64,000 nt of DNA from Alphaproteobacteria bacterium. GTDB lineage: Bacteria; Pseudomonadota; Alphaproteobacteria; UBA828. The stretch covers positions 512,001 to 576,000 of the forward strand of contig CAXXMU010000001.1 of NCBI GenBank assembly GCA_963667785.2, read 5' to 3'. Under the pieces are notes generated by a model. That model had not been told where the DNA came from. It worked only from the letters and a program-made list of their open reading frames with translations, and ran no database searches. The first letter of the stretch is position 1. Every line of letters begins with the position of its first letter. Both the position numbers and the translations under genes were made by a program. Positions 1 through 64,000 of this stretch are shown piece by piece.

Positions 1-525
1 GTCGACATCCTCGTCAACAACGCCGGCCAGGCCGTGATCGGCGGCGTGGAGGAGGTGGCGCGTCCCGACTGGGACCGCCAGATGGATGTCAACGTCACCA
101 GCATCTACCGGGGCGCCAAGGCGGTCTGGGGCCACATGCGCGAGCGTGGCGGCGGCGCGATCCTGAACACCGCCTCCGTCGCCGGCCTCATCGGCACGCC
201 GGGGCAGGTGGCCTACGCCACCTCCAAGGGCGCCGTCGTCATGCTGACCAAGTGCCTGGCCCTGGACGGCGCGAAGGACAAGATCAGGGTCAACTGCGTC
301 TGCCCCGGCTGGGTGCAGACGCCGATGGTCGACTACCACCTCTCCCAGCTCGACGACCCGGAGGCGTTCAGGGAGCGGCTCGCGCGGCTGCACCCCTTGG
401 GCGTGGGCGAGCCGGCGGATATCGCCGCCGGCTTCGTCTACCTCGCGTCCGACGAGGCGCGATGGGTCACCGGCATCGCGCTCACCATCGACGGCGGCGT
501 GAGCTGCGGGCTCGTGCCCGAGTGA
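1..525 (+). CDS. SDR-family NAD(P)-dependent oxidoreductase (5' end outside the window)
   Basis: Frame open from base 1 (VDILVNNAG); catalytic YATSK; IRVNCVCPG and C-terminal VTGIALTIDGG motifs. Confidence 0.93.
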   Translation, partial: VDILVNNAGQAVIGGVEEVARPDWDRQMDVNVTSIYRGAKAVWGHMRERGGGAILNTASVAGLIGTPGQVAYATSKGAVVMLTKCLALDGAKDKIRVNCVCPGWVQTPMVDYHLSQLDDPEAFRERLARLHPLGVGEPADIAAGFVYLASDEARWVTGIALTIDGGVSCGLVPE

Positions 526-562
526 GGGCCCGCGCGGCGCGGGCCGGCCAGCGGAGAACAGC

Positions 563-2290
563 ATGACCGGGAAGCCGAGAGGCCTTCGCCGCGCGCTCAC
601 CGACTATGGCGACCCCGGCTTCTCGCTCTTCCTGCGCAAGGCCTTCGCCAAGTCGATGGGCTACACCGACGCCGAGCTGGACCGCCCGGTGATCGGCATC
701 GCGAACACGGGCAGCGGCCTCGTGAGCTGCCACGGCACGGTGCCGGCGCTGATCGAGGCGGTGGAGCGCGGGGTCGTGGCCGCAGGCGGGCTGCCGCTCG
801 CCTTCCCCACCGTCTCGCTCGGCGAGCCCTTCATGCATCCGACGACGATGCTCTTCCGCAACCTCATGGCGATGGATACCGAAGAGATGATCCGGGCCCA
901 TCCCATCGACGCGGTGGTGCTGATCGGGGGCTGCGACAAGACCGTGCCGGCTCAGCTCATGGCGGCCGCCAGCGCCGGCGTGCCGGCGATCCAGCTCGTC
1001 ACCGGGCCGATGCTGACCGGCAGCCACAAGGGCGAGCGGCTCGGCGCCTGCACCGATTGCCGGCGCTACTGGGGCGCGCATCGGGGCGGGCGCGTCGACG
1101 AGGACGAGATCGCCGAGGTCGGCGGCCGGCTCATGCCGTCCGCCGGCACCTGCATGGTGATGGGCACCGCCAGCACCATGGCCTGCGCGGCGGAGGCACT
1201 CGGCATGATGCTGCCGGGGAGCGCCGCGATCCCGGCGGTGCTCGCGGACCGCATGCGCAACGCCCGCGAGACGGGCGCGCGCGCCGTGGCGCTGGCGGCA
1301 GAGGGGCTCGTGCCGGACCGCATCCTCACGCCCGCCGCCTTCACCAACGCGCTCCGGGTGCTGCTCGCGACGGGCGGCTCGACCAACGCGGTGATCCACC
1401 TCGCCGCGATCGCCGGGCGCTGCGGCTTCGACCTCGATCTCGACCGGCTCGACCGGCTCAGCCGCGAGACCCCGGTGCTGGTCGATCTCAAGCCCTCGGG
1501 CCAGCACTACATGGAGGATCTGAACACGGCCGGCGGGCTCGTGCCGGTGCTGCGTGCGCTCGCGGACGACCTCGACCTCGACTGCCTCACCGTGACGGGA
1601 CGGACCCTCGGCGATGAGATCGCCGCAGCGCCCGCGCCCTGGCCCCAGGAGGTGGTGCGCACGCGCGACGAGCCCATCTATCCGGAAGGCGGGATCGCCG
1701 TGCTGCGCGGCAACCTCGCGCCGGACGGCGCCATCATCAAGCAGTCGGCGGCGACGCCCGCCCTCTGCCGCCACACGGGCCGCGCGGTGGTCTTCGATTC
1801 GCTCGCCGACCTCACGGCGCGGATCGACGATCCCGCCCTGGACGTGACGCCGGACGACGTGCTGGTGCTGCGCAACGCAGGCCCGAAGGGCGCGCCCGGC
1901 ATGCCCGAGGCCGGCTACATCCCGATCCCGAAGAAGCTCGCCACCCGGGGCGTGACGGACATGGTGCGCCTCTCGGATGCGCGGATGAGCGGCACCGCCT
2001 TCGGCACCATCGTGCTCCACGCCTGTCCCGAGGCCGCCATCGGCGGGCCGCTCGCCCTGGTGGAGAGCGGCGACCGGATCGCTCTCGACGTGGCGGCACG
2101 CTCGCTCGCACTCGACGTGCCGCAGGCGACGCTGGAGGCACGCCGGGCGGCGTGGCACCCGCCGCCGCCACCACCGGGCGCCGGGCGCGGCTACCTCGCG
2201 CTTCACCTTGCCCATGTCGAGCAGGCGGACCGCGGCTGCGATCTCGACATCCTGTCCGCCCCGCGTTCGGGCCAGGCGGTGCCGATCTGA
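563..2290 (+). CDS. IlvD/Edd-family dihydroxy-acid or sugar-acid dehydratase
   Basis: GGCDKT, GTCMVMGTASTM, TGGSTNAVIHL, GPKGAPGMPE and SDARMSGT motifs; three Cys consistent with a [2Fe-2S] type. Confidence 0.92.
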   Translation: MTGKPRGLRRALTDYGDPGFSLFLRKAFAKSMGYTDAELDRPVIGIANTGSGLVSCHGTVPALIEAVERGVVAAGGLPLAFPTVSLGEPFMHPTTMLFRNLMAMDTEEMIRAHPIDAVVLIGGCDKTVPAQLMAAASAGVPAIQLVTGPMLTGSHKGERLGACTDCRRYWGAHRGGRVDEDEIAEVGGRLMPSAGTCMVMGTASTMACAAEALGMMLPGSAAIPAVLADRMRNARETGARAVALAAEGLVPDRILTPAAFTNALRVLLATGGSTNAVIHLAAIAGRCGFDLDLDRLDRLSRETPVLVDLKPSGQHYMEDLNTAGGLVPVLRALADDLDLDCLTVTGRTLGDEIAAAPAPWPQEVVRTRDEPIYPEGGIAVLRGNLAPDGAIIKQSAATPALCRHTGRAVVFDSLADLTARIDDPALDVTPDDVLVLRNAGPKGAPGMPEAGYIPIPKKLATRGVTDMVRLSDARMSGTAFGTIVLHACPEAAIGGPLALVESGDRIALDVAARSLALDVPQATLEARRAAWHPPPPPPGAGRGYLALHLAHVEQADRGCDLDILSAPRSGQAVPI

Positions 2291-2300
2291 CCGTACGGCG

Positions 2301-2410
2301 CGCGACAGGCCGCGACCGCGGCCCGCCGCTTACGCGGCGCGCCCGCGCAGGCGCCGTTAGGCGCGCGGAACCGCTGGACGGCCGGCTGCCGTGAGCGACA
2401 AAGAGCCTAG
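2301..2410 (+). repeat. Copy A of a dispersed intergenic element (core ends GGCCGGCTGCCGTGAGCGACAAAGAGC)
   Basis: Aligns by eye with 11037-11153 (same strand) and 6550-6633 (reverse complement). Confidence 0.8.
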
Positions 2411-3057
2411 TCCTCCAGCAGGGCTGCCAGGTCGGGCAGGCGGGGCACCACGGCGAGCGGCGCGCCTGCGGCGAAGTGCTCCGGCGTGCCGACGCCGACG
2501 AAGGGGATGCCCGCCAGCGCGGCCTGCTGCATGTCGGTCTGCGAATCGCCGGCGAAGAGGGCATCGGCCGGGGCTAGGCCGCACGCCTTGAGGACTCGTT
2601 CCATGTGGACATGCTTGGGCGTCTCCCGCGTCGCCCCGTGGACGGACGCGAGGAAGGAGATCAGCCCGAAGCGCGCGAGCTGCCGTCGGGCCTCCTCCTC
2701 CGGCACGCCGGTCACCACGGCCACCGGCCGCTTCGCCGCCTGGGCGACGATGAATTCGCGGACGCCGGGGAAGAGGCCGACGGCATCGTTGATGGCGTCG
2801 ATGCGCGCGAGAAAGGCGGCCGTGATGCGTGCGCGCACGGGCGCGTCGAGCGCCTTCCCGGTCAGGTCCCTGTAGATGCGGTCGAACTGCGCCTCGCGCC
2901 CGCTGCCCGCATGGCGCCGGAAGCCCTCGGCGATGGCGGCGCGGTCGCTGCTGTAGGGTGCGAAGGCGTCCGCCACGGCCTCCGCCTTGGGCCCCATGCT
3001 GTCGACGATCACCCCGTCATAGTCGAGGAACAGAATTCTGGGCCTCGCAACCCGCAT
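2407..3057 (-). CDS. HAD-family hydrolase (phosphoglycolate phosphatase-like)
   Basis: Motif I DYDGVIVDS, motif II VVTG, Lys in PK, motif IV GDSQTD. Confidence 0.9.
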   Translation of the reverse strand: MRVARPRILFLDYDGVIVDSMGPKAEAVADAFAPYSSDRAAIAEGFRRHAGSGREAQFDRIYRDLTGKALDAPVRARITAAFLARIDAINDAVGLFPGVREFIVAQAAKRPVAVVTGVPEEEARRQLARFGLISFLASVHGATRETPKHVHMERVLKACGLAPADALFAGDSQTDMQQAALAGIPFVGVGTPEHFAAGAPLAVVPRLPDLAALLED

Positions 3058-3135
3058 GCCTCACGCTCCGCCCCGGCCGTTTGACCTGCGCGCCATAGTG
3101 CCGCAAAACCGCCCCTCGGCCGAACGGAACGCGTG

Positions 3136-4536
3136 ATGACGGCACCCCACGAGCGGCTGCGCGCCAGGCTCGGCGACCCGGCGCTCTATCTCGACAACCC
3201 CGCCGACACCGCCCCCTACGGGCGCGACTGGATCGGCAAGTACGAGGGCGCCGTGCCGCTGGTGGTGCGGCCGCGCTCGACCGCGGAGGTCTCCGCCGTG
3301 CTCGCCGCCTGCACCGAGCTCGACGTGCCGGTGGTGCCCCAGGCCGGCAATACCGGGATGGTGGGGGGCTCCGTGCCGCGCGCGGGCGAGGTGGTGCTGA
3401 GCGTCGAGCGGATGGGCACGATCGAGGCGTTCGACGAGGCCTCGGCCACCGTGCGGGTTCAGGCCGGAGTCGTGCTCGAGGCGCTGCAGGGCTTCCTTGC
3501 CGAGCGGGGCTGCGACATGCCGGTGGACCTCGGCGCCCGCGGCTCCTGCCGGATCGGCGGCATGATCGCGACCAACGCCGGCGGCATCAAGGTGCTGCGC
3601 TACGGCCACATGCGCGAGCAGGTGCGCGGCCTCGAGGTCGTGCTCGCCGACGGCACCGTGGTGGAAGGCCTCAACATCCTCCGGAAGAACAACACGGGCC
3701 TCGACCTGAAGCAGGTCTTCATCGGCTCCGAGGGGACGCTCGGCGTGATCACCCGCGCCGTGCTCCAGGCCCAGCCCGCGCCGCAGGCCTTCCAGACCGC
3801 GCTCGCAGGGCTCGCAAGCCGCACGCTGCTGCCCGGCCTGCTGCAGGCGGCCCGCGCCCGCTTCCCCCGCCTCTCCTCCCTGGAATTCGTCGACGGCGTG
3901 ACCGTGGCCTACGTCCGCGAGGCCGATCCCGACCTGCGCATCCCGCTCGCGGGCGAGCACGGGAGCTACGTCGTGATCGAGGAGGAATGCGCGGCCGGCG
4001 AGGCGGCGGGCGAGGCGTTTGCCGCCGGGCTCGAGAGCCTGCTCGAGGACGGCCTGATCGCGGATGCCGTCATCGCCGGCTCCGAGGCCCAGGCGCGGGC
4101 GATCTGGCGCGTGCGCGAGGCGCCGACCGAGACGGTGAGCCGGCGCGGGCTCACCCACAAGTTCGACGTGACCGTGCCGCCCGGCGTGATCCCCGCCTTC
4201 CTCGGCGAGATGGAGACGCTGGCGGACGGGTTTCCCGGCGTGCGCGCGGTCCTCTTCGGCCATCTCGGCGACGGCAACGTCCACGTCAACATGGCCCAGG
4301 AGCCGGGCCTCGCCGACGCCGACTTCCGGGCCATGGAGGCCGACCTGGCGGACGCGATCTACGGCGCCGTGCACGGCCACCGCGGCAGCATCAGCGCCGA
4401 GCACGGCATCGGCGTGATGAAGCGCGCCTATCTCCCGCTTGCGCGCTCGCCGGAGGAGATCGCCCTGATGCGCACGCTCAAGGCCGCGCTCGACCCCAAG
4501 GGCATCCTCAACCCCGGCGTGATACTCGGGCCTTGA
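3136..4536 (+). CDS. FAD-binding oxidoreductase (D-2-hydroxyglutarate/D-lactate dehydrogenase, GlcD-like)
   Basis: PQAGNTGMVGGSVP, IGGMIATNAGG, GSEGTLGVIT, GHLGDGNVH, SAEHGIG, LDPKGILNPG. Confidence 0.92.
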   Translation: MTAPHERLRARLGDPALYLDNPADTAPYGRDWIGKYEGAVPLVVRPRSTAEVSAVLAACTELDVPVVPQAGNTGMVGGSVPRAGEVVLSVERMGTIEAFDEASATVRVQAGVVLEALQGFLAERGCDMPVDLGARGSCRIGGMIATNAGGIKVLRYGHMREQVRGLEVVLADGTVVEGLNILRKNNTGLDLKQVFIGSEGTLGVITRAVLQAQPAPQAFQTALAGLASRTLLPGLLQAARARFPRLSSLEFVDGVTVAYVREADPDLRIPLAGEHGSYVVIEEECAAGEAAGEAFAAGLESLLEDGLIADAVIAGSEAQARAIWRVREAPTETVSRRGLTHKFDVTVPPGVIPAFLGEMETLADGFPGVRAVLFGHLGDGNVHVNMAQEPGLADADFRAMEADLADAIYGAVHGHRGSISAEHGIGVMKRAYLPLARSPEEIALMRTLKAALDPKGILNPGVILGP

Positions 4537-4615
4537 CCCGATCCACCGGCCATCCAGCCGAACCTGTTCGCCAGTCCCCGGCGGACTCTTAAGCCGGCGC
4601 GCGCGGCCGCCGGCC

Positions 4616-5449
4616 TCATTCGCGCGGCGGCTTGAGCGCGAGCCACGCGTTCGCGGCGTCCTCCATCGTCATGAAGCGCGCGCCGAGCCGCATGAGGGCG
4701 TCGATCAGGCGCTCCAGCATCATCATGCGATGGCCGCGGCCGATGACGAAGGGATGGCAGGTGTAGGTGAGCACGCCCCAGTCCATGGTGCGGGTCATGT
4801 ACGCGAAGTCGTCCTCCCAGTTCTGCAGCACGCCGCCCGCCGGCATCAGGCCCTGGAGCCGGTAGCGCTTGGTCTGCACGAACTCGAAGTGCGGGTAGTC
4901 GTCCAGCGTCCAGCTTATGGGCATCTCGACCAGGCTGGTCTCGGGCCCGAAGCGCATGGGTTCCTCGAGCGCGATCACGTCGCCGGTGCGGGCGAAGTAG
5001 GGCGTGTAGTCGTTCCCCATCATGCTGCTCTCGTAGAGGAAGCCGCGCGAGACCAGCAGCTCCACCGTGTTCTCGCTCAGGTCCCAGGCGGGCGAGCGGT
5101 AGCCGCGCGGCTTCCGCCCGCAGAGCCTCGCGATCGCCTCGCTGCCGCGTTCGAGCCCCGCTTCCTCCTCGTCGCGCGACATGGTCACGGGCGTCATGTG
5201 GGTCCAGCCGTGATGGCCGATCTCGTGGCCTGCGTCCGCGATGCGGGCCGACATCGCGGGATAGGTCTCGATGGTGTGGCCGGGGATGAACCAGGTCGCC
5301 GGGATGTCGTGCCGCGCGAGCAGGGCCAGGATGCGCTCGGCGCCGACGAGGCCGAACTCGCCGCGGCTGATCGGCGTCGGCGAGCGCATGCCCTGCGCGA
5401 TGACGCCGGAGACGGCGTCGAAGTCGAAGGTCAGGCAGGCGATGTGCAT
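4616..5449 (-). CDS. Polysaccharide deacetylase (CE4, PuuE/PgdA-like)
   Basis: LTFDFD, ATWFIPG, HEIGHHGWTH, GYRSPAW, HPFVIGR; start placed at MHIAC behind a GGAGGG RBS. Confidence 0.88.
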   Translation of the reverse strand: MHIACLTFDFDAVSGVIAQGMRSPTPISRGEFGLVGAERILALLARHDIPATWFIPGHTIETYPAMSARIADAGHEIGHHGWTHMTPVTMSRDEEEAGLERGSEAIARLCGRKPRGYRSPAWDLSENTVELLVSRGFLYESSMMGNDYTPYFARTGDVIALEEPMRFGPETSLVEMPISWTLDDYPHFEFVQTKRYRLQGLMPAGGVLQNWEDDFAYMTRTMDWGVLTYTCHPFVIGRGHRMMMLERLIDALMRLGARFMTMEDAANAWLALKPPRE

Positions 5450-5642
5450 GGCCGTCCCTCCCGGTCGGTTTGCGCGTTCATCATGTCCAATTTCCCGCGA
5501 TTCCGCATCATTACGCCCTGTCCCGGACCGCGCATTGCGGTATCGTGAGCGCCCCGCCACGGTGTGAAGCAATCATGTCCACAGTGCGCCGCAACAACCC
5601 CGGCGCGGTCTCCTCCGGCCGCGCGCCCGCGTCGGTCGCGCC

Positions 5643-6518
5643 GTGATCGCCGGGTCGGCGCTTCTCGGCACGGGCGCCGCCGCGAGCTGGGGCGTCGGCG
5701 ACTTCACGGCCCGCTTCCTGGGCCGCGCGGTCGGCGTGCCGCAGGGGCTGTTCGGCATGATGCTGGTCGGCAGCCTTGCGGTCGGCATCTACATCCTGGC
5801 CAGCGGCGAGACGCTCGTGTGGGAGCTCTCCGGCCTCTGGCTGCTGGTGCTCAACGGCGTCGCCACCATGCTGGCGACGCTCATGCTGTTCGAGGCGCTC
5901 ACCCGCGGCCCGGTCTCGCTCGGCTCGCCCATGGTCTCCAGCTACCCGGCGTTCGCGGTGCCGATCACGGTCGCCTTCGGCGCCCGGCCGGAGATCATCC
6001 ACTGGATAGCGATGGCGGCCACCCTCGGCGGCGTCTGGCTGGTGGCGCTCGCGGTCTACCGCGTGGACGCGGGCGACAAGCCGGAATATGCGCCGGCGGT
6101 GCTGCGCCGCGCCGTGCTGCTCGCGATCGGTGCGGCCTTCTTCTTCGCCGTCGCCCTGCTTGCCGCCGACGAGGCGATCGAGCGCTACGGCCTCCCGCTC
6201 ACCCTGCTGTCGGGGCGCATCGTCGGCGCCGCGGTCCTGGGCGCGTGGTTCCTCGCCGTGCGCAAGCTGCCGCGCATGCCGGTGCGCGCGTGGCCGCTGA
6301 TCCTCCTCATCGCCCTGGTGGACACCCTCGGCTACGTCTTCGTCTACGCCGGGCTCGCGCTCGAGAACGGCGAGTTCGCGATCGTCACCAGCTCCGCCTA
6401 TTCGGTGGTGACGATCCTGCTGGCGCGCATCTTCCTGCGCGAGCAGGTGGTGCCGCTGCAGTGGCTCGGCGTCGCGATCGTCATCGCCGGCATCGGCACG
6501 CTGTCCGCGACCGGGTAG
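5643..6518 (+). CDS. DMT/EamA-family membrane transporter
   Basis: About 10 hydrophobic helices in two repeats; AAASWGVGDF start and LARIFLREQV near the end. Confidence 0.85.
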   Translation: MIAGSALLGTGAAASWGVGDFTARFLGRAVGVPQGLFGMMLVGSLAVGIYILASGETLVWELSGLWLLVLNGVATMLATLMLFEALTRGPVSLGSPMVSSYPAFAVPITVAFGARPEIIHWIAMAATLGGVWLVALAVYRVDAGDKPEYAPAVLRRAVLLAIGAAFFFAVALLAADEAIERYGLPLTLLSGRIVGAAVLGAWFLAVRKLPRMPVRAWPLILLIALVDTLGYVFVYAGLALENGEFAIVTSSAYSVVTILLARIFLREQVVPLQWLGVAIVIAGIGTLSATG

Positions 6519-6664
6519 AGCGAGACCGTCTTCGACGGGCTCGCGACAGCCTCTTTGTCGCTCACGGCAGCCGGCCCTTGGCCGGCGCCTCCGCGAGGGC
6601 GCCGCATGCGCGGCGGGCCGCAGTCGCGGCCTAGGGCGTATCCGTCAAAGACGGATACGCCCTA
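6515..6664 (-). repeat. Copy B of the dispersed element, flanked by two REP-like hairpins
   Basis: GTAGAGCGAGACCGTC-ttc-GACGGGCTCGC on the left, inverted core in the middle, perfect TAGGGCGTATCCGTC-aaa-GACGGATACGCCCTA on the right. Confidence 0.82.
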
Positions 6665-7759
6665 TATCACCCGCTCGCTCTCCGGGTCGACGAGCACGGC
6701 ACGGTTCATGTCCACGTCGAGCGCGAGCACGTCCCCGGGCTTCTCGGCGGCCGAGCCGTCGAGGCGCACGAGCATCGAGGTCTCGCCGAGGTGGAAGTTG
6801 ACGAGCGTGTTGGCGCCCATGGGCTCGACGATCTCGACCGTCACCGCGAGCCTGGCGCAGCCGGGCCGCGGCGCTTCGCCCTCGGCCCGGTACATGTGCT
6901 CGGGCCTGATGCCCAGCAGCACGGCGCGCCCGGCATCGCCGGCAAGGCGCGCCGCGCGCTCCGGCGGGAGCGCGAAGGCCTGGTCGCCGACGCTCACGCC
7001 TGCCGCGCCGTCCGTCGCCTCGATCCGCGCGCGGGAGAAGTTCATCGCGGGCGAGCCGATGAAGCCCGCGACGAAGCGGGTCTGCGGCCGCTCGTAAAGC
7101 TCGAGCGGCGGCCCCTCCTGCTCGATCTGGCCGTCGCGCAGCAGCACGATCCGGTCGGCCAGCGTCATGGCCTCCACCTGATCGTGGGTGACGTAGATCA
7201 TGGTCCGCTGCATGTCCTGATGCAGCCGCTTGATCTCGGTGCGCATCTCGTCGCGAAGCTGCGCGTCCAGGTTGCTGAGCGGCTCGTCGAAGAGATAGAG
7301 CTTCGCGTCCCGCACCAGCGCGCGCCCCATGGCGACGCGCTGGCGCTGCCCGCCGGAAAGCTGGCGCGGCTGGCGGTCCAGCAGGTCCGAAATGCCGAGC
7401 ATCGTCGCAGCGCGCTCCACCCGCGGGCGAATCTCGGCGCTGGGCGCGTTCCGCATGCGGAGGCCGAAGGCCACGTTCTCGAAGACCGACATGTGCGGGT
7501 AGAGCGCGTAGTTCTGGAACACCATCGCCACGTCCCGGTCCTTGGGCCGGACGTCGTTGACTACGGCGCCGTCGATCTCCACCGCACCCTCGGTCACCTC
7601 CTCGAGCCCTGCGATCATGCGCAAGAGCGTGCTCTTGCCGCAGCCGGACGGGCCGACCAGCACGGTGAACGCGCGGTCCGGAATCTCGATGTCCACCCCC
7701 CGCACGGCATGGACCTTGCCAAAGCGCTTGTGCACGCCGTGAAGCCTGACGCCCGCCAT
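6662..7759 (-). CDS. Carbohydrate ABC transporter ATP-binding subunit (MalK/UgpC family)
   Basis: Walker A GPSGCGKST, VFQNYALYPHM, LSGGQRQR, DEPLSNLD, YVTHDQVEA; C-terminal TOBE region. Confidence 0.95.
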   Translation of the reverse strand: MAGVRLHGVHKRFGKVHAVRGVDIEIPDRAFTVLVGPSGCGKSTLLRMIAGLEEVTEGAVEIDGAVVNDVRPKDRDVAMVFQNYALYPHMSVFENVAFGLRMRNAPSAEIRPRVERAATMLGISDLLDRQPRQLSGGQRQRVAMGRALVRDAKLYLFDEPLSNLDAQLRDEMRTEIKRLHQDMQRTMIYVTHDQVEAMTLADRIVLLRDGQIEQEGPPLELYERPQTRFVAGFIGSPAMNFSRARIEATDGAAGVSVGDQAFALPPERAARLAGDAGRAVLLGIRPEHMYRAEGEAPRPGCARLAVTVEIVEPMGANTLVNFHLGETSMLVRLDGSAAEKPGDVLALDVDMNRAVLVDPESERVI

Positions 7760-7769
7760 CCGGCTCCTC

Positions 7770-8639
7770 CTAGCCCTTGACCGCGCCCATGGTGATCCCG
7801 CGCACGAGGAAGCGCTGGAGCGTCGCCACGGCGAAGAACACCGGCAGGGTGCCGAGCACGGAGAGTGCCGCGATCTTCGACCAGAAGGTCGACTGGGCGC
7901 CGTAATAGTGGGTGACCAGCACGGGGAAGGTGAGCACCTCGGTGCGGGTCAGGATCAGCGCGAAGACGAACTCGTTCCACGCGAAGATGAAGGTGAACAC
8001 CGCGGTCGCGAAGATGCCGGTGCGCGCCATCGGGAAGACGATCTTGCGCAGCGCCTGCCAGCGCGAGCAGCCGTCGGTGAGCGCGCTCTCCTCCACCTCC
8101 ACCGGGATGTCCTCGATGTAGCCGCGCATCATCCAGATCACGTAGGGCAGGTTGAACGCGATGTAGAGCAGGATCAGCCCGACATAGCTGTCGATCCAGC
8201 CGAACCAGACGAACAGCAGGAAGATCGGGAAGACGATGACGATGGGCGGGATCATCCGCTGCGAGATGATCCAGATCGCGAGGTTCTGGCCGCCGGTCTT
8301 GAAGCGGGCGAGGCTGTAGGCGGCCGCGGTGCCGAGGATCATCGCGACGACGGTGGAGACGCTGGCGATGATAAGGCTGTTGTAGATCGCCCAGACGTCG
8401 CCGTCCTTGAACAGCACCCCGAAGATGCGAAAGCTCGGCTGCTCCGGGAACCAGACCGGCGGGCGGGCGAAGATGTCGCCCGCCGACTTGATCGAGGTGA
8501 TGAAGAGCCAGTAGACGGGGAAGAGGAAGAACACCAGCACCACGAGCGCGATCAGGAAGCGCCAGGCCATGCGCCGGCGCTCGCGCGTCAGCCAGGGCGG
8601 CCACCTGCTCGTGCGCACGGGCGCAGTGTCCACCGTCAT
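7770..8639 (-). CDS. Carbohydrate ABC transporter permease (MalG-like)
   Basis: EAA loop EVEESALTDGCS, FIFAWNEF, C-terminal LVRGITMGAVKG. Confidence 0.93.
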   Translation of the reverse strand: MTVDTAPVRTSRWPPWLTRERRRMAWRFLIALVVLVFFLFPVYWLFITSIKSAGDIFARPPVWFPEQPSFRIFGVLFKDGDVWAIYNSLIIASVSTVVAMILGTAAAYSLARFKTGGQNLAIWIISQRMIPPIVIVFPIFLLFVWFGWIDSYVGLILLYIAFNLPYVIWMMRGYIEDIPVEVEESALTDGCSRWQALRKIVFPMARTGIFATAVFTFIFAWNEFVFALILTRTEVLTFPVLVTHYYGAQSTFWSKIAALSVLGTLPVFFAVATLQRFLVRGITMGAVKG

Positions 8640-9550
8640 CGCGCGATCTCCACGCGCTTGAGCGCGAAGATGACGATGATCGACAGCAGGATGATCACCA
8701 GGAAGGCGATCGCACCCGCATAGCTCGTCTCGAATTCCTTGAAGGCGCGGATGTAGGTGTAGATCGAGATCGTCTCGGTGAGCGTTCCCGGCCCGCCCTT
8801 GGTCATCGCCCAGATGATGTCGAAGATGCGGAAGAGGTCGAGCGCGCGGATCAGGATGGCGATGATGAGGACCGGCTTGATGACCGGCAGCGTGATCCTG
8901 AAGAAGATCTTCCAGAACGAGGCGCCGTCGATCTCAGCCGCCTCGATCAGGCTGCGGTCGACGTTCGACAGCGCGGCCAGCAGGATCAGGAACATGAACG
9001 GCGTCCACTGCCACACTTCGCAGATCAGGATCGCCGGATAGACCCACTCGGGCCTGGACAGCCAGAGGATCGCCACCGGTTCCGACGAGAACCAGCCGAT
9101 GATCTGGTTGATCGGCCCGTACTGGTTGTCGAACATCAGCCGCCAGGTCGAGCCCGCGACGATGGGCGAAATCACGGTCGGGATGATGAGAAGCGCGACG
9201 AACACCTGCTTCAGCGGCATCTTCTCGAGGAAGAGCTGCGCCATCAGCAGGCCCAGCACCAGCTCGATCGGCAGCGCGATCGCCAGGATCAGGAAGGTGT
9301 GGCCCATCGATTCCCAAAGCCGCGTGTCGGAGAAGAGGGCCGCGTAGTGCTTGCCGCCGGACCAGGACGTGTCCTCGGCCAGCATGGTGATGTCCTGGAA
9401 GCTGACGATGCCGGTATGGATGATGGGGTAGAGGCCGATCAGCAGGAGCACGATGATCGACGGTGCGATCACCAGCCACTTGAAATGCCGGTCGGCGAAG
9501 AGGCTGAGGCGGCCGGCGGCATGCGGGTCCCGGCCCGCGACGGTCGTCAC
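8636..9550 (-). CDS. Carbohydrate ABC transporter permease (MalF-like)
   Basis: EVWQWTPF, EAAEIDGAS, MTKGGPG; 4-bp overlap with the next gene. Confidence 0.93.
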   Translation of the reverse strand: MTTVAGRDPHAAGRLSLFADRHFKWLVIAPSIIVLLLIGLYPIIHTGIVSFQDITMLAEDTSWSGGKHYAALFSDTRLWESMGHTFLILAIALPIELVLGLLMAQLFLEKMPLKQVFVALLIIPTVISPIVAGSTWRLMFDNQYGPINQIIGWFSSEPVAILWLSRPEWVYPAILICEVWQWTPFMFLILLAALSNVDRSLIEAAEIDGASFWKIFFRITLPVIKPVLIIAILIRALDLFRIFDIIWAMTKGGPGTLTETISIYTYIRAFKEFETSYAGAIAFLVIILLSIIVIFALKRVEIAR

Positions 9551-9851
9551 GCGCGGGCCTTCACCGCCGGGTCGCCGGCGGGATCAGCAGCGTGCGCACC
9601 GTGCCGCTCCGGTCCATGCCTGACTGCCCTGCCATGGTCCTTCCGCACGGCGTTGAGAGGTAGCGGAAACGCGCGTCGGGCGCAATGTCCGTCGCCCGTC
9701 GCCTGTCCGTCGCGGCGGCCGGCGGGAGCGGGCGCCGCGTCGCCCCATCGGCCATCGGCAAGGAGGGCGGTTGCGCGTAAGATGCGCCGGCAATCGGTGC
9801 GGCGGGACGCCCGCGCGGGACAGGGCCGTGCGTAGAACGGGAGAGTGAGCG

Positions 9852-10301
9852 ATGAGGCAGATCGGCTACGCCATGCAGTTCAGGGGGTCCGCCGGGCCGC
9901 AGGAGGGCAAGGAGAACGAGCTCTCGGCCAGGTCGGGCTCCACCACGAACGGGCTCTCGACCGCGCTGGGCGCGGACGGCCCCACCGTCTCCGTCGACGA
10001 CGCGCCGGCGGAGCGGGCGTCGTTCACGTCCAGCGTTCAGATCGCCGAGGACGGCAGCTTCACCGAGGACGGGACCATCGATTTCGGAGCGGCCGGCACG
10101 CTCGACTTCAGCACCATCGGGAGCGGATGGATGGGGCCGAGCGCAGTCGACGGGCTCACCCACGGCGCGATCAACTGGAGGATCGACGGCGGCACGGGGC
10201 CGCTCGCGGGCGCGAGCGGGATCATCACCTCCAACTTCACCGTCTCGGGCTCGGGCGATGTCGTCGACAACCAGTGGGGCGTCATCTTCGTTGCCGACTG
10301 A
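9852..10301 (+). CDS. Hypothetical beta-rich protein (possible dirigent/allene-oxide-cyclase-like barrel)
   Basis: 149 aa with a GGAGAG RBS and coding-like codon usage; contains WRIDGGTGPLAGASG. Confidence 0.65.
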   Translation: MRQIGYAMQFRGSAGPQEGKENELSARSGSTTNGLSTALGADGPTVSVDDAPAERASFTSSVQIAEDGSFTEDGTIDFGAAGTLDFSTIGSGWMGPSAVDGLTHGAINWRIDGGTGPLAGASGIITSNFTVSGSGDVVDNQWGVIFVAD

Positions 10302-10341
10302 CGCACGCAGAGGGCAACGCACCCCGGCGCGCGCGGATGGC

Positions 10342-11013
10342 GTGAGTCGCAGCCCCCGACCGAAGGACGCCGCCACGCTGGTGCTGGTGCGCGACGGCGC
10401 GAACGAGCCCGAGGTCCTGATGGGCCGCCGCCCCCGGCGCACGGTGTTCATGCCCGACCAGTACGTGTTTCCAGGCGGTGGCGTCGAGCCCTGCGATCGC
10501 TGGGTTCGGCCCGCGACGGAGCTCCGGCCAGCGGTGGCGGCGCGGCTCACCCGCGCCTGCACGCCGGGCCGCGCCCGCTCGCTCGCCGCCGCCGCCGTGC
10601 GCGAGACCTTCGAGGAGACGGGCCTCGCCCTCGGCCGGCCCGCGCCGGCGGTCAACGGACGGCTCCGGCCCGAATGGCGGGACTTCCACGCGACCGGCCT
10701 GGCGCCGGCGCTGGACAGGCTCGACTACATCTACCGCGCGGTCACGCCGCCGGGGCTGCCGCGGCGCTTCAACGCGCGCTTCTTCCTTGCCGATGCGGCG
10801 GATGCGGCGGGCACGCTCGGCGGCAACGGGGAGCTGCTCGATCTCCGTTGGGTGACGGTCACCGAGGCCATGGGCCTGCCGCTCCCCTACATCACCGCCG
10901 TCGTTCTCGAGGAGGTCGAGCACATGTACGCTTCACCGCCCGACCCCGATCGCGACCGTCCGGTGCCGGTCTGCATCCGCGTCGGTCCGGGCCACGTCCA
11001 CGCTCACGAGTAG
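10342..11013 (+). CDS. NUDIX hydrolase
   Basis: PKDAATLVLVR, VFPGGGVE, AAVRETFEETG Nudix box, RRFNARFF; GTG start inferred. Confidence 0.9.
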   Translation: MSRSPRPKDAATLVLVRDGANEPEVLMGRRPRRTVFMPDQYVFPGGGVEPCDRWVRPATELRPAVAARLTRACTPGRARSLAAAAVRETFEETGLALGRPAPAVNGRLRPEWRDFHATGLAPALDRLDYIYRAVTPPGLPRRFNARFFLADAADAAGTLGGNGELLDLRWVTVTEAMGLPLPYITAVVLEEVEHMYASPPDPDRDRPVPVCIRVGPGHVHAHE

Positions 11014-11184
11014 AGCGAGTCCGTCTATGACGGACTCGCGACAGGCCGCGACAGCGGCCCGCCGCGCATGCGGCGCCCTCGCGGAGGCGCCGGCCGTCGC
11101 GCCGGCAGGCGCGCGTCCCGCGCGACGGCCGGCTGCCGTGAGCGATAAAGAGCAAGGTGCCTCCCCGTACAACGGAGACACCTA
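11010..11184 (+). repeat. Copy C of the dispersed element, with flanking hairpins
   Basis: GTAGAGCGAGTCCGTC-tat-GACGGACTCGC, then the core, then an AGGTG...CACCT hairpin. Confidence 0.82.
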
Positions 11185-11200
11185 GGCCGCTGCGCGCGGG

Positions 11201-12214
11201 CTACTCCGCCGAGACCTTCACCAGCAACTTGCCGAAGTTGCGCCCGTCGAAAAGGCGCTGAAAGGCGACGGGCGCGTTCTCGAGGCCGTCCACGACGTCC
11301 TCCCGGAAGGCGATCCGTCCGTCCGCCAGCCAGCGGGCGAGCCGCCGGCGCGCGTGCTCGTAGTGGGCGCCGTAGGAGAAGATGTTGAAGCCCTTCACCT
11401 CGGTCTCGGTGAAGAGGATCGGGGCGAGGTGGCTCGCGACCCGGGGCGGCTCGGTCGCGTTGTAGTGGGAGATGCCGCCGCAGATCACCACGCGTGCGCC
11501 GTTGGCGAGCAGGGGATAGATCGCATCGCCAATGGGTCCGCCGACATTCTCGAAGTAGACGTCGATCCCGTCCGGGCAGGCCGCGCCAAGCGCTGCGGGC
11601 AGGTCGCCCTCGTGACGGTCGATGACCGCATCGAAGCCGAGTTCCTGGGTGAGGTAGCGGAGCTTCTCCGCACCGCCGGCGATGCCGACCACGCGGCAGC
11701 CCGCGATCTTCGCCACCTGGCCCGCGACCGCGCCGACCGCACCTGCCGCCGCCGAGATCACCACCGTGTCGCCCGGCGCCGGCCGGCCGACCTTGACCAG
11801 CCCGAGATAGGCGGTGAGCCCCGGCATGCCGAGCACGCCGACCGCCGTCGACAGCGGCCCCAGCGCCGGGTCGACCTTGCGCGCGGCCGCGCCTTGCGCG
11901 ATGGCGTAGTCCTGCCAGCCGGTGTAGTCGTCGACGATGTCGCCGGGCGCGAAGCCCGGGTGCCGGCTCTCCACGACGCGGCTGACGGCGCCGCCCACGA
12001 TCGCCTCGCCGAGCGGGATCGGCGGGTAGTAGCGGAGGTCCGTCCCCATCCTGAGCCGCATGTAGGGGTCGAGCGAGAGCCAGATCGTCCTGACCAGCAG
12101 CTCGCTGTCCGCCGGCGTCGGCACCGGCGCTTCGACGAGGCGGAAGTCAGTCTCCTGCGGTGCGCCCACCGGGCGCCGGGCGAGGACGATCTGGCGGTTG
12201 GTATCGGCTGTCAT
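11201..12214 (-). CDS. NADP-dependent oxidoreductase (CurA/prostaglandin reductase-like MDR)
   Basis: [55 protein letters not shown]. Confidence 0.93.
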
Positions 12215-12351
12215 GGGCGCTGCTCCCCCTCTGCTCGCGGCGGAGTCTATGCGAGCGGCGGCCGGCGGCAAGTCGGGCGGCAAATTCGGCTGTCTTCGGC
12301 GCCGTGCGCCGACTACTCTGGCCCTCCTTGGCAAGAGGGAGGCGACGGCCG

Positions 12352-13047
12352 ATGAACCTCAACCCGACCGAGCGGGAGCGGCTTATCATCTTCCAGGCCG
12401 CCCAGCTCGCGCGCGAGCACCGGCGCCGCGGCATCAGGCTCAGCCACCCGGAGGCGCTCGCCTACATCTGCGACGAGCTCCTCATGGGCGCCCGCGAGGG
12501 CCGTGCGCTCAAGGACCTCATGGGCTACGGGGCGGAGATTCTCGACGCCGACGACGTGATGGCCGGCGTGCCCGAGCTCATGCCGGTGATCCATGTCGAG
12601 GCGATGTTCCCGGACGGCGCCAAGCTCATCACCGTCCATCAGCCGATCCGGCCCGGCAAGGAGCAGCGCTCGCCCGGCTTCCGCGCCGGCGAGATCATCA
12701 CGCCGGACGAGGAGATCGAGCTGAACGCCGGCCGCAGGACCGCGTCCGTCACCGTCACCAACACAGGCGACCGCCCGGTGCAGATCGGCAGCCACTTCCA
12801 CTTCTTCGAGATCAACCGGGCGCTCGAGTTCGATCGCGCGGCGACCTTCGGCATGCGCCTCGACATCCCGTCGGGCACGGCCGTCCGCTTCGAGCCGGGG
12901 CAGGAGAAGGAGGTGGCGCTGGTGGAGATCGGCGGCCGCGGCCGGGTCAGCGGCTTCAACAACCTCACCGAGGGCATGATCGATTCGCCCGCCGTGAAGG
13001 AGCAGGCGATCGGCCGCGCCAGGGCGCGCGGCTTCCGGGGAGCGTAG
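12352..13047 (+). CDS. ureAB: Urease gamma-beta fusion subunit
   Basis: Gamma part [11 protein letters not shown]...[17 protein letters not shown] fused to beta part [17 protein letters not shown]...VRFEPG. Confidence 0.93.
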
Positions 13048-13051
13048 GCAG

Positions 13052-14761
13052 ATGGTGAAGATCCCGCGCGAGACCTATGCCCGCTACTACGGGCCGACCA
13101 AGGGCGACAGGATCAGGCTCGGCGACACCGCGCTGATCGGCGAGATCGAGCACGACCACACGTCATACGGCGACGAGTGCTGGACCGGCGCCGGCCGCGT
13201 GATGCGCGACGGCATGTCCTACGACGCCCATACGTCCGCGGCCGACGGCGCCATCGACATGCTGGTCGAGAATGCGACCGTCATCGACCCGGTGCTGGGG
13301 CTGGTGAAGGCCGATATCGGCATCAAGGACGGCAAGATCGCCGGCGTCGGCAAGGCCGGCAATCCCAACACCCAGGAGGGCGTGGACCCTGCTCTCGTCT
13401 GCGGCCCCAACACCACCTACTACCCGGCCGGCGGCCTGATCGTGACCCCCGGCGGCATCGACGTGCACGTGCACTGGATGTCGGCGGAGCAGTGCAACCA
13501 CGCGCTGGCGAGCGGGCTCACCACCATGATCGGCGGCACCATGGGGCCGCTCTTCGCCATCGATTGCGGCGGGCCCTGGAACACCTACCGGATGATCGAG
13601 GCCTCGGAGGCGTGGCCGCTCAATTTCGGCTTCTTCGGGCGCGGCTCGTCGCACGATCCGGCGACCGTCGCCGAGCACCTCGACGGCGCCATCATCGGCG
13701 TCAAGATCCACGAGGACTACGGCGCCATGCCCGCCACCATCGACGCCTGCCTGCAGGCGTCCGCCGAGCACGACTTCCCGGTGCAGATCCACACCGACAC
13801 GCTGAACGAATCCGGCTTCTACGAGGACACGATGGCGGCGATCGCCGGCCGCCCCATCCATATGTACCACACCGAAGGCTCCGGCGGCGGCCATGCGCCC
13901 GACATCATCCGCTGCAACGGCGAGCCCCACTGCCTGCCGTCGTCGACCAACCCGACCAACCCCTACACGGTCAACGTCTTCGACGAGCAGCTCGACATGA
14001 CCATGGCCTGCCACCTGCTGCGCTACGACCTGCCGGAGGACGTGGCGTTCGCCGAGAGCCGGGTGCGCCACGGCACCATCGCGGCCGAAGACGTGCTGCA
14101 CGACATCGGCGCGGTCTCGATGTTCGGCTCCGACAGCCAGGGCATGGGGCGGATCAACGAGGTCATCACCCGCTGCTGGCAGCTCGCGAGCAAGATGCGC
14201 GACCAGCGCGGCCGGCTGCCCGAGGAGACCACGGCCGACGCCGACAACGAGCGCATCAAGCGCTACATCGCGAAATACACCATCAACCCCGCCATCGCCT
14301 TCGGCATCGATCGCTACGTGGGCTCGCTGGAGCCGGGCAAGATGGCCGATCTCGTGACCTGGAAGCCCGCCTTCTTCGGCATCAAGCCCTTCGGCGTCAT
14401 CAAGGGCGGCTTCGTCGCCTGGGGCGCGAGCGGCGACCCCTCGGGCAGCTATTTCCAGACCGAGCCGGTCATCATGCGGCCCCAGTTCGGCCATCACGGC
14501 CGCGCGCCGCAGAGCTTGAGCGCCACCTTCGCCCACCAGCGCGCGCTCGATATCGACGTGCCCGGCCGCCTCGGCATCGCCAAGCCGATCCTGCCGATCG
14601 GGAGCTTCACCAGGCTCACCAAGAAGGACATGCTGCACAACGACGCCTGCCCCGATATCCGCGTCGATTCCCAGACCTTCGAGGTCTTCGTCGACGGCAC
14701 GCTCGCGGCCTGCGAGCCGATCGAGACGATCACCCTCGGCCAGAACTACCTGCTGCGCTGA
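13052..14761 (+). CDS. ureC: Urease alpha subunit (divergent, urease-like amidohydrolase)
   Basis: [70 protein letters not shown]. Confidence 0.92.
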
Positions 14762-14785
14762 GCCCGCCCCTTGGCTGCCGCCGCC

Positions 14786-15628
14786 ATGCCGCTCGCGCGG
14801 CCCAACGACGGGCCGCAGGCCGCGCTCCGCTTCGCCCGCGCGCCCGACGGGCAGAGCTACATCGCCCGCCAGCGCGTGGGCTACCCGTTCCACATCACCC
14901 GGCCATTCTATCTCGACGACGAGCCTGCCGGGGCGCTGACGCTCTACCTCCAGTCCGTCTCCGGCGGCATCTATCAGGGCGAAGACCTCCGCATGATCTG
15001 CACGGCGGATGCCGGCAGCAGCGCCCACGTGACCACCCAGGCGGCGACCATCGTCCACCGCATGCCCGCCGCGCCGGCACGGCAGACGGTCGCGCTGGAG
15101 GCCGCGGACGGCGCGCTGCTCGAGTATCTGCCGGACCCGCTGATCCTGTTCCCCGGCGCCCGGCTCTCCTCGGTGCTGGAGATCGATGCCGCGCCGGGCG
15201 CCACGGTCATCGCGTCGGAGAGCTTCGCCCACCACGACCCCGGCGGCGAGGAGCGGCGCTTCGACCGCTTCGAGGCGGAGATGCGCCTGAACGACGGGAA
15301 CGGCCGGCTGCTCGCGCTGGAGCGCTATGCCACGTCGGGCGAGCGGCTCGCGCCGGGCGCGGGCCAGGTCGCGCGCTGGCCTGCGCAGGGCAGCTTCGTC
15401 GTCGCCCATCGCGGCCTTTCGCGGGAGGCGATCCTGACCGCGCTACGCGACGCGCTTCCGCCCTCGGACGCGCTCTATGCCGGCGCCTCGGCGCTCCCCA
15501 ACGAAGCGGGTATCGGCGTGCGCCTGCTCGCCCGCGACGGGGCCGCGCTCAGGCGCGGGCTGGAGGCGGCCTGGCGCGCGGTCCGGCTCGTGCTCCACGG
15601 CGCCCCGCCGGCGCCGCGCCGTAAGTGA
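14786..15628 (+). CDS. ureD: Urease accessory protein UreD
   Basis: YPFHITRPF, SGGIYQGE, VTTQAATIVH, LEYLPDPLILF; directly follows ureC. Confidence 0.9.
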   Translation: MPLARPNDGPQAALRFARAPDGQSYIARQRVGYPFHITRPFYLDDEPAGALTLYLQSVSGGIYQGEDLRMICTADAGSSAHVTTQAATIVHRMPAAPARQTVALEAADGALLEYLPDPLILFPGARLSSVLEIDAAPGATVIASESFAHHDPGGEERRFDRFEAEMRLNDGNGRLLALERYATSGERLAPGAGQVARWPAQGSFVVAHRGLSREAILTALRDALPPSDALYAGASALPNEAGIGVRLLARDGAALRRGLEAAWRAVRLVLHGAPPAPRRK

Positions 15629-15641
15629 GCCATTCCCGCCG

Positions 15642-16025
15642 TTAGAGCACGCTGGCGATGTCGGTCCGCGCGAAGTCCTTCCCGACATAGAGCAGGGGGC
15701 AACCGCGCGCTCTCGCGACGTCGTACGCGAAGCAGTCTCCGAAGTTCAGCCCGGCCGGATCGACGCCCTTGCCCCATCGCGCATAGATTTGCGCGACCCG
15801 CCGCGCCACGGCCAGGGTTACCGTCTCCACGTCGAGGCCGAGGCCGTTGACGAGTCTGGCCATCTCGGTGCCGAGGCTCCGCCTCTCGGCGACGACGAGC
15901 GCTTCGGCGACCGTCGCGGCGGAAATGGCGATTCGGTCGCTGCCGGCCAGCGCCTCCGCGCAGGCCGCCGTCTGCTCTTCGTCCAGCAGGACCGCAATCA
16001 GGGCCGAGGTGTCGACCGCGATCAC
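15642..16025 (-). CDS. vapC: Type II TA toxin, VapC/PIN family
   Basis: VDTSALIAV, AGLNFGDCFAY, LLYVGKDFARTDI. Confidence 0.93.
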   Translation of the reverse strand: MIAVDTSALIAVLLDEEQTAACAEALAGSDRIAISAATVAEALVVAERRSLGTEMARLVNGLGLDVETVTLAVARRVAQIYARWGKGVDPAGLNFGDCFAYDVARARGCPLLYVGKDFARTDIASVL

Positions 16026-16279
16026 CTGGGCAGACCATCGTCGTCATAGAGAAAGTCCTGGCTGCGAGCCGCGCCGGGGCCGGCGCGCCGCTTATCTGCG
16101 GCGGCCGCCTGCACGGCAGCAATCAGCGCCCGCCGGGCTGCGGCATCGGGCCGGGGCTGCACCGGCTCCAGCCTGACGGTCTCCTTGCCGTGGCGGGTGA
16201 GCACCACCTCGTCGCCGGCTTCAGCCCGGCGGACGAGCTCGGTCAGTTGCCCCTTCGCGTCGCTCACGGAGATTCGCAT
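16022..16279 (-). CDS. Type II TA antitoxin, Phd/YefM family
   Basis: ISVSDAKGQLTELVRRAEAGDEVVLTRHGK; overlaps the toxin start by 4 bp. Confidence 0.92.
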   Translation of the reverse strand: MRISVSDAKGQLTELVRRAEAGDEVVLTRHGKETVRLEPVQPRPDAAARRALIAAVQAAAADKRRAGPGAARSQDFLYDDDGLPR

Positions 16280-16424
16280 CGGCCTGTATTCCTAGAGGCG
16301 TGACGGTGCTCCCTGAATATGGACCAATGAATAGTCTAAATCAAGGCCCGCGGCTGAGGCGCCGTCCGGCACACAATGTGGTGAGGCCCTTGATCGCTGC
16401 GCGCGGCCTGCCAAGGTTGGTGCC

Positions 16425-17129
16425 ATGCACGTGCTGCTCGTCGAAGACGATGGCGAGACCGCCCGCTACCTCGAGAAGGGCCTGAGCGAGAGCGGCCACG
16501 TGGTCGAGCTCGCCCGCGACGGGGCGGACGGGCTCGCTCTCGCGCTCGACAACAGGTTCGACGCGCTCGTGGTCGACCGCATGCTTCCCGGCCTCGACGG
16601 GCTCTCGCTGATCGAGACGCTGCGCCGCAAGGGCAGGCGCACGCCGGTGCTGATCCTCAGCGCGCTCGCCCAGGTGGACGACCGGGTGGAGGGGCTGAGG
16701 GCGGGCGGCGACGACTACCTGACCAAGCCCTTCGCCTTCTCCGAGCTGCTGGCGCGGCTCGAGGCGCTGATCCGCCGCGCGGACGGCGCAGGCGGCGAGA
16801 CCCGCCTCCGCCTCGCGGACCTGGAGATCAACCTGCTCACCCGCGAGGTGACGCGGGCGGGCCGCGAGATCGCCCTGCAGCCGCGCGAGTTCGCCCTGCT
16901 CGCCTACCTCGTGCGCCATGCGGGGCAGGTGGTGACGCGCACGATGCTGCTGGAGCGGGTCTGGGGCTATCACTTCGATCCGCAGACCAACGTGATCGAC
17001 GTCCATGTGAGCCGGCTGCGCGGCAAGATCGACAAGGGCTTCCGCGCGCCGCTGATCCAGACCGTGCGCGGCGTCGGCTACTGCCTGCGTGCGCCCGCGC
17101 GCGAGGACGCGGGACGTGCCGACGACTAG
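16425..17129 (+). CDS. OmpR-family response regulator
   Basis: LLVEDD, DRMLPGLDG, GGDDYLTKPF, winged helix TNVIDVHVSRLRGK, TVRGVGY. Confidence 0.95.
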   Translation: MHVLLVEDDGETARYLEKGLSESGHVVELARDGADGLALALDNRFDALVVDRMLPGLDGLSLIETLRRKGRRTPVLILSALAQVDDRVEGLRAGGDDYLTKPFAFSELLARLEALIRRADGAGGETRLRLADLEINLLTREVTRAGREIALQPREFALLAYLVRHAGQVVTRTMLLERVWGYHFDPQTNVIDVHVSRLRGKIDKGFRAPLIQTVRGVGYCLRAPAREDAGRADD

Positions 17130-18510
17130 GACGACAAGGCTCCTCCGGACCTCGACGTTCCGGCTCTCGCTCCTCTACGTCTGCCTCTTCGGCGCTTCCG
17201 TCCTGGTGCTGCTCGCGTTCATCTACTGGACCACGGTGCGGGTCATCGACGAGCAGACCGAGGCCACCATCGAGGCCGAGGTGCGCGGCCTCGCCGAGCA
17301 GTACCGGGCGCGGGGCATCCGCCAGCTCGTCGCCGTCATCGAGGAGCGGAGCGGTCCCTTCGGCGATTCGGACAGCATCTATCTCCTGGCCGACCCCGGG
17401 TTCCGGCCGCTCGCCGGCAACCTCAGCGCTTGGCCGCGCGAGGCAATCGGGACGGAGGACGGCTGGGTGGAGATCTCCGCCCGGCGCGCGAGCGGGGAGG
17501 AGGCGCGCGGCACGCTCCGCGCCCATACCTTCGTCCTGCCAGGCGACTTCCGCCTCCTTGTCGGCCGCGATCCCCGCGGCCGGGCCGACTTCGAGGACCT
17601 GATCCTCGAATCCCTCGGCGGCGCGCTCGGCATCACGCTGGTCCTCGGCCTGCTCGGCGGCCTCGTCATGAGCCGCCGGATGCTGCGCCGGGTCGACGCG
17701 GTGCGCGAGACCGGCCAGCGCATCGTGCGGGGCGATCTCTCGCGGCGCATGCCGGTCACCGGCGTCGGCGACGAGTTCGACCGCCTCTCGATCACGGTCA
17801 ACGAGATGCTCGACGAGATCGAGACCCTGATGACCGGATTGCGCACGGTGACCGATAGTGTCGCGCACGACCTGCGCAGCCCGCTCACCAGGCTCAAGTC
17901 GCGGCTGGAGCTCGCGCTCCGCGACGGCCCGGGGGAGGGACAGGGCCACCGTGCCGCGCTCGAGCGCGCGATCGCCGAGACCGACGGCATCCTGCGCACC
18001 TTCGCCACGCTGATGGAGATCGCCCGCGCCGAGTCCGGAAAGGCGGGCATCGCCATGGGGCCGCTCGACCTCCGCGCCACCGTCGCCGACGTGGTCGAGC
18101 TCTATGCCCCGCTCGCCGAGGAGAAGGGCCTCGCCATCGAGGCCGCGCTCGACGACGTGGGCGCGGTGACCGGCCACGGCCAGTTCCTCTCCCAGCTCGT
18201 CGCCAATCTGCTCGACAATGCGCTCGGCTACACGGCCGAGGGCCGAATCCGGGTCGGGCTGACGCGCGAGGTTTCCGGCGTCGTCCGCCTCACGGTGGAA
18301 GATTCCGGGCCCGGCATCCCGCCGGCGGAGCGCGAGCGCGTGCTGCAGCGCTTCGTCCGCCTCGATTCGAGCCGCAGCGGTGGCGGCAGCGGCCTCGGGC
18401 TCAGCCTCGTCGCCGGCGTGGCCTCGCTCCACCGCGCCGCCCTCGTGCTCGACGAGAGCCCGCTGGGAGGCCTGCTCGTCTGCGTGAGCTTCCCGCCGCC
18501 GGCCGAATGA
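17116..18510 (+). CDS. HAMP-domain sensor histidine kinase
   Basis: Two TM helices, H-box AHDLRSPL, N-box NLLDNA, DSGPG, GSGLGL; GTG start inferred. Confidence 0.93.
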   Translation: MPTTRTTRLLRTSTFRLSLLYVCLFGASVLVLLAFIYWTTVRVIDEQTEATIEAEVRGLAEQYRARGIRQLVAVIEERSGPFGDSDSIYLLADPGFRPLAGNLSAWPREAIGTEDGWVEISARRASGEEARGTLRAHTFVLPGDFRLLVGRDPRGRADFEDLILESLGGALGITLVLGLLGGLVMSRRMLRRVDAVRETGQRIVRGDLSRRMPVTGVGDEFDRLSITVNEMLDEIETLMTGLRTVTDSVAHDLRSPLTRLKSRLELALRDGPGEGQGHRAALERAIAETDGILRTFATLMEIARAESGKAGIAMGPLDLRATVADVVELYAPLAEEKGLAIEAALDDVGAVTGHGQFLSQLVANLLDNALGYTAEGRIRVGLTREVSGVVRLTVEDSGPGIPPAERERVLQRFVRLDSSRSGGGSGLGLSLVAGVASLHRAALVLDESPLGGLLVCVSFPPPAE

Positions 18511-18535
18511 GCCGGCCGCACGGGGCACTCGCTCG

Positions 18536-18910
18536 CTACCCGCTTTCGAACCGCTGGCGGAGCGCCTCGACGCGGCGTCTGTTCACGCCGGAGTCAGATA
18601 AGGCGTAGAAGGCGCGCGAGGCGGAGCGGACGTGGATGACCCCGTCCGCCGGCGAGAGCTGGCACTCCAGATCGTCGACGAAGCGGAACAGCCGCGTCCG
18701 GCACTCGGCGTGGAAGTAGTCGTCGGTCGCGGAGACGATCTCGGTCCGTTCCATCTCCGCCACCAGGCCCTTCAGCCGGGCGAAGGCCGCGGCGGGATCG
18801 CCTGAGAAGGCGAGGGGCGCGACGCGGTGACGGGGCGCCGCGTCGGCACGGCTGCAGACGCAGATGGGAAGGAACGGGCAGGGCGCGAGCTTGTCGGATA
18901 CTGCCGGCAT
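18536..18910 (-). CDS. DUF1499-domain protein
   Basis: LAPCP..P.CVCS, LFRFVDDLE, IHVRSASR, SDSGVNRRRVE; alternative start at 18946. Confidence 0.85.
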   Translation of the reverse strand: MPAVSDKLAPCPFLPICVCSRADAAPRHRVAPLAFSGDPAAAFARLKGLVAEMERTEIVSATDDYFHAECRTRLFRFVDDLECQLSPADGVIHVRSASRAFYALSDSGVNRRRVEALRQRFESG

Positions 18911-19055
18911 GGTCCCCACTCGTTGCGCTGAGGCGGACCGAAGCATGACAAAGAGTTAATCCGGCGTCCATCGTGACGACAGCTTGCCTTGCCATAGATG
19001 GCGTGCGGCCCGCCCGTGGCCGTGACGGCAAACGGCAACGGCAAGTGAGGAAACG

Positions 19056-20579
19056 ATGAGCACACTCTCACCGCATCGCAAACGAATGGTCATCGTGGGG
19101 GCCCTGGCGGGCCTCGGCATGATCGCGGCGGCCGGCGGCGGCCTGGCCACGTCGCTCAAGGCGGCGACGGCGGTCACGCCGCCGTCTGCGGTCGATCAGG
19201 TCTTCGCCACGCCGAGCCTCGCCGGCGTCGTGGAGACGGTGAGCCCGGCGGTGGTCTCGATCGAGGTCACGCGCAAGGCCCGGCCCGCGCCCGCGGCCCA
19301 GCAACGGCACGGCCCCCAGCTTCCCGAGCACCTGAAGCGCTTCTTCGGTGAGGACTTCGCCGAGCGCTTCGGCCGCAATCGGCAGTTCGGGCCCGGCTTC
19401 GAGGGCCCGAGCGGGGGCATCGGCTCGGGCTTCATCGTGGACGCAGACGGCTACATCGTGACCAGTAATCACGTCATCGCCGGCGGCGAGACCATGACCG
19501 TGATCCTGGACGACGGCACCCGGCTCGACGCCTCGGTCGTCGGCGGTGACGGCAGGACCGACCTCGCCCTGCTCAAGGTCGAGGCGGACGGGCCGCTGCC
19601 GGCGGTGCGCTTCGCGGCGGGTGACGACATCCGCGTCGGCGACTGGGTGGTCGCCATCGGCAATCCCTTCGGCGTGGGCAAGACCGCGACCTTCGGCATC
19701 GTCTCGGCGCAGGGCCGCGGCACCGGCCAGAGCCCCTATCATGACCATCTCCAGATCGACGCGCCGATCAATCGCGGCAATTCGGGCGGCCCCAGCGTCA
19801 ATCTGCATGGCGAGGTCATCGGCGTGAACACCTCCATCGTCTCGCCCACCGGCGGCAATGTCGGGATCGGCTTCGCGGTGCCCGCCGCCACGGCCAAGAC
19901 CGTGATCGACGATCTCAAGACCCATGGCCGGGTCATGCGCGGCTGGCTGGGAGTCCAGATCCAGCCGGTCACCCAGGACATCGCATCGAGCCTCGGGCTG
20001 GACGGCAGAGAGGGCGCCATCGTCGCCCGCGTGCAGCCGGACAGCCCGGCGGCCGCCGCGGGGCTGGAGACCGGCGACGTGATCACCGCCGTGGACCAGG
20101 CGCAGGTGGATGACGTGCGGGCGCTCACCCGCATGATCGCCGCCATCGACGCCGGCACGCCTGCCACGCTCACCGTCTGGCGCGACGGGGAGGCCATGGA
20201 GCTTGCGGCCGAGATCGCCAACGCGGCGCCCATGGTCGAGGCGAGCGCGGAGGCCGCGGAGACGGCCGAGGCCGGCCGTCTCGATACCCTCGGCCTGCGG
20301 CTCGAGAACCTCGACCCGGCGGCGCCGGCGGGCGCCGATGCGGATGGCGGCCAGGGTGCCGTTGTGGTCGCCGACGTGGCGCCCGGCAGCGCCGCGGCGC
20401 GCAAGGGCGTCCGCCCCGGCGACGTAATCGTCACCGTCGGCAACGAGCCCGTCGGTACGATCGCGGAGGTGACCGAGCGCATCGATGCGGCCAGGGAGCT
20501 GGGGCGCGAGGCCGTCCTGCTCCTGATGAGCCGTGACGGGAGCGAGCGCTTCGTCGCTCTTCCCTTCGCCACGTCGTGA
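19056..20579 (+). CDS. Do/DegP/HtrA-family periplasmic serine protease with two PDZ domains
   Basis: GSGFIV, TSNHVI (His), DLALLK (Asp), INRGNSGG (Ser); N-terminal signal or anchor. Confidence 0.95.
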   Translation: MSTLSPHRKRMVIVGALAGLGMIAAAGGGLATSLKAATAVTPPSAVDQVFATPSLAGVVETVSPAVVSIEVTRKARPAPAAQQRHGPQLPEHLKRFFGEDFAERFGRNRQFGPGFEGPSGGIGSGFIVDADGYIVTSNHVIAGGETMTVILDDGTRLDASVVGGDGRTDLALLKVEADGPLPAVRFAAGDDIRVGDWVVAIGNPFGVGKTATFGIVSAQGRGTGQSPYHDHLQIDAPINRGNSGGPSVNLHGEVIGVNTSIVSPTGGNVGIGFAVPAATAKTVIDDLKTHGRVMRGWLGVQIQPVTQDIASSLGLDGREGAIVARVQPDSPAAAAGLETGDVITAVDQAQVDDVRALTRMIAAIDAGTPATLTVWRDGEAMELAAEIANAAPMVEASAEAAETAEAGRLDTLGLRLENLDPAAPAGADADGGQGAVVVADVAPGSAAARKGVRPGDVIVTVGNEPVGTIAEVTERIDAARELGREAVLLLMSRDGSERFVALPFATS

Positions 20580-20666
20580 GGGCAGGGGGGCCGGCGCTCC
20601 CGACACCGGGCGCCGGCCCTCGCCCGACCAGAACGCGCCGCCGGTGGCCTCTGCCGCCGGCGGCTT

Positions 20667-23600
20667 CTATTCGTCGAGCGAGCGCAGCAGGTCGTCCACG
20701 AAGCCCTGAAAGTCCTCGTCCGGGTCAGGCTCGGACTCGTTTGCGTCCGGCTGGGGCGCGGGCTCCGTCGAGGGATCGTCCACAGCGCCCTGACGATCCG
20801 CGTCCTGGCTGGGCTCGGTCTCTCCCAGCAGATCGTCGACCAGGTCTTGCAGAGTCTCGCCTCGGTGGCGCTCGGGCGTGAGCGGGGAGTCGGGCGCAGA
20901 GTCGTCGGACATGGGCGTCGGCGCCACCTCGACGGAGGGAGACAATGGCGCCGGCTCGTCGGGCACCGGCGCCATCTCGATGGACGGAGGCTCGGGCGCC
21001 GGCTCGTCCGGCACCGGCACCGCCTCGATGGACGCAGGCTCGGGCGCCACCTCGTCGAGCACCGGCACCATCTCGACGGATGGAGGCTCGGACGCGGGCT
21101 CGTCCGGCGTAGGCGTCACCTCGATGGACGGAAGCTCAGGCGTCGGCTCGTCGGGCACCGGCGCCGCCGTGGGCTTCTCCTCGTCGTCGGCCTCCAGCGG
21201 CTCCTCGGCCGGCCTCGTGTCTTCCGCCTCCTCGGGATCGCCGAAGACGTCGCGGAGCAGCGTGTCCATCTCGGTGCCCGGCTCCGCCTTCGCGCCCTTG
21301 CGGATGGTGATGGTGGGGAACTCCGGCGTGCGGGCGAGCGAGAGGAGTCCGAGCCGGACCAGATGAGCCTGCATCTCCTCGATCCGATAGTGCCGCTCGG
21401 GCCGGTCGATCGGCCCTTCGAGCCGCACGCCGACGGGCGGGGCGTCGGGGTGCTCCGACAGGCGGAACGACGCGCTGAGGTCGAGCTGCCACGCGGGCAG
21501 GTCGGCGCTGCCCTCGATGTCGCCGACGCCGGCGTCGGTGACGATCCTGAAGCCGTCGATGCGTGCGTGGCCGTCCTGGACCCGCACGGTGCCGTCGAGG
21601 GAGCGGATCGCCGTCTGCCCGCTGGAAAGGCTCCGCTCCGCGCCGGCGATGAAGCTCGGGATGTCGTCGAGCGTCTCGAGCTCGCCGAGCGCGTCGATCT
21701 GGCGGCTGAGCGCCGGCAGATCGACATCGTCCAGGGTGCCGTCGCGGGCGGTCAGCGCCACGCGGCCGGTGAGGCTCTCGACCATCTCGTGCGCCGTCCG
21801 GCCGCTCAGGGTGAAGTATCCGTCGGCCGTGGCGCTGCCGGAGACCGCATCGACTCCGGCGGCCTCGCGGAGGATGGCGCCCATGTCCGCGTCCGCGAGC
21901 CGGAACGCCGCCTGCCCGGCCGGCGCCGGCCCGCCGCCGAGGCTGCCGTCCGCCTCCAGCGCGCCGTCGAAGAGCCGCCCGCCGAGCGCGCGCAGCGTCA
22001 GCGTCCCGTCGGCTGCGACGAGGTCCGCCTCGGCCTGCTCGATGCGATAGGCGCCGAGGATCAGGGCGTCCGCCCCGAGCGCGAGCGTGCCGTCGAGGCG
22101 GTCGAGGACCCCGAGGTCGAGGGGCGTGGTGGACCAGCGCGCGGGCGGCGCCGTCGTTTCCTCCAGAAGTGCCTCCACCAGCTCGGCTTCCGCAGCCGGG
22201 ATGCCGCTCTCACCGTCGCCTGCCGCCGCGAGGCCGCCGCCAAGCCAGGCGAGGTCGAGGGTATCGGCGCGGAGGTCGGCGCTGAAGCCGGGCGGCGCCC
22301 GGTCCAGGCGAAGGAAGACCCCGCCGCTCACCCGGCTCGGGCCGATGGCGGCGTCGATGCCGGCGATGTCGGCGGCCGTCCCGTCTCCCGCGACGCTGCC
22401 GACGACGTGCAGCGGGCCGAGGGCGGCGTCCGCCGGCGCGGCGCCGGCGACCGTCTCGAGCAAGTCCTCGGCGCGCGGGTGCGAGAGATCCACGACCACC
22501 CTGTAGCTCGGCGAGGCGAACGGGTCCGCGACCCGGCCCGAGACCCTGAGCGCCGCGCCGGCGACGTCCGCGCTGAGATCGAGCGCGACCGATTCGGGAT
22601 CGCCGCCGATCCCGCCGTCGAGCGCGAGCGCTCCCAGCCGTGCGACGACGGGCGGCGGCGTGAGGCCGATGGTGCGGGCCAGCGCGGCGGCATCGGAGGC
22701 GCGGAGGTTGAGGGCGAGCGCGGCGGCGGGCGTGCCGAACGGCGTCTCGACCGTGCCGGCCAGCGAGGCCTCGGCGCTGCCGGCGGAGAGGGCGAGGTCG
22801 AGCGTGAGCGCCTCCTCGCCGCCCGTCGCCGTGCCCTGCAGTGCGATCGCGCCGAACGGCTCGGTGCGGATGTCGGGATCGATCTCGAGCAGCGCGGCGA
22901 CGCCCGAGAGCGAATCGGCCGCGCCTTCCACCGCGACATCGACGGCCGGCACGGTCCAGACGGAACGCGCGATACCGGTCATGGAGACGTTGGCACCCAG
23001 AACGTCCGCCACCGACGCCCGGTGCAGGGTCAGGTCGCCGTCCGCCACGGTGCCGCCGAACTCGAGCCCGGTCAGGCGCACGCCGCCGTAGATCAGGCTG
23101 TCCATCCTGAGCGCCACGTCGGCATCCATGCCGGCGAGCGCCGCGCGCACGCCGTCGCCCGGGCGCGCCTCTGCGGCCTGGGACGCATCAGGTGTGCCGC
23201 CCGCCCCGCGTTCGGCCAGCAGGTAGGCGTCGACGTTGACCGCATCCGCCGCGAGCCGGGCGGCGAGCCGCGGACGCTCGCCGGTCTCGACGAACGCGTC
23301 GCCGGCGATGCGGGTGGTATCGACGCGCACGTCGAGGTTGGAGGTCGCAAGCCGCGTGCCCTGAGCGGAGAAGTCGAGGCTCGCGTCGAGGCGGCGGAGC
23401 CTGTCCGCCGGAACGGCACCGGTATCCAGGGCGAGCCAGGAGAGGACCGCGCGCAGGTCGTCGGCGGCGATCTCGGCCGTGCCTTCGAGCCAGGGGCCGT
23501 CGCCGGCGGCGGGCAGCCGGGCGGCGAGATCGACCTTGGCGCCGCCCGGCAGTAGCGCCGAGGCGTGCTGGATCGCGACCGCGCCGTCGTCCACGGCGAG

Positions 23601-24803
23601 CTGCGCCTTGGCCTGGCGGATGACGCCGCGGCGCCAGGTCAGCGTGTCGATCGAGAGGTCCAAATCCGCTCCGATGTCCTTGGGAATCATCTGCCGCATG
23701 TGCGCGGGTACTGTCCCGAGAAAATCCAGGGCCGGCGTGGCGGCCGCCTGTTCCGCGTCGCCTGCCGCCGGCACCGCGCCCGCGCCGCCGTCTGCCGGCA
23801 GGTACTGGTCGAGGTCGATCCGGTTCAGCGTGATCTTCGCATCGAGCAGCGGCACGTCGCCGTCCCGCCAGGAGAGCGTGCCGCCGGCCTGGCTCTCCCC
23901 CAGCCGGAGCTGGATGTCGCGGACGGCGACTTCGTGCGCGTCGGCGCTCAGCGCCCCCTTGGCCGAGAAGGCGTTGGCGAGCGGCGCCGCGGGCACCGCC
24001 GAGAGCTTCAGGTCGAGCGCCGCCAGCATGGCGCCGAGGTCGGGCCCCTGGGCCCGCATGGTGCCCGCGAAGGACGGCGTGCCGTCGATGCCGCTGACGG
24101 TGCCCTCGAGCAGCGCGTTGCCGCTGTCGCCGCCGACGCTCGTATCGAGCGACAGCGGGAGCGTGCGGTCGTCGCCGATGGTGCCCGTCGCGAGCTGGAA
24201 GGCGACCGCCCTGCCGCGCACGGCGAAGCTGCCGTCCGCGCGGAAGGGTCCGTCGAGCGAGCGTGCGGTCAGCTCGGCATCGATCCGCTCGATCCGCTCC
24301 GGCGGCCGTCCGTCGCCGCGGCGATAGACGATCACGCCGTTCCTGATGGTGGCGGAATCGATCCTGGCCGGCTCCAGAGCTGCGGCCTCCGGCGCGCCGC
24401 CCGCGGGCGCCGCCGCTGCCCGCTCCAGGAGCCAGTTGGGGCGGCCGTCGCCGAGGCGCTGCAGCTCGATCACCGGCTCGACCATCTCGAGGCTGGTGAC
24501 GGCGAGCTCGCCGCCGAGCAGCGGGCCCAGCGCCAGCGCCAGATCGAGCGACTTGATCCGCGCGAAGTCGGGAGCGGCCGCGCCGGGCGCGTTGGCGATG
24601 CGCAGGTCGGCGATCGTGATCTCGGGCGTGGGCAGGAGGGAGACCGCGACCGCGCCGTCGATCGCGAGCTCGCGCCCGGTGATGGCCTCGAGGCGCTCGG
24701 TGATCTCCGGCTTGAAGCGCTCCCAGTCGAGGTAGGGCGGCACCAGGAAGAGAGCCGCCACCACGAGAGCGAGGAGGACGAGGATGGCGTAGACGAACTT
24801 CAC
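20667..24803 (-). CDS. Large AsmA-family protein
   Basis: N-terminal TM then DWERFKPEITERLEAITGRELAIDG AsmA start; long amphipathic beta-repeat body; acidic Pro-rich tail. Confidence 0.88.
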   Translation of the reverse strand: MKFVYAILVLLALVVAALFLVPPYLDWERFKPEITERLEAITGRELAIDGAVAVSLLPTPEITIADLRIANAPGAAAPDFARIKSLDLALALGPLLGGELAVTSLEMVEPVIELQRLGDGRPNWLLERAAAAPAGGAPEAAALEPARIDSATIRNGVIVYRRGDGRPPERIERIDAELTARSLDGPFRADGSFAVRGRAVAFQLATGTIGDDRTLPLSLDTSVGGDSGNALLEGTVSGIDGTPSFAGTMRAQGPDLGAMLAALDLKLSAVPAAPLANAFSAKGALSADAHEVAVRDIQLRLGESQAGGTLSWRDGDVPLLDAKITLNRIDLDQYLPADGGAGAVPAAGDAEQAAATPALDFLGTVPAHMRQMIPKDIGADLDLSIDTLTWRRGVIRQAKAQLAVDDGAVAIQHASALLPGGAKVDLAARLPAAGDGPWLEGTAEIAADDLRAVLSWLALDTGAVPADRLRRLDASLDFSAQGTRLATSNLDVRVDTTRIAGDAFVETGERPRLAARLAADAVNVDAYLLAERGAGGTPDASQAAEARPGDGVRAALAGMDADVALRMDSLIYGGVRLTGLEFGGTVADGDLTLHRASVADVLGANVSMTGIARSVWTVPAVDVAVEGAADSLSGVAALLEIDPDIRTEPFGAIALQGTATGGEEALTLDLALSAGSAEASLAGTVETPFGTPAAALALNLRASDAAALARTIGLTPPPVVARLGALALDGGIGGDPESVALDLSADVAGAALRVSGRVADPFASPSYRVVVDLSHPRAEDLLETVAGAAPADAALGPLHVVGSVAGDGTAADIAGIDAAIGPSRVSGGVFLRLDRAPPGFSADLRADTLDLAWLGGGLAAAGDGESGIPAAEAELVEALLEETTAPPARWSTTPLDLGVLDRLDGTLALGADALILGAYRIEQAEADLVAADGTLTLRALGGRLFDGALEADGSLGGGPAPAGQAAFRLADADMGAILREAAGVDAVSGSATADGYFTLSGRTAHEMVESLTGRVALTARDGTLDDVDLPALSRQIDALGELETLDDIPSFIAGAERSLSSGQTAIRSLDGTVRVQDGHARIDGFRIVTDAGVGDIEGSADLPAWQLDLSASFRLSEHPDAPPVGVRLEGPIDRPERHYRIEEMQAHLVRLGLLSLARTPEFPTITIRKGAKAEPGTEMDTLLRDVFGDPEEAEDTRPAEEPLEADDEEKPTAAPVPDEPTPELPSIEVTPTPDEPASEPPSVEMVPVLDEVAPEPASIEAVPVPDEPAPEPPSIEMAPVPDEPAPLSPSVEVAPTPMSDDSAPDSPLTPERHRGETLQDLVDDLLGETEPSQDADRQGAVDDPSTEPAPQPDANESEPDPDEDFQGFVDDLLRSLDE
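20918..21163 (-). repeat. About 5 tandem 48-bp (16-aa, PVPDEPAPEPPSIEM-like) coding repeats in the AsmA tail
   Basis: Units visible in both DNA (ggctcgtc.ggcaccggc...tcga.gga) and protein. Confidence 0.85.
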
Positions 24804-25000
24804 CGCTGGTCATACCCCGGCGCGGGGCGTCCGGTCCGTCTGCGTGCGTGGCGGAGGCCCGCTCGACTCCGGTTAACAGCCCGATTCATTTCGTCTAGGC
24901 TTGCCTGTCGATCGGCCCTGTCGATCGGCCGGGTCGTATCGGATGGGAGGCCCCGCGTTTCTTAGACCACGTTTGTCGTTGCACCGAAAGGCCTTTGGTC

Positions 25001-25225
25001 ATGGGCGATGTCGTCAACCTCAATCAGTTCCGCAAGAAGCGCGATCGTGCGGCGAAAATGAGGCAGAGCGCGGCCCAGCGTGCACGATCGGGGCGCTCCA
25101 AGGCCGAGCGGCAGACGACGCAGAGCGAGGCGGCGCGCACGACGGCCGCTCTGGAGGGCAAGCGCATGGAGCGCGCGCCCGACGAGCCCGAGGGCGGTGG
25201 CGGACGAAGCCCCGGGGGCGGCTGA
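25001..25225 (+). CDS. DUF4169-family small protein
   Basis: MGDVVNLNQFRKKRDR...AAQRARSGRSKAER signature. Confidence 0.85.
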   Translation: MGDVVNLNQFRKKRDRAAKMRQSAAQRARSGRSKAERQTTQSEAARTTAALEGKRMERAPDEPEGGGGRSPGGG

Positions 25226-25263
25226 GCGGCGCGTCGGGGACCATTCAGGCAGTGTCGGTGAGG

Positions 25264-25770
25264 ATGAGACGAGGGATCGCCGTGGCGGCGGGGCTGCTCG
25301 GAATGGCGCTTGCGCTCGCAGCGCCGGCGGCCGAGGCCGCGTGCACCGACACGCCGCAGCCGGGCGTCGACTGGCGGCGGTGCCTCCTGGACAACAGGAA
25401 CTTCGTCGAGGTCGATCTCGCCGGCGCGATGCTGCGTGACGGGTTCTTCGCGCGCTCGGACCTCACGCGGGCCGACTTCAGCGGGGCCGACGCGCGGCGC
25501 GCCAAGTTTACCGATGCCGTGCTGGTGGAGACGCGCTGGAACGGCGCCCGCCTGATCGGCACCGACTTCACCAAGTCCGATATGGCCGGCGCCGTGTTCG
25601 AGGGCGCCGATCTCAGGCGCGCGCGCTTCTTCCGCGCGGACCTGCGCAGGGCAGACTTTACCGGCGCCCGGCTCGACGGCACCGATTTCCTCAAGGCGGA
25701 CCTCAGCGGCGCGATCTGGGTCGACGGCAACAAGGTGTGCGCGGAAGGTTCCAGCGGCCAATGCAACTGA
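25264..25770 (+). CDS. Secreted pentapeptide-repeat protein
   Basis: Signal peptide, CTDTPQPGVDWRRC, many A(D/N)LXX repeats, C-terminal VCAEGSSGQC. Confidence 0.9.
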   Translation: MRRGIAVAAGLLGMALALAAPAAEAACTDTPQPGVDWRRCLLDNRNFVEVDLAGAMLRDGFFARSDLTRADFSGADARRAKFTDAVLVETRWNGARLIGTDFTKSDMAGAVFEGADLRRARFFRADLRRADFTGARLDGTDFLKADLSGAIWVDGNKVCAEGSSGQCN

Positions 25771-25787
25771 GCGAAGGCGCCCGGAGC

Positions 25788-26492
25788 GTGCCCGCGGGCG
25801 CCGACCTGGCCCATATCGAGACCTGGATATTCGATCTCGACAACACCCTCTACCCGTCGAGCTCGCACCTCTTCGACCAGGTGAGCCAGCGCATCGGCGC
25901 GTTCATTGCGACGGCGCTCGACCTCGAGCCGGCGGAAGCCAGGCGGCTGCAGAAGAGCTACTTCCGCGAATACGGCACCACGCTGCGCGGCCTCATGCTC
26001 AAGCACGGCATGGACCCCGCCCCCTTTCTCGAATACGTGCACGACATCGATCTCTCGCCGATCGCGCCGAGCGATGCCCTCGAGGCGGCGCTGGGCCGGC
26101 TGCCGGGCCGCAAGCTGGTCTTCACCAATGCCGACGCTCCCTACGCGGAGCGGGTCATGGCGCGGCTCGGCATCGGCCACCACTTCAGCGGCATCTACGA
26201 CATCAAGGCGGCCGACTGGGTGCCCAAGCCCTTCCCCGAGGCCTACGAGCGGCTGAAGTCGCTGCACGCGGTCGAGCCCGAGCGCGCCATCCTGTTCGAA
26301 GACATCCTGCGCAACCTGGCGCCGGCGGCGGCGCTCGGCATGGCGACCGTGTGGGTGCGCAGCGACAGCGACTGGGCGGCGTCCGGTGCCGACGGGATCA
26401 CGCCGGACTACGTGACGGACGACCTTGCCGCCTGGCTCGGCGCGCTTCTTGCGTCGCAGGCGGCGGACGGCGGTAGCGGGCGCGCCGGATAG
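25788..26492 (+). CDS. Pyrimidine 5'-nucleotidase (HAD family)
   Basis: [33 protein letters not shown]; usual position upstream of dapD. Confidence 0.9.
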
Positions 26493-26526
26493 GGCCGGGC
26501 AGGGCCGGAGAGCAGAGGAGGAGCGG

Positions 26527-27372
26527 GTGAGCACAGCAGACCTCGAGCGCGCGGTGGAGGCCGCCTGGGAGGCGCGCGACACGCTGTCGCCCGAGACCGG
26601 CGGTGCGGCCGCGGATGCGGTCGAGACCGCTCTCGCCCTGCTCGATTCCGGCGCGGCCCGCGTCGCGGAGAAGCGGGACGGCGCCTGGGTCGTCAACCAG
26701 TGGCTCAAGAAGGCGGTGCTGCTCTCCTTCCGCCTGCAGGACATGGAGACGATCCCCGGCGGGCCGGGCGCGGACACGCGCTGGTACGACAAGGTGCCGT
26801 CCAAGCTCGCCGGCTGGGACGAGGCGCGCTTCAGGGAGGCTGGATTCCGCGCCGTGCCGGGCGCGATCGTGCGCCGCTCTGCCTACGTCGCCCCCGGTGT
26901 CGTGCTGATGCCGTCCTTCGTGAACATCGGCGCCTACGTCGACAGCGGCACGATGATCGACACCTGGGCCACGGTGGGAAGCTGCGCCCAGATCGGGAAG
27001 AACTGTCACATCTCCGGCGGCGCAGGCATCGGCGGCGTGCTGGAGCCGCTGCAGGCGAGCCCGGTGATCATCGAGGACGACTGCTTCGTCGGCGCGCGCA
27101 GCGAGGTGGCCGAGGGGGTCATCGTCGAGCAGGGCGCGGTGCTCTCGATGGGGGTCTATGTGGGTGCCTCCACCCGGGTGATCGACCGCGAGAGCGGAGA
27201 GGTCCATCGCGGGCGCATCCCTTCCTATTCGGTCGTGGTGCCGGGCTCGCTTCCCGGCCGGGCGCTCGCGGACGGCACGACGGGCCCGAGCCTCTACTGC
27301 GCGGTGATCGTCAAGCGGGTGGACGCCGGCACGCGGGCCAAGACCTCGATCAACGAGCTGCTGCGTAGCTGA
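26527..27372 (+). CDS. dapD: Tetrahydrodipicolinate N-succinyltransferase
   Basis: [50 protein letters not shown]. Confidence 0.97.
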
Positions 27373-27390
27373 GCCTCCGGTGGGCGTCCC

Positions 27391-28566
27391 GTGACGGCCG
27401 AGGACCTCGCCAGCAGAGAGACCCTCTCCCACCCGCTGGCGCTCGCCCGCGCGCTGATCCGCTGCGAGAGCGTCACGCCGGCCGACGGCGGCGCGCTGGA
27501 CGTGCTGGAAGCCGCGCTCGCGGCCCTCGGCTTCACCTGCCATCGCCTGCCCTTCGAGGAGCCGGGCACCGCGCCCGTCGACAATCTCTACGCCCGGCGG
27601 GGGGCGGCGGCGCCCAACTTCTGCTTCGCCGGCCATACGGACGTGGTGCCGGTGGGCGAGCCCGCCGGCTGGAGCCGCGATCCCTTTGCAGCAACGGTCG
27701 AGGACGGCGTCCTCTACGGGCGCGGCGCGGCCGACATGAAGGGCGCGATCGCCGCCTTCGTCGCGGCGGCTGCGCGCTTCGGCGGGGCGCGCGAACACGC
27801 GGGCTCCGTCAGCCTGCTGATCACCGGCGACGAGGAAGGGCCTGCGATCAACGGCACCCGCAAGGTGCTGGCCTGGCTGGCAGAGAGGGGCGAGGCGCTC
27901 GACGCCTGCCTGGTGGGCGAGCCGACCAATCCGGAAGAGCTGGGCGAGATGGTGAAGATCGGCCGGCGCGGCAGCCTCAACGGCGCGCTCCGGGTGGCGG
28001 GCCGCCAGGGGCATGTCGCCTACCCGGCGCTGGCGGACAACCCGCTGCCCCGCCTCGTCGCCCTGCTCGATGCCCTGCTCGCGCTCGCGCTCGACGAGGG
28101 AACCGATCACTTCCAGCCGAGCCGGCTCGAGCTCACCTCCATCGACGTCGGCAACCGGGCGCCGAACGTGATCCCGGGTGCGGCAAGCGCGCGCTTCAAC
28201 GTCCGCTTCAACGACCGCCACACCGGCGCCGGCCTGGAGCGCACCATCCGCGCCTGCCTCGATGCGGCGGGCGGGCCTTACGAGCTCGCGGTCGAGGTCT
28301 CGGGCGAGGCGTTCGTGACCCCGCCGGGCCGGCTCAGCACGATCATCGCGGAGGCCGTCGCCGCGGTGACAGGGCGTGAGCCCGCGCTCAGCACCACCGG
28401 CGGCACCTCGGACGCGCGCTTCATCAAGGACCACTGCCCGGTCGCCGAGTTCGGCCTGATCGGCCGCACCATGCACCGGGCGGACGAATGCGTGCCGGTG
28501 GACGCGGTCGAGCGGCTGGCGGATATCTATCTCGGCGTCCTGCAGCGCTACTTCGCGGAGCCCTGA
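27391..28566 (+). CDS. dapE: Succinyl-diaminopimelate desuccinylase
   Basis: [47 protein letters not shown]. Confidence 0.96.
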
Positions 28567-28575
28567 GCCGCCGGA

Positions 28576-28620
28576 TTGACATTTTCCAGGGTATGGCCAT
28601 ACTAGGGAGTATGGCCATAC
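28576..28620 (+). promoter_or_regulatory. Sigma70-type promoter overlapped by two identical palindromic operators
   Basis: TTGACA (28576-81), 16-bp spacer, CATACT (28598-603); GTATGGCCATAC at 28591-602 and 28609-620. Confidence 0.75.
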
Positions 28621-28904
28621 CAAAGATCAAGTCGACCTATTCCCTGGACGTGGAGACGGTGCGCACGCTGGAAAGCCTCGCGCGCCGCTGGAACGTGTCC
28701 AAGTCCGAGGTGCTGCGCCGCGCCATCCGCTCGGTTGCGGAGGAGCGAAGCCCGGGCGCGAGCAAGAGGCTCGAGGCCCTGAGACAATTGCAGGCCTCGG
28801 TCAAGCGGCGAGGCGTCGATCTCGCGGCCTGGGAGCGGGAGGTTCGGGCCACACGCGACGCAGCCTGGCGTAACCGGTTGTCCGTACTCGATGATCCATC
28901 TTGA
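28611..28904 (+). CDS. Ribbon-helix-helix (CopG-like) antitoxin
   Basis: IKSTYSLDVETVRTLESLARRWNVSKSEVLRRAI RHH pattern; overlaps the PIN gene. Confidence 0.85.
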   Translation: MAIPKIKSTYSLDVETVRTLESLARRWNVSKSEVLRRAIRSVAEERSPGASKRLEALRQLQASVKRRGVDLAAWEREVRATRDAAWRNRLSVLDDPS

Positions 28905-29268
28905 TACGAGCTTTCTTATTCGGGCGATCCAATCCGGGTCGTCCGAGGATCGCGCGCTTACAGGATGGGACGCGGCCGGCGAGAACTTCGCGATGAGCGC
29001 GGTCGCCTGGATGGAGTTCCTCTCGGGACCCCTTGAGTCGTCCGAGCTGGAAATCGCAACCGGCATCGTTGACCATCACGTCGAATTCTCAGGTATTCAC
29101 GCGGAAATTGCAGCGCGTCTGTTCAATCGCTCGGGCCGGCGGCGCAGGCTGTTCGCAGACTGCATGATCGCGGCGACGGCGATTGCCGAGAACGCGCCCA
29201 TTGCAACCACCAATGAGCGGGACTTTCGCCGGTTCGAGAGCGAGGGTCTGACGTTCGCGCTCGCGTAG
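28891..29268 (+). CDS. PIN-domain (VapC-like) toxin
   Basis: IHLDTSFLI, AWMEFLSG, ADCMIAATA, ATTNERDF. Confidence 0.9.
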   Translation: MIHLDTSFLIRAIQSGSSEDRALTGWDAAGENFAMSAVAWMEFLSGPLESSELEIATGIVDHHVEFSGIHAEIAARLFNRSGRRRRLFADCMIAATAIAENAPIATTNERDFRRFESEGLTFALA

Positions 29269-29286
29269 AGCGAGGCGGCCGTCCGC

Positions 29287-30909
<1,623 letters not shown>

Positions 30910-30919
30910 GCGGCCCCGC

Positions 30920-31948
30920 TCACCGGCCGACCAGCTTGCGCGGGTCGAAGGCGTCGCGCACCGCCTCGCCGATGAAGATGAGCAGGCTGAGCATCAGCGC
31001 CAGCACCACGAAGCTCACGATGCCGAGCCAGGGCGCCTGCAGGTTCGCCTTGCCCTGGCGCAGCAGCTCGCCGAGCGAGGGCTCGCCCGGCGGCAGGCCG
31101 AAGCCGAGGAAGTCGAGCGAGGTCAGCGACGTGATCGAGCCCACCAGGATGAAGGGCAGGAAGGTGACGGCCGAGACCATCGCGTTGGGCAGCCCGTGGC
31201 GGAAGATGATCGCGATGTTGCCGACGCCGAGCGCACGCGCCGCGCGGATATAATCGAAATTGCGGACCCGCAGGAACTCGGCGCGCACCACGCCCACCAG
31301 CGCCATCCAGCTGAACAGCAGCAGGATCACCAGCAGGACCCAGAAATTGGGCTCGATGATGCTCGACAGGATGATCAGGATGAAGAGCTGCGGCAGCCCC
31401 GACCAGACCTCGATGAAGCGCTGGAAGGCGAGGTCTATCCAGCCGCCGAAGAAGCCCTGCACCGCGGCTGCAGCGATGCCGATGACGGAGGCGGCCACGG
31501 TGAGCACCAGGCCGAACAGCACCGAGAGGCGGAAGCCGTAGATCACCCGCGCCAGCACGTCGCGGCCCTGGTCGTCGGTGCCGAGCCAGTTGTCGGCCGA
31601 TGGCGGCGCCGGCGCCGGCACCGGCAGGTCGTAGTTGATGGTCCGGTAGCTGTAGGGGACGAGCGGCCAGACCATCCATCCCTTTTCCTCGATCAGGTCT
31701 GCGACGAAGGGGTCGCGATAGTCCGCCTCGGTCTCGAAGTCGCCGCCGAACTCGGTCTCCGCGTACTCGAAGAGGATCGGGAAGTAGAGATCGCCGTCGA
31801 AGCGCATGACGATGGGCTTGTCGTTGGCGATCAGCTCCGCGAACAGCGTGAACAGCAGCAGCGCCAGGAAGAGCCAGAACGAGATGTAGCCGCGCCGGTT
31901 GGCGCGGAAGTTGTAGAAGCGGCGCCTCGTGATGGGGGAGAGCGCCAT
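30920..31948 (-). CDS. yejE: Peptide ABC transporter permease
   Basis: FRANRRGYIS, AELIANDKP, LGTDDQGRDVLAR, SLDFLGFGLPPG, GEAVRDAFDPRK. Confidence 0.92.
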   Translation of the reverse strand: MALSPITRRRFYNFRANRRGYISFWLFLALLLFTLFAELIANDKPIVMRFDGDLYFPILFEYAETEFGGDFETEADYRDPFVADLIEEKGWMVWPLVPYSYRTINYDLPVPAPAPPSADNWLGTDDQGRDVLARVIYGFRLSVLFGLVLTVAASVIGIAAAAVQGFFGGWIDLAFQRFIEVWSGLPQLFILIILSSIIEPNFWVLLVILLLFSWMALVGVVRAEFLRVRNFDYIRAARALGVGNIAIIFRHGLPNAMVSAVTFLPFILVGSITSLTSLDFLGFGLPPGEPSLGELLRQGKANLQAPWLGIVSFVVLALMLSLLIFIGEAVRDAFDPRKLVGR

Positions 31949-31951
31949 CGC

Positions 31952-33061
31952 TCAGACCTCGCGCGTCTCGAAGTCGATGCGCGGGTCGATGATGACGTAC
32001 ATGAGGTCGCCGATCAGGTTCACGACGAGGCCGAGCAGCGTGAAGAAGAAGAGCGTGCCGAAGATGATCGGGTAGTCCCGCTTGAGCAGCGATTCGAAGC
32101 CGAGCAGGCCGAGCCCGTCGAGCGAGAAGATGACCTCGATCAGGAGCACGCCGGTGAAGAGGATGCCGATGAAGGCGCCCGGCAGGCCGGCGATGACGAT
32201 CAGCATCGCGTTGCGGAAGACGTGGCCGTAGAGCACCCGCCGTTCCGTCAGCCCCTTGGCGCGCGCGGTGATGACGTAGTGCTGGCCGATCTGGTCGAGG
32301 AAGGAGTTCTTGGTGAGCATCGTGGTGGTGGCGAAGCCGCTCACCGCCATCGCCAGGATGGGCAGCGCCAGATGCCAGAAGTAGTCCTCGATCTTGCCGA
32401 GTAGGGAGAGCTGATCGAAGTCGTTGGAGACCAGCCCGCGCAAGGGGAACCAGTCGATATAGCTGCCGCCGGCGAAGAGGACGATCAGCAGGATCGCGAA
32501 GATGAAGTTGGGGATCGCGTAGCCGACGATGATGACCCCGCTGGTCCAGACGTCGAAGCGCTCGCCGTCGCGCACCGCCTTGGCGATGCCGAGCGGGATC
32601 GAGATCAGATAGGCCAGCAGCGTCGTCCACAGCCCGAGCGAGATCGAGACGGGCAGCTTGTCGACGACCAGATCGACCACGCGGTCGTCGCGGAAGAAGC
32701 TGCTCCCGAAATCGAAGCGCACGTACTGGCCCATCATGTGGAGGAAGCGCTCCAGCGGCGGCTTGTCGAAGCCGTACTCCTTCTCCAGCCGCTCGATCAG
32801 CTCCGGGTCGAGGCCGCGGGCGCCGCGGTACTTGCTCGTGGCGGCCCGCTCGGAGACATCGAACTGGCCGGCGGTGCCGACCTCGCCGGGGCCCGCGCCC
32901 GAGATCCGCGCCGTGGCGCCCACCGCGCTGCCCGTGAGCTCCGCGATCGCCTGCTCCACCGGCCCGCCCGGCGCGATCTGGATGATCGCGAAGTTGATCA
33001 CCATCACCGCGAACAGCGTCGGGATGATCAGCAGCAGGCGACGGACGATGTAGGCGAACAT
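31952..33061 (-). CDS. yejB: Peptide ABC transporter permease
   Basis: APGGPVEQ, YRGARGLDPE, GFDKPPLERF, LTKNSFLD, DPRIDFETR. Confidence 0.93.
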   Translation of the reverse strand: MFAYIVRRLLLIIPTLFAVMVINFAIIQIAPGGPVEQAIAELTGSAVGATARISGAGPGEVGTAGQFDVSERAATSKYRGARGLDPELIERLEKEYGFDKPPLERFLHMMGQYVRFDFGSSFFRDDRVVDLVVDKLPVSISLGLWTTLLAYLISIPLGIAKAVRDGERFDVWTSGVIIVGYAIPNFIFAILLIVLFAGGSYIDWFPLRGLVSNDFDQLSLLGKIEDYFWHLALPILAMAVSGFATTTMLTKNSFLDQIGQHYVITARAKGLTERRVLYGHVFRNAMLIVIAGLPGAFIGILFTGVLLIEVIFSLDGLGLLGFESLLKRDYPIIFGTLFFFTLLGLVVNLIGDLMYVIIDPRIDFETREV

Positions 33062-33170
33062 GGCGCGTGCCGTGCGTGCGGCTCTAGCGCGTGCCCGGGT
33101 CAGGCATCAGCGACGCTGCCCTCGGCCCATCGTCTCGCCGGGTGCCGGGCCGCGCGCGTCCTCCCGCCCG

Positions 33171-35036
33171 TCAGTCCGTGCCATCGCGCCAGGCCCTGAG
33201 CGCCGCGTCCTTCTCCGGATCGACCCACCAGGTGTCGACGACGCCCCGGGCGTAGCGGGGCTTCAGCGCGGGCCGGGCGAACTTGTTCCAGTAAACGAGG
33301 TGGTGCGCCCCCTTGTACCACTGCGGGATCATGTAGTGGCCCCAGAGCAGCACCCGGTCGAGCGCGCGGGCGGCGGCGAGCAGGCCGGGCCGGTCGCGGG
33401 CGCCGACGACAGCCGCGATCAGGGAATCGACCACCGGGTCCTTGATGCCTGCGGTGTTCGGCGAGCCGAGCTGATCGGCGGTGACGCTGCCGAAGAAGGC
33501 GTTGAGCTCGGCGCCGGGCGAGAGGCTGAAGACGAAGCGGTTGGTGGTGATCTCGAAGTCGTGCGACTTCATGCGCTCCTCGTACTGCGCGCCGTCGACG
33601 AGCCGGAGCGTGACCGCGATCCCGAGCCGCTCGAGGCTGCGGGAGAAGGCGGCGTAGATCCGCTCGAAGGTGGGCTCGAAGTAGAGGAACTCGATGGTCA
33701 TCGCCTCGCCGCTCGCTTCCTCGACGAGCGCGCCGTCGCGCGTCACCCAGCCGGCTTCCTGCAGGAGCGCGCGCGCCGCGCGCAGGTTGCGCCGGTTGTT
33801 GCCCGAGCCGTCGGTGGCGGGCGGCACGAAGGGCGCGGTGAAGACCTCCTCCGGCACCGCGCCCCGGTAGGGCTCGAGCAGGGCGAGCTCCGCTGCCGAC
33901 GGGAGCCCGCGGGCCGCGAGCTCCGAGTTCTCGAAGTAGCTCGCCATGCGGTCGTAGAGCCCGTAGAACTGGTTCTTGTTGAGCCATTCGAAGTCGAAGG
34001 CGTAGGCCAGCGCCTGGCGCACGCGGCGGTCGCGGAACTTCGGCAGCCGCGTGTTGACGAAGAAGGCCTGCACGCCCGACGGCGTGTTGTCCTCCAGCAC
34101 GTCCCTGACGAGCCACCCTTCCTCGACCGCGGCGATGTCGTAGCCGGTCGCCCACACCTTCGACGTGAACTCCTCGTGAAAGTCGAACTCGCCCGCCTTG
34201 AGCGCCTCCACCATCACCGTGCGGTCGCGGTAATAGTCGATGAGGATGGTGCCGAAATTGTGGCGGCCCACGTTCACGGGCAGCGCCGCCCCCCAGTAGT
34301 CCGCGACGCGCTCGTACGAGATCGAGCGCCCGGCATCGACCTTGCCGATGCGGTAGGGGCCTGAGCCGAGCGGCGGCTCCATGGTGGTCTCGCCGAAGGC
34401 GCGCTCCCCGAAATACGCCTCCGAGACGATCGGCATGGCGCCCACGATCAGCGGCAGCTTGCGGTTGTCGGGGTCGGCGAACGCGAACGCGACCTCGTGC
34501 GTGCCCGTGGTCTCGACTCCCTCGACGCCGGCGAGCTGGGTGGCGTAGACGGGATCTCCCTCGGTGGTGAGGATCTCGAACGAGAACGCCACGTCGGCGG
34601 CCGTGATCGGCGTGCCGTCGTGCCAGCGCGCCTCCGGCCGCAGGAGGAAGCGCATCCGGCGGCGGTCGGGTGCCGGCATGACGCCGGCGGCGATCAGCCC
34701 ATAGGCGGAATCCGCCTCGTCCGCCGCACCGTCCAACAGGCTCTCGAAGGGCAGGCCCGCGCCGGCTGCGGCGACGCCCTTGAGGGTGAAGGGATTGAGC
34801 GTGCTGAAGGTGCTGACCGTGGCCATGTGGAACAGGCCGCCCTTCGGCGCGTCCGGCGCGACGTAGTCGAAGTGGGCGAAGGCGGGGCCGTATTTCAGGT
34901 CGCCGAAGAGGGAGAGCCCGTGCCGCGCCTCTGCCTCGCTCGCCGCAGCCACGTCGGGAGGGGGCACGAGCGGCGCCAGCGACGATGCGACGGCCAGCGC
35001 GGAGGCCTGTACGAAGCGTCTCCTGCTCACTCTCAT
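33171..35036 (-). CDS. yejA: Peptide ABC transporter substrate-binding protein with Tat signal
   Basis: SRRRFV Tat motif, [41 protein letters not shown]. Confidence 0.9.
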
Positions 35037-35169
35037 CGGCTCGTCTCCTCCCGTCCCCGTGCCACGCCGTGCGGGCATAGCACGAGTCGCGGATTCGGGT
35101 ATCGGCCATTTCCTCGATCGCCTCGCCCGCCGGCTGGACTCGCCGCGCCGGCGCGTCATACTCCGGCCC

Positions 35170-35736
35170 ATGGGGCGCTATCCGAACAGCGGCGGCCCGA
35201 TCGTTCGCAAGGTGCCCGAGGGCGACGACCGGCCCCGCTTGGTCTGCGATGCGTGCGGCTTCATCCGCTACGAGAACCCGAAGATCGTCGTCGGCTCCGT
35301 CGCGACCTGGGAGGGGCGCATCCTCCTCTGCCGCCGGGCGATCGAGCCCCAGGCCGGGTTCTGGACCCTGCCGGCCGGCTTCCTGGAGCTGCACGAGGAT
35401 CCCGAGCACGGCGCCCGCCGGGAGGCGGAGGAGGAGGCCGGCGCGGACATCGTCATCGACGCCCTGCTCGCAGTCTACACCATCCCCCGCATCAGCCTGG
35501 TGCAGCTCTTCTACCGGGCCCAGCTCGCGCGGCCCGAGATCGCGCCGGGGATCGAGAGCCTCGAGGTCGGGCTGTTCGAGCACGGGACGATCCCGTGGGA
35601 CAACCTCGCCTTCCCCTCCGTGACCTGGGCGCTCCGCCACCACGCCGAGGCGCCGCACGGCTGCGCCTTCGCGCCCTTCACCAATCCCGCCGGCGACATC
35701 GGCAACTACCGGCCGGGCATCCCCGCCCGTCGCTGA
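35170..35736 (+). CDS. NUDIX hydrolase with N-terminal zinc-ribbon-like region
   Basis: [51 protein letters not shown]. Confidence 0.92.
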
Positions 35737-35940
35737 GTCCCGGGCGCTCGGCCCGTCGACGGCCGCGCTCGCGACCCTGCGGGCACGACCGACTCAGGCG
35801 CGCGCTCCCAGCCGGGCGCCCGGACCATGGTGCGGTGCACGCCGCGCGGCGCCCGCGTCATGCTCGCGCCATGGGATGGAAGAACCAGCGGCGGCAGACG
35901 GGGAGAGCGGGAACGACGCCCGGCGCCACCTCGCGGTCGC

Positions 35941-36170
35941 GGGATTCATCCCGGAAACCCGCCCGGATATCCCAGCGGAATCCCACCTCCTTCGGAAAAC
36001 GTCCCGCGCGGAATCCCTTGCTATCCCGCAGAATCCCGGCAAAGGGGGGGCACCGCCGAATCCCACTTTCGCCCCGCGTCCGGGTCCGCTGCGCGCACAT
36101 CGGCGCCGAACCGCCGTTCGACCCCCCGCCGTGCCGCTTCGTGCCGGGTTGTCCCGGCACATCCCGCATA
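35941..36170. repeat. Helically phased array of short (A/G)TCCC and GTGCCG motifs
   Basis: Motifs start at 35948, 35969, 35980, 36001, 36013, 36023, 36033, 36060, then 36131, 36141, 36151, 36161. Confidence 0.6.
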
Positions 36171-36243
36171 AAAACGAGGGGGGTGTGTCACTTTGCGTCC
36201 CCGCCGCCCGGCCGCGGGTCGCGCCGGCGGCGAGAGCCGCTGC

Positions 36244-37185
36244 CTAGTCGTCGAGCCCCATGAGCGCGGCGGCGAAGGCGCGGGCCTCGAAGGGGCGGAG
36301 GTCGTCGACCCCCTCGCCGATGCCGAGCGCCACCACGGGCACGCCGAAGCGCCGCGCCAGCGCCACCAGCACGCCGCCCTTCGCGGTGCCGTCGAGCTTG
36401 GTCATCACCAGGCCGTCGACGTCGACGGCCTCGCGAAAGACGTCGACCTGGTTCAGCGCGTTCTGGCCCGTGGTCGCGTCGAGAACGAGCAGGCGGCTGT
36501 GCGGCGCGCGCGGGTCGAGCTTCTTGAGCACGCGGTCGATCTTCTGCAGCTCGGCCATCAGGTGCGCCTTGTTCTGCAGCCGGCCGGCGGTGTCGATCAT
36601 GAGCACGTCGATCCCCTCGGCCTTGGCGCGCTCCAGCGCGTCGAAGGCGAGGCCGGCAGGGTCGCCGCCGTCCGAGCGCGCCATCACCGGCGCGCCCGCG
36701 CGCTCGCCCCAGATCGTGAGCTGCTCCACGGCGGCGGCGCGGAAGGTATCGCCCGCCACCAGCATCACGCGCCGGCCTTCCCCGGCGAAGCGCTGGGCGA
36801 GCTTGCCGATGGTGGTGGTCTTGCCGGTGCCGTTGACCCCGGCGATTAGGATCACGTGCGGCCTGGCGTCCTCGTCGATCGCGAGCGCGCCTTCCACCGG
36901 AGCCAGCAGGTCGGCGATCTGGCCGGCGAGCGCGCGCCGCACCTCGATGGCGCTCACCTCCTTGCCAAAGCGCTGGGCGGCAAGGGCGGCCGTCAGCTCG
37001 GCCGCGGTCGCCGCCCCCAGATCGCCGGCGATGAGCAGCTCCTCTAGCTCCTCGAGCGCCGCGTCGTCGAGCCGGCCGCCGGCGAAGATGGCGCCGATGC
37101 CGCCGGTGAGGCTGGCCGATGTCCGCCTCAGGCCCGCCGCGAGCCGCGTCAGCAGGCCGCGCCGGCCGCCGCCGTCCGTCGCCAT
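36244..37185 (-). CDS. ftsY: Signal recognition particle receptor
   Basis: GVNGTGKTTTIGK, GDTFRAAA, DTAGRLQN, DATTGQN, TKLDGTAKGG. Confidence 0.96.
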   Translation of the reverse strand: MATDGGGRRGLLTRLAAGLRRTSASLTGGIGAIFAGGRLDDAALEELEELLIAGDLGAATAAELTAALAAQRFGKEVSAIEVRRALAGQIADLLAPVEGALAIDEDARPHVILIAGVNGTGKTTTIGKLAQRFAGEGRRVMLVAGDTFRAAAVEQLTIWGERAGAPVMARSDGGDPAGLAFDALERAKAEGIDVLMIDTAGRLQNKAHLMAELQKIDRVLKKLDPRAPHSRLLVLDATTGQNALNQVDVFREAVDVDGLVMTKLDGTAKGGVLVALARRFGVPVVALGIGEGVDDLRPFEARAFAAALMGLDD

Positions 37186-38432
37186 CAGGCGGCGGTCCCG
37201 ATCAGGCGCTCGTCTGCCGTGCCCGTGATCCGGGCGCGCACGAGGGTGCCGGGCCCGCCTGCCGGGCGCTCGAACGCGACCTCGGCGAAGCATTCGTCGC
37301 GGCCCCGGTCCGCCTTCTCCAGCAGCACGTGGGCGTCGCGGCCGACGCGCGCCTCGAGGAAGCGCCGGCGCGGGCCTCCGCCGGCCGCCCGGAGCGCCGC
37401 CGCGCGGGCGCGGCGCTCGGGCCCCGGCACCTGGGGCATGCGCGCTGCCGGCGTGCCCGGCCGGGGCGAGTAGGGGAAGACGTGGAGCCAGACGAGGTCG
37501 GCCTCCTCGACCAGGCGGCGGGTGTTCTCGAACATCGCCGCCGTCTCGGTGGGGAAGCCCGCGATCAGGTCGGCGCCGAAGGCGATCTCCGGCCTCAGCC
37601 CGCGCAGCCTGCGACAGAGCGCCAGCACGTCGGCGCGCGTGTGCCGGCGCTTCATCCGCTTGAGCACCATGTCGTCGCCGGCCTGGAGGCTGAGATGCAG
37701 GTGCGGCATCAGCCGCGCCTCCTCGGCGAAGAGCTGCTCCAGCACCGGGTCGATCTCGACCGGGTCGATGGAAGAGAGCCTGAGGCGCGGCAGCTCCGGC
37801 ACCGCCCGGAGCAGGCGGCGCACGGCCTCGCCGAGGCAGGGCTTGCCCGGCAGATCGGCGCCGTAGTGGCCGAGATCGACGCCGCTCAGCACCACCTCCC
37901 GGTGGCCGGCGGCGACGAGCGCCCGCACCTCCGCCGCGATGGCGCCGAGCGGCACGCTCCGGCTCGGGCCGCGGGCGAAGGGAATGATGCAGAAGGTGCA
38001 GCGATGATCGCAGCCGTTCTGCACCTGGACGAAGGCGCGCGCGCGCCCTTCGTAGCCCGCGATCAGATGGCCCGCGGTCTCCCGCACCGCCATGATGTCG
38101 CCGACCGCGATGTCCGTCTCCGCATCCGGCGCGAGGCCCTCCAGGGTGAGCTTCTCGCGGTTGCCGACGACCCGGTCGACCTCGGGCATGGCGGCGAAGC
38201 CTGCGGGATCGAGCTGGGCGGCGCAGCCGGTGGCGATGATCGTCGCCTGCGGATTGCGCCGCCTCGCGCGGCGGATCGCCTGGCGCGCCTGGCGCTCGGC
38301 CTCGCCGGTGACCGCGCAGGTGTTGACGATGACCCCCTCGGTCAGGCCCGCGGCGCGGGCGCGGGCGCGCACCACCTCGGACTCGTAGGCGTTGAGCCGG
38401 CATCCGAAGGTGATGACCTCGAGCCCGCTCAT
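37185..38432 (-). CDS. mtaB: tRNA t6A37 methylthiotransferase (radical SAM)
   Basis: TFGCRLNAYESE, NTCAVT, QNGCDHRCTFC, HVFPYSPRPGT; dapF-mtaB-ftsY synteny. Confidence 0.93.
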   Translation of the reverse strand: MSGLEVITFGCRLNAYESEVVRARARAAGLTEGVIVNTCAVTGEAERQARQAIRRARRRNPQATIIATGCAAQLDPAGFAAMPEVDRVVGNREKLTLEGLAPDAETDIAVGDIMAVRETAGHLIAGYEGRARAFVQVQNGCDHRCTFCIIPFARGPSRSVPLGAIAAEVRALVAAGHREVVLSGVDLGHYGADLPGKPCLGEAVRRLLRAVPELPRLRLSSIDPVEIDPVLEQLFAEEARLMPHLHLSLQAGDDMVLKRMKRRHTRADVLALCRRLRGLRPEIAFGADLIAGFPTETAAMFENTRRLVEEADLVWLHVFPYSPRPGTPAARMPQVPGPERRARAAALRAAGGGPRRRFLEARVGRDAHVLLEKADRGRDECFAEVAFERPAGGPGTLVRARITGTADERLIGTAA

Positions 38433-39250
38433 CCCGGCAGCACGCCCGTGAAGCTCCGCGCGCAGGCGCCGGTCATCTCGACATGGCCGTCGTCGCGCCA
38501 GCGGATGCCCAGCTCGCCGCCGTCGAGGACCGTCGTCACGTCCCGCCCCGTCAGGCCGCGCCTCGCGCCCGCGACCGCCGCGGCGCAGGCGCCGGTGCCG
38601 CAGGCCCGCGTGAGCCCGGCGCCGCGCTCCCAGACCCTGAGCCGCAGGCGGTTGTCGGCGATCCGCTGGGCGACGCCGATATTCGCGTGCTCGGGGAAGA
38701 GCGGATCGGTCTCGAGCGCCGGGCCGAGCGTCTCCAGCGGTATGGCTTCGGCGTCGTCCACGAAGAACACCGCGTGCGGGTTGCCGATGTTGACCGCGAC
38801 CGCGTCGCTGAGCGGGCCCGCGCCGATGGCCACGTGCAGCGTGTCGCAGGCGCGGGCCAGCGGGATCTCGCGCCAGTCGAGCCGCGCCGGCCCCATGTCG
38901 ACGCTCACCCGGCCGCCGCCGGCCTCGCGGGCGGTGAGCGCCCCGGCGGCGGTCTGGAGCGCCACGGCGTCCCGGCCGCTCTCGTCGAGCAGCAGCCGGG
39001 CTGCGCAGCGGGTGCCGTTGCCGCAGGCGCCGACCTCGCCGCCGTCCCGGTTCCAGAACCGGAGGAAGGCGTCCGTGCCGTCGTCCTGCGGCGGCTCCAG
39101 CGCGATCACCTGGTCGCAGCCGACGCCGGTGTGCCGGTCGGCGACCGCGCGCACGCGGGCCGGGTCGAGCGCCAGCGGCGCGCGCCGCGCGTCGAACAGG
39201 ACGAAGTCGTTGCCGAGTCCGTGCATCTTGATGAAGGCGAGTTCAGCCAT
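38429..39250 (-). CDS. dapF: Diaminopimelate epimerase
   Basis: KMHGLGNDF, GVGCDQ, ACGNGTRC, GNPH, ERGAGLTRACGTGA. Confidence 0.97.
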   Translation of the reverse strand: MAELAFIKMHGLGNDFVLFDARRAPLALDPARVRAVADRHTGVGCDQVIALEPPQDDGTDAFLRFWNRDGGEVGACGNGTRCAARLLLDESGRDAVALQTAAGALTAREAGGGRVSVDMGPARLDWREIPLARACDTLHVAIGAGPLSDAVAVNIGNPHAVFFVDDAEAIPLETLGPALETDPLFPEHANIGVAQRIADNRLRLRVWERGAGLTRACGTGACAAAVAGARRGLTGRDVTTVLDGGELGIRWRDDGHVEMTGACARSFTGVLPG

Positions 39251-39297
39251 GGGCGGGGTTATAGCCCGCATGTCTCACCACGGTCACGGCCTGCGTC

Positions 39298-39351
39298 GCG
39301 CGGAACGCGCGCGGGGCGCGCGATGCGCGGAACGCGCGCGGGGCGCGCGAT
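39298..39351. repeat. Perfect 27-bp tandem duplication
   Basis: GCGCGGAACGCGCGCGGGGCGCGCGAT occurs twice in the dapF/LLM divergent intergenic region. Confidence 0.9.
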
Positions 39352-39465
39352 CCACCCAGGCGCGCGCCCGCTTCCGGCCACCGTTCCGACCAAACGTTTG
39401 TTTTCCGACCGCCGCCCGGTTAGGATCGCCGCGTTGAGGCGCGGCCGCCGACGGGGAGAACAACA

Positions 39466-40566
39466 ATGGGCGACATCAAGTTCGGAACGGTCATCTCGGC
39501 GGTCGGCGAGCCGGGCGCCTCCGACGCGGACCAGTACGTCGAGGCCCTGGTCGACGCGGATCGCGTCGCCGCGCTGGGCTATGACGCGTTCTGGGTGATC
39601 GAGCACCACTTCTCCGACTACTTCCCGACGCCGAGCCCGCTGCTGATGCTGGCGCATCTCGCCGGCCGCCACCCCGACATCGACCTCGGCACCTGCGTCG
39701 TGGTCCTGCCCTGGTACAGCCCGCTCAGGCTCGCCGGCGAGATCGCGATGCTGAGCCAGCTCAGCCGGGGCACGCTTCACATCGGCTTCGGGCGGGGCCT
39801 CGCGCGGCTGGAGTACGACGCCTTCGGCATCTCCATGACGGAGACCCGTGCGCGCTTCCGCGAGTGCCGCGAGGTCATCGGCAAGGCGCTCGTCGGCGGC
39901 ACCTTCACCCATGCCGGCGAGTTCTTCGATATCGAGCGGCCGATCGAGCTTCGGCCGAAGTCCGCGCAGGAGAGGATCAACCTCTACGGCGCGACCAGCA
40001 GCCCCGAGAGCGCCGGCATCATGGCCGAGCTCGGCCTGCCCATGATCCGCGTCTCGAACTTCCCGATGCACTTCCACAGCAACGATTTTGCGCGCTGGGA
40101 CGAGGAGACCGCGCGGCAAGGCGGCGCCACCGACGTCACCCGGCCGATCCTGATCCACGCGGTGCTGGCGGACACCGACGAGGAGGCGGACGCGCTCGCC
40201 AAGGAGCATCTCTCGCGCTACTTCGTGAAGGTGGTCGAGCACTACGAGGCGGACGCCGACCCCTGGAAGGAGCTGGAGGAATTCAAGGCCTTCAGCAAGT
40301 TCATGGCCACGTCGAAGAAGCTGACCAATCCGGACAATCTGGGGCCGTGGCTCGATCTCCAGCTCGTCGGCAGCGCGGACACCGTGAGCGAAAAGCTGCA
40401 GGCCTATGTCGACCTGGGCTTCGACCACTTCATCCTGCAGAACGCGACCTACGGCATGCCGCGCGCCTACCGCCACGAGATGTGGGAGAGGTTCGCCCGC
40501 GACGTGGCCCCCCGCTTCGCCACCCGCGCCGCGCCCCCGCGCCAAGCGAGCGCCGCGGCGGGCTAG
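39466..40566 (+). CDS. LLM-class (luciferase-like) flavin-dependent oxidoreductase
   Basis: GYDAFWVIEHHF, PLRLAGEIAML, GFGRG, LVGSADTVSEKL. Confidence 0.92.
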   Translation: MGDIKFGTVISAVGEPGASDADQYVEALVDADRVAALGYDAFWVIEHHFSDYFPTPSPLLMLAHLAGRHPDIDLGTCVVVLPWYSPLRLAGEIAMLSQLSRGTLHIGFGRGLARLEYDAFGISMTETRARFRECREVIGKALVGGTFTHAGEFFDIERPIELRPKSAQERINLYGATSSPESAGIMAELGLPMIRVSNFPMHFHSNDFARWDEETARQGGATDVTRPILIHAVLADTDEEADALAKEHLSRYFVKVVEHYEADADPWKELEEFKAFSKFMATSKKLTNPDNLGPWLDLQLVGSADTVSEKLQAYVDLGFDHFILQNATYGMPRAYRHEMWERFARDVAPRFATRAAPPRQASAAAG

Positions 40567-40646
40567 AGCATATTCTGACCGGACGGGGTCCCGTCCGGTT
40601 GTCGCCCGCTCCCCCGTTCGCATGCGGTGCGGCTGAAGACTCCCCC

Positions 40647-40725
40647 TGAAGTGGGCCCCTTGGGTCGGGCATAGTCAGGCGGCAGATTTGACCGGGGGGC
40701 GGGTCTGTTCCTCCCCGAAACGGGT
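40647..40725 (-). mobile_element. Remnant of an IS3-family right end
   Basis: Minus strand reads ...EEQTRPPVKSAA* followed by ...CCCAAGGGGCCCACTTCA, resembling an IS3 OrfB C-terminus plus a terminal repeat ending in CA (recognised from memory). Confidence 0.45.
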
Positions 40726-40769
40726 CGACTCTGGCGGCTCGGCCGATGACGTCACCGCGAGCTCTTGGG

Positions 40770-42765
40770 CTAATGCGTGATTTTCACCTGCGTCCGGGCG
40801 ATGTCGTTGAGCGCCATGGCGCGATCATAGGGATCGTGGATCCTCCGGGCGGTAGCCAGGGCTTCACCGAAGTCTCCGAGTGTTGCCTGCGCTTTGGCGA
40901 TGTCGCGCAACGTCTCGCTACGAACTTCGGGATGCGCGATGCTCCGGGCGACGTCCAGGGCGCCCTGGATGTCGCCGGCTTGTGCATACGCGTCAGCGAC
41001 TTGACGAAGTGTCTTGGCGCGGATGTCTGCGTCTTCGATGCTCCGGGCAGTAGCCAAGGCGCCCTGCCTGTCGCCGATTTCCGCCTGTGATGTGGCGATT
41101 GAGCCGAGCAGGTCTGCGCGACCGCCCGCATCGGCGACACTACGGGCGGCGCTCAGGGCTCCGGCGAAGGACTGGGCCGCTCCGGTGGGGTCGCCGACTT
41201 TCGCCAGCCCGGCGGCGATGTTGAGGAGCGACCAGCCGCGGAAGTGCGCATCTGCAATGTTGCGGGCGGATTCCAGGGCCTCGGAGAAAGACCGGGCCGC
41301 CCCGGTGGGATCGCCGGCTTGTGCATACACGGCAGCGATTTGGCGGAGTGTCTCGGTGCGCTCATATGCGTCTTCAATGCTTCGGGCAGCAGCCGAGGCG
41401 CCTTGCCCGTCGTCGATTTCCGCCTGCGAGGTGGCAATGTCGCGGATCGTCCAGCCGCGGGCATCCGCATCGGTAATGCTCTGGGCGGCCGCCAGGGCCT
41501 CGGCGAAGGACTGAGCCGCTCCGGAGAGGTCGCCGACTTTCGCCTGCGCTTCGGCGACGTCGCGGAACGTCCGGCCGCGGTCGCCCGCATCGGCAATGCT
41601 CCGGGCGGCGGCCAGGGCCTCGGCAAAGGTCCGAGCTACACCGGCGGAGTCACCAGCGTTCGCCTGCGCTTCGGCGATTGCGCCGAGTGCCTGGGCTCGG
41701 CCACGAGCGGAGACGATGCTCCTGGCGGTCGCCACGGCTTCGGCGATGCGCGTGGCTGCACCGTCGGTGTCGCCGGCTTTGGCCTGCGCTTCGGCGATGC
41801 TGGTGAGCGTCAAGGCGCGACCGCGTGCATCCGCCACGTTCCTGGCCACAACAAGGGCACCGGGGATGTCTCCGGCCTTCGTCCGCGCCTCCGCAACCTC
41901 GTAGAGTGCCCACGCGCGCCGCTGCTTGTCCCGGATGCTCCCAACAGAGGCGAGGGCGCCGTCGATGTCGCCGGCGTTCAACTGCGCGTCGGCGATGTGA
42001 GTATACGTCTGGGATTGGTCCAGATCGTCGTTGACGAGCCGGGCGGCCGACAGCGCGTCGGCGATGGATTGGGCCGCTCCGTGGGAATCGCCGGCGTTCG
42101 TCTGCGCCGCTCCGATACTGCCGAATGCCCGGGCGCGACTGCCCCAATTGGAAATGCTTCGTGCGGTGGCAAGCGCGCCGCGGATGTCGCCAGCTTCGGC
42201 TTGTAGGGTGGCGATGTTTTCGAGTGTTGACGAACGTCGCCATATGTCTCCAACGCTCCCGGCGGTGACGAGAGCGCCACGACTGTCGCCGGCTTCCATC
42301 AGCGCCGTAGAGATGGCGATGAACACCGAGTCACGGTTGCCTGGCGCTTCGATGCTCCGTGCGGTGGCGAGCGCACCGTCGATGTCGCCGGCTTCCACCT
42401 GCACCCTCGCGATATCGTCCAGCGCCGAGGCACGGCTGCCTTCATATTCGGTGCGCCAGGAGGTGTATGTGCCACACGCAATCATCATCGGGACTCGGGG
42501 CCGGATCTTCTATGCTCTGGGCCGCGGTCAGGGCCTCGGACAGGGTGTCCAGAGCCGCTTGCACCGATACCGCTGCGTCGTGCGAAGGCAGGGAGGCGTC
42601 GGTCTCATCGCCTCCCCGTGTTGCATCCTCGTCGGCGGCGTTTACGCACTTTGCATGCGCGGGGATCAGCAGAGCGCAGGCCAGGATCGCGGCGAACAGT
42701 GCCGTTACCCGCCGCGAAGGCGCGCGCTCGATCGGGGGACGCGCTCGTGAGGTGCCGCAATTCAT
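40770..42765 (-). pseudogene. Secreted TPR-like alpha-solenoid repeat protein, frameshifted near 42445-42500
   Basis: Signal peptide and first half-repeat in frame 42765-42442 (ATG behind GAGAGG); 15 full repeats in the other frame 42488-40770; visibly more A/T at third codon positions than the flanks. Confidence 0.75.
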
Positions 42766-42866
42766 GATCCGCCTCTCTCGAATGTCTGTCCCGTATGACG
42801 CATGCCACGGTCCAATCCTTGGTGGCGTCCCCAGGGCAGGCGTAAGCCAGCAACAAAAGACGGAGG

Positions 42867-42958
42867 TGTTGATCAGCACGTGGATTGGACGCCGATCGGC
42901 GTCCTAACTCGTTGATTTTGCGTGACACAGTTGGGTCAAGGTTGGGTGCCGAACAACA
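42867..42958. mobile_element. 92-bp MITE-like element with TG...CA inverted ends (IS21-like)
   Basis: Left end TGTTGATCAGCAC versus reverse complement of the right end TGTTGTTCGGCAC (11/13); internal GGACGCCGATCGGCGTCC palindrome; no target duplication seen. Confidence 0.6.
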
Positions 42959-43030
42959 CGTTCACCCTCGATCAGGGCGTCGTGCAGAGCCGCCACCCTG
43001 GCTTCGTGCTCCTCGAGCAGTCGCAGCCCG
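42959..43030 (-). pseudogene. Fragment of a ParD-family antitoxin
   Basis: Reads GLRLLEEHEARVAALHDALIEGER, the typical middle of a CC2985/ParD-type antitoxin; no start; cut by the MITE. Confidence 0.65.
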
Positions 43031-43039
43031 ACGGCGGGC

Positions 43040-43852
43040 TCAGAGAGGCCACGCCTCCTCGAGCACGCCGCCGCGCCGCAGCACGCCCACACGGCGCGCG
43101 AGCCCGGTCTCGTCGTCGGTCTCCACCAGCACGGCACAGAGGGTGGCATCGCCCAGGGCGGGCGCCGCGCGGGGGCCCGGGCGCTTGCGCGTGAAGCGGG
43201 CGAGCGGAGCGTCCACGGCGAGGCCGATGATCGAATCGTAAGCGCCGCACATGCCGACATCCGAGATATAGGCGGTTCCCTTCGGCAGGATGCGCTGGTC
43301 GGCCGTCGGCACGTGGGTGTGGGTGCCCACCACAAGGGAGACCCGGCCGTCCGCCAGGTAGGCGAGCGCCTGCTTCTCGGCCGTCGCCTCGCCGTGGACA
43401 TCGAGCACGATCGCATCCGCCGATTGGCCGAGGCGATGCTCCTGCAGCGTCTCCTCGACGCAGGCGAAGGGCTCGCCGATCGGGTCCATGAAGAGCTGGG
43501 TCAGCACCTGGAAGACGAAGACCGAGCGGCCGTCCCGCGTGCGCAGCAGCGCGCCGGCGCTGCCCGGCGTCCCCTTCGGGTAGTTGCGGGCGCGGATCAG
43601 CCGCCGGTCGGTCTCGATATAGCTCTCGGTCCCGCGCTGGTCCCAGGCGTGGTTGCCGAGGGTGATCACGTCGGCGCCCACCTGGTAGAGGGTCTTGCAG
43701 ATCTCGGGCGTGATGCCGAAGCCGCCGGCGGCGTTCTCGCCGTTCACGATCACCAGGTCGAGGGCGAGCTCCTCGCGCAGGCCCGGCAGACGCTCCGCCA
43801 GGATGTCGCGACCGGAGCGGCCGACCACGTCGCCGCAGAAGAGGATGCGCAT
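43040..43852 (-). CDS. YmdB/TIGR00282-family metallophosphoesterase
   Basis: GDVVGRSGR, NGENAAGGFG, TLGNHAWD, HGEATAEK, GTHTHVPTAD. Confidence 0.95.
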   Translation of the reverse strand: MRILFCGDVVGRSGRDILAERLPGLREELALDLVIVNGENAAGGFGITPEICKTLYQVGADVITLGNHAWDQRGTESYIETDRRLIRARNYPKGTPGSAGALLRTRDGRSVFVFQVLTQLFMDPIGEPFACVEETLQEHRLGQSADAIVLDVHGEATAEKQALAYLADGRVSLVVGTHTHVPTADQRILPKGTAYISDVGMCGAYDSIIGLAVDAPLARFTRKRPGPRAAPALGDATLCAVLVETDDETGLARRVGVLRRGGVLEEAWPL

Positions 43853-43877
43853 GCGGTCGCTCTTTCCTCGTTCGACG

Positions 43878-44477
43878 TCAGGCCGCGCGGGGCGGGATCG
43901 GCATGGCGCCGCGCTCGGTCACGATCCAGTCCAGCGGCTCGTCGTGCGGGGCCCGCGGCAGGTCCGGCACGAGCTGTTCGGTATAGGCCATGCCGACGGC
44001 GATGACGCGCCGCTTCGCCCGCAGCGCCCGCAGCGACCGGTCGTAGTAGCCGCCGCCGTAGCCGAGCCGGTAGCCGTCCCTGTCGTAGGCGAGCAGCGGC
44101 ACCAGGAGGTGCGTCGGCTCGGCCGGCGTCGCGCTCTCCGGCGGCTCGGGGATGCGGAAGGGCCCCCGCGACAGCGCGGCCCCCGGCGTCCAGGCGCGAA
44201 AGCGGAGCAGCTCGCCCTTGCCCGCCACCGCCGGCAGGCAGCAGACGAAGCCGGCGCCGACGAGCCGCGCCAGCAGCGGCATGGCGTCGATCTCGTCCCT
44301 GATCGCCCAGTAGCCGGAAACGACCGCGCCGGCGGGCGTGGGAACCACGGCCAGGTAGTGGTTGGCGGCGCGGACGCCGGCACCAGGCCCTGCGGTCCGC
44401 CGTGCGGACCGCCGCCTGGCAAGCGCGTACTCGCGCAGCGCCTGCTTGCGATCCTGGATGGCGGCGCTGTGAGACAC
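43878..44477 (-). CDS. ygfA: 5-formyltetrahydrofolate cyclo-ligase
   Basis: KQALRE, LVPLLAYDRDGYRLGYGGGYYDR, HDEPLDWIVTE; downstream of 6S RNA. Confidence 0.95.
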   Translation of the reverse strand: MSHSAAIQDRKQALREYALARRRSARRTAGPGAGVRAANHYLAVVPTPAGAVVSGYWAIRDEIDAMPLLARLVGAGFVCCLPAVAGKGELLRFRAWTPGAALSRGPFRIPEPPESATPAEPTHLLVPLLAYDRDGYRLGYGGGYYDRSLRALRAKRRVIAVGMAYTEQLVPDLPRAPHDEPLDWIVTERGAMPIPPRAA

Positions 44478-44502
44478 GGTCGGGCCCCGGTGCAGGAGAG
44501 GG

Positions 44503-44664
44503 GGACGGCCCCGCCTGAGCCGTCACGCCCAGAGCTTCCTCCAGGCCGAGATGACCAGGTGGGCGCCGTATTGTCGGAACCGCGGCCCCGGCAGGGACAG
44601 CTCCCTTGAAGCGTAAATTGACCGCGGGAAGCAGTCGGCGCGACTAACCCGGCAGGTACCGTCC
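44503..44664 (-). ncRNA. ssrS: 6S RNA
   Basis: Between zapA and ygfA; complementary ends GGACGG/CCGTCC; alphaproteobacterial 6S motifs CAAGGGAGCTGTCCCT and GGCGCCCACCTG. Confidence 0.88.
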
Positions 44665-44674
44665 GGACCGGAAT

Positions 44675-45028
44675 CTAGTCCTTCTCCAAACGCCCGGCAA
44701 TGCTCTCGATCCGCTCCGCAAGCGCGTCGACGAGCGGTGCGAACCGGGATTCGAACGCCGCCTCCGCATCCTGGCGGGCCTTCCGCTCCACCCGCTTCGT
44801 GTGCGACTGCAGCCGATCGAGCTCGTCGTAGGCATCGGCCAGCTCGTCGGCGACGACGAGGCTGGTCATCACCAGAAGGCGCGCCTCGCCGACCCTGCCG
44901 ACCGAATCCGCGAGCTCGTGGGCGCGGCGGTCGAGATAGGCGGCGAGCTTCGTCACGTGCTCTTCCTGGCCGTCGTCGCAGGAGACCGGGTAACGCCGCC
45001 CGCCGATCGTGACCGCTACCTCGCCCAT
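44675..45028 (-). CDS. zapA: Cell division protein ZapA
   Basis: VTIGGRRYPVSCDDGQEEH, EARLLVMTSLVVADEL. Confidence 0.93.
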   Translation of the reverse strand: MGEVAVTIGGRRYPVSCDDGQEEHVTKLAAYLDRRAHELADSVGRVGEARLLVMTSLVVADELADAYDELDRLQSHTKRVERKARQDAEAAFESRFAPLVDALAERIESIAGRLEKD

Positions 45029-45037
45029 CGTCGCGTC

Positions 45038-45349
45038 CTACACGCCGAGGATCGCACGGAGCGAGCCGATCGCGTCGTCGAGCCGCTCGGCCACCGCTTC
45101 GTTGGTCTGGCGTGCGGCGGTCTGGCGCTCCCTTGCATCCTCGAGTGCCAGCGCGAGCCGCGCCCGCTCCGACCTGAGGCCCTCGACATCGGCGCGTAAG
45201 GCGTCCCGCTCGCGCTCGACCTCGGCGACCGCGCCGGCCGGCGCCGGATCAGGCGCGCTCCCAGCCTGGAGATGACCATTCGCGAGTGCCTTGTCGAGGC
45301 GGTCGACGGCTTGCTCGAGTCGGGCGCTCGCCTTCTTCAGATCGGACAT
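45038..45349 (-). CDS. DUF4164-like coiled-coil protein upstream of zapA
   Basis: ASARLEQAVDRLDKAL...VAERLDDAIGSLRAIL; conserved alphaproteobacterial position. Confidence 0.8.
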   Translation of the reverse strand: MSDLKKASARLEQAVDRLDKALANGHLQAGSAPDPAPAGAVAEVERERDALRADVEGLRSERARLALALEDARERQTAARQTNEAVAERLDDAIGSLRAILGV

Positions 45350-45486
45350 GACGAAGGCGCCATTTATTATTCTGCGGGCTGCAAAACTTGTCTCCCTCCC
45401 AGGCCCGCGCGAAGACAGTAGAACGCCCGCCCGGCAAGCGTCAACTCGCACCGCGCCGCACCGCGCCGTGGCGTCGCCGGCCCGGC

Positions 45487-47016
45487 TCAGTCGAGATAGC
45501 GCCGCTGCAGGTGCGCCTTGAAGACCGCCGTGGAGAGCGGTGTGCCGGTCGCGCGTTCCAGCAGCGCCGGCCCGTCGTGACGGGAGGCGAGGCGGTGAAC
45601 GTTGACCTGAAGCCAGCCGAGGAGCGGCCTGAAATCGCCCCGCTCGATCGCCTGCCACAGGTCCGGCTCGTCGCAGGCGGCGGCGGCGAAGAACTGCGCC
45701 GCCATCAGCGCGCCGACCGTGTAGCTCGGGAAGTAGCCGAACTCGCCCACCGACCAGTGGATGTCCTGCAGGCAGCCCTCCGCGTGGCAGCGGGGCCGCA
45801 GCCCGAGCAGGGACTCGTGGATATCGGCCCAGGCGCCCGGAATCTCGTCGCAGGCCAGATCGTCTGCGACGAGCGCACGCTCCAGCCGGTAGCGCAGCAT
45901 GATGTGGGCCGGGTACGTCACCTCGTCGGCGTCCACCCTGATGTATCCGGGCTCAACATGGATCGCCCGCCTGTAAAGCGCGTCCGCATCGCATGCCGCC
46001 GCGCCCTCGCCGCCGAGATGCTCGTGCAGAAGCGGCGCGAGGAAGCGCATGAAGGGGCGGCTGCGGCAGGCCTGCATCTCGATCAGGAGCGACTGGCTCT
46101 CGTGGAGCGCCATGCCCGCGGCCCGGCCCACCGGCTGGTAGCGCCAGTCTTCCGGCAGCCCCGCTTCGTAGAGGGCGTGGCCGGTCTCGTGCAGGACCCC
46201 CATCAGGCCGGTGAGCGCGTCGGCCTCGTCGTAGCGGGTCGTGATGCGGATGTCGCCGGCGCTGCCGCCGCAGAAGGGATGAAGGCTGACATCGAGGCGC
46301 CCGTGCTCGAAGTCGAAGCCGAGCGCGCCCATCAGGTGCCGGGCGAGTGCCTGCTGCGCGGCGACCGGAGCGGCGACCGGTGGCGGCGGCGGGGTGCCGC
46401 CCGCCTGCTTCTCGCGCACGCGGCCGAGGAGCTCGGGAAGGAACGCCGCCAGGTCGTCGAACAGGGGATCGACGACGGCGGTGCCAAGGCCCGGTTCGTG
46501 TGACTCCATCAAGGCGTCGTAGGGCGCATGACCGAGCGCCTCGCCGAGCGCCGCCGCCTTCTCGCGGACCAGCCCCAGCAAGGGCGCGAAGGCGGCCGCG
46601 AAGGCGGTAAAGTCGCTCGCCGGCCGCGCCTCGCGCCACACCATCTCGCAGTGCGACGCGGCCTCGCTCAGCGCCGCGACCAGGTCCGCCGGCAGCGCTG
46701 TCGCCTCGCGCCAGCGCCGCCGCATGCGCGCGAGATTGGCCCGTTGCCAGTCGTCGAGCGCGCCGTCGCCTGCGGCGGCGTCCGCTTCCGTCTCGGCCAC
46801 GCCCAGCAGGTCGCCGACGCGGGCATCGGTCAGCATCTCGTGGCGGATCAGGGCCAGCTCGGCGAGCTGGGCGGACCGCGCCTCGGCGCCGCCCGGCGGC
46901 ATCATCGTCGCCCAGTCCCAGTGCAGCATCGAAGCCGCGCCCGAGAGGAGGCCGAGGCGCCGGAAGCGGGCCTCCAGCGCACCATAGGCGCTCGCGTCGC
47001 GCGCGGTCCCGCTCAC
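45487..47016 (-). CDS. Carboxypeptidase, M32 (Taq) family
   Basis: WDWATMMPPGG, GRLDVSLHPF, HETGHALYE, HESQS, IRVDADEVTY, QDIHWS. Confidence 0.96.
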   Translation of the reverse strand: MSGTARDASAYGALEARFRRLGLLSGAASMLHWDWATMMPPGGAEARSAQLAELALIRHEMLTDARVGDLLGVAETEADAAAGDGALDDWQRANLARMRRRWREATALPADLVAALSEAASHCEMVWREARPASDFTAFAAAFAPLLGLVREKAAALGEALGHAPYDALMESHEPGLGTAVVDPLFDDLAAFLPELLGRVREKQAGGTPPPPPVAAPVAAQQALARHLMGALGFDFEHGRLDVSLHPFCGGSAGDIRITTRYDEADALTGLMGVLHETGHALYEAGLPEDWRYQPVGRAAGMALHESQSLLIEMQACRSRPFMRFLAPLLHEHLGGEGAAACDADALYRRAIHVEPGYIRVDADEVTYPAHIMLRYRLERALVADDLACDEIPGAWADIHESLLGLRPRCHAEGCLQDIHWSVGEFGYFPSYTVGALMAAQFFAAAACDEPDLWQAIERGDFRPLLGWLQVNVHRLASRHDGPALLERATGTPLSTAVFKAHLQRRYLD

Positions 47017-47017
47017 G

Positions 47018-47779
47018 TCACCCGGCTCGCCCGCCGCTCTCGTTGGCGTCGTCCGGGCGTCGGCCGCGGCGCATGAAGATCGCGTAGATGACCGCGAGGC
47101 TCACGGCGAGCGCGTACCAGATGACGATGTACTGCATGTGCTCACTGCGCAGCTCGACCTTGGTCTGCCCGCCGATCGGCAGCCCGCCCGGGTTGGGCGC
47201 CGGGCCCGCATCGACCAGGAAGGCGGGCGCGGGAATGCCCGCCTTGGCCGCGAGCGAGTCGGTGTCGGTCCAGAACCAGAGGTTGTGCTCGGGCTCGTTG
47301 TCGGGGGTGAACCAGCCGGCCCGACCGGCGGGGACGACGACGCCTTCGAGGCGGATCGTGCCCCGGATCTGGCCGCCGAGCCGGGTCGCCGGATCCTTGC
47401 TCTCCAGCGGCACCCAGCCGCGGTTCACCAGCACCGCCGCGCCGCCCTCGCGCTCGAAGGGCGTGACGATCTGATAGCCAACCCGGCGGTCGAAGGTGCG
47501 GGCGGCGAGGAACATCTCCGCCTCGTGGTCGAAGCGGCCCTCGAGCCAGACCCGGTGCCAGGCGAGGGAGGCCGCATCGTCGAGAGCGGCGGGCAGCATG
47601 ACCGCCTCCGCCTGGAACCGGGAGAGACGCTCCTCGTTAAGCTCGGTCTTCCACATCAGGCGATGGACCTGCCAGGAGCCGAGCGCCAGCAGGATCATGA
47701 TGGCCGGGATCGCGAACCACGTCGCCCTCCGGCGGGCGCGCGCGCTCGGCGCCTGCGGGCGGGCATTGTCGTCACTCAC
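47018..47779 (-). CDS. SURF1-family cytochrome oxidase biogenesis protein
   Basis: LGSWQVHRLMWK, LVNRGWVP, HMQYIVIWYAL. Confidence 0.93.
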   Translation of the reverse strand: MSDDNARPQAPSARARRRATWFAIPAIMILLALGSWQVHRLMWKTELNEERLSRFQAEAVMLPAALDDAASLAWHRVWLEGRFDHEAEMFLAARTFDRRVGYQIVTPFEREGGAAVLVNRGWVPLESKDPATRLGGQIRGTIRLEGVVVPAGRAGWFTPDNEPEHNLWFWTDTDSLAAKAGIPAPAFLVDAGPAPNPGGLPIGGQTKVELRSEHMQYIVIWYALAVSLAVIYAIFMRRGRRPDDANESGGRAG

Positions 47780-48143
47780 CAAAGCCGGCGGCCCTGTGCC
47801 TGTACTGGAGCGCGATCAGGAGCGCCTTGGCGGGCCTGAGCAGGACCAGGCTGCCGATGGTGATCGCCGGCAGCCAGAGCACGGCGTGGAGCCAGTAGGG
47901 CGGCGCGTGGGTGAACTCCAGCCAGAAGGCGAGCGCGACGACCACCGCGCCGACGATGAACATGACGAAGACCGCCGGCCCGTCGGCGCTGTCGTGCTGC
48001 TTCAGCTCGAACCCGCAGGCGCCGCAGCGGTCGGCGACCCGCAGGTAGCCGGCGAACAGCTTGCCGCGCCCGCAGCGGGGACAGCGGAAGAGAAACCCGG
48101 CCTTCAGGACCGAAACAGATGGATAGTAGGTGCCATCCGTCAT
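47772..48143 (-). CDS. DUF983-domain protein
   Basis: RCPRCGRGKLF, CGACG, DSADGPA, LLRPAKALLIALQY. Confidence 0.9.
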   Translation of the reverse strand: MTDGTYYPSVSVLKAGFLFRCPRCGRGKLFAGYLRVADRCGACGFELKQHDSADGPAVFVMFIVGAVVVALAFWLEFTHAPPYWLHAVLWLPAITIGSLVLLRPAKALLIALQYRHRAAGFGE

Positions 48144-48153
48144 GCCGTCCCGA

Positions 48154-48957
48154 TCAACCGCCCCACCAGTAGATCCAGATGAACAGGAACAGCCAGACCA
48201 CGTCGACGAAGTGCCAGTACCAGGCCGCGGCCTCCAGCCCGATATGCTGGTCCGGCTTGAACTGCTTCTTCAGCGCCCGATAGAGGCAGACCGCGAGGAA
48301 GATCGCGCCGACGGTGACGTGGAAGCCGTGGAAGCCCGTCGCCATGAAGAAGGTGGAGGGATAGATGCCCTCGCGGAAGCCGAAGGCCGCATGCGCGTAC
48401 TCGTAGCCCTGCACGCCGATGAAGGCGACGCCGAGCGCAACGGTGAGCGCGAGCCCGTAGACCAGCTGCTGCTGGTTGCCGTGGCGGAGCGCATGGTGCG
48501 CCCAGGTCACGGTGGCGCCCGAGGTCAGCAGAAGCAGCGTGTTGACGAAGGGGAGTCGCCAGGCGGGGATGGTCTCGACCCCCGGCGGCGGCCAGGTGTT
48601 CGCGATCACGTCGGGCGGCATGATCGCGGCGTTGAAGAACGCCCAGAAGAACGCCGCGAAGAACATCACCTCCGAGGCGATGAAGAGCACCATGCCGAAG
48701 CGGAGCCCCCTCTGAACGACCTGGGTGTGCTCGTTCTCGACGAGCGCCTCGCGGATCACGTCGCGCCACCAGAAGTACATGGTGAGCAGGACGATGACCC
48801 CGCCGATGGTCATCAGCCAGAGCTGGCCGGTGTGCATGTAGATGACCACGCCGCCGAGTCCCAGACCGCCGCCGCCGAGGGCGCCGATGACCGGCCACGG
48901 GCTCGGCTTCACCATGTGGTATTCGTGGTTCGCGGTACCGTGTGCGCTATCCGCCAT
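48154..48957 (-). CDS. ctaE: Cytochrome c oxidase subunit III
   Basis: YHMVKPSPWP, FIASEVMFF, TGFHGFHV, AAWYWHFVDVVWLFL. Confidence 0.96.
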   Translation of the reverse strand: MADSAHGTANHEYHMVKPSPWPVIGALGGGGLGLGGVVIYMHTGQLWLMTIGGVIVLLTMYFWWRDVIREALVENEHTQVVQRGLRFGMVLFIASEVMFFAAFFWAFFNAAIMPPDVIANTWPPPGVETIPAWRLPFVNTLLLLTSGATVTWAHHALRHGNQQQLVYGLALTVALGVAFIGVQGYEYAHAAFGFREGIYPSTFFMATGFHGFHVTVGAIFLAVCLYRALKKQFKPDQHIGLEAAAWYWHFVDVVWLFLFIWIYWWGG

Positions 48958-49552
48958 ACCTGAACTCGCTCCCTGGTCTGGGGCTCGCCGCGTCGGGGGC
49001 GCTCGCGTCGGCGGCATCCGGCGCCATCGCGGTTTCCGTGCTGCCCTCTCCGCGTGCAAAGAACGTGTAGGACAAGGTGATCGTGGTCACGTCATCGAGC
49101 CGGCGATCCTCCACGATTTCGGGATCGACGAAGAACGAGACCGGAAAGTCGGCGCGCTCACCCGGGGCGAGCAGCTGCTCCTCGAAGCAGAAGCACTCGA
49201 TCTTGTTGAAATAGGCGCCGGCCTTCACCGGCGTCACGTTGAAGGTGGACGTGCCGACGAGCGCGCGGTCCGAGCGGTTCTGGGCATTGTAGACGGCCAT
49301 GGCCATCTCGCCCACGCGCACCGTCATCTCGCGCTGCTCGGGCTTGAAGTGCCACGGCAGGTCGCGGGCGGTGTCGGCGTTGAAGCGGACCGTCACCACG
49401 CGCTCGCCGATGGCGACGGGTGCTTCCTCCGCCACCTGCGTGGTGCCGCCGAAGCCGGTGACCTGACAGAAGAGCCGGTAGAGCGGCACCGCGGCAAACG
49501 AGAGGCCCACCATGCCGCACACCACCCCGCCGAGGATCAGCGCGGTCGCCAT
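48947..49552 (-). CDS. ctaG: Cytochrome c oxidase assembly protein (Cox11 family)
   Basis: VPLYRLFCQVTGFGGT, YFNKIECFCF, ITLSYTF. Confidence 0.95.
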   Translation of the reverse strand: MATALILGGVVCGMVGLSFAAVPLYRLFCQVTGFGGTTQVAEEAPVAIGERVVTVRFNADTARDLPWHFKPEQREMTVRVGEMAMAVYNAQNRSDRALVGTSTFNVTPVKAGAYFNKIECFCFEEQLLAPGERADFPVSFFVDPEIVEDRRLDDVTTITLSYTFFARGEGSTETAMAPDAADASAPDAASPRPGSEFRYGG

Positions 49553-49603
49553 GCGCCGCCGGCCGGCAGCGCGTGCGGCGTGCGGGGCGCCTCGGCCGCC
49601 ATC

Positions 49604-49738
49604 CTATTCGCCCCCCATCCTGACGATGGTGATGAGATAGAACAGGATCGCGAGCGCCAGCAGCGCGCCGCCGAGCGCGAAGTTGCGGACCTTGCGCCGC
49701 CGCTCCGTGTCCCGGTCCTTCACGACACCGCCCCTCAT
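49604..49738 (-). CDS. Small membrane protein (CoxF-like) in the cox operon
   Basis: [29 protein letters not shown]; ATGA overlap with the ctaB stop. Confidence 0.75.
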
Positions 49739-50652
49739 GGCACGACCGGGACCGGCCATGCGTGATCCGCGAGCAGGAGCGCGAAGAGCGCGAAGAGATA
49801 GAGGATCGACGTGCCGAAGAGCCGCTTGGCGGCGGCGGTGCTGTGGTCGACGAGGACACGGAACGCGCCGGCCGCGAACAGCAGCCCGGCCGCCAGCGCC
49901 CCGATGCCGTAGACCGCGCCCACGTCGCCGGTCGCGCACGGCGCGAGGCTCACGGGCACCAGCAGCAGCGCGTAGGCCACGATCCAGCGCCGGGTGCTGC
50001 GCTCGCCCGCCACCACCGGCAGCATCGGCACGTCGGCGGCCTCGTAGTCGGACGAGCGAACCAGCGCCAGCGCCCAGAAGTGCGGCGGGGTCCAGAGGAA
50101 GACGATGGCGAAGAGCAGCACGGCCGTGAGGTCGATCCCGCCGGTCACCGCAGCCCAGCCGATCATGGGCGGAAAGGCGCCGGCCGCCCCGCCGATCACG
50201 ATGTTCTGCGGCGTGCGCCGCTTCAGCCACATGGTGTAGATCACCACGTAGAAGAAGATCGTGAAGGCGAGCAGCCCGGCCGCGACCCAGTTGACCGCGA
50301 GCCCCATGAGCGCCGTCGAGCCCGCAGACAGCACGATGCCGAGGCCGAGCGCAGCCCCCGGCTCGACCCGCCCCGCCGGGACCGGCCGGGTGCGGGTCCG
50401 CGTCATCACGGCGTCGATGTCCCGGTCGTACCACATGTTGATCGCCGCGGACCCGCCGGCGCCGATGGCGATGCAGAGCACCGCGACCGCCGCGATCAGC
50501 GGGTGGATGGCGCCGGGTGCGATGACGAGGCCGACCGCGCCGGTGAAGACCACCAGCGACATGACCCGCGGCTTCAGCAGCGCCAGCGCGTCGCCGAGCG
50601 CGACCGGTGCCGCAGCGTCCGCGACAGCCGCTCTCGCCGCCGAATCCGTCAT
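49735..50652 (-). CDS. ctaB: Heme o synthase (protoheme IX farnesyltransferase)
   Basis: [47 protein letters not shown]. Confidence 0.96.
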
Positions 50653-50673
50653 CGCCCGAGCCCCCCGCGCCGC

Positions 50674-52272
50674 CTAGCGGACCCGGGGCAGCTCCTCGTG
50701 GGTGTGGAACGGCGCCGGCGAGGGCACCGTCCATTCCAGGGTCCTCGCGCCCTCGCCCCACGGGTTGGCGGCGCACTTCTTACCCCAGAACAGCGTGTAG
50801 ATGAGGATGTAGATGAACAGGATCAGCCCGGCGGTCGAGATGTAGGCGCCGATCGAGGAGATCAGGTTCCAGCCGGCGTAGGCGTCCGGATAGTCGGGGA
50901 TGCGGCGCGGCATGCCGGAGACGCCGGAGAAGTGCATCGGGAAGAAGGTGAGGTTCACGCCGACAAAAGTGATCCAGAAGTGAATCTTGCCGAGGATCTC
51001 CGGATACTGCCGGCCGCACATCTTGCCGATCCAGTAGTAGAAGGCGCCGAACGCCATGAACACCGCACCCAGTGAGAGCACGTAGTGGAAGTGCCCGACC
51101 ACGTAGTAGGTGTCGTGGAGCGCGCTATCCAGCCCCGCGTTGGCGAGCACGACGCCCGTCACCCCGCCGACGGTGAACAGGAAGATGAAGCCGAAGGCCC
51201 ACAGCATCGGCGTCTTGAACTCGATCGAGCCGCCCCACATGGTGGCGATCCAGCTGAAGATCTTGATGCCCGTCGGCACCGCGATGACCATCGTCGCACC
51301 GATGAAGTACGCCCGCGTATCGACGTCCATGCCCACCGTGAACATGTGGTGCGCCCACACGACGAAGCCGATGAATCCGATGGCGACCATCGCGTAGGCC
51401 ATGCCGAGATAGCCGAAGACCGGCTTCTTCGAGAAGGTGGAGACGATATGGCTCACGATCCCGAAGGCCGGCAGGATCAGGATGTAGACCTCCGGGTGGC
51501 CGAAGAACCAGAAGAGATGCTGGTAGAGGATCGGATCGCCGCCGCCGGCCGCGTCGAAGAAGGCAGTGCCGAAGTTGCGGTCCGTCAGCAGCATCGTGAT
51601 GGCGCCCGCCAGCACCGGCAGCGAGAGCAGCAGCAGGAAGGCGGTCACCAGCACCGACCAGACGAAGAGCGGCAGCTTGTGCATCGTCATGCCCGGCGCG
51701 CGCATGTTCAGAATCGTGGTGATGAAATTGATGGCGCCGAGGATCGACGACGCGCCCGCGAGATGGAGCGCGAAGATGCCGAGGTCCATGGCCGGGCCCA
51801 CATGGCCCGAGGTGGATAGCGGCGCGTAGACCGTCCAGCCCGCTCCAACGCCCGGTCCAGGCCCCCCGTCCACGAACATCGAGGTCACCAGCAGCCCGCC
51901 GGATGGCACCAGCAGCCAGAAGCTGATGTTGTTCATGCGCGGGAAGGCCATGTCCGGCGCGCCGATCATCAGCGGCACGAACCAGTTGCCGAAGCCGCCG
52001 ATGAAGGCGGGCATGATCATGAAGAACACCATGATCAGCCCGTGGCCGGTCACGAAGACGTTGAAGGTGTGCGAATCGGCAAAGATCTGCATGCCGGGCT
52101 CGGCCAGCTCCATCCGCATGAAGATGGAAAGCACCGCGCCCACGATGCCGAACACCACCGCGTAGGCGATGTACATCGTGCCGATGTCTTTGTGGTTGGT
52201 GGAGTAGAGCCACCGCGTGATGCCCCGCGGCATGTGGTCGTGCGCTGCGTGGGCGTGGGCCTGGTCCGCCAT
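50674..52272 (-). CDS. ctaD: Cytochrome c oxidase subunit I (aa3, A1 type)
   Basis: [30 protein letters not shown]. Confidence 0.98.
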
Positions 52273-52287
52273 GGCCTCTCTCCTTCC

Positions 52288-53139
52288 TCAGCGCGCCGAA
52301 AGCGCGCCCGCGTCGAGCGCCGCAACCGCGGTCGGGGCCTCGTCCGCCGCTGCGTATTCTTCTTGCGCCTCTACGACCCAGGCGTCGAAGTCCTCCTGCG
52401 ACACCGCCTCGATCATGATCGGCATGAAGCCGTGCAGGGTGCCGCAGAGCTCCGAGCACTGCCCGTAATACATGCCCTCGCGGTTGATCTGGAACCAGGT
52501 CTCGTTGACCCGGCCGGGCACGGAATCCATCTTCACGCCGAGCGCCGGCACCGCCCAGGAGTGGATCACGTCGTCGGCCGTCGTCAGCAGCCTGATCTTG
52601 GCGCCCACCGGCAGCACCACCGCCGTGTCGGTCGCCAGCAGGCGGGGCTGGCCCTCCTCCAGCTCGTCGTCCTCCAGCATGATCGCGTCGAAGGTGAAGT
52701 CGCCGTGATCGGGATACTCGTAGGACCAGTACCACTGGTGGCCGATCGCCTTGAGCGTCATGTCGGCCACCTCCACCCTGTCGGTGAAGTAGAGGAGCCG
52801 GAACGAGGGGACCGCGATGACGAGCAGGATGATCACCGGCACCACGGTCCAGGTCACCTCGAGCAGGGTGTTGTGGGTGGTCTTCGACGGCGTCGGGTTC
52901 CGCTTCTTGTTGTAGCGGACCACGATCCACGCCATCAGGCCCAGGACGAAGGCCGAGATGATCACGATGATGATCGTCACCATGAGGTTGAAGTCGACGA
53001 TACGCTCCATGGAGGGCGAGAGCGCCTCCTGAAAGTCGACTTCCCAGTCGGCCGGCTGCTGCGCCACCGCCGTTGCGGCAGCCCCGAGGGCGCCCGCCAG
53101 GCCGGCAAGCGCCGCGCCAACTATTGCGAGATGCCTCAC
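52288..53139 (-). CDS. coxB: Cytochrome c oxidase subunit II
   Basis: GHQWYWSYEY, DVIHSW, CuA motif CSELCGTLHGFM; GTG start inferred. Confidence 0.96.
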   Translation of the reverse strand: MRHLAIVGAALAGLAGALGAAATAVAQQPADWEVDFQEALSPSMERIVDFNLMVTIIIVIISAFVLGLMAWIVVRYNKKRNPTPSKTTHNTLLEVTWTVVPVIILLVIAVPSFRLLYFTDRVEVADMTLKAIGHQWYWSYEYPDHGDFTFDAIMLEDDELEEGQPRLLATDTAVVLPVGAKIRLLTTADDVIHSWAVPALGVKMDSVPGRVNETWFQINREGMYYGQCSELCGTLHGFMPIMIEAVSQEDFDAWVVEAQEEYAAADEAPTAVAALDAGALSAR

Positions 53140-53419
53140 TCTGATCCTCCACTCGCTCGACGGAAGTCGCCCGTTCGCCCACCCGTGCCGGTGCCACGCC
53201 TGCGCTCGGCAGGCCTGGACCTCGGGCGGCCCGGACCCCACATACGAGACGCAACGGCGCGGCCGTCGCCGCGCCGCCGGCTGCAAACGGGACCGGCGAG
53301 GGTCCTACCATGCGGCCTGCCGTTTTTGAAGCCCTCATTGACGGCGGGCGGCGCTCTCGACGATCCTTGGCGCGGTCCAGGCCGGCGCGGAGACGCGCGA
53401 GCAGCGAAGGGCGAACCGG

Positions 53420-54853
53420 ATGAGCCGCGAATCGATCAGCGACGAGATCTTCTTCAACCGCGCCGGCCTCGACCGGCCACGCACCGAAAGGGTCGTCTCG
53501 GACGCGCTGGATGGCGCCGACGACGGCGAGCTCTTCCTGGAATATCGCCAGAGCGAGGGTTTCTCCTTCGACGACGGCCGCCTCAAGAGCGCGAGCTTCG
53601 ACACGAGCCAGGGCTTCGGCCTGCGTGCGGTCTCCGGCGAGACCACGGCCTTCGCCCATGCCGGCGAGCTTGGCGAGGACGCGCTGAAGCGGGCCGCGGA
53701 CAGCGTGCGCGCGGTGCGGCGCGGCCATGGCGGCAGCGTGGCCGAGGGGCCGTCGCAGACCAACCGCTCGCTCTATGTCGCGGACAATCCGCTCGACGGC
53801 ACGCCGTTCGACGCCAAGGTCTCGCTGCTGGCGGAGATCGACGCCTATGCCCGCCGGAAGGAGCCCCGCGTGCGCCAGGTGATGGCCTCGCTGCTCGGCG
53901 AATGGCAGGTGGTGCAGATCATCCGCGCCGACGGCAGCCGCGCCAGCGACGTGCGCCCGCTCGTGCGCCTCAACGTCTCGGTCATGGTCGGCGCCGGCGA
54001 GCGTCAGGAAACCGGCTCGCACGGGGTCGGCGGGCGCGCCGCCTACGATGCGTTCCTCGCGCCCGAGCGCTGGCAGGCGCAGGTGGACGAGGCGCTGCGC
54101 CAGGCGCTGGTCAACCTCGAATCGGTCGCGACGCCCGCCGGCGAGATGCCGGTCGTGCTCGGCCCCGGCTGGCCCGGCATCCTGCTCCACGAGGCAATCG
54201 GCCACGGCCTCGAAGGCGACTTCAACCGCAAGAAGACCAGCGCGTTCTCGGGTCTTCTCGGCGAGCGGGTGGCCTCGCCAGGGGTGACCGTGGTGGACGA
54301 CGGGACCATCGACGATCGCCGCGGCTCGCTCACCGTCGACGACGAGGGCACGCCCACCGGGCGGACCGTGCTGATCGAGGACGGGATCCTGCGCGGCTAC
54401 CTGCAGGACCGCATGAACGCGCGCCTCATGGGCATGGAGCCCACGGGCAACGGCCGCCGGCAGAGCTTCGCCCATGCGCCCATGCCGCGCATGACCAACA
54501 CCTTCATGCTCGACGGTGCCGACGAGCCGGCGGAGATCATCGGCAGGGTCGCCAAGGGCATCTACGCCAAGAACTTCAGCGGCGGCCAGGTGGACATCAC
54601 GTCGGGCAAGTTCGTGTTCTCGGCCGCCGAGGCCTATCTGATCGAGGACGGCAAGACCACCGCGCCACTCAAGGGCGCAAGCCTGATCGGCAACGGCCCC
54701 GACGTGCTCACCCGGGTCGCGGCCATCGGCAACGACTTCGCGCTCGACACCGGCATCGGCACCTGCGGCAAGGCGGGCCAGGGCGTGCCGGTGGGCGTCG
54801 GCCTGCCGACGCTGCTGGTCGATCCCATCACCGTGGGCGGCACCGACACTTAA
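53420..54853 (+). CDS. tldD: Metalloprotease TldD
   Basis: HEAIGHGLEGDFNRK, DDEGTP, TGNGRRQ, PRMTNT, CGKAGQGVPVGVG. Confidence 0.96.
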   Translation: MSRESISDEIFFNRAGLDRPRTERVVSDALDGADDGELFLEYRQSEGFSFDDGRLKSASFDTSQGFGLRAVSGETTAFAHAGELGEDALKRAADSVRAVRRGHGGSVAEGPSQTNRSLYVADNPLDGTPFDAKVSLLAEIDAYARRKEPRVRQVMASLLGEWQVVQIIRADGSRASDVRPLVRLNVSVMVGAGERQETGSHGVGGRAAYDAFLAPERWQAQVDEALRQALVNLESVATPAGEMPVVLGPGWPGILLHEAIGHGLEGDFNRKKTSAFSGLLGERVASPGVTVVDDGTIDDRRGSLTVDDEGTPTGRTVLIEDGILRGYLQDRMNARLMGMEPTGNGRRQSFAHAPMPRMTNTFMLDGADEPAEIIGRVAKGIYAKNFSGGQVDITSGKFVFSAAEAYLIEDGKTTAPLKGASLIGNGPDVLTRVAAIGNDFALDTGIGTCGKAGQGVPVGVGLPTLLVDPITVGGTDT

Positions 54854-54858
54854 GTCTC

Positions 54859-55021
54859 TTCCCTCGACGGCGGGCGCTCGCTCCGCTCGCCCCCGCGCGC
54901 GTATCCGCGCGACGCTCGCTTGCCTACGCGCCTTCGCGCATCGTGCGCTTGCACACGTGGGCGTGCGACGCGCGGTCGCGCCGTCCGGGCCTGACGGCCC
55001 GGTTCCCTCGACGGCGGGCGC
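54859..55021. repeat. 19-bp direct repeats bracketing a ~125-bp GC-rich spacer
   Basis: TTCCCTCGACGGCGGGCGC at 54859-54877 and 55003-55021. Confidence 0.75.
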
Positions 55022-55041
55022 CTTGCGTCGCTGCCTTTTCT

Positions 55042-55087
55042 CCCTCTCCTCCCCGGCGGTGAGGAGAGGGCCGGGGTGAGGAGGGGG
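55042..55087. repeat. REP-like hairpin of the CCCTCTCC...GGAGAGGG type
   Basis: CCCTCTCCTC-9 nt-GAGGAGAGGG followed by CCGGGGTGAGG, between convergent tldD and xseA. Confidence 0.65.
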
Positions 55088-55093
55088 CTATTC

Positions 55094-56575
55094 CTAGAGC
55101 AACGGCGCCTGTCCGCCCTCGTCGCTCTCGGGCCCCTTCTTGCGGGGCCTCGCGCGGCCGGCGGCCTGCGCAGCGGCACGCCCGTCCCGGAACTCGAGCG
55201 AGAGAGCGGCGCCGGGCTTGACGGCGGCGGCGCTGGTCACGGGCCGCTCGCGCCTGTCGCGCACCACAGCAAAGCCGCGCGCAAGCACGCCCCGGTAGGA
55301 ATAGCCCTCCAGCAGGCGCGCCGCGGTCTCGATCCGCATCGTTCGCTGGCGGAGCGCTGCCTGCATGGCGCGCTCCAACCGGCGGGAGAGCAGATACGTG
55401 GCCTCGCGGGCATGGCCGATTCGCTCCGCCAGGCGGTCGGCCGAGAGGCGGCCGGCTGCGTGGCCGAGCTGCTGGCGCTTGAGGGCGAGGAGCTGGCGCG
55501 GCCGGAGCGGCCGGAGGCGACCCACGGCCCGGCGCTCCCCGTCGAGCCGGCCGCGCACCCCGCGCCCGAGCCGTTCGGACCAGTCGTCGAGCCGCTGGCT
55601 CGCGGCAGCCAGCCTGTCGCGCGCCGCCGGCAGGCCGCGCCCGAGCCCGTCCACGCGCACCCGCCGCTCGGCGATCAGCCGGCGGAACGACGCGCCGAGC
55701 CGGTGTTCCAGGGTGCCCGTGCGCTCGAGCAGGTCGGCGCGCACCGGCACCGCCATCTCGGCGGCCGCCGTCGGCGTCGGCGCGCGGCGGTCGGCGGCGA
55801 GGTCGATCAGCGTCACGTCGGTCTCGTGCCCCACCGCCGATATCAGCGGGATCGCGCTCGCGGCCGCCGCGCGCACCACGGCCTCCTCGTTGAAGGCCCA
55901 GAGGTCCTCCAGGCTGCCGCCGCCGCGGGCGACGATCAGAACGTCCGGCCGCGGCACCGGCGCGCCCTCCTCGAGGCGATTGAAGCCCGCGATCGCCGCG
56001 GCGATCTCGTCTGCCGCGCCCGTGCCCTGGACGGTGACGGGCCAGACCAGCACCCGGCGGGGGAAGCGCTCTTCGACACGGTGCAGGATGTCGCTGATCA
56101 CGGCGCCCGTGGGCGAGGTGACCACGCCGATGGTCTCGGGCAGGAAGGGCAGGTCGCGCTTCCGCGCCTCGTCGAAGAGGCCCTCGGCGGCGAGCGCCTT
56201 CTTGCGCTCCTCCAGCAGCGCGAGCAGGGCGCCCGCGCCGGAAAGCTCCAGCCGCTCGACCACGATCTGATAGCGCGAGCGCCCCGGATAGGTGCTGATC
56301 TTGCCGGTGGCGACGACCTCGAGCCCGTCCTCGGGCACGGTCCCGAGGCGCCCGGCCACGCCGCGCCAGCAGACCGCGTCGAGGACCGCATCCGCGTCCT
56401 TGAGCGCGAAGTAGAGATGGCCCGACGCGGCGCGCTTGAAGCCCGAGACCTCGCCGCGCACGCTGACCCAGGCGAATTCGCCCTCGACCACGCGCTTCAG
56501 CGCGCGCGACAGCTCGCCGACCGTGAGGACCGGCCTGTTGCTGCCGTCAGCGGGGGTGCCGTCCGCCTCCGTCAT
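55094..56575 (-). CDS. xseA: Exodeoxyribonuclease VII large subunit
   Basis: SGHLYFALKD, GVVTSPTGAV, ARGGGSLEDL, SAVGHETD, APTPTAAAE. Confidence 0.96.
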   Translation of the reverse strand: MTEADGTPADGSNRPVLTVGELSRALKRVVEGEFAWVSVRGEVSGFKRAASGHLYFALKDADAVLDAVCWRGVAGRLGTVPEDGLEVVATGKISTYPGRSRYQIVVERLELSGAGALLALLEERKKALAAEGLFDEARKRDLPFLPETIGVVTSPTGAVISDILHRVEERFPRRVLVWPVTVQGTGAADEIAAAIAGFNRLEEGAPVPRPDVLIVARGGGSLEDLWAFNEEAVVRAAAASAIPLISAVGHETDVTLIDLAADRRAPTPTAAAEMAVPVRADLLERTGTLEHRLGASFRRLIAERRVRVDGLGRGLPAARDRLAAASQRLDDWSERLGRGVRGRLDGERRAVGRLRPLRPRQLLALKRQQLGHAAGRLSADRLAERIGHAREATYLLSRRLERAMQAALRQRTMRIETAARLLEGYSYRGVLARGFAVVRDRRERPVTSAAAVKPGAALSLEFRDGRAAAQAAGRARPRKKGPESDEGGQAPLL

Positions 56576-56599
56576 CGCTTGCAGGCACGCCGCCCGCCC

Positions 56600-57415
56600 T
56601 CAGGGAGCGAAGAAGGCGAGGGTGCGGGTCTCGATGCTCTGACGCGGGCGCGCGTCCGCCGGTGCGTCCGGGTGGGCGAACGCGGTGTGAGCGGTATACC
56701 GCGCCCGGCCGTCGTCGAGAGAATCGAATGTCTTGAAGACCAGCGCCTCGCCGGGGCCCATCTCGGGAAAGTAGAACCAGCGGTGGCCGGGATCGTGGCT
56801 GAGCTGCATCACCTCGCCGACGCGGTGCGTGTAGACCAGGTCGGTCAACACGAAGTCGCGCTCGTCGATGCTCCCGGCATCGCAGATCGCGAGCGGCATG
56901 TCCTGCACCGGGCCCGCGATCGGCCGCCACATCTGGACCACGGCGAAGCGGTGCTGCAGAAGCGCCTCGGCGCGCTCCGCCGGCAGCAGGTCGCGTACCC
57001 GCTGCGGCGCTGAGCGGGGGGTGTAGTCGTTGTGCGCCACGTGCACGGGCTCGCGCACCTTCCGCTCGCTCCGCAGCGTGTCGTCGGCGACGCGGATGGT
57101 GTGGTCGAAGACCAGCACCTCCGCGGCTCCGCTCGCCTGCTTCACGAGCCGCTCGACCTCCGGGCTGTAGACCGCCTCGATCTCGTCGTTGTCGTAGAAA
57201 TCCGAGACCGCGCTTCCCTCGGTGTTGAAGGTGAAGCCCTCGCGCTCCAGATCGAGGTCATCGGCCGTCGGCCGGGCGTCGCGGATCGTGACCTCGACCT
57301 CCCGGTACTCGGCGTTGCGCTGTGCCGGCTTGCTCCCCGGATTGGTCAGGTAGGTAACCGGCTTCGCGTCGGTCGGCAGGATGTAGTTGATCGGGGCGCG
57401 GACGGCTCCAGGCAT
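56600..57415 (-). CDS. CmcJ/NvfI-family oxidoreductase
   Basis: FDHTIR, HNDYT, WRPI, PLAICD, WFYFPEM, HTAF, RQSIETR. Confidence 0.85.
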   Translation of the reverse strand: MPGAVRAPINYILPTDAKPVTYLTNPGSKPAQRNAEYREVEVTIRDARPTADDLDLEREGFTFNTEGSAVSDFYDNDEIEAVYSPEVERLVKQASGAAEVLVFDHTIRVADDTLRSERKVREPVHVAHNDYTPRSAPQRVRDLLPAERAEALLQHRFAVVQMWRPIAGPVQDMPLAICDAGSIDERDFVLTDLVYTHRVGEVMQLSHDPGHRWFYFPEMGPGEALVFKTFDSLDDGRARYTAHTAFAHPDAPADARPRQSIETRTLAFFAP

Positions 57416-57555
57416 GGCGGCGTTCTCTCGGCTGAAGGGGTGTTGTGGCGGCGCAGCATAGACCGAAGCGCGGGCGACGGCGACCGCGCTCTTGCCCGGC
57501 GAGCGGGAGGCCGTAGACGGACTATGGTTACATGTAGCTCTGTGAAGTGGGATCA

Positions 57556-57792
57556 ATGGTGAGAACGTCCAGGACTTCGAGGGCGCCGAACGACAAGGTT
57601 CGCCGGCATCGCGCGCGATTGCCGGAGCGCGGGTTGCGTCCCCTGCAGATCGGGGTGCCCGACACGCGTGTACCAGGTTTCGCGGAGGAAGCCCGCAGAC
57701 AGTCGCTGGCGGTGGCCGGCAGCGAGCGCGCCGAGGCCGATCAGGCCTTCATCGACGCGGTCGGCGAGACCGACCTCGGCATTGCGGAATAG
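57556..57792 (+). CDS. DUF3018/MazE-like antitoxin, orphan and possibly decaying
   Basis: KVRRHRARL..RGLRPLQI.VPDTR..GFAEEARRQSLAVA...DQAFID; upstream near-palindrome GTTACATGTAGC (57527-38). Confidence 0.75.
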   Translation: MVRTSRTSRAPNDKVRRHRARLPERGLRPLQIGVPDTRVPGFAEEARRQSLAVAGSERAEADQAFIDAVGETDLGIAE

Positions 57793-57820
57793 GGCACCGG
57801 CCGAGCGCGCGTCCCGTCGC

Positions 57821-59842
57821 TCAGGCGGCGGCGATCTCCACCTCGACCCCGTGCACGCAGGTGCTCTCGCCCATGTCCGACTTGATGCCGGGGTTGAGGA
57901 CGTTGACGTTGGCGCGCGTGCCTTCCTGGCGTGGCCAGCGGCCCTTGGGGCTGAGCGCGACGCCTGGCGGAATCGTCTCGGCGACGGCGAGATCGAGCTC
58001 GAGGCTGCCGGTCTCGTTCGAGAGCCGCACCCGCTGCCCCTCCGTGAGGCCGCGACGGGCGGCGTCCTCGGGATGCAGCGTCACCGTCGCCTCGCCCATG
58101 CGGTCCGCGATCCTCCGGTCGTTGGCGTAGGAATCGTTCATCAGCCAGGGCGAGGCGGGCGTGAGCAGGCGCAGCCGGCCGCTCCCCGGCCTCGGGTCGG
58201 CGTCCGCCAGCGGCAGGCGCGGGTGGCCGTCGGCCTCGGCGCGGGCCGACGCGATCTCGACCTTGCCGCTCGGCGTCGGAAAGGCGAGGTCGGGGAACTG
58301 GACGATGGGCTCTGCCGTCGGGAAGACCGTGCCGACCTGCTTGAAGTCGTCGAAGGAGCCGGTCACCCCCACCTCGCCCATGATCCGGGCGATGATCTCG
58401 TCGTCGGGCTCGTAGAGTTCCGGCTCCGCAAAGCCCATGGCGCGGGCGAGGCGCCGAAAAATCTCCTGGTTGGGTAGCGATTCGCCCAGCGGCTCCTGCA
58501 GCTTCGCCTGGGCGGAGAAGGAGAGGTTGAAATAGCCCGAGACGAGGTCGTCGAACTCGAGGAAGGAGGCGGCCGGCAGGACGTAGTCCGCATAGTCCGC
58601 GGTGTCGGTCTGGAAGATGTCCACGACCACGGTAAAGAGGTCGTCCCGCATCAGGGCGCGCCGCAATCTTGCCTGCTCCGGGCTGGAGGCGGCCGGGTTG
58701 ATGTTCCAGCAGAGGAAGGCCCGGATGTCCGCCGGGTCTTCGAGCCGGGCCGCGAGCTCCATCTGGCTGAAGGTCGGCGGGCTCTGGCTGATCGCGGCGC
58801 CCGACAGATAATCGCCGTCCACGCCCTTGCGGCCGCCGCCGTTGAGGTAGAGCAGGCCCGCGCCGGGCTTGCCGAAGTTGCCGGTCACCGCCGGCAGCAG
58901 CGCGCAGGCCCGCACCACGTTGCCGCCCATCGCCTGGCGTTGCAGCCCCTGGCCGAGCCAGAGAAGGGCGGGGCCCGCGCCGTAGATGCGCGCGGCTTCC
59001 TCGATCGCGGCCGCCGGCACGCCCGTGCGCGCCTCGCCCCAGGCCGGTGTGCAGAGGGCGATGGCGGGCTCCAGCTCGTCCCAGCCGAGCGTGTGTGCCG
59101 CGAGGAACGCGCGGTCGATCAGCCCGTCCCGGACCAGCACGTGAACCATGGCGAAGGCGAGTGCGGCGTCGCTGCCGGGGAAGGGCTGCAGGTGGATGTC
59201 GGCCTGCTCGGCGGTGGGGTGGCGCACCGGGTCGACCACGATCACCGTCCCCGGCGCCTCCTTCAGCCAGTGCTTGTGCTGATGCGGCGCGGAGGCGGAC
59301 GGGTTCGCGCCCCAGACGACGATGGAGTTGGAGTCCTTCGCCGTGCGCGGGTCGAAGCCGATGACCGACGTGCCGATCGCGTAGTCGAGCGCGACATGGC
59401 CCGCCATGTTGCACACCGTGTCGGGCTCCACCTCGCGGGCGCCGAGGCGGCCGAGGAAGCGCATGGGGAAGTTGTTGGCGATCAGCGAGCAGGTGCCGGT
59501 GTAGTGAGCGTGCACGATCCTGTCGGCGCCGGGGCCTTCCGCGATGGCCCTGAAGCGCGCCGCGATATCGCCGATGGCCTCGTCCCACGAGACCGGCTCG
59601 AAGCGGCCTTCTCCCTTGACGCCTGCGCGCCGGAGCGGCGTGAGCAGCCTGGCGTCTGCGTCGCGGAAGACGCCGTTGTAGGCGAGCGCGCACTTGCCGC
59701 AGAGCGCGCCCCGGCTCACCGGGTGGTCCGGGTCGCCGAGGACGCGGGTGATCGCGCCGCCGCGCTTGATCGCGACGATGCCGCAGGCGTCGTAGCAATC
59801 GCGCGGGCAGGTGGTCTTGAGGACTTCCTTCTCGCCAGTCAT
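57821..59842 (-). CDS. Molybdopterin oxidoreductase (DMSO reductase superfamily) with N-terminal [4Fe-4S] site
   Basis: CPRDCYDAC...LCGK, WGANP, PGSDAALA, TDTADYADYVLPA, LHPEDAARRGL. Confidence 0.92.
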   Translation of the reverse strand: MTGEKEVLKTTCPRDCYDACGIVAIKRGGAITRVLGDPDHPVSRGALCGKCALAYNGVFRDADARLLTPLRRAGVKGEGRFEPVSWDEAIGDIAARFRAIAEGPGADRIVHAHYTGTCSLIANNFPMRFLGRLGAREVEPDTVCNMAGHVALDYAIGTSVIGFDPRTAKDSNSIVVWGANPSASAPHQHKHWLKEAPGTVIVVDPVRHPTAEQADIHLQPFPGSDAALAFAMVHVLVRDGLIDRAFLAAHTLGWDELEPAIALCTPAWGEARTGVPAAAIEEAARIYGAGPALLWLGQGLQRQAMGGNVVRACALLPAVTGNFGKPGAGLLYLNGGGRKGVDGDYLSGAAISQSPPTFSQMELAARLEDPADIRAFLCWNINPAASSPEQARLRRALMRDDLFTVVVDIFQTDTADYADYVLPAASFLEFDDLVSGYFNLSFSAQAKLQEPLGESLPNQEIFRRLARAMGFAEPELYEPDDEIIARIMGEVGVTGSFDDFKQVGTVFPTAEPIVQFPDLAFPTPSGKVEIASARAEADGHPRLPLADADPRPGSGRLRLLTPASPWLMNDSYANDRRIADRMGEATVTLHPEDAARRGLTEGQRVRLSNETGSLELDLAVAETIPPGVALSPKGRWPRQEGTRANVNVLNPGIKSDMGESTCVHGVEVEIAAA

Positions 59843-59946
59843 GGCGGCCTCCGGCGTCCGTTGTTCGCCGCCAACCTAGCGCGCCGCGCGCATCGCCGGA
59901 ACCCCGTGCTAACCTCCAACGCTTGGGGAGAGGGGGGCAAGCGACG

Positions 59947-60780
59947 ATGCGGACGGTGAGACTGCCGGGCGGCGACGAGGTGGCGGCCCTCGGCCAGGGC
60001 ACGTGGCGGATGGGCGAGCGCCGCAAGGCCTTCAAGGACGAGGTGGCGGCGCTGCGCCACGGCATCGCCAGCGGCATGACCCTCATCGACACGGCGGAGA
60101 TGTACGGCTCCGGCGGCGCCGAGCGGGTGGTGGGCGAGGCGATCCAGGGGCAGCGCGATGCCGTCTACCTGGTGAGCAAGGTGCTGCCGTCGAACGCCGG
60201 GCGCAGGCGCATGGCGCGCGCCTGCGAGAAGAGCCTGAAATGCCTCGGCACCGACCGTCTCGACCTCTACCTGCTGCACTGGCGCGGCGGCGTCTCCCTC
60301 GACGAGACCGTCGAAGGGCTGCTCGCGCTGCGCGACGCCGGCAAGATCCGCCACTTCGGGGTCAGCAACTTCGACACCGACGACATGGCGGAGCTGTGGC
60401 AGACGACGGGCGGCAAGGCCTGCCAGACCAACCAGATCCTCTACAACCTCTCGCGGCGCTGGCCGGAGGCATCGCTCATGGACTGGTCGAGGCGCCACGG
60501 CCAGCCGCTGATGATCTATTCGCCGCTGGAGCAGGGCCGGTTGTCGGAAGGCGGAGCTCTCGGCGCCATCGCCTCGGCGCGCGGCGTGACGGCGATGCAG
60601 GTGGCGCTCGCCTGGACGCTGCGCCACGCGGACACCTTCGTCGTGCCCAAGGCGAGCCGCATCGCCCACGTGGACGAGAACCTGGGCGCGCTCGAGATCG
60701 CGCTCTCGGACGACGAGCTTGCCGCCCTCGACAGGGAGTTCCCGCCGCCGGAAGGCGCCGCGCCGCTCGAGATTCTCTGA
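59947..60780 (+). CDS. Aldo/keto reductase
   Basis: LGQGTW, IDTAEMYG, LVSKV, LDLYLLHW, GVSNF, YSPL. Confidence 0.95.
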   Translation: MRTVRLPGGDEVAALGQGTWRMGERRKAFKDEVAALRHGIASGMTLIDTAEMYGSGGAERVVGEAIQGQRDAVYLVSKVLPSNAGRRRMARACEKSLKCLGTDRLDLYLLHWRGGVSLDETVEGLLALRDAGKIRHFGVSNFDTDDMAELWQTTGGKACQTNQILYNLSRRWPEASLMDWSRRHGQPLMIYSPLEQGRLSEGGALGAIASARGVTAMQVALAWTLRHADTFVVPKASRIAHVDENLGALEIALSDDELAALDREFPPPEGAAPLEIL

Positions 60781-60796
60781 GAGCGATGAGGCCGGG

Positions 60797-61687
60797 TCAG
60801 CTCCCCTGACCGATCATCTTCATGATGCCCGAGAAATCGTCCGTGCCGTTGCCGGCGTTGCAGAAGAGGGTGTAGAGAGCGGCCGCCTCTGCGCCCAGCG
60901 GCGAGGCCGCACCGGCCGAGGCCGCGGCCCCCTGGGCGAGCCGGAGGTCCTTCAGCATCATCTCGGCGGTGAAGCCCGGCGCATAGTCGCGGTTCGACGG
61001 CGCCGCCTCCACCGGCCCCGGAACCGGGCAGTAGGAGGTGAGTGCCCAGCACTGGCCGGTCGCCTTGGAGACGATGTCGAACAGCGTCTGGCGCTCGAGC
61101 CCGAGCCGGTCCGCCATCCCGAAGGCCTCGCAGACGCCGATCATCGAGACCGCGAGGATCAGGTTGTTGCAGATCTTGGCGGTCTGGCCCGCGCCGGAGG
61201 AGCCGGCATGCACCACGGCCTTGCCCATGTCGCCCAGCACCGGACGGGCGCGCTCGACCGCGTCGGCCTCGCCGCCGACCATGAAGGTGAGCGTGCCGGC
61301 GGCAGCACCCGCGACGCCGCCGGAGACCGGCGCATCCAGCAACGGCCAGCCGCCCTCTGCCGCGGCGCCCGCGACGCTGCGGGCGGTGTCCACGTCGATG
61401 GTCGAGCAGTCGATGAAGAGCGCGCCCGGCGCGGCGGACGAGAAGACCCCGCCATCGCCCCGATAGACCTCGGCGACATGGGCGCCGGCCGGCAGCATGG
61501 TGACGACCACCTCCCGCCCGCGCGCCGCCTCGGCGATCGAGCCCGCCGCAGCGGCGCCCGCGTCCCGCGCGGCATCGAGGGCCGCCTGGCTGATGTCGAA
61601 GGCGCTGACCGCATGGCCCGCCGCCGCCAGGTTGGCGGCCATCGGCCCCCCCATGTTGCCGAGCCCGATGAAGCCGATATCCGCCAT
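60797..61687 (-). CDS. mmsB: 3-hydroxyisobutyrate dehydrogenase
   Basis: FIGLGNMGGPMA, DAPVSGG, AKICNN, SYCPVPG, MLKDL. Confidence 0.95.
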   Translation of the reverse strand: MADIGFIGLGNMGGPMAANLAAAGHAVSAFDISQAALDAARDAGAAAAGSIAEAARGREVVVTMLPAGAHVAEVYRGDGGVFSSAAPGALFIDCSTIDVDTARSVAGAAAEGGWPLLDAPVSGGVAGAAAGTLTFMVGGEADAVERARPVLGDMGKAVVHAGSSGAGQTAKICNNLILAVSMIGVCEAFGMADRLGLERQTLFDIVSKATGQCWALTSYCPVPGPVEAAPSNRDYAPGFTAEMMLKDLRLAQGAAASAGAASPLGAEAAALYTLFCNAGNGTDDFSGIMKMIGQGS

Positions 61688-61737
61688 GTCGATACCTCCC
61701 TTGTCCCTGCCTCGCCGCCGCAGGCGCGCGCCGGCGC

Positions 61738-62808
61738 CTACCAGAATTCCATGTCGCCCCTGGGCGGCTCCTCGAAATAGGCATCGACCGCCTGCGCCGA
61801 CACCTCCTCCAGCCGCGCCGGGCGCCACGCCGGGTTGCGGTCCTTGTCGACGATCTGGGCGCGGATGCCCTCGAAGAAGTCGACGCCCAGGTTGCAGTGC
61901 ATGGCGAGCCGGTATTCCAGCGCCATCGCCTCCTCGAAGCCGCGTTCGCCATACTCGGTGAGCTGCTTGAAGGTGACCTTGAGACTGGTCGGCGACTTCT
62001 GGGCGAGGGTGGCGCGCGTCTCCGCCGCCCACTCGCTCCCCTCGGCCTCGAGCCTCTCCATGATCTCCTCCACGGAGCCCGCGCCGAAGCAGCGGTCGAT
62101 CGCCGCCTGGTGAGGGGCGAGCGGGGCGGGGCCAGGATCGATGACGCTCTCGGCAAGCAGCCCGTCGATGGTGGCGGGCGCGTCGTCGCCGAGGTCGGCC
62201 GCCAGCAGGGTCTCGTCCAGCGCCTGCAGCGCGTCGCCCGGCACCACGTGGGTCGCGAGCCCGAGATAGAGCGAATCGGCGGCGCCGATGCGTGCGCCGG
62301 TGAGGCCGAGGTAGAGCCCGCTCCGGCCCCGGAGCCTGGGCAGGAAATAGGTCGCGCCGACATCCGGGAAGAGGCCGATCCCGGTCTCGGGCATGGCGAA
62401 CAGCGCGCGCTCGGTCATCACGCGGTGCGAGCCGTGAATCGAGATTCCGACCCCGCCGCCCATGACCACGCCGTCGATCAGCGCGACGTAGGGCTTGGGG
62501 TAGCGGAAGATGAACGTGTTGATGCGGTATTCCTGGGCGTAGAAGACGGTGGCGAAGCTGCGCTCGGGGTCGTCCCGCTCGCCGTAGAGGAGGCGGATGT
62601 CGCCGCCGGCGCAGAAGGGCACCCGGCCGTCGTCCCGCGCCGCCCCGCGGATGACCACGGCTGCGATCGCGGGGTCCTCCGCCCATTCCCTGAGCCGCGC
62701 GTCGAGGCCCAGCACCATCGGCTGGGTCAGCGCGTTGAGCGCGCGCGGCCGGTTGAGCGTGATGCTGCCGACCCGGCCCTTCTGCTCCAGAATGATCTCG
62801 TCGCTCAC
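61738..62808 (-). CDS. 3-hydroxyisobutyryl-CoA hydrolase (crotonase family)
   Basis: LNRPRALNAL, FCAGGDI, MGGGVG, AMPETGIGLFPDVG, EGIRAQIVDKD. Confidence 0.92.
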   Translation of the reverse strand: MSDEIILEQKGRVGSITLNRPRALNALTQPMVLGLDARLREWAEDPAIAAVVIRGAARDDGRVPFCAGGDIRLLYGERDDPERSFATVFYAQEYRINTFIFRYPKPYVALIDGVVMGGGVGISIHGSHRVMTERALFAMPETGIGLFPDVGATYFLPRLRGRSGLYLGLTGARIGAADSLYLGLATHVVPGDALQALDETLLAADLGDDAPATIDGLLAESVIDPGPAPLAPHQAAIDRCFGAGSVEEIMERLEAEGSEWAAETRATLAQKSPTSLKVTFKQLTEYGERGFEEAMALEYRLAMHCNLGVDFFEGIRAQIVDKDRNPAWRPARLEEVSAQAVDAYFEEPPRGDMEFW

Positions 62809-62888
62809 GGCGCCTCCGCCCCGCTCGTTCGGCGCCGCATCCTAAGGACAAGCTCCCGATGGGGGAATAGCCGCCGGGCCTGCCCCTC

Positions 62889-64000
62889 TCACTCGGCCAG
62901 CAGGCGGCGCGCGATGATGAGGCGCATGATCTCGTTGGTGCCTTCGAGGATCTGGTGGACCCGCAGGTCCCTGAGGTGGCGCTCGACCGGAAAATCCATG
63001 AGGTAGCCGTAGCCGCCCAGAAGCTGCAGCGCCTGGTTGCAGACGTCGAATCCCGCGTCGGTGGCGAAGCGCTTGGCCATGGCGATGGTCGCGGTCGCGC
63101 CGTCCTCGCCTGCGTCGTATGCGGCCGCGGCTTGGTGGATCATCAGGCGCGCGGCCTCGAGGCTCGTCGCCATGTCGGCGAGCGTGAACTGGAGCGCCTG
63201 GAAGTCGGCAAGCCTCTGGCCGAACTGCCGGCGCTGGAGCAGGTGATCGCGGGCGATCTCGAGGCTCGCCTGGGCGGCACCGATGGAGCAGGCGCCGATG
63301 TTGATGCGCCCGCCGTCGAGCCCGGCCATGGCGATCCTGAAGCCCTGGCCCTCCGTGCCGATCAAGTTTTCCACCGGCACGCGGCAGTCCTCGAAGTTCA
63401 CCATCGCCGTGGGCTGGCTGTGCCAGCCGAGCTTCTTCTCCTGGGCGCCGAAGGAGAGCCCCGGCGTGTCGCGCTCGACGGCGATGCACGAGATGCCGCC
63501 CGGCCCCGGCCCGCCGGTGCGCACCATGCAGACGTAGACGTCCGCCGCGCCGCCGCCGGAGATGAACGCCTTGGTGCCGTTCAGCACGTAGCAATCGCCC
63601 TCCCGCCGCGCGCCGGTGCTGAGCGATGCGGCGTCGGAGCCCGAGCCCGGCTCGGTCAGGCAGTAGCTCGCGAAATGCTCCATGCTGGCGAGGCGGGGCA
63701 GGAAGCGGCGGCGCTGCGGGTCCGCGCCGAAGGAGTCGATCATCCACGACGCCATGTTGTGGATCGAGACGTAGGCGGCGGTCGACGCGCAGCCCCGGGC
63801 GAGGCCCTCGAAGATCAGCGCGGCGTCCAGCCGGGAGAGGTTCGATCCGCCGACATCGTCCCTGACGTAAATCCCGCCGAAGCCGAGCGATGCGGCCTTG
63901 CGCAGCGTCTCCGTCGGGAAGGTGCAGTCGCGGTCCCAGGCCGCGGCGTGGGGCGCGAGCTCGTTCGCGGCGAAGCTCTCCGCGAGCTCGCGGAACGCCT
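62889..64000 (-). CDS. Isobutyryl-CoA/acyl-CoA dehydrogenase (5' end outside the window)
   Basis: Frame open to the window edge; [46 protein letters not shown]. Confidence 0.93.

Follow-up and report, generated by a model that had tools for sequence, protein, structure and literature searches.

A probable nickel urease of the two-subunit ure(AB)C type, encoded at one of three urease loci in an alphaproteobacterial genome

The urease operon and its surroundings

The window analysed here (the whole stretch of 64,000 nucleotides) contains three plus-strand urease genes, all with intact reading frames. These are ureAB (12352..13047), coding for a fused urease gamma/beta subunit of 231 amino acids and assigned by profile matches, ureC (13052..14761), coding for the urease alpha (catalytic) subunit of 569 amino acids and assigned by profile matches, alignment and a structural model, and ureD (14771..15628), coding for a urease accessory protein (Pfam UreD, 136.2 bits) whose start is either TTG 14771 or ATG 14786. 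The latter is the sole accessory gene at the locus. A divergent intergenic region of 137 bp (12215..12351, plus strand) separates ureAB from a curA-like gene on the minus strand (ATG at 12214). Inspection of the sequence reveals a Shine-Dalgarno-like AGGGAGG at 12336-12342, 9 nt ahead of the ureAB ATG, while a consensus scan of 12000-16500 returned no sigma-70 site and no terminator.

Further downstream on the plus strand lie genes for an OmpR-type response regulator (16425-17129) and a HAMP histidine kinase (17089-18510), whose best NCBIfam matches are of heavy-metal type (CztR/CopR and CztS/CopS, respectively), both below cut-off. This pair is also found downstream of ureD in 8/10 loci of relatives at 84-96% identity and is a syntenic neighbour, for which a regulatory tie to the urease operon can only be inferred. 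In this genome a PIN/VapC gene has been inserted immediately after the operon. With NCBIfam and Pfam profiles, no urea-transporter gene was detected within the window, nor was a gene for an alternative substrate pathway found beside the operon, either in the window or in the scanned flanks of relatives.

Subunit assignment and predicted structure

UreAB scores 336.4 bits against the NCBIfam model for a bifunctional urease subunit gamma/beta (NF009671, cut-off 243), with the Pfam domains Urease_gamma (123.8 bits) and Urease_beta (150.6 bits) covering residues 1-99 and 113-208, respectively. UreC exceeds the cut-offs of the equivalog TIGR01792 (730.3 bits, cut-off 680) and of NF009686 (785.1 bits, cut-off 354), and matches Pfam Urease_alpha (149.4) and Amidohydro_1 (214.5). 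Membership of the Helicobacter-type UreA/UreB families was considered and rejected, with scores of 261.3 for NF010592 and 674.3 for NF010591 against cut-offs of 353 and 1083.

The AlphaFold2 model of UreC (pLDDT 85.3, pTM 0.91) predicts a urease fold over the full length of the protein. It superposes on the ureases of K. aerogenes, S. pasteurii, H. pylori, Y. enterocolitica and jack bean with TM-scores of 0.94-0.96 (rmsd 1.8-2.1 Å), the best non-urease chain reaching a TM-score of ≤0.47. Values of pLDDT fall to 62-64 in the loops of Ala167 and Ala363. A range of 58-72 applies to several loops, among them residues 161-170, 271-280 and 361-370.

Relatives of the operon and other urease loci in the genome

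In a UreC tree the protein lies inside a fused clade of 36 rows (support 100/100), within a subclade of 13 rows (100/100). Together with the NF009671 score of UreAB, this places the system in the fused ure(AB)C clade. The canonical group has a support of 97/94, the E. coli O157/Klebsiella-like enzymes falling in the other half of the tree, and the fused clade stands apart from the characterised ureases represented (E. coli O157/Klebsiella-like, Bacillus-like and Yersinia-like rows) instead of nesting within them. The tree holds no Helicobacter row and its scope does not extend to a common origin of the two fusions. The path from the root of the fused clade is 0.59 substitutions per site for the subclade as against 0.27 for paralog C (see below), an approximately twofold faster rate.

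The fused clade is widespread, occurring in Pseudomonas syringae, Bradyrhizobium, Methylobacterium, Aminobacter and on Acinetobacter plasmids. About 20 of its loci carry the order ureF-ure(AB)-ureC-ureG-ureD, many with ureE also, and three annotated plasmid clusters adjoin urtA or urtBCDE (urea ABC transporter), ureJ, or genes of urate/allantoin catabolism. A literature search, judged partly from abstracts, found genomic descriptions only and no biochemically characterised fused-type urease from outside Helicobacter.

A complete ureE-ureF-ure(AB)-ureC-ureG-ureD cluster is not present at the locus. Only ure(AB)-ureC-ureD occurs here and in all ten loci of the 84-96% relatives, with ureE, ureF and ureG found in 0/10. 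Relatives at 79-82% identity have the order ureF-ureAB-ureC-ureD-ureG, with ureF and ureG each in 8/9 loci and the misses falling on cut contigs; at one of these loci (L023) an upstream ORF scores as UreE in NCBIfam. The flanks of three of these nine loci (L021, L023 and L025) and of two sister-clade loci (L037 and L063) held no urea-transporter gene or other conserved neighbour pointing to a substrate. Across the loci of nine relatives UreC is 93-96% identical, with synteny kept in most.

A check for further ureases, suggested in the preliminary description of this DNA, found three urease loci in the genome, two of them of the fused type (the window locus and locus C, on contig C5), plus locus A. 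Three UreC paralogs are likewise present in 5/5 genomes of relatives. The genome has only two ureD genes, at the window locus and at locus A, while ureF is found at locus C and an orphan fused-type ureG sits alone on contig C6. The product of the latter shares 65-77% identity with the UreG proteins of fused clusters, as against 48-54% with the UreGs from three clusters of canonical type (L067, L072, L074). UreE is encoded only at locus A, with no fused-type ureE, and no protein scores as UrtA above the model cut-off in the genome (best 310.5 bits against 492.75). UreD and UreF form a textbook pair. Gamma/beta subunits, UreD, UreF and UreG are thus all available in the genome and, since the ureD, ureF and ureG genes of the two fused-type loci are scattered over three loci, one maturation set may serve two enzymes. 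The same scattered layout recurs in 4/4 close complete genomes.

Active site of UreC

Residues are given in the protein's own numbering and in that of E. coli O157 UreC, whose numbers match the K. aerogenes residues in PMC7433671; motifs were examined in HMMER alignments to the jack bean and H. pylori ureases and in a UreC alignment of 78 rows. The K. aerogenes nickel ligands His134, His136, Lys217, His246, His272 and Asp360 are all present, as His139 (codon start 13466), His141 (13472), Lys218 (13703), His247 (13790), His273 (13868) and Asp361 (14132), in columns that are invariant in all 78 rows. The residues with substrate-binding or catalytic roles (PMC7433671) are His220 (13709), Asp222 (13715), Gly278 (13883), Cys320 (14009), His321 (14012) and Arg337 (14060). 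Their counterparts His219, Asp221, Gly277, His320 and Arg336 are invariant in 78/78 UreCs including this one, and the flap Cys319 is present. The alignments confirm the dinuclear-site ligand motifs and the flap Cys-His (Cys320-His321) noticed earlier.

Each of the altered segments previously pointed out is also confirmed. The FGGGK of other enzymes reads WTGAGR in UreC, and their HIHWICPQQ or HFISPQQ reads HVHWMSAEQ; UreC also has MACHLL in place of MVCHHL and SDSQGMGR in place of SDSQAMGR, and the Ala167 loop (around 13553) is four residues shorter; gap placement in this loop is arbitrary, so the sequence alone cannot assign the residue supplying the "Ala167" carbonyl. The changed residues are Tyr223 (13718), Leu322 (14015) and Gly364 (14141), corresponding to Trp222Tyr, His321Leu and Ala363Gly. 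It is worth mentioning that the Trp following HxH is also found in E. coli O157 UreC, that the flap turn beside the catalytic His is among the changed parts, and that the Hafnia (Yersinia-type) row has Asn at position 321. A literature search on the tolerance of K. aerogenes His321 and His312 to substitution found nothing, and the H312A and H321A variants reportedly remained active.

These changes had been taken as a rebuilt pocket, a view not upheld by their distribution. Ala363Gly, which together with the short Ala167 loop bears most on the pocket, runs through the whole clade. Gly363 occurs in 58/78 aligned UreCs, and SDSQGMGR in 110 of the best 120 database hits. The short Ala167 loop is common to the whole fused clade, including the clusters beside urtA or urtBCDE, and to paralog A and a K. 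pneumoniae plasmid enzyme; Haloarcula has it too, with Ala363. Among ten pocket residues of the K. aerogenes enzyme (PMC7433671), eight are identical, the ninth is changed from Ala to Gly at a position that makes contact through its backbone carbonyl, and the tenth belongs to the altered loop. The backbone carbonyls of Ala167 and Ala363 bind the NH2 groups of urea, while the C-beta of Ala363, which Ala363Gly removes, is in van der Waals contact with the water on the Ni(2) side (PMC7433671). The backbone contacts at positions 167 and 363 may persist.

Changes specific to the subclade at otherwise near-invariant columns number only nine, of which Trp222Tyr and His321Leu are near the site and G47A and K49R are further examples; judged by sequence, they are few and conservative. 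Forty-five columns, W222Y and H321L among them, are fixed differently from the sister C-type. In a search of 5.8 billion proteins, the motifs CW[TV]GAGR and M[AS]CHLLRY were each found in 17-18 proteins among the best 120 hits, their carriers all lying within a group of 19 clusters at at least 75% identity, while HEDY was commoner (30 of the best 120).

Comparison with known ureases

The closest described systems are of the ureEF(AB)CGD cluster type, described as urease in 2008 (PMC2492869) in P. syringae B728a and in the alphaproteobacterium Bradyrhizobium sp. BTAi1 (two such clusters), and the ure(AB)C and ure(AB)CFGD urease clusters of Streptomyces (PMC5489568). The locus shares with these the fused gamma/beta subunit (NF009671), the UreC clade and dedicated accessory genes, with 64% identity between its UreC and two proteins from P. 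syringae (P0101 and P0110). Several urease clusters per genome are also a common feature, BTAi1 likewise having three. Unlike ureEF(AB)CGD, the cluster retains only ure(AB)-ureC-ureD, ureF and ureG lying elsewhere in the genome, and its subclade has G47A, K49R, W222Y, H321L and other changes; the order in the 79-82% relatives is C-D-G in contrast to C-G-D. The preliminary description was thus correct in reading gamma and beta as fused and in assigning the enzyme to a divergent clade. However, the contrast it drew with the usual alphaproteobacterial form holds less well, as the fused form had already been reported from BTAi1, and the suggestion of an undescribed system is superseded by the 2008 description (PMC2492869).

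The three-subunit urease of K. aerogenes and E. coli O157 (ureDABCEFG; PDB 2kau) is 51% identical in UreC over the full length (TM 0.95-0.96), with identical ligands and catalytic residues, but has separate gamma and beta subunits, Ala363, an Ala167 loop four residues longer, Trp222 and His321. H. pylori UreA/UreB (PDB 1e9z, 6zja) has the same two-subunit architecture, the catalytic subunits being 50% identical (TM 0.94-0.95), yet it carries SDSQAMGR, MVCHHL and the long loop, which are absent from the UreC studied here. In the tree, the lineage with separate subunits nearest to the fused clade is represented by the Haloarcula hispanica urease (plasmid pHH400, ureB-C-A-G-D), which shares the shorter Ala167 loop but has unfused subunits, retains Ala363 and is 52% identical in UreC. 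No relevant paper on the biochemistry of Haloarcula urease was found in a literature search; a Haloarcula urease is said to have been purified. The iron urease UreA2B2 of Helicobacter mustelae (PDB 3qga) is likewise a second two-subunit paralog beside another urease in one genome. However, UreC has no special affinity to it (596.1 bits, against 610.4 bits for H. pylori), and the present system differs in keeping UreD at the locus and UreF and UreG elsewhere; UreA2B2 is not known to need accessory proteins.

Proposed function and alternative explanations

The operon is intact and selectively maintained, and its gene-cluster type is already described in other bacteria. Judged from its sequence, the locus probably codes for a functional nickel-dependent urease isozyme with the two-subunit ure(AB)C make-up. 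UreAB and UreC would assemble like the subunits of other ureases, Lys218 would be carbamylated and nickel would be inserted by a GTP-dependent UreD-UreF-UreG complex. In the predicted site, His220 would bind the urea oxygen, with Asp222, His321 and Arg337 forming a flap lock with Cys320. Together with the enzymes of the other two loci it would make up a set of three differentiated isozymes. As the fused-type ureases outside Helicobacter are known from genomic descriptions, the assignment of urea as the substrate is drawn from homology and from the annotated neighbours of the sister subclade. The survival of three phylogenetically distinct ureases in this lineage, with the fused-type accessory genes split over three loci, is of modest value if the enzyme is a plain urease, and it is a caution for annotation pipelines which read "incomplete" urease clusters as inactive.

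The lack of a characterised fused-type member and the twofold rate of the subclade together leave a small chance of a shift in substrate, kinetics or metal, and the fact that three paralogs have been kept over a long time speaks for some difference in function. It is unlikely that the subclade marked by CW[TV]GAGR/HEDY/M[AS]CHLLRY has been neofunctionalised, its altered flap turn and Gly363 pocket favouring another substrate, either a small amide or a substituted urea, or else giving it a strongly shifted affinity or pH range. If true, this would account for the three ureases of an alphaproteobacterial lineage known only from metagenome-assembled genomes and for its single, shared set of scattered maturation genes, and a new substrate would be the first natural specificity change within the urease family proper. 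In its more specific form, that a paralog retaining urease chemistry prefers a urea analogue or small amide, for instance an N-substituted urea, hydroxyurea or formamide, in a slightly enlarged pocket whose gating is altered (Gly363, the shortened Ala167 loop, Leu322, Tyr223 and the Arg-Tyr turn of the flap), the idea is slightly less likely again. It would fit the fast lineage, the 45 differently fixed columns, the three paralogs kept in all five relatives' genomes, the lack of a urea-transporter gene beside any examined subclade locus and the literature, in which no characterised clade member was found. Against this, the changes that could enlarge the site are found throughout the clade, urt-linked clusters included, every residue that hydrogen-bonds urea or takes part in its catalysis is retained, those changes peculiar to the subclade are few and conservative, and no neighbouring gene points to an alternative substrate pathway. 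Nothing was found that points away from urea and towards the substituted urea, carbamate or amide proposed at the outset.

The use of another metal, also proposed at the outset, is not favoured because the dedicated UreD/UreF/UreG set is retained. That the enzyme is a urease specialised for another metal, for example iron as in H. mustelae, or for different conditions, and comes into use under nickel scarcity appears very improbable: the loss of ureE, ureF and ureG from the locus and its ten close counterparts, the heavy-metal-type two-component pair syntenic in eight of these and the precedent of 3qga (titled "Iron Containing Urease UreA2B2") would agree with it, but ureD is retained under purifying selection, matching fused-type UreF and UreG are encoded elsewhere in this and 4/4 close genomes, and UreC scores no higher against 3qga than against the H. 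pylori enzyme. Least probable of all is a decaying or non-catalytic remnant of a duplicated cluster, for which the absence of accessory genes other than ureD and the PIN/VapC insertion might speak. The operon genes are under purifying selection, with dN/dS values against eight close relatives of 0.08-0.19 for ureC and 0.16-0.36 for ureAB, and of 0.22-0.36 for ureD. A pseudogene was rejected on these values and the intact frames, and the conservation of UreC and of synteny among the nine relatives' loci and of the catalytic residues in 78/78 rows also stands against a remnant, as do, weakly, RNA-library contigs over the genes.

The latter contigs, from four libraries of three studies and approximately 90-98% alike, span ureAB and ureC and are a weak hint of expression; DNA carry-over in these libraries is possible. 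In some runs they give little or no cover of ureD and the intergenic stretch, which is uninformative either way. DNA sequencing runs contain 0.19-0.40 of the sampled words.

Gene content of locus B

Locus B, the urease locus of the window, consists of three intact, closely packed genes on the forward strand (window 12352-15628), the identities of which are unambiguous by Pfam and NCBIfam. These are ureAB (12352-13047, 231 aa), ureC (13052-14761, 569 aa), which begins 4 nt past the ureAB stop codon, and ureD (14771 or 14786 to 15628, Pfam UreD 136.2 bits). UreAB matches NF009671 ('bifunctional urease subunit gamma/beta') with 336.4 bits (cut-off 243), bearing out the gamma/beta fusion noted in the preliminary description, and UreC matches the equivalog TIGR01792 with 730.3 bits (cut-off 680). 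Upstream there is a 137-bp intergenic region, with AGGGAGG 9 nt ahead of the ureAB start, followed by a divergent gene (ATG at 12214) for a curcumin-reductase-like NADPH oxidoreductase.

Downstream of ureD lie a PIN-domain (VapC-like) gene (15642-16025, minus strand, Pfam 62.1 bits), an adjacent 85-aa ORF (16022-16279, minus strand) and genes for an OmpR-type response regulator and then a histidine kinase (16425-18510). In the related loci L013, L014 and L016 the regulator lies within about 60 nt after ureD, so the PIN gene and the ORF look like a toxin-antitoxin insertion. The best matches of the regulator and kinase are to the heavy-metal types TIGR01387 (251.8 bits, below its cut-off of 279.2) and TIGR01386 (158.4 bits, below its cut-off of 292.55) respectively. 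The pair is syntenic with ureD in eight of ten close loci, and it is conceivable that it exerts metal-responsive control of the urease operon.

Phylogenetic placement

The UreC set comprised 77 loci matched by the window UreC in one-genome-per-species contigs (66 full length), together with nine named plasmid ureases and the paralogs from the genome itself. Of these rows, 20 near-duplicates (L013, L014, L016, L024, L025, L026, L029, L030, L032, L036, L045, L048, L050, L055, L056, L057, L061, L064, L068, L075) were removed before tree building, leaving 58. With IQ-TREE, in both quick and careful runs, the window UreC falls in a 13-row subclade (support 100/100) nested in a 36-row clade (100/100). 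One fused ureAB precedes ureC in the 33 rows of this clade with the upstream region present. L022 is truncated on the 5′ side, and in L020 and L050 tblastn gives two pieces at this place. As the three-subunit enzymes, including those of E. coli O157, Priestia megaterium, Hafnia, Thaumarchaeota, Thiobacillus and others, group apart (97/94), the window UreC stands outside the characterised ureases in this tree, in agreement with the preliminary description. The branch from the clade root to the subclade (0.59) is about twice that to the UreC of locus C (0.27).

The fused clade is not new, this cluster type being known since 2008, when the arrangement ureEF(AB)CGD was described in P. syringae B728a and in Bradyrhizobium BTAi1, where two out of three urease clusters have it (PMC2492869); in Streptomyces, ure(AB)C forms have been counted among the urease genes (PMC5489568). 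The order ureF-ure(AB)-ureC-ureG-ureD is found in about 20 of the compared loci, with ureE also present in many. Fused-type clusters adjoin urtBCDE and ureJ on an Aminobacter plasmid, urtA and urate/allantoin catabolic genes on a Methylobacterium plasmid, and urtA on an Acinetobacter plasmid; these neighbours, named by automatic annotation, point to urea.

Active site

In HMMER alignments against solved ureases and in an alignment of 78 UreC rows (with the numbering of E. coli O157 UreC, which gives the K. aerogenes residue numbers of the literature), the motifs listed in the preliminary description are all present, as are the flap Cys-His and the six residues that bind the metals. Its observation is confirmed, with its interpretation, a rebuilt pocket suited to another substrate or metal, being partly supported.

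The pocket of the K. aerogenes enzyme is formed by Ala167, His219, Glu220, Asp221, Gly277, Cys319, His320, Arg336, Ala363 and Met364, urea being bound by His219 (His222 in S. pasteurii) and the backbone carbonyls of Ala167/170, Ala363/366 and Gly277/280, while an Asp-His-Arg triad locks the flap (PMC7433671). Eight of these ten residues are identical in the window UreC, the differences being Gly in place of Ala363 and an Ala167 loop shorter by four residues. Both are clade-wide rather than gene-specific. Of the 78 aligned rows, 58 have Gly363, and SDSQGMGR is carried by 110 of the best 120 matches from a search of 5.8 billion proteins. The short loop is common to the whole fused clade, the UreC of locus A and one Klebsiella pneumoniae plasmid enzyme, and is found in Haloarcula urease with Ala363 retained. 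The changes that would be most relevant to urea binding are thus common to urt-linked clusters.

Columns near-invariant in 19 canonical and 24 C-type (sister group) rows but fixed otherwise in 20 subclade rows number nine (G47A, K49R, N198S, Q208H, W222Y, A236S, H321L, K382R, I453V), the only ones close to the active site being W222Y, beside the flap-lock Asp, and H321L, beside the catalytic His. The Hafnia row has Asn at position 321, and the subclade has Arg-Tyr at the flap turn (323-324). With most pocket residues kept, the key changes clade-wide and so few subclade changes near the site, the pocket would thus seem to be retouched rather than rebuilt. An AlphaFold2 model (pLDDT 85.3) aligns with every solved urease at TM 0.94-0.96.

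Urease loci and maturation genes

Three UreC genes were identified when the complete assembly was searched with Pfam. Locus A (contig C1, 223452-225371, minus strand; cluster region 220738-226090) is a three-subunit ureABCEFGD cluster. Locus C (contig C5, 69578-74029; L006:6579-10961, minus strand) consists of ureF-ure(AB)-ureC, followed by a gene for a 407-aa amidohydrolase whose best NCBIfam matches (PRK05985/cytosine-deaminase-like) are all below cut-off. Locus C lacks ureD and ureG, and the neighbourhood of locus B lacks ureE, ureF and ureG. In the genome UreD is found at A and B only, UreF at A and C only and UreE at A only. An orphan UreG-type GTPase with a CPH motif (contig C6, 555561-556148; L098:7553-8410, minus strand; TIGR00101 240.8 bits, cut-off 204.2) adjoins no urease gene; among its neighbours are genes for a D-Ala-D-Ala carboxypeptidase and an RPE65-family oxygenase. 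The orphan shares 65-77% identity with UreGs from fused clusters and 48-54% with those from the canonical-type clusters L067, L072 and L074, the UreG of locus A having the reverse pattern.

In relatives of locus B at 79-82% identity, ureF-ure(AB)-ureC-ureD-ureG are still together, and in locus L023 an upstream ORF scores as UreE (NCBIfam). The simplest reading of this layout is that a single D/F/G set of the fused type was retained in the lineage and is now distributed over three sites, from which it would mature both fused-type enzymes. Four of four close complete genomes have three UreC, UreD by A and B, UreF by A and C and one orphan UreG; three strong UreC matches were present in all five relatives' genomes searched. 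This shared, scattered set is a useful by-product of the analysis.

The UreC of locus A is unusually conserved and apparently horizontally spread, being 79-99% identical in 70 of the 79 loci found, from Alpha- and Betaproteobacteria, Mycobacterium, Thermoleophilia and Dehalococcoidales, with the UreE and UreF of its matching loci about 40-60% identical only. It has odd motifs of its own (GGGNAPD, TCHNL, SDSQGVGR, FIQGRAR).

Function of locus B

Compared with eight relatives at 84-96% identity, dN/dS was 0.08-0.19 for ureC, 0.16-0.36 for ureAB and 0.22-0.36 for ureD. At this identity ure(AB)-ureC-ureD is retained in ten of ten loci, eight of which also have the oxidoreductase and the two-component pair, and little weight is given to a decaying locus. 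The ureAB and ureC genes are covered by contigs (about 90-98% alike) of four RNA libraries from three studies, which hints only weakly at transcription as DNA carry-over is possible in such libraries.

Locus B probably encodes a nickel urease isozyme of the ordinary kind, its properties tuned; that three paralogs are stably kept implies that they divide the labour in some way. A shifted substrate is unlikely, and use of another metal more improbable still. These weights reflect the retained paralogs, the long subclade branch, the literature searched, which yielded no biochemical study of any non-Helicobacter fused-type urease, and the urea transport genes: no transporter was found in the flanks of five loci scanned from the subclade or its sister group, and no UrtA in the whole genome at the TIGR03407 cut-off (best 310.5 against 492.75 bits). 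The genome has four UrtA-like binding proteins (205-310 bits), none beside a urease locus.

Other urease-like loci

Locus L096 of an Embleya sp. plasmid (NZ_CP108786.1, 3276-5662) encodes a fused UreA and a 558-aa UreC, which is only 41% identical to the window UreC and forms the tree's longest branch. The pair sits between phosphotransferases and an NRPS condensation-domain gene, and the annotation shows no accessory genes close by; it is a better candidate than locus B for an enzyme of urease fold that serves another role. Locus L092, on a conjugative IncFIB plasmid of Klebsiella pneumoniae (NZ_CP070108.1, 799-3832), has fused ureAB-ureC-ureG adjoining ABC-transporter ATPase genes, and its flap, MTSHHL, has Ser where the flap Cys would be.
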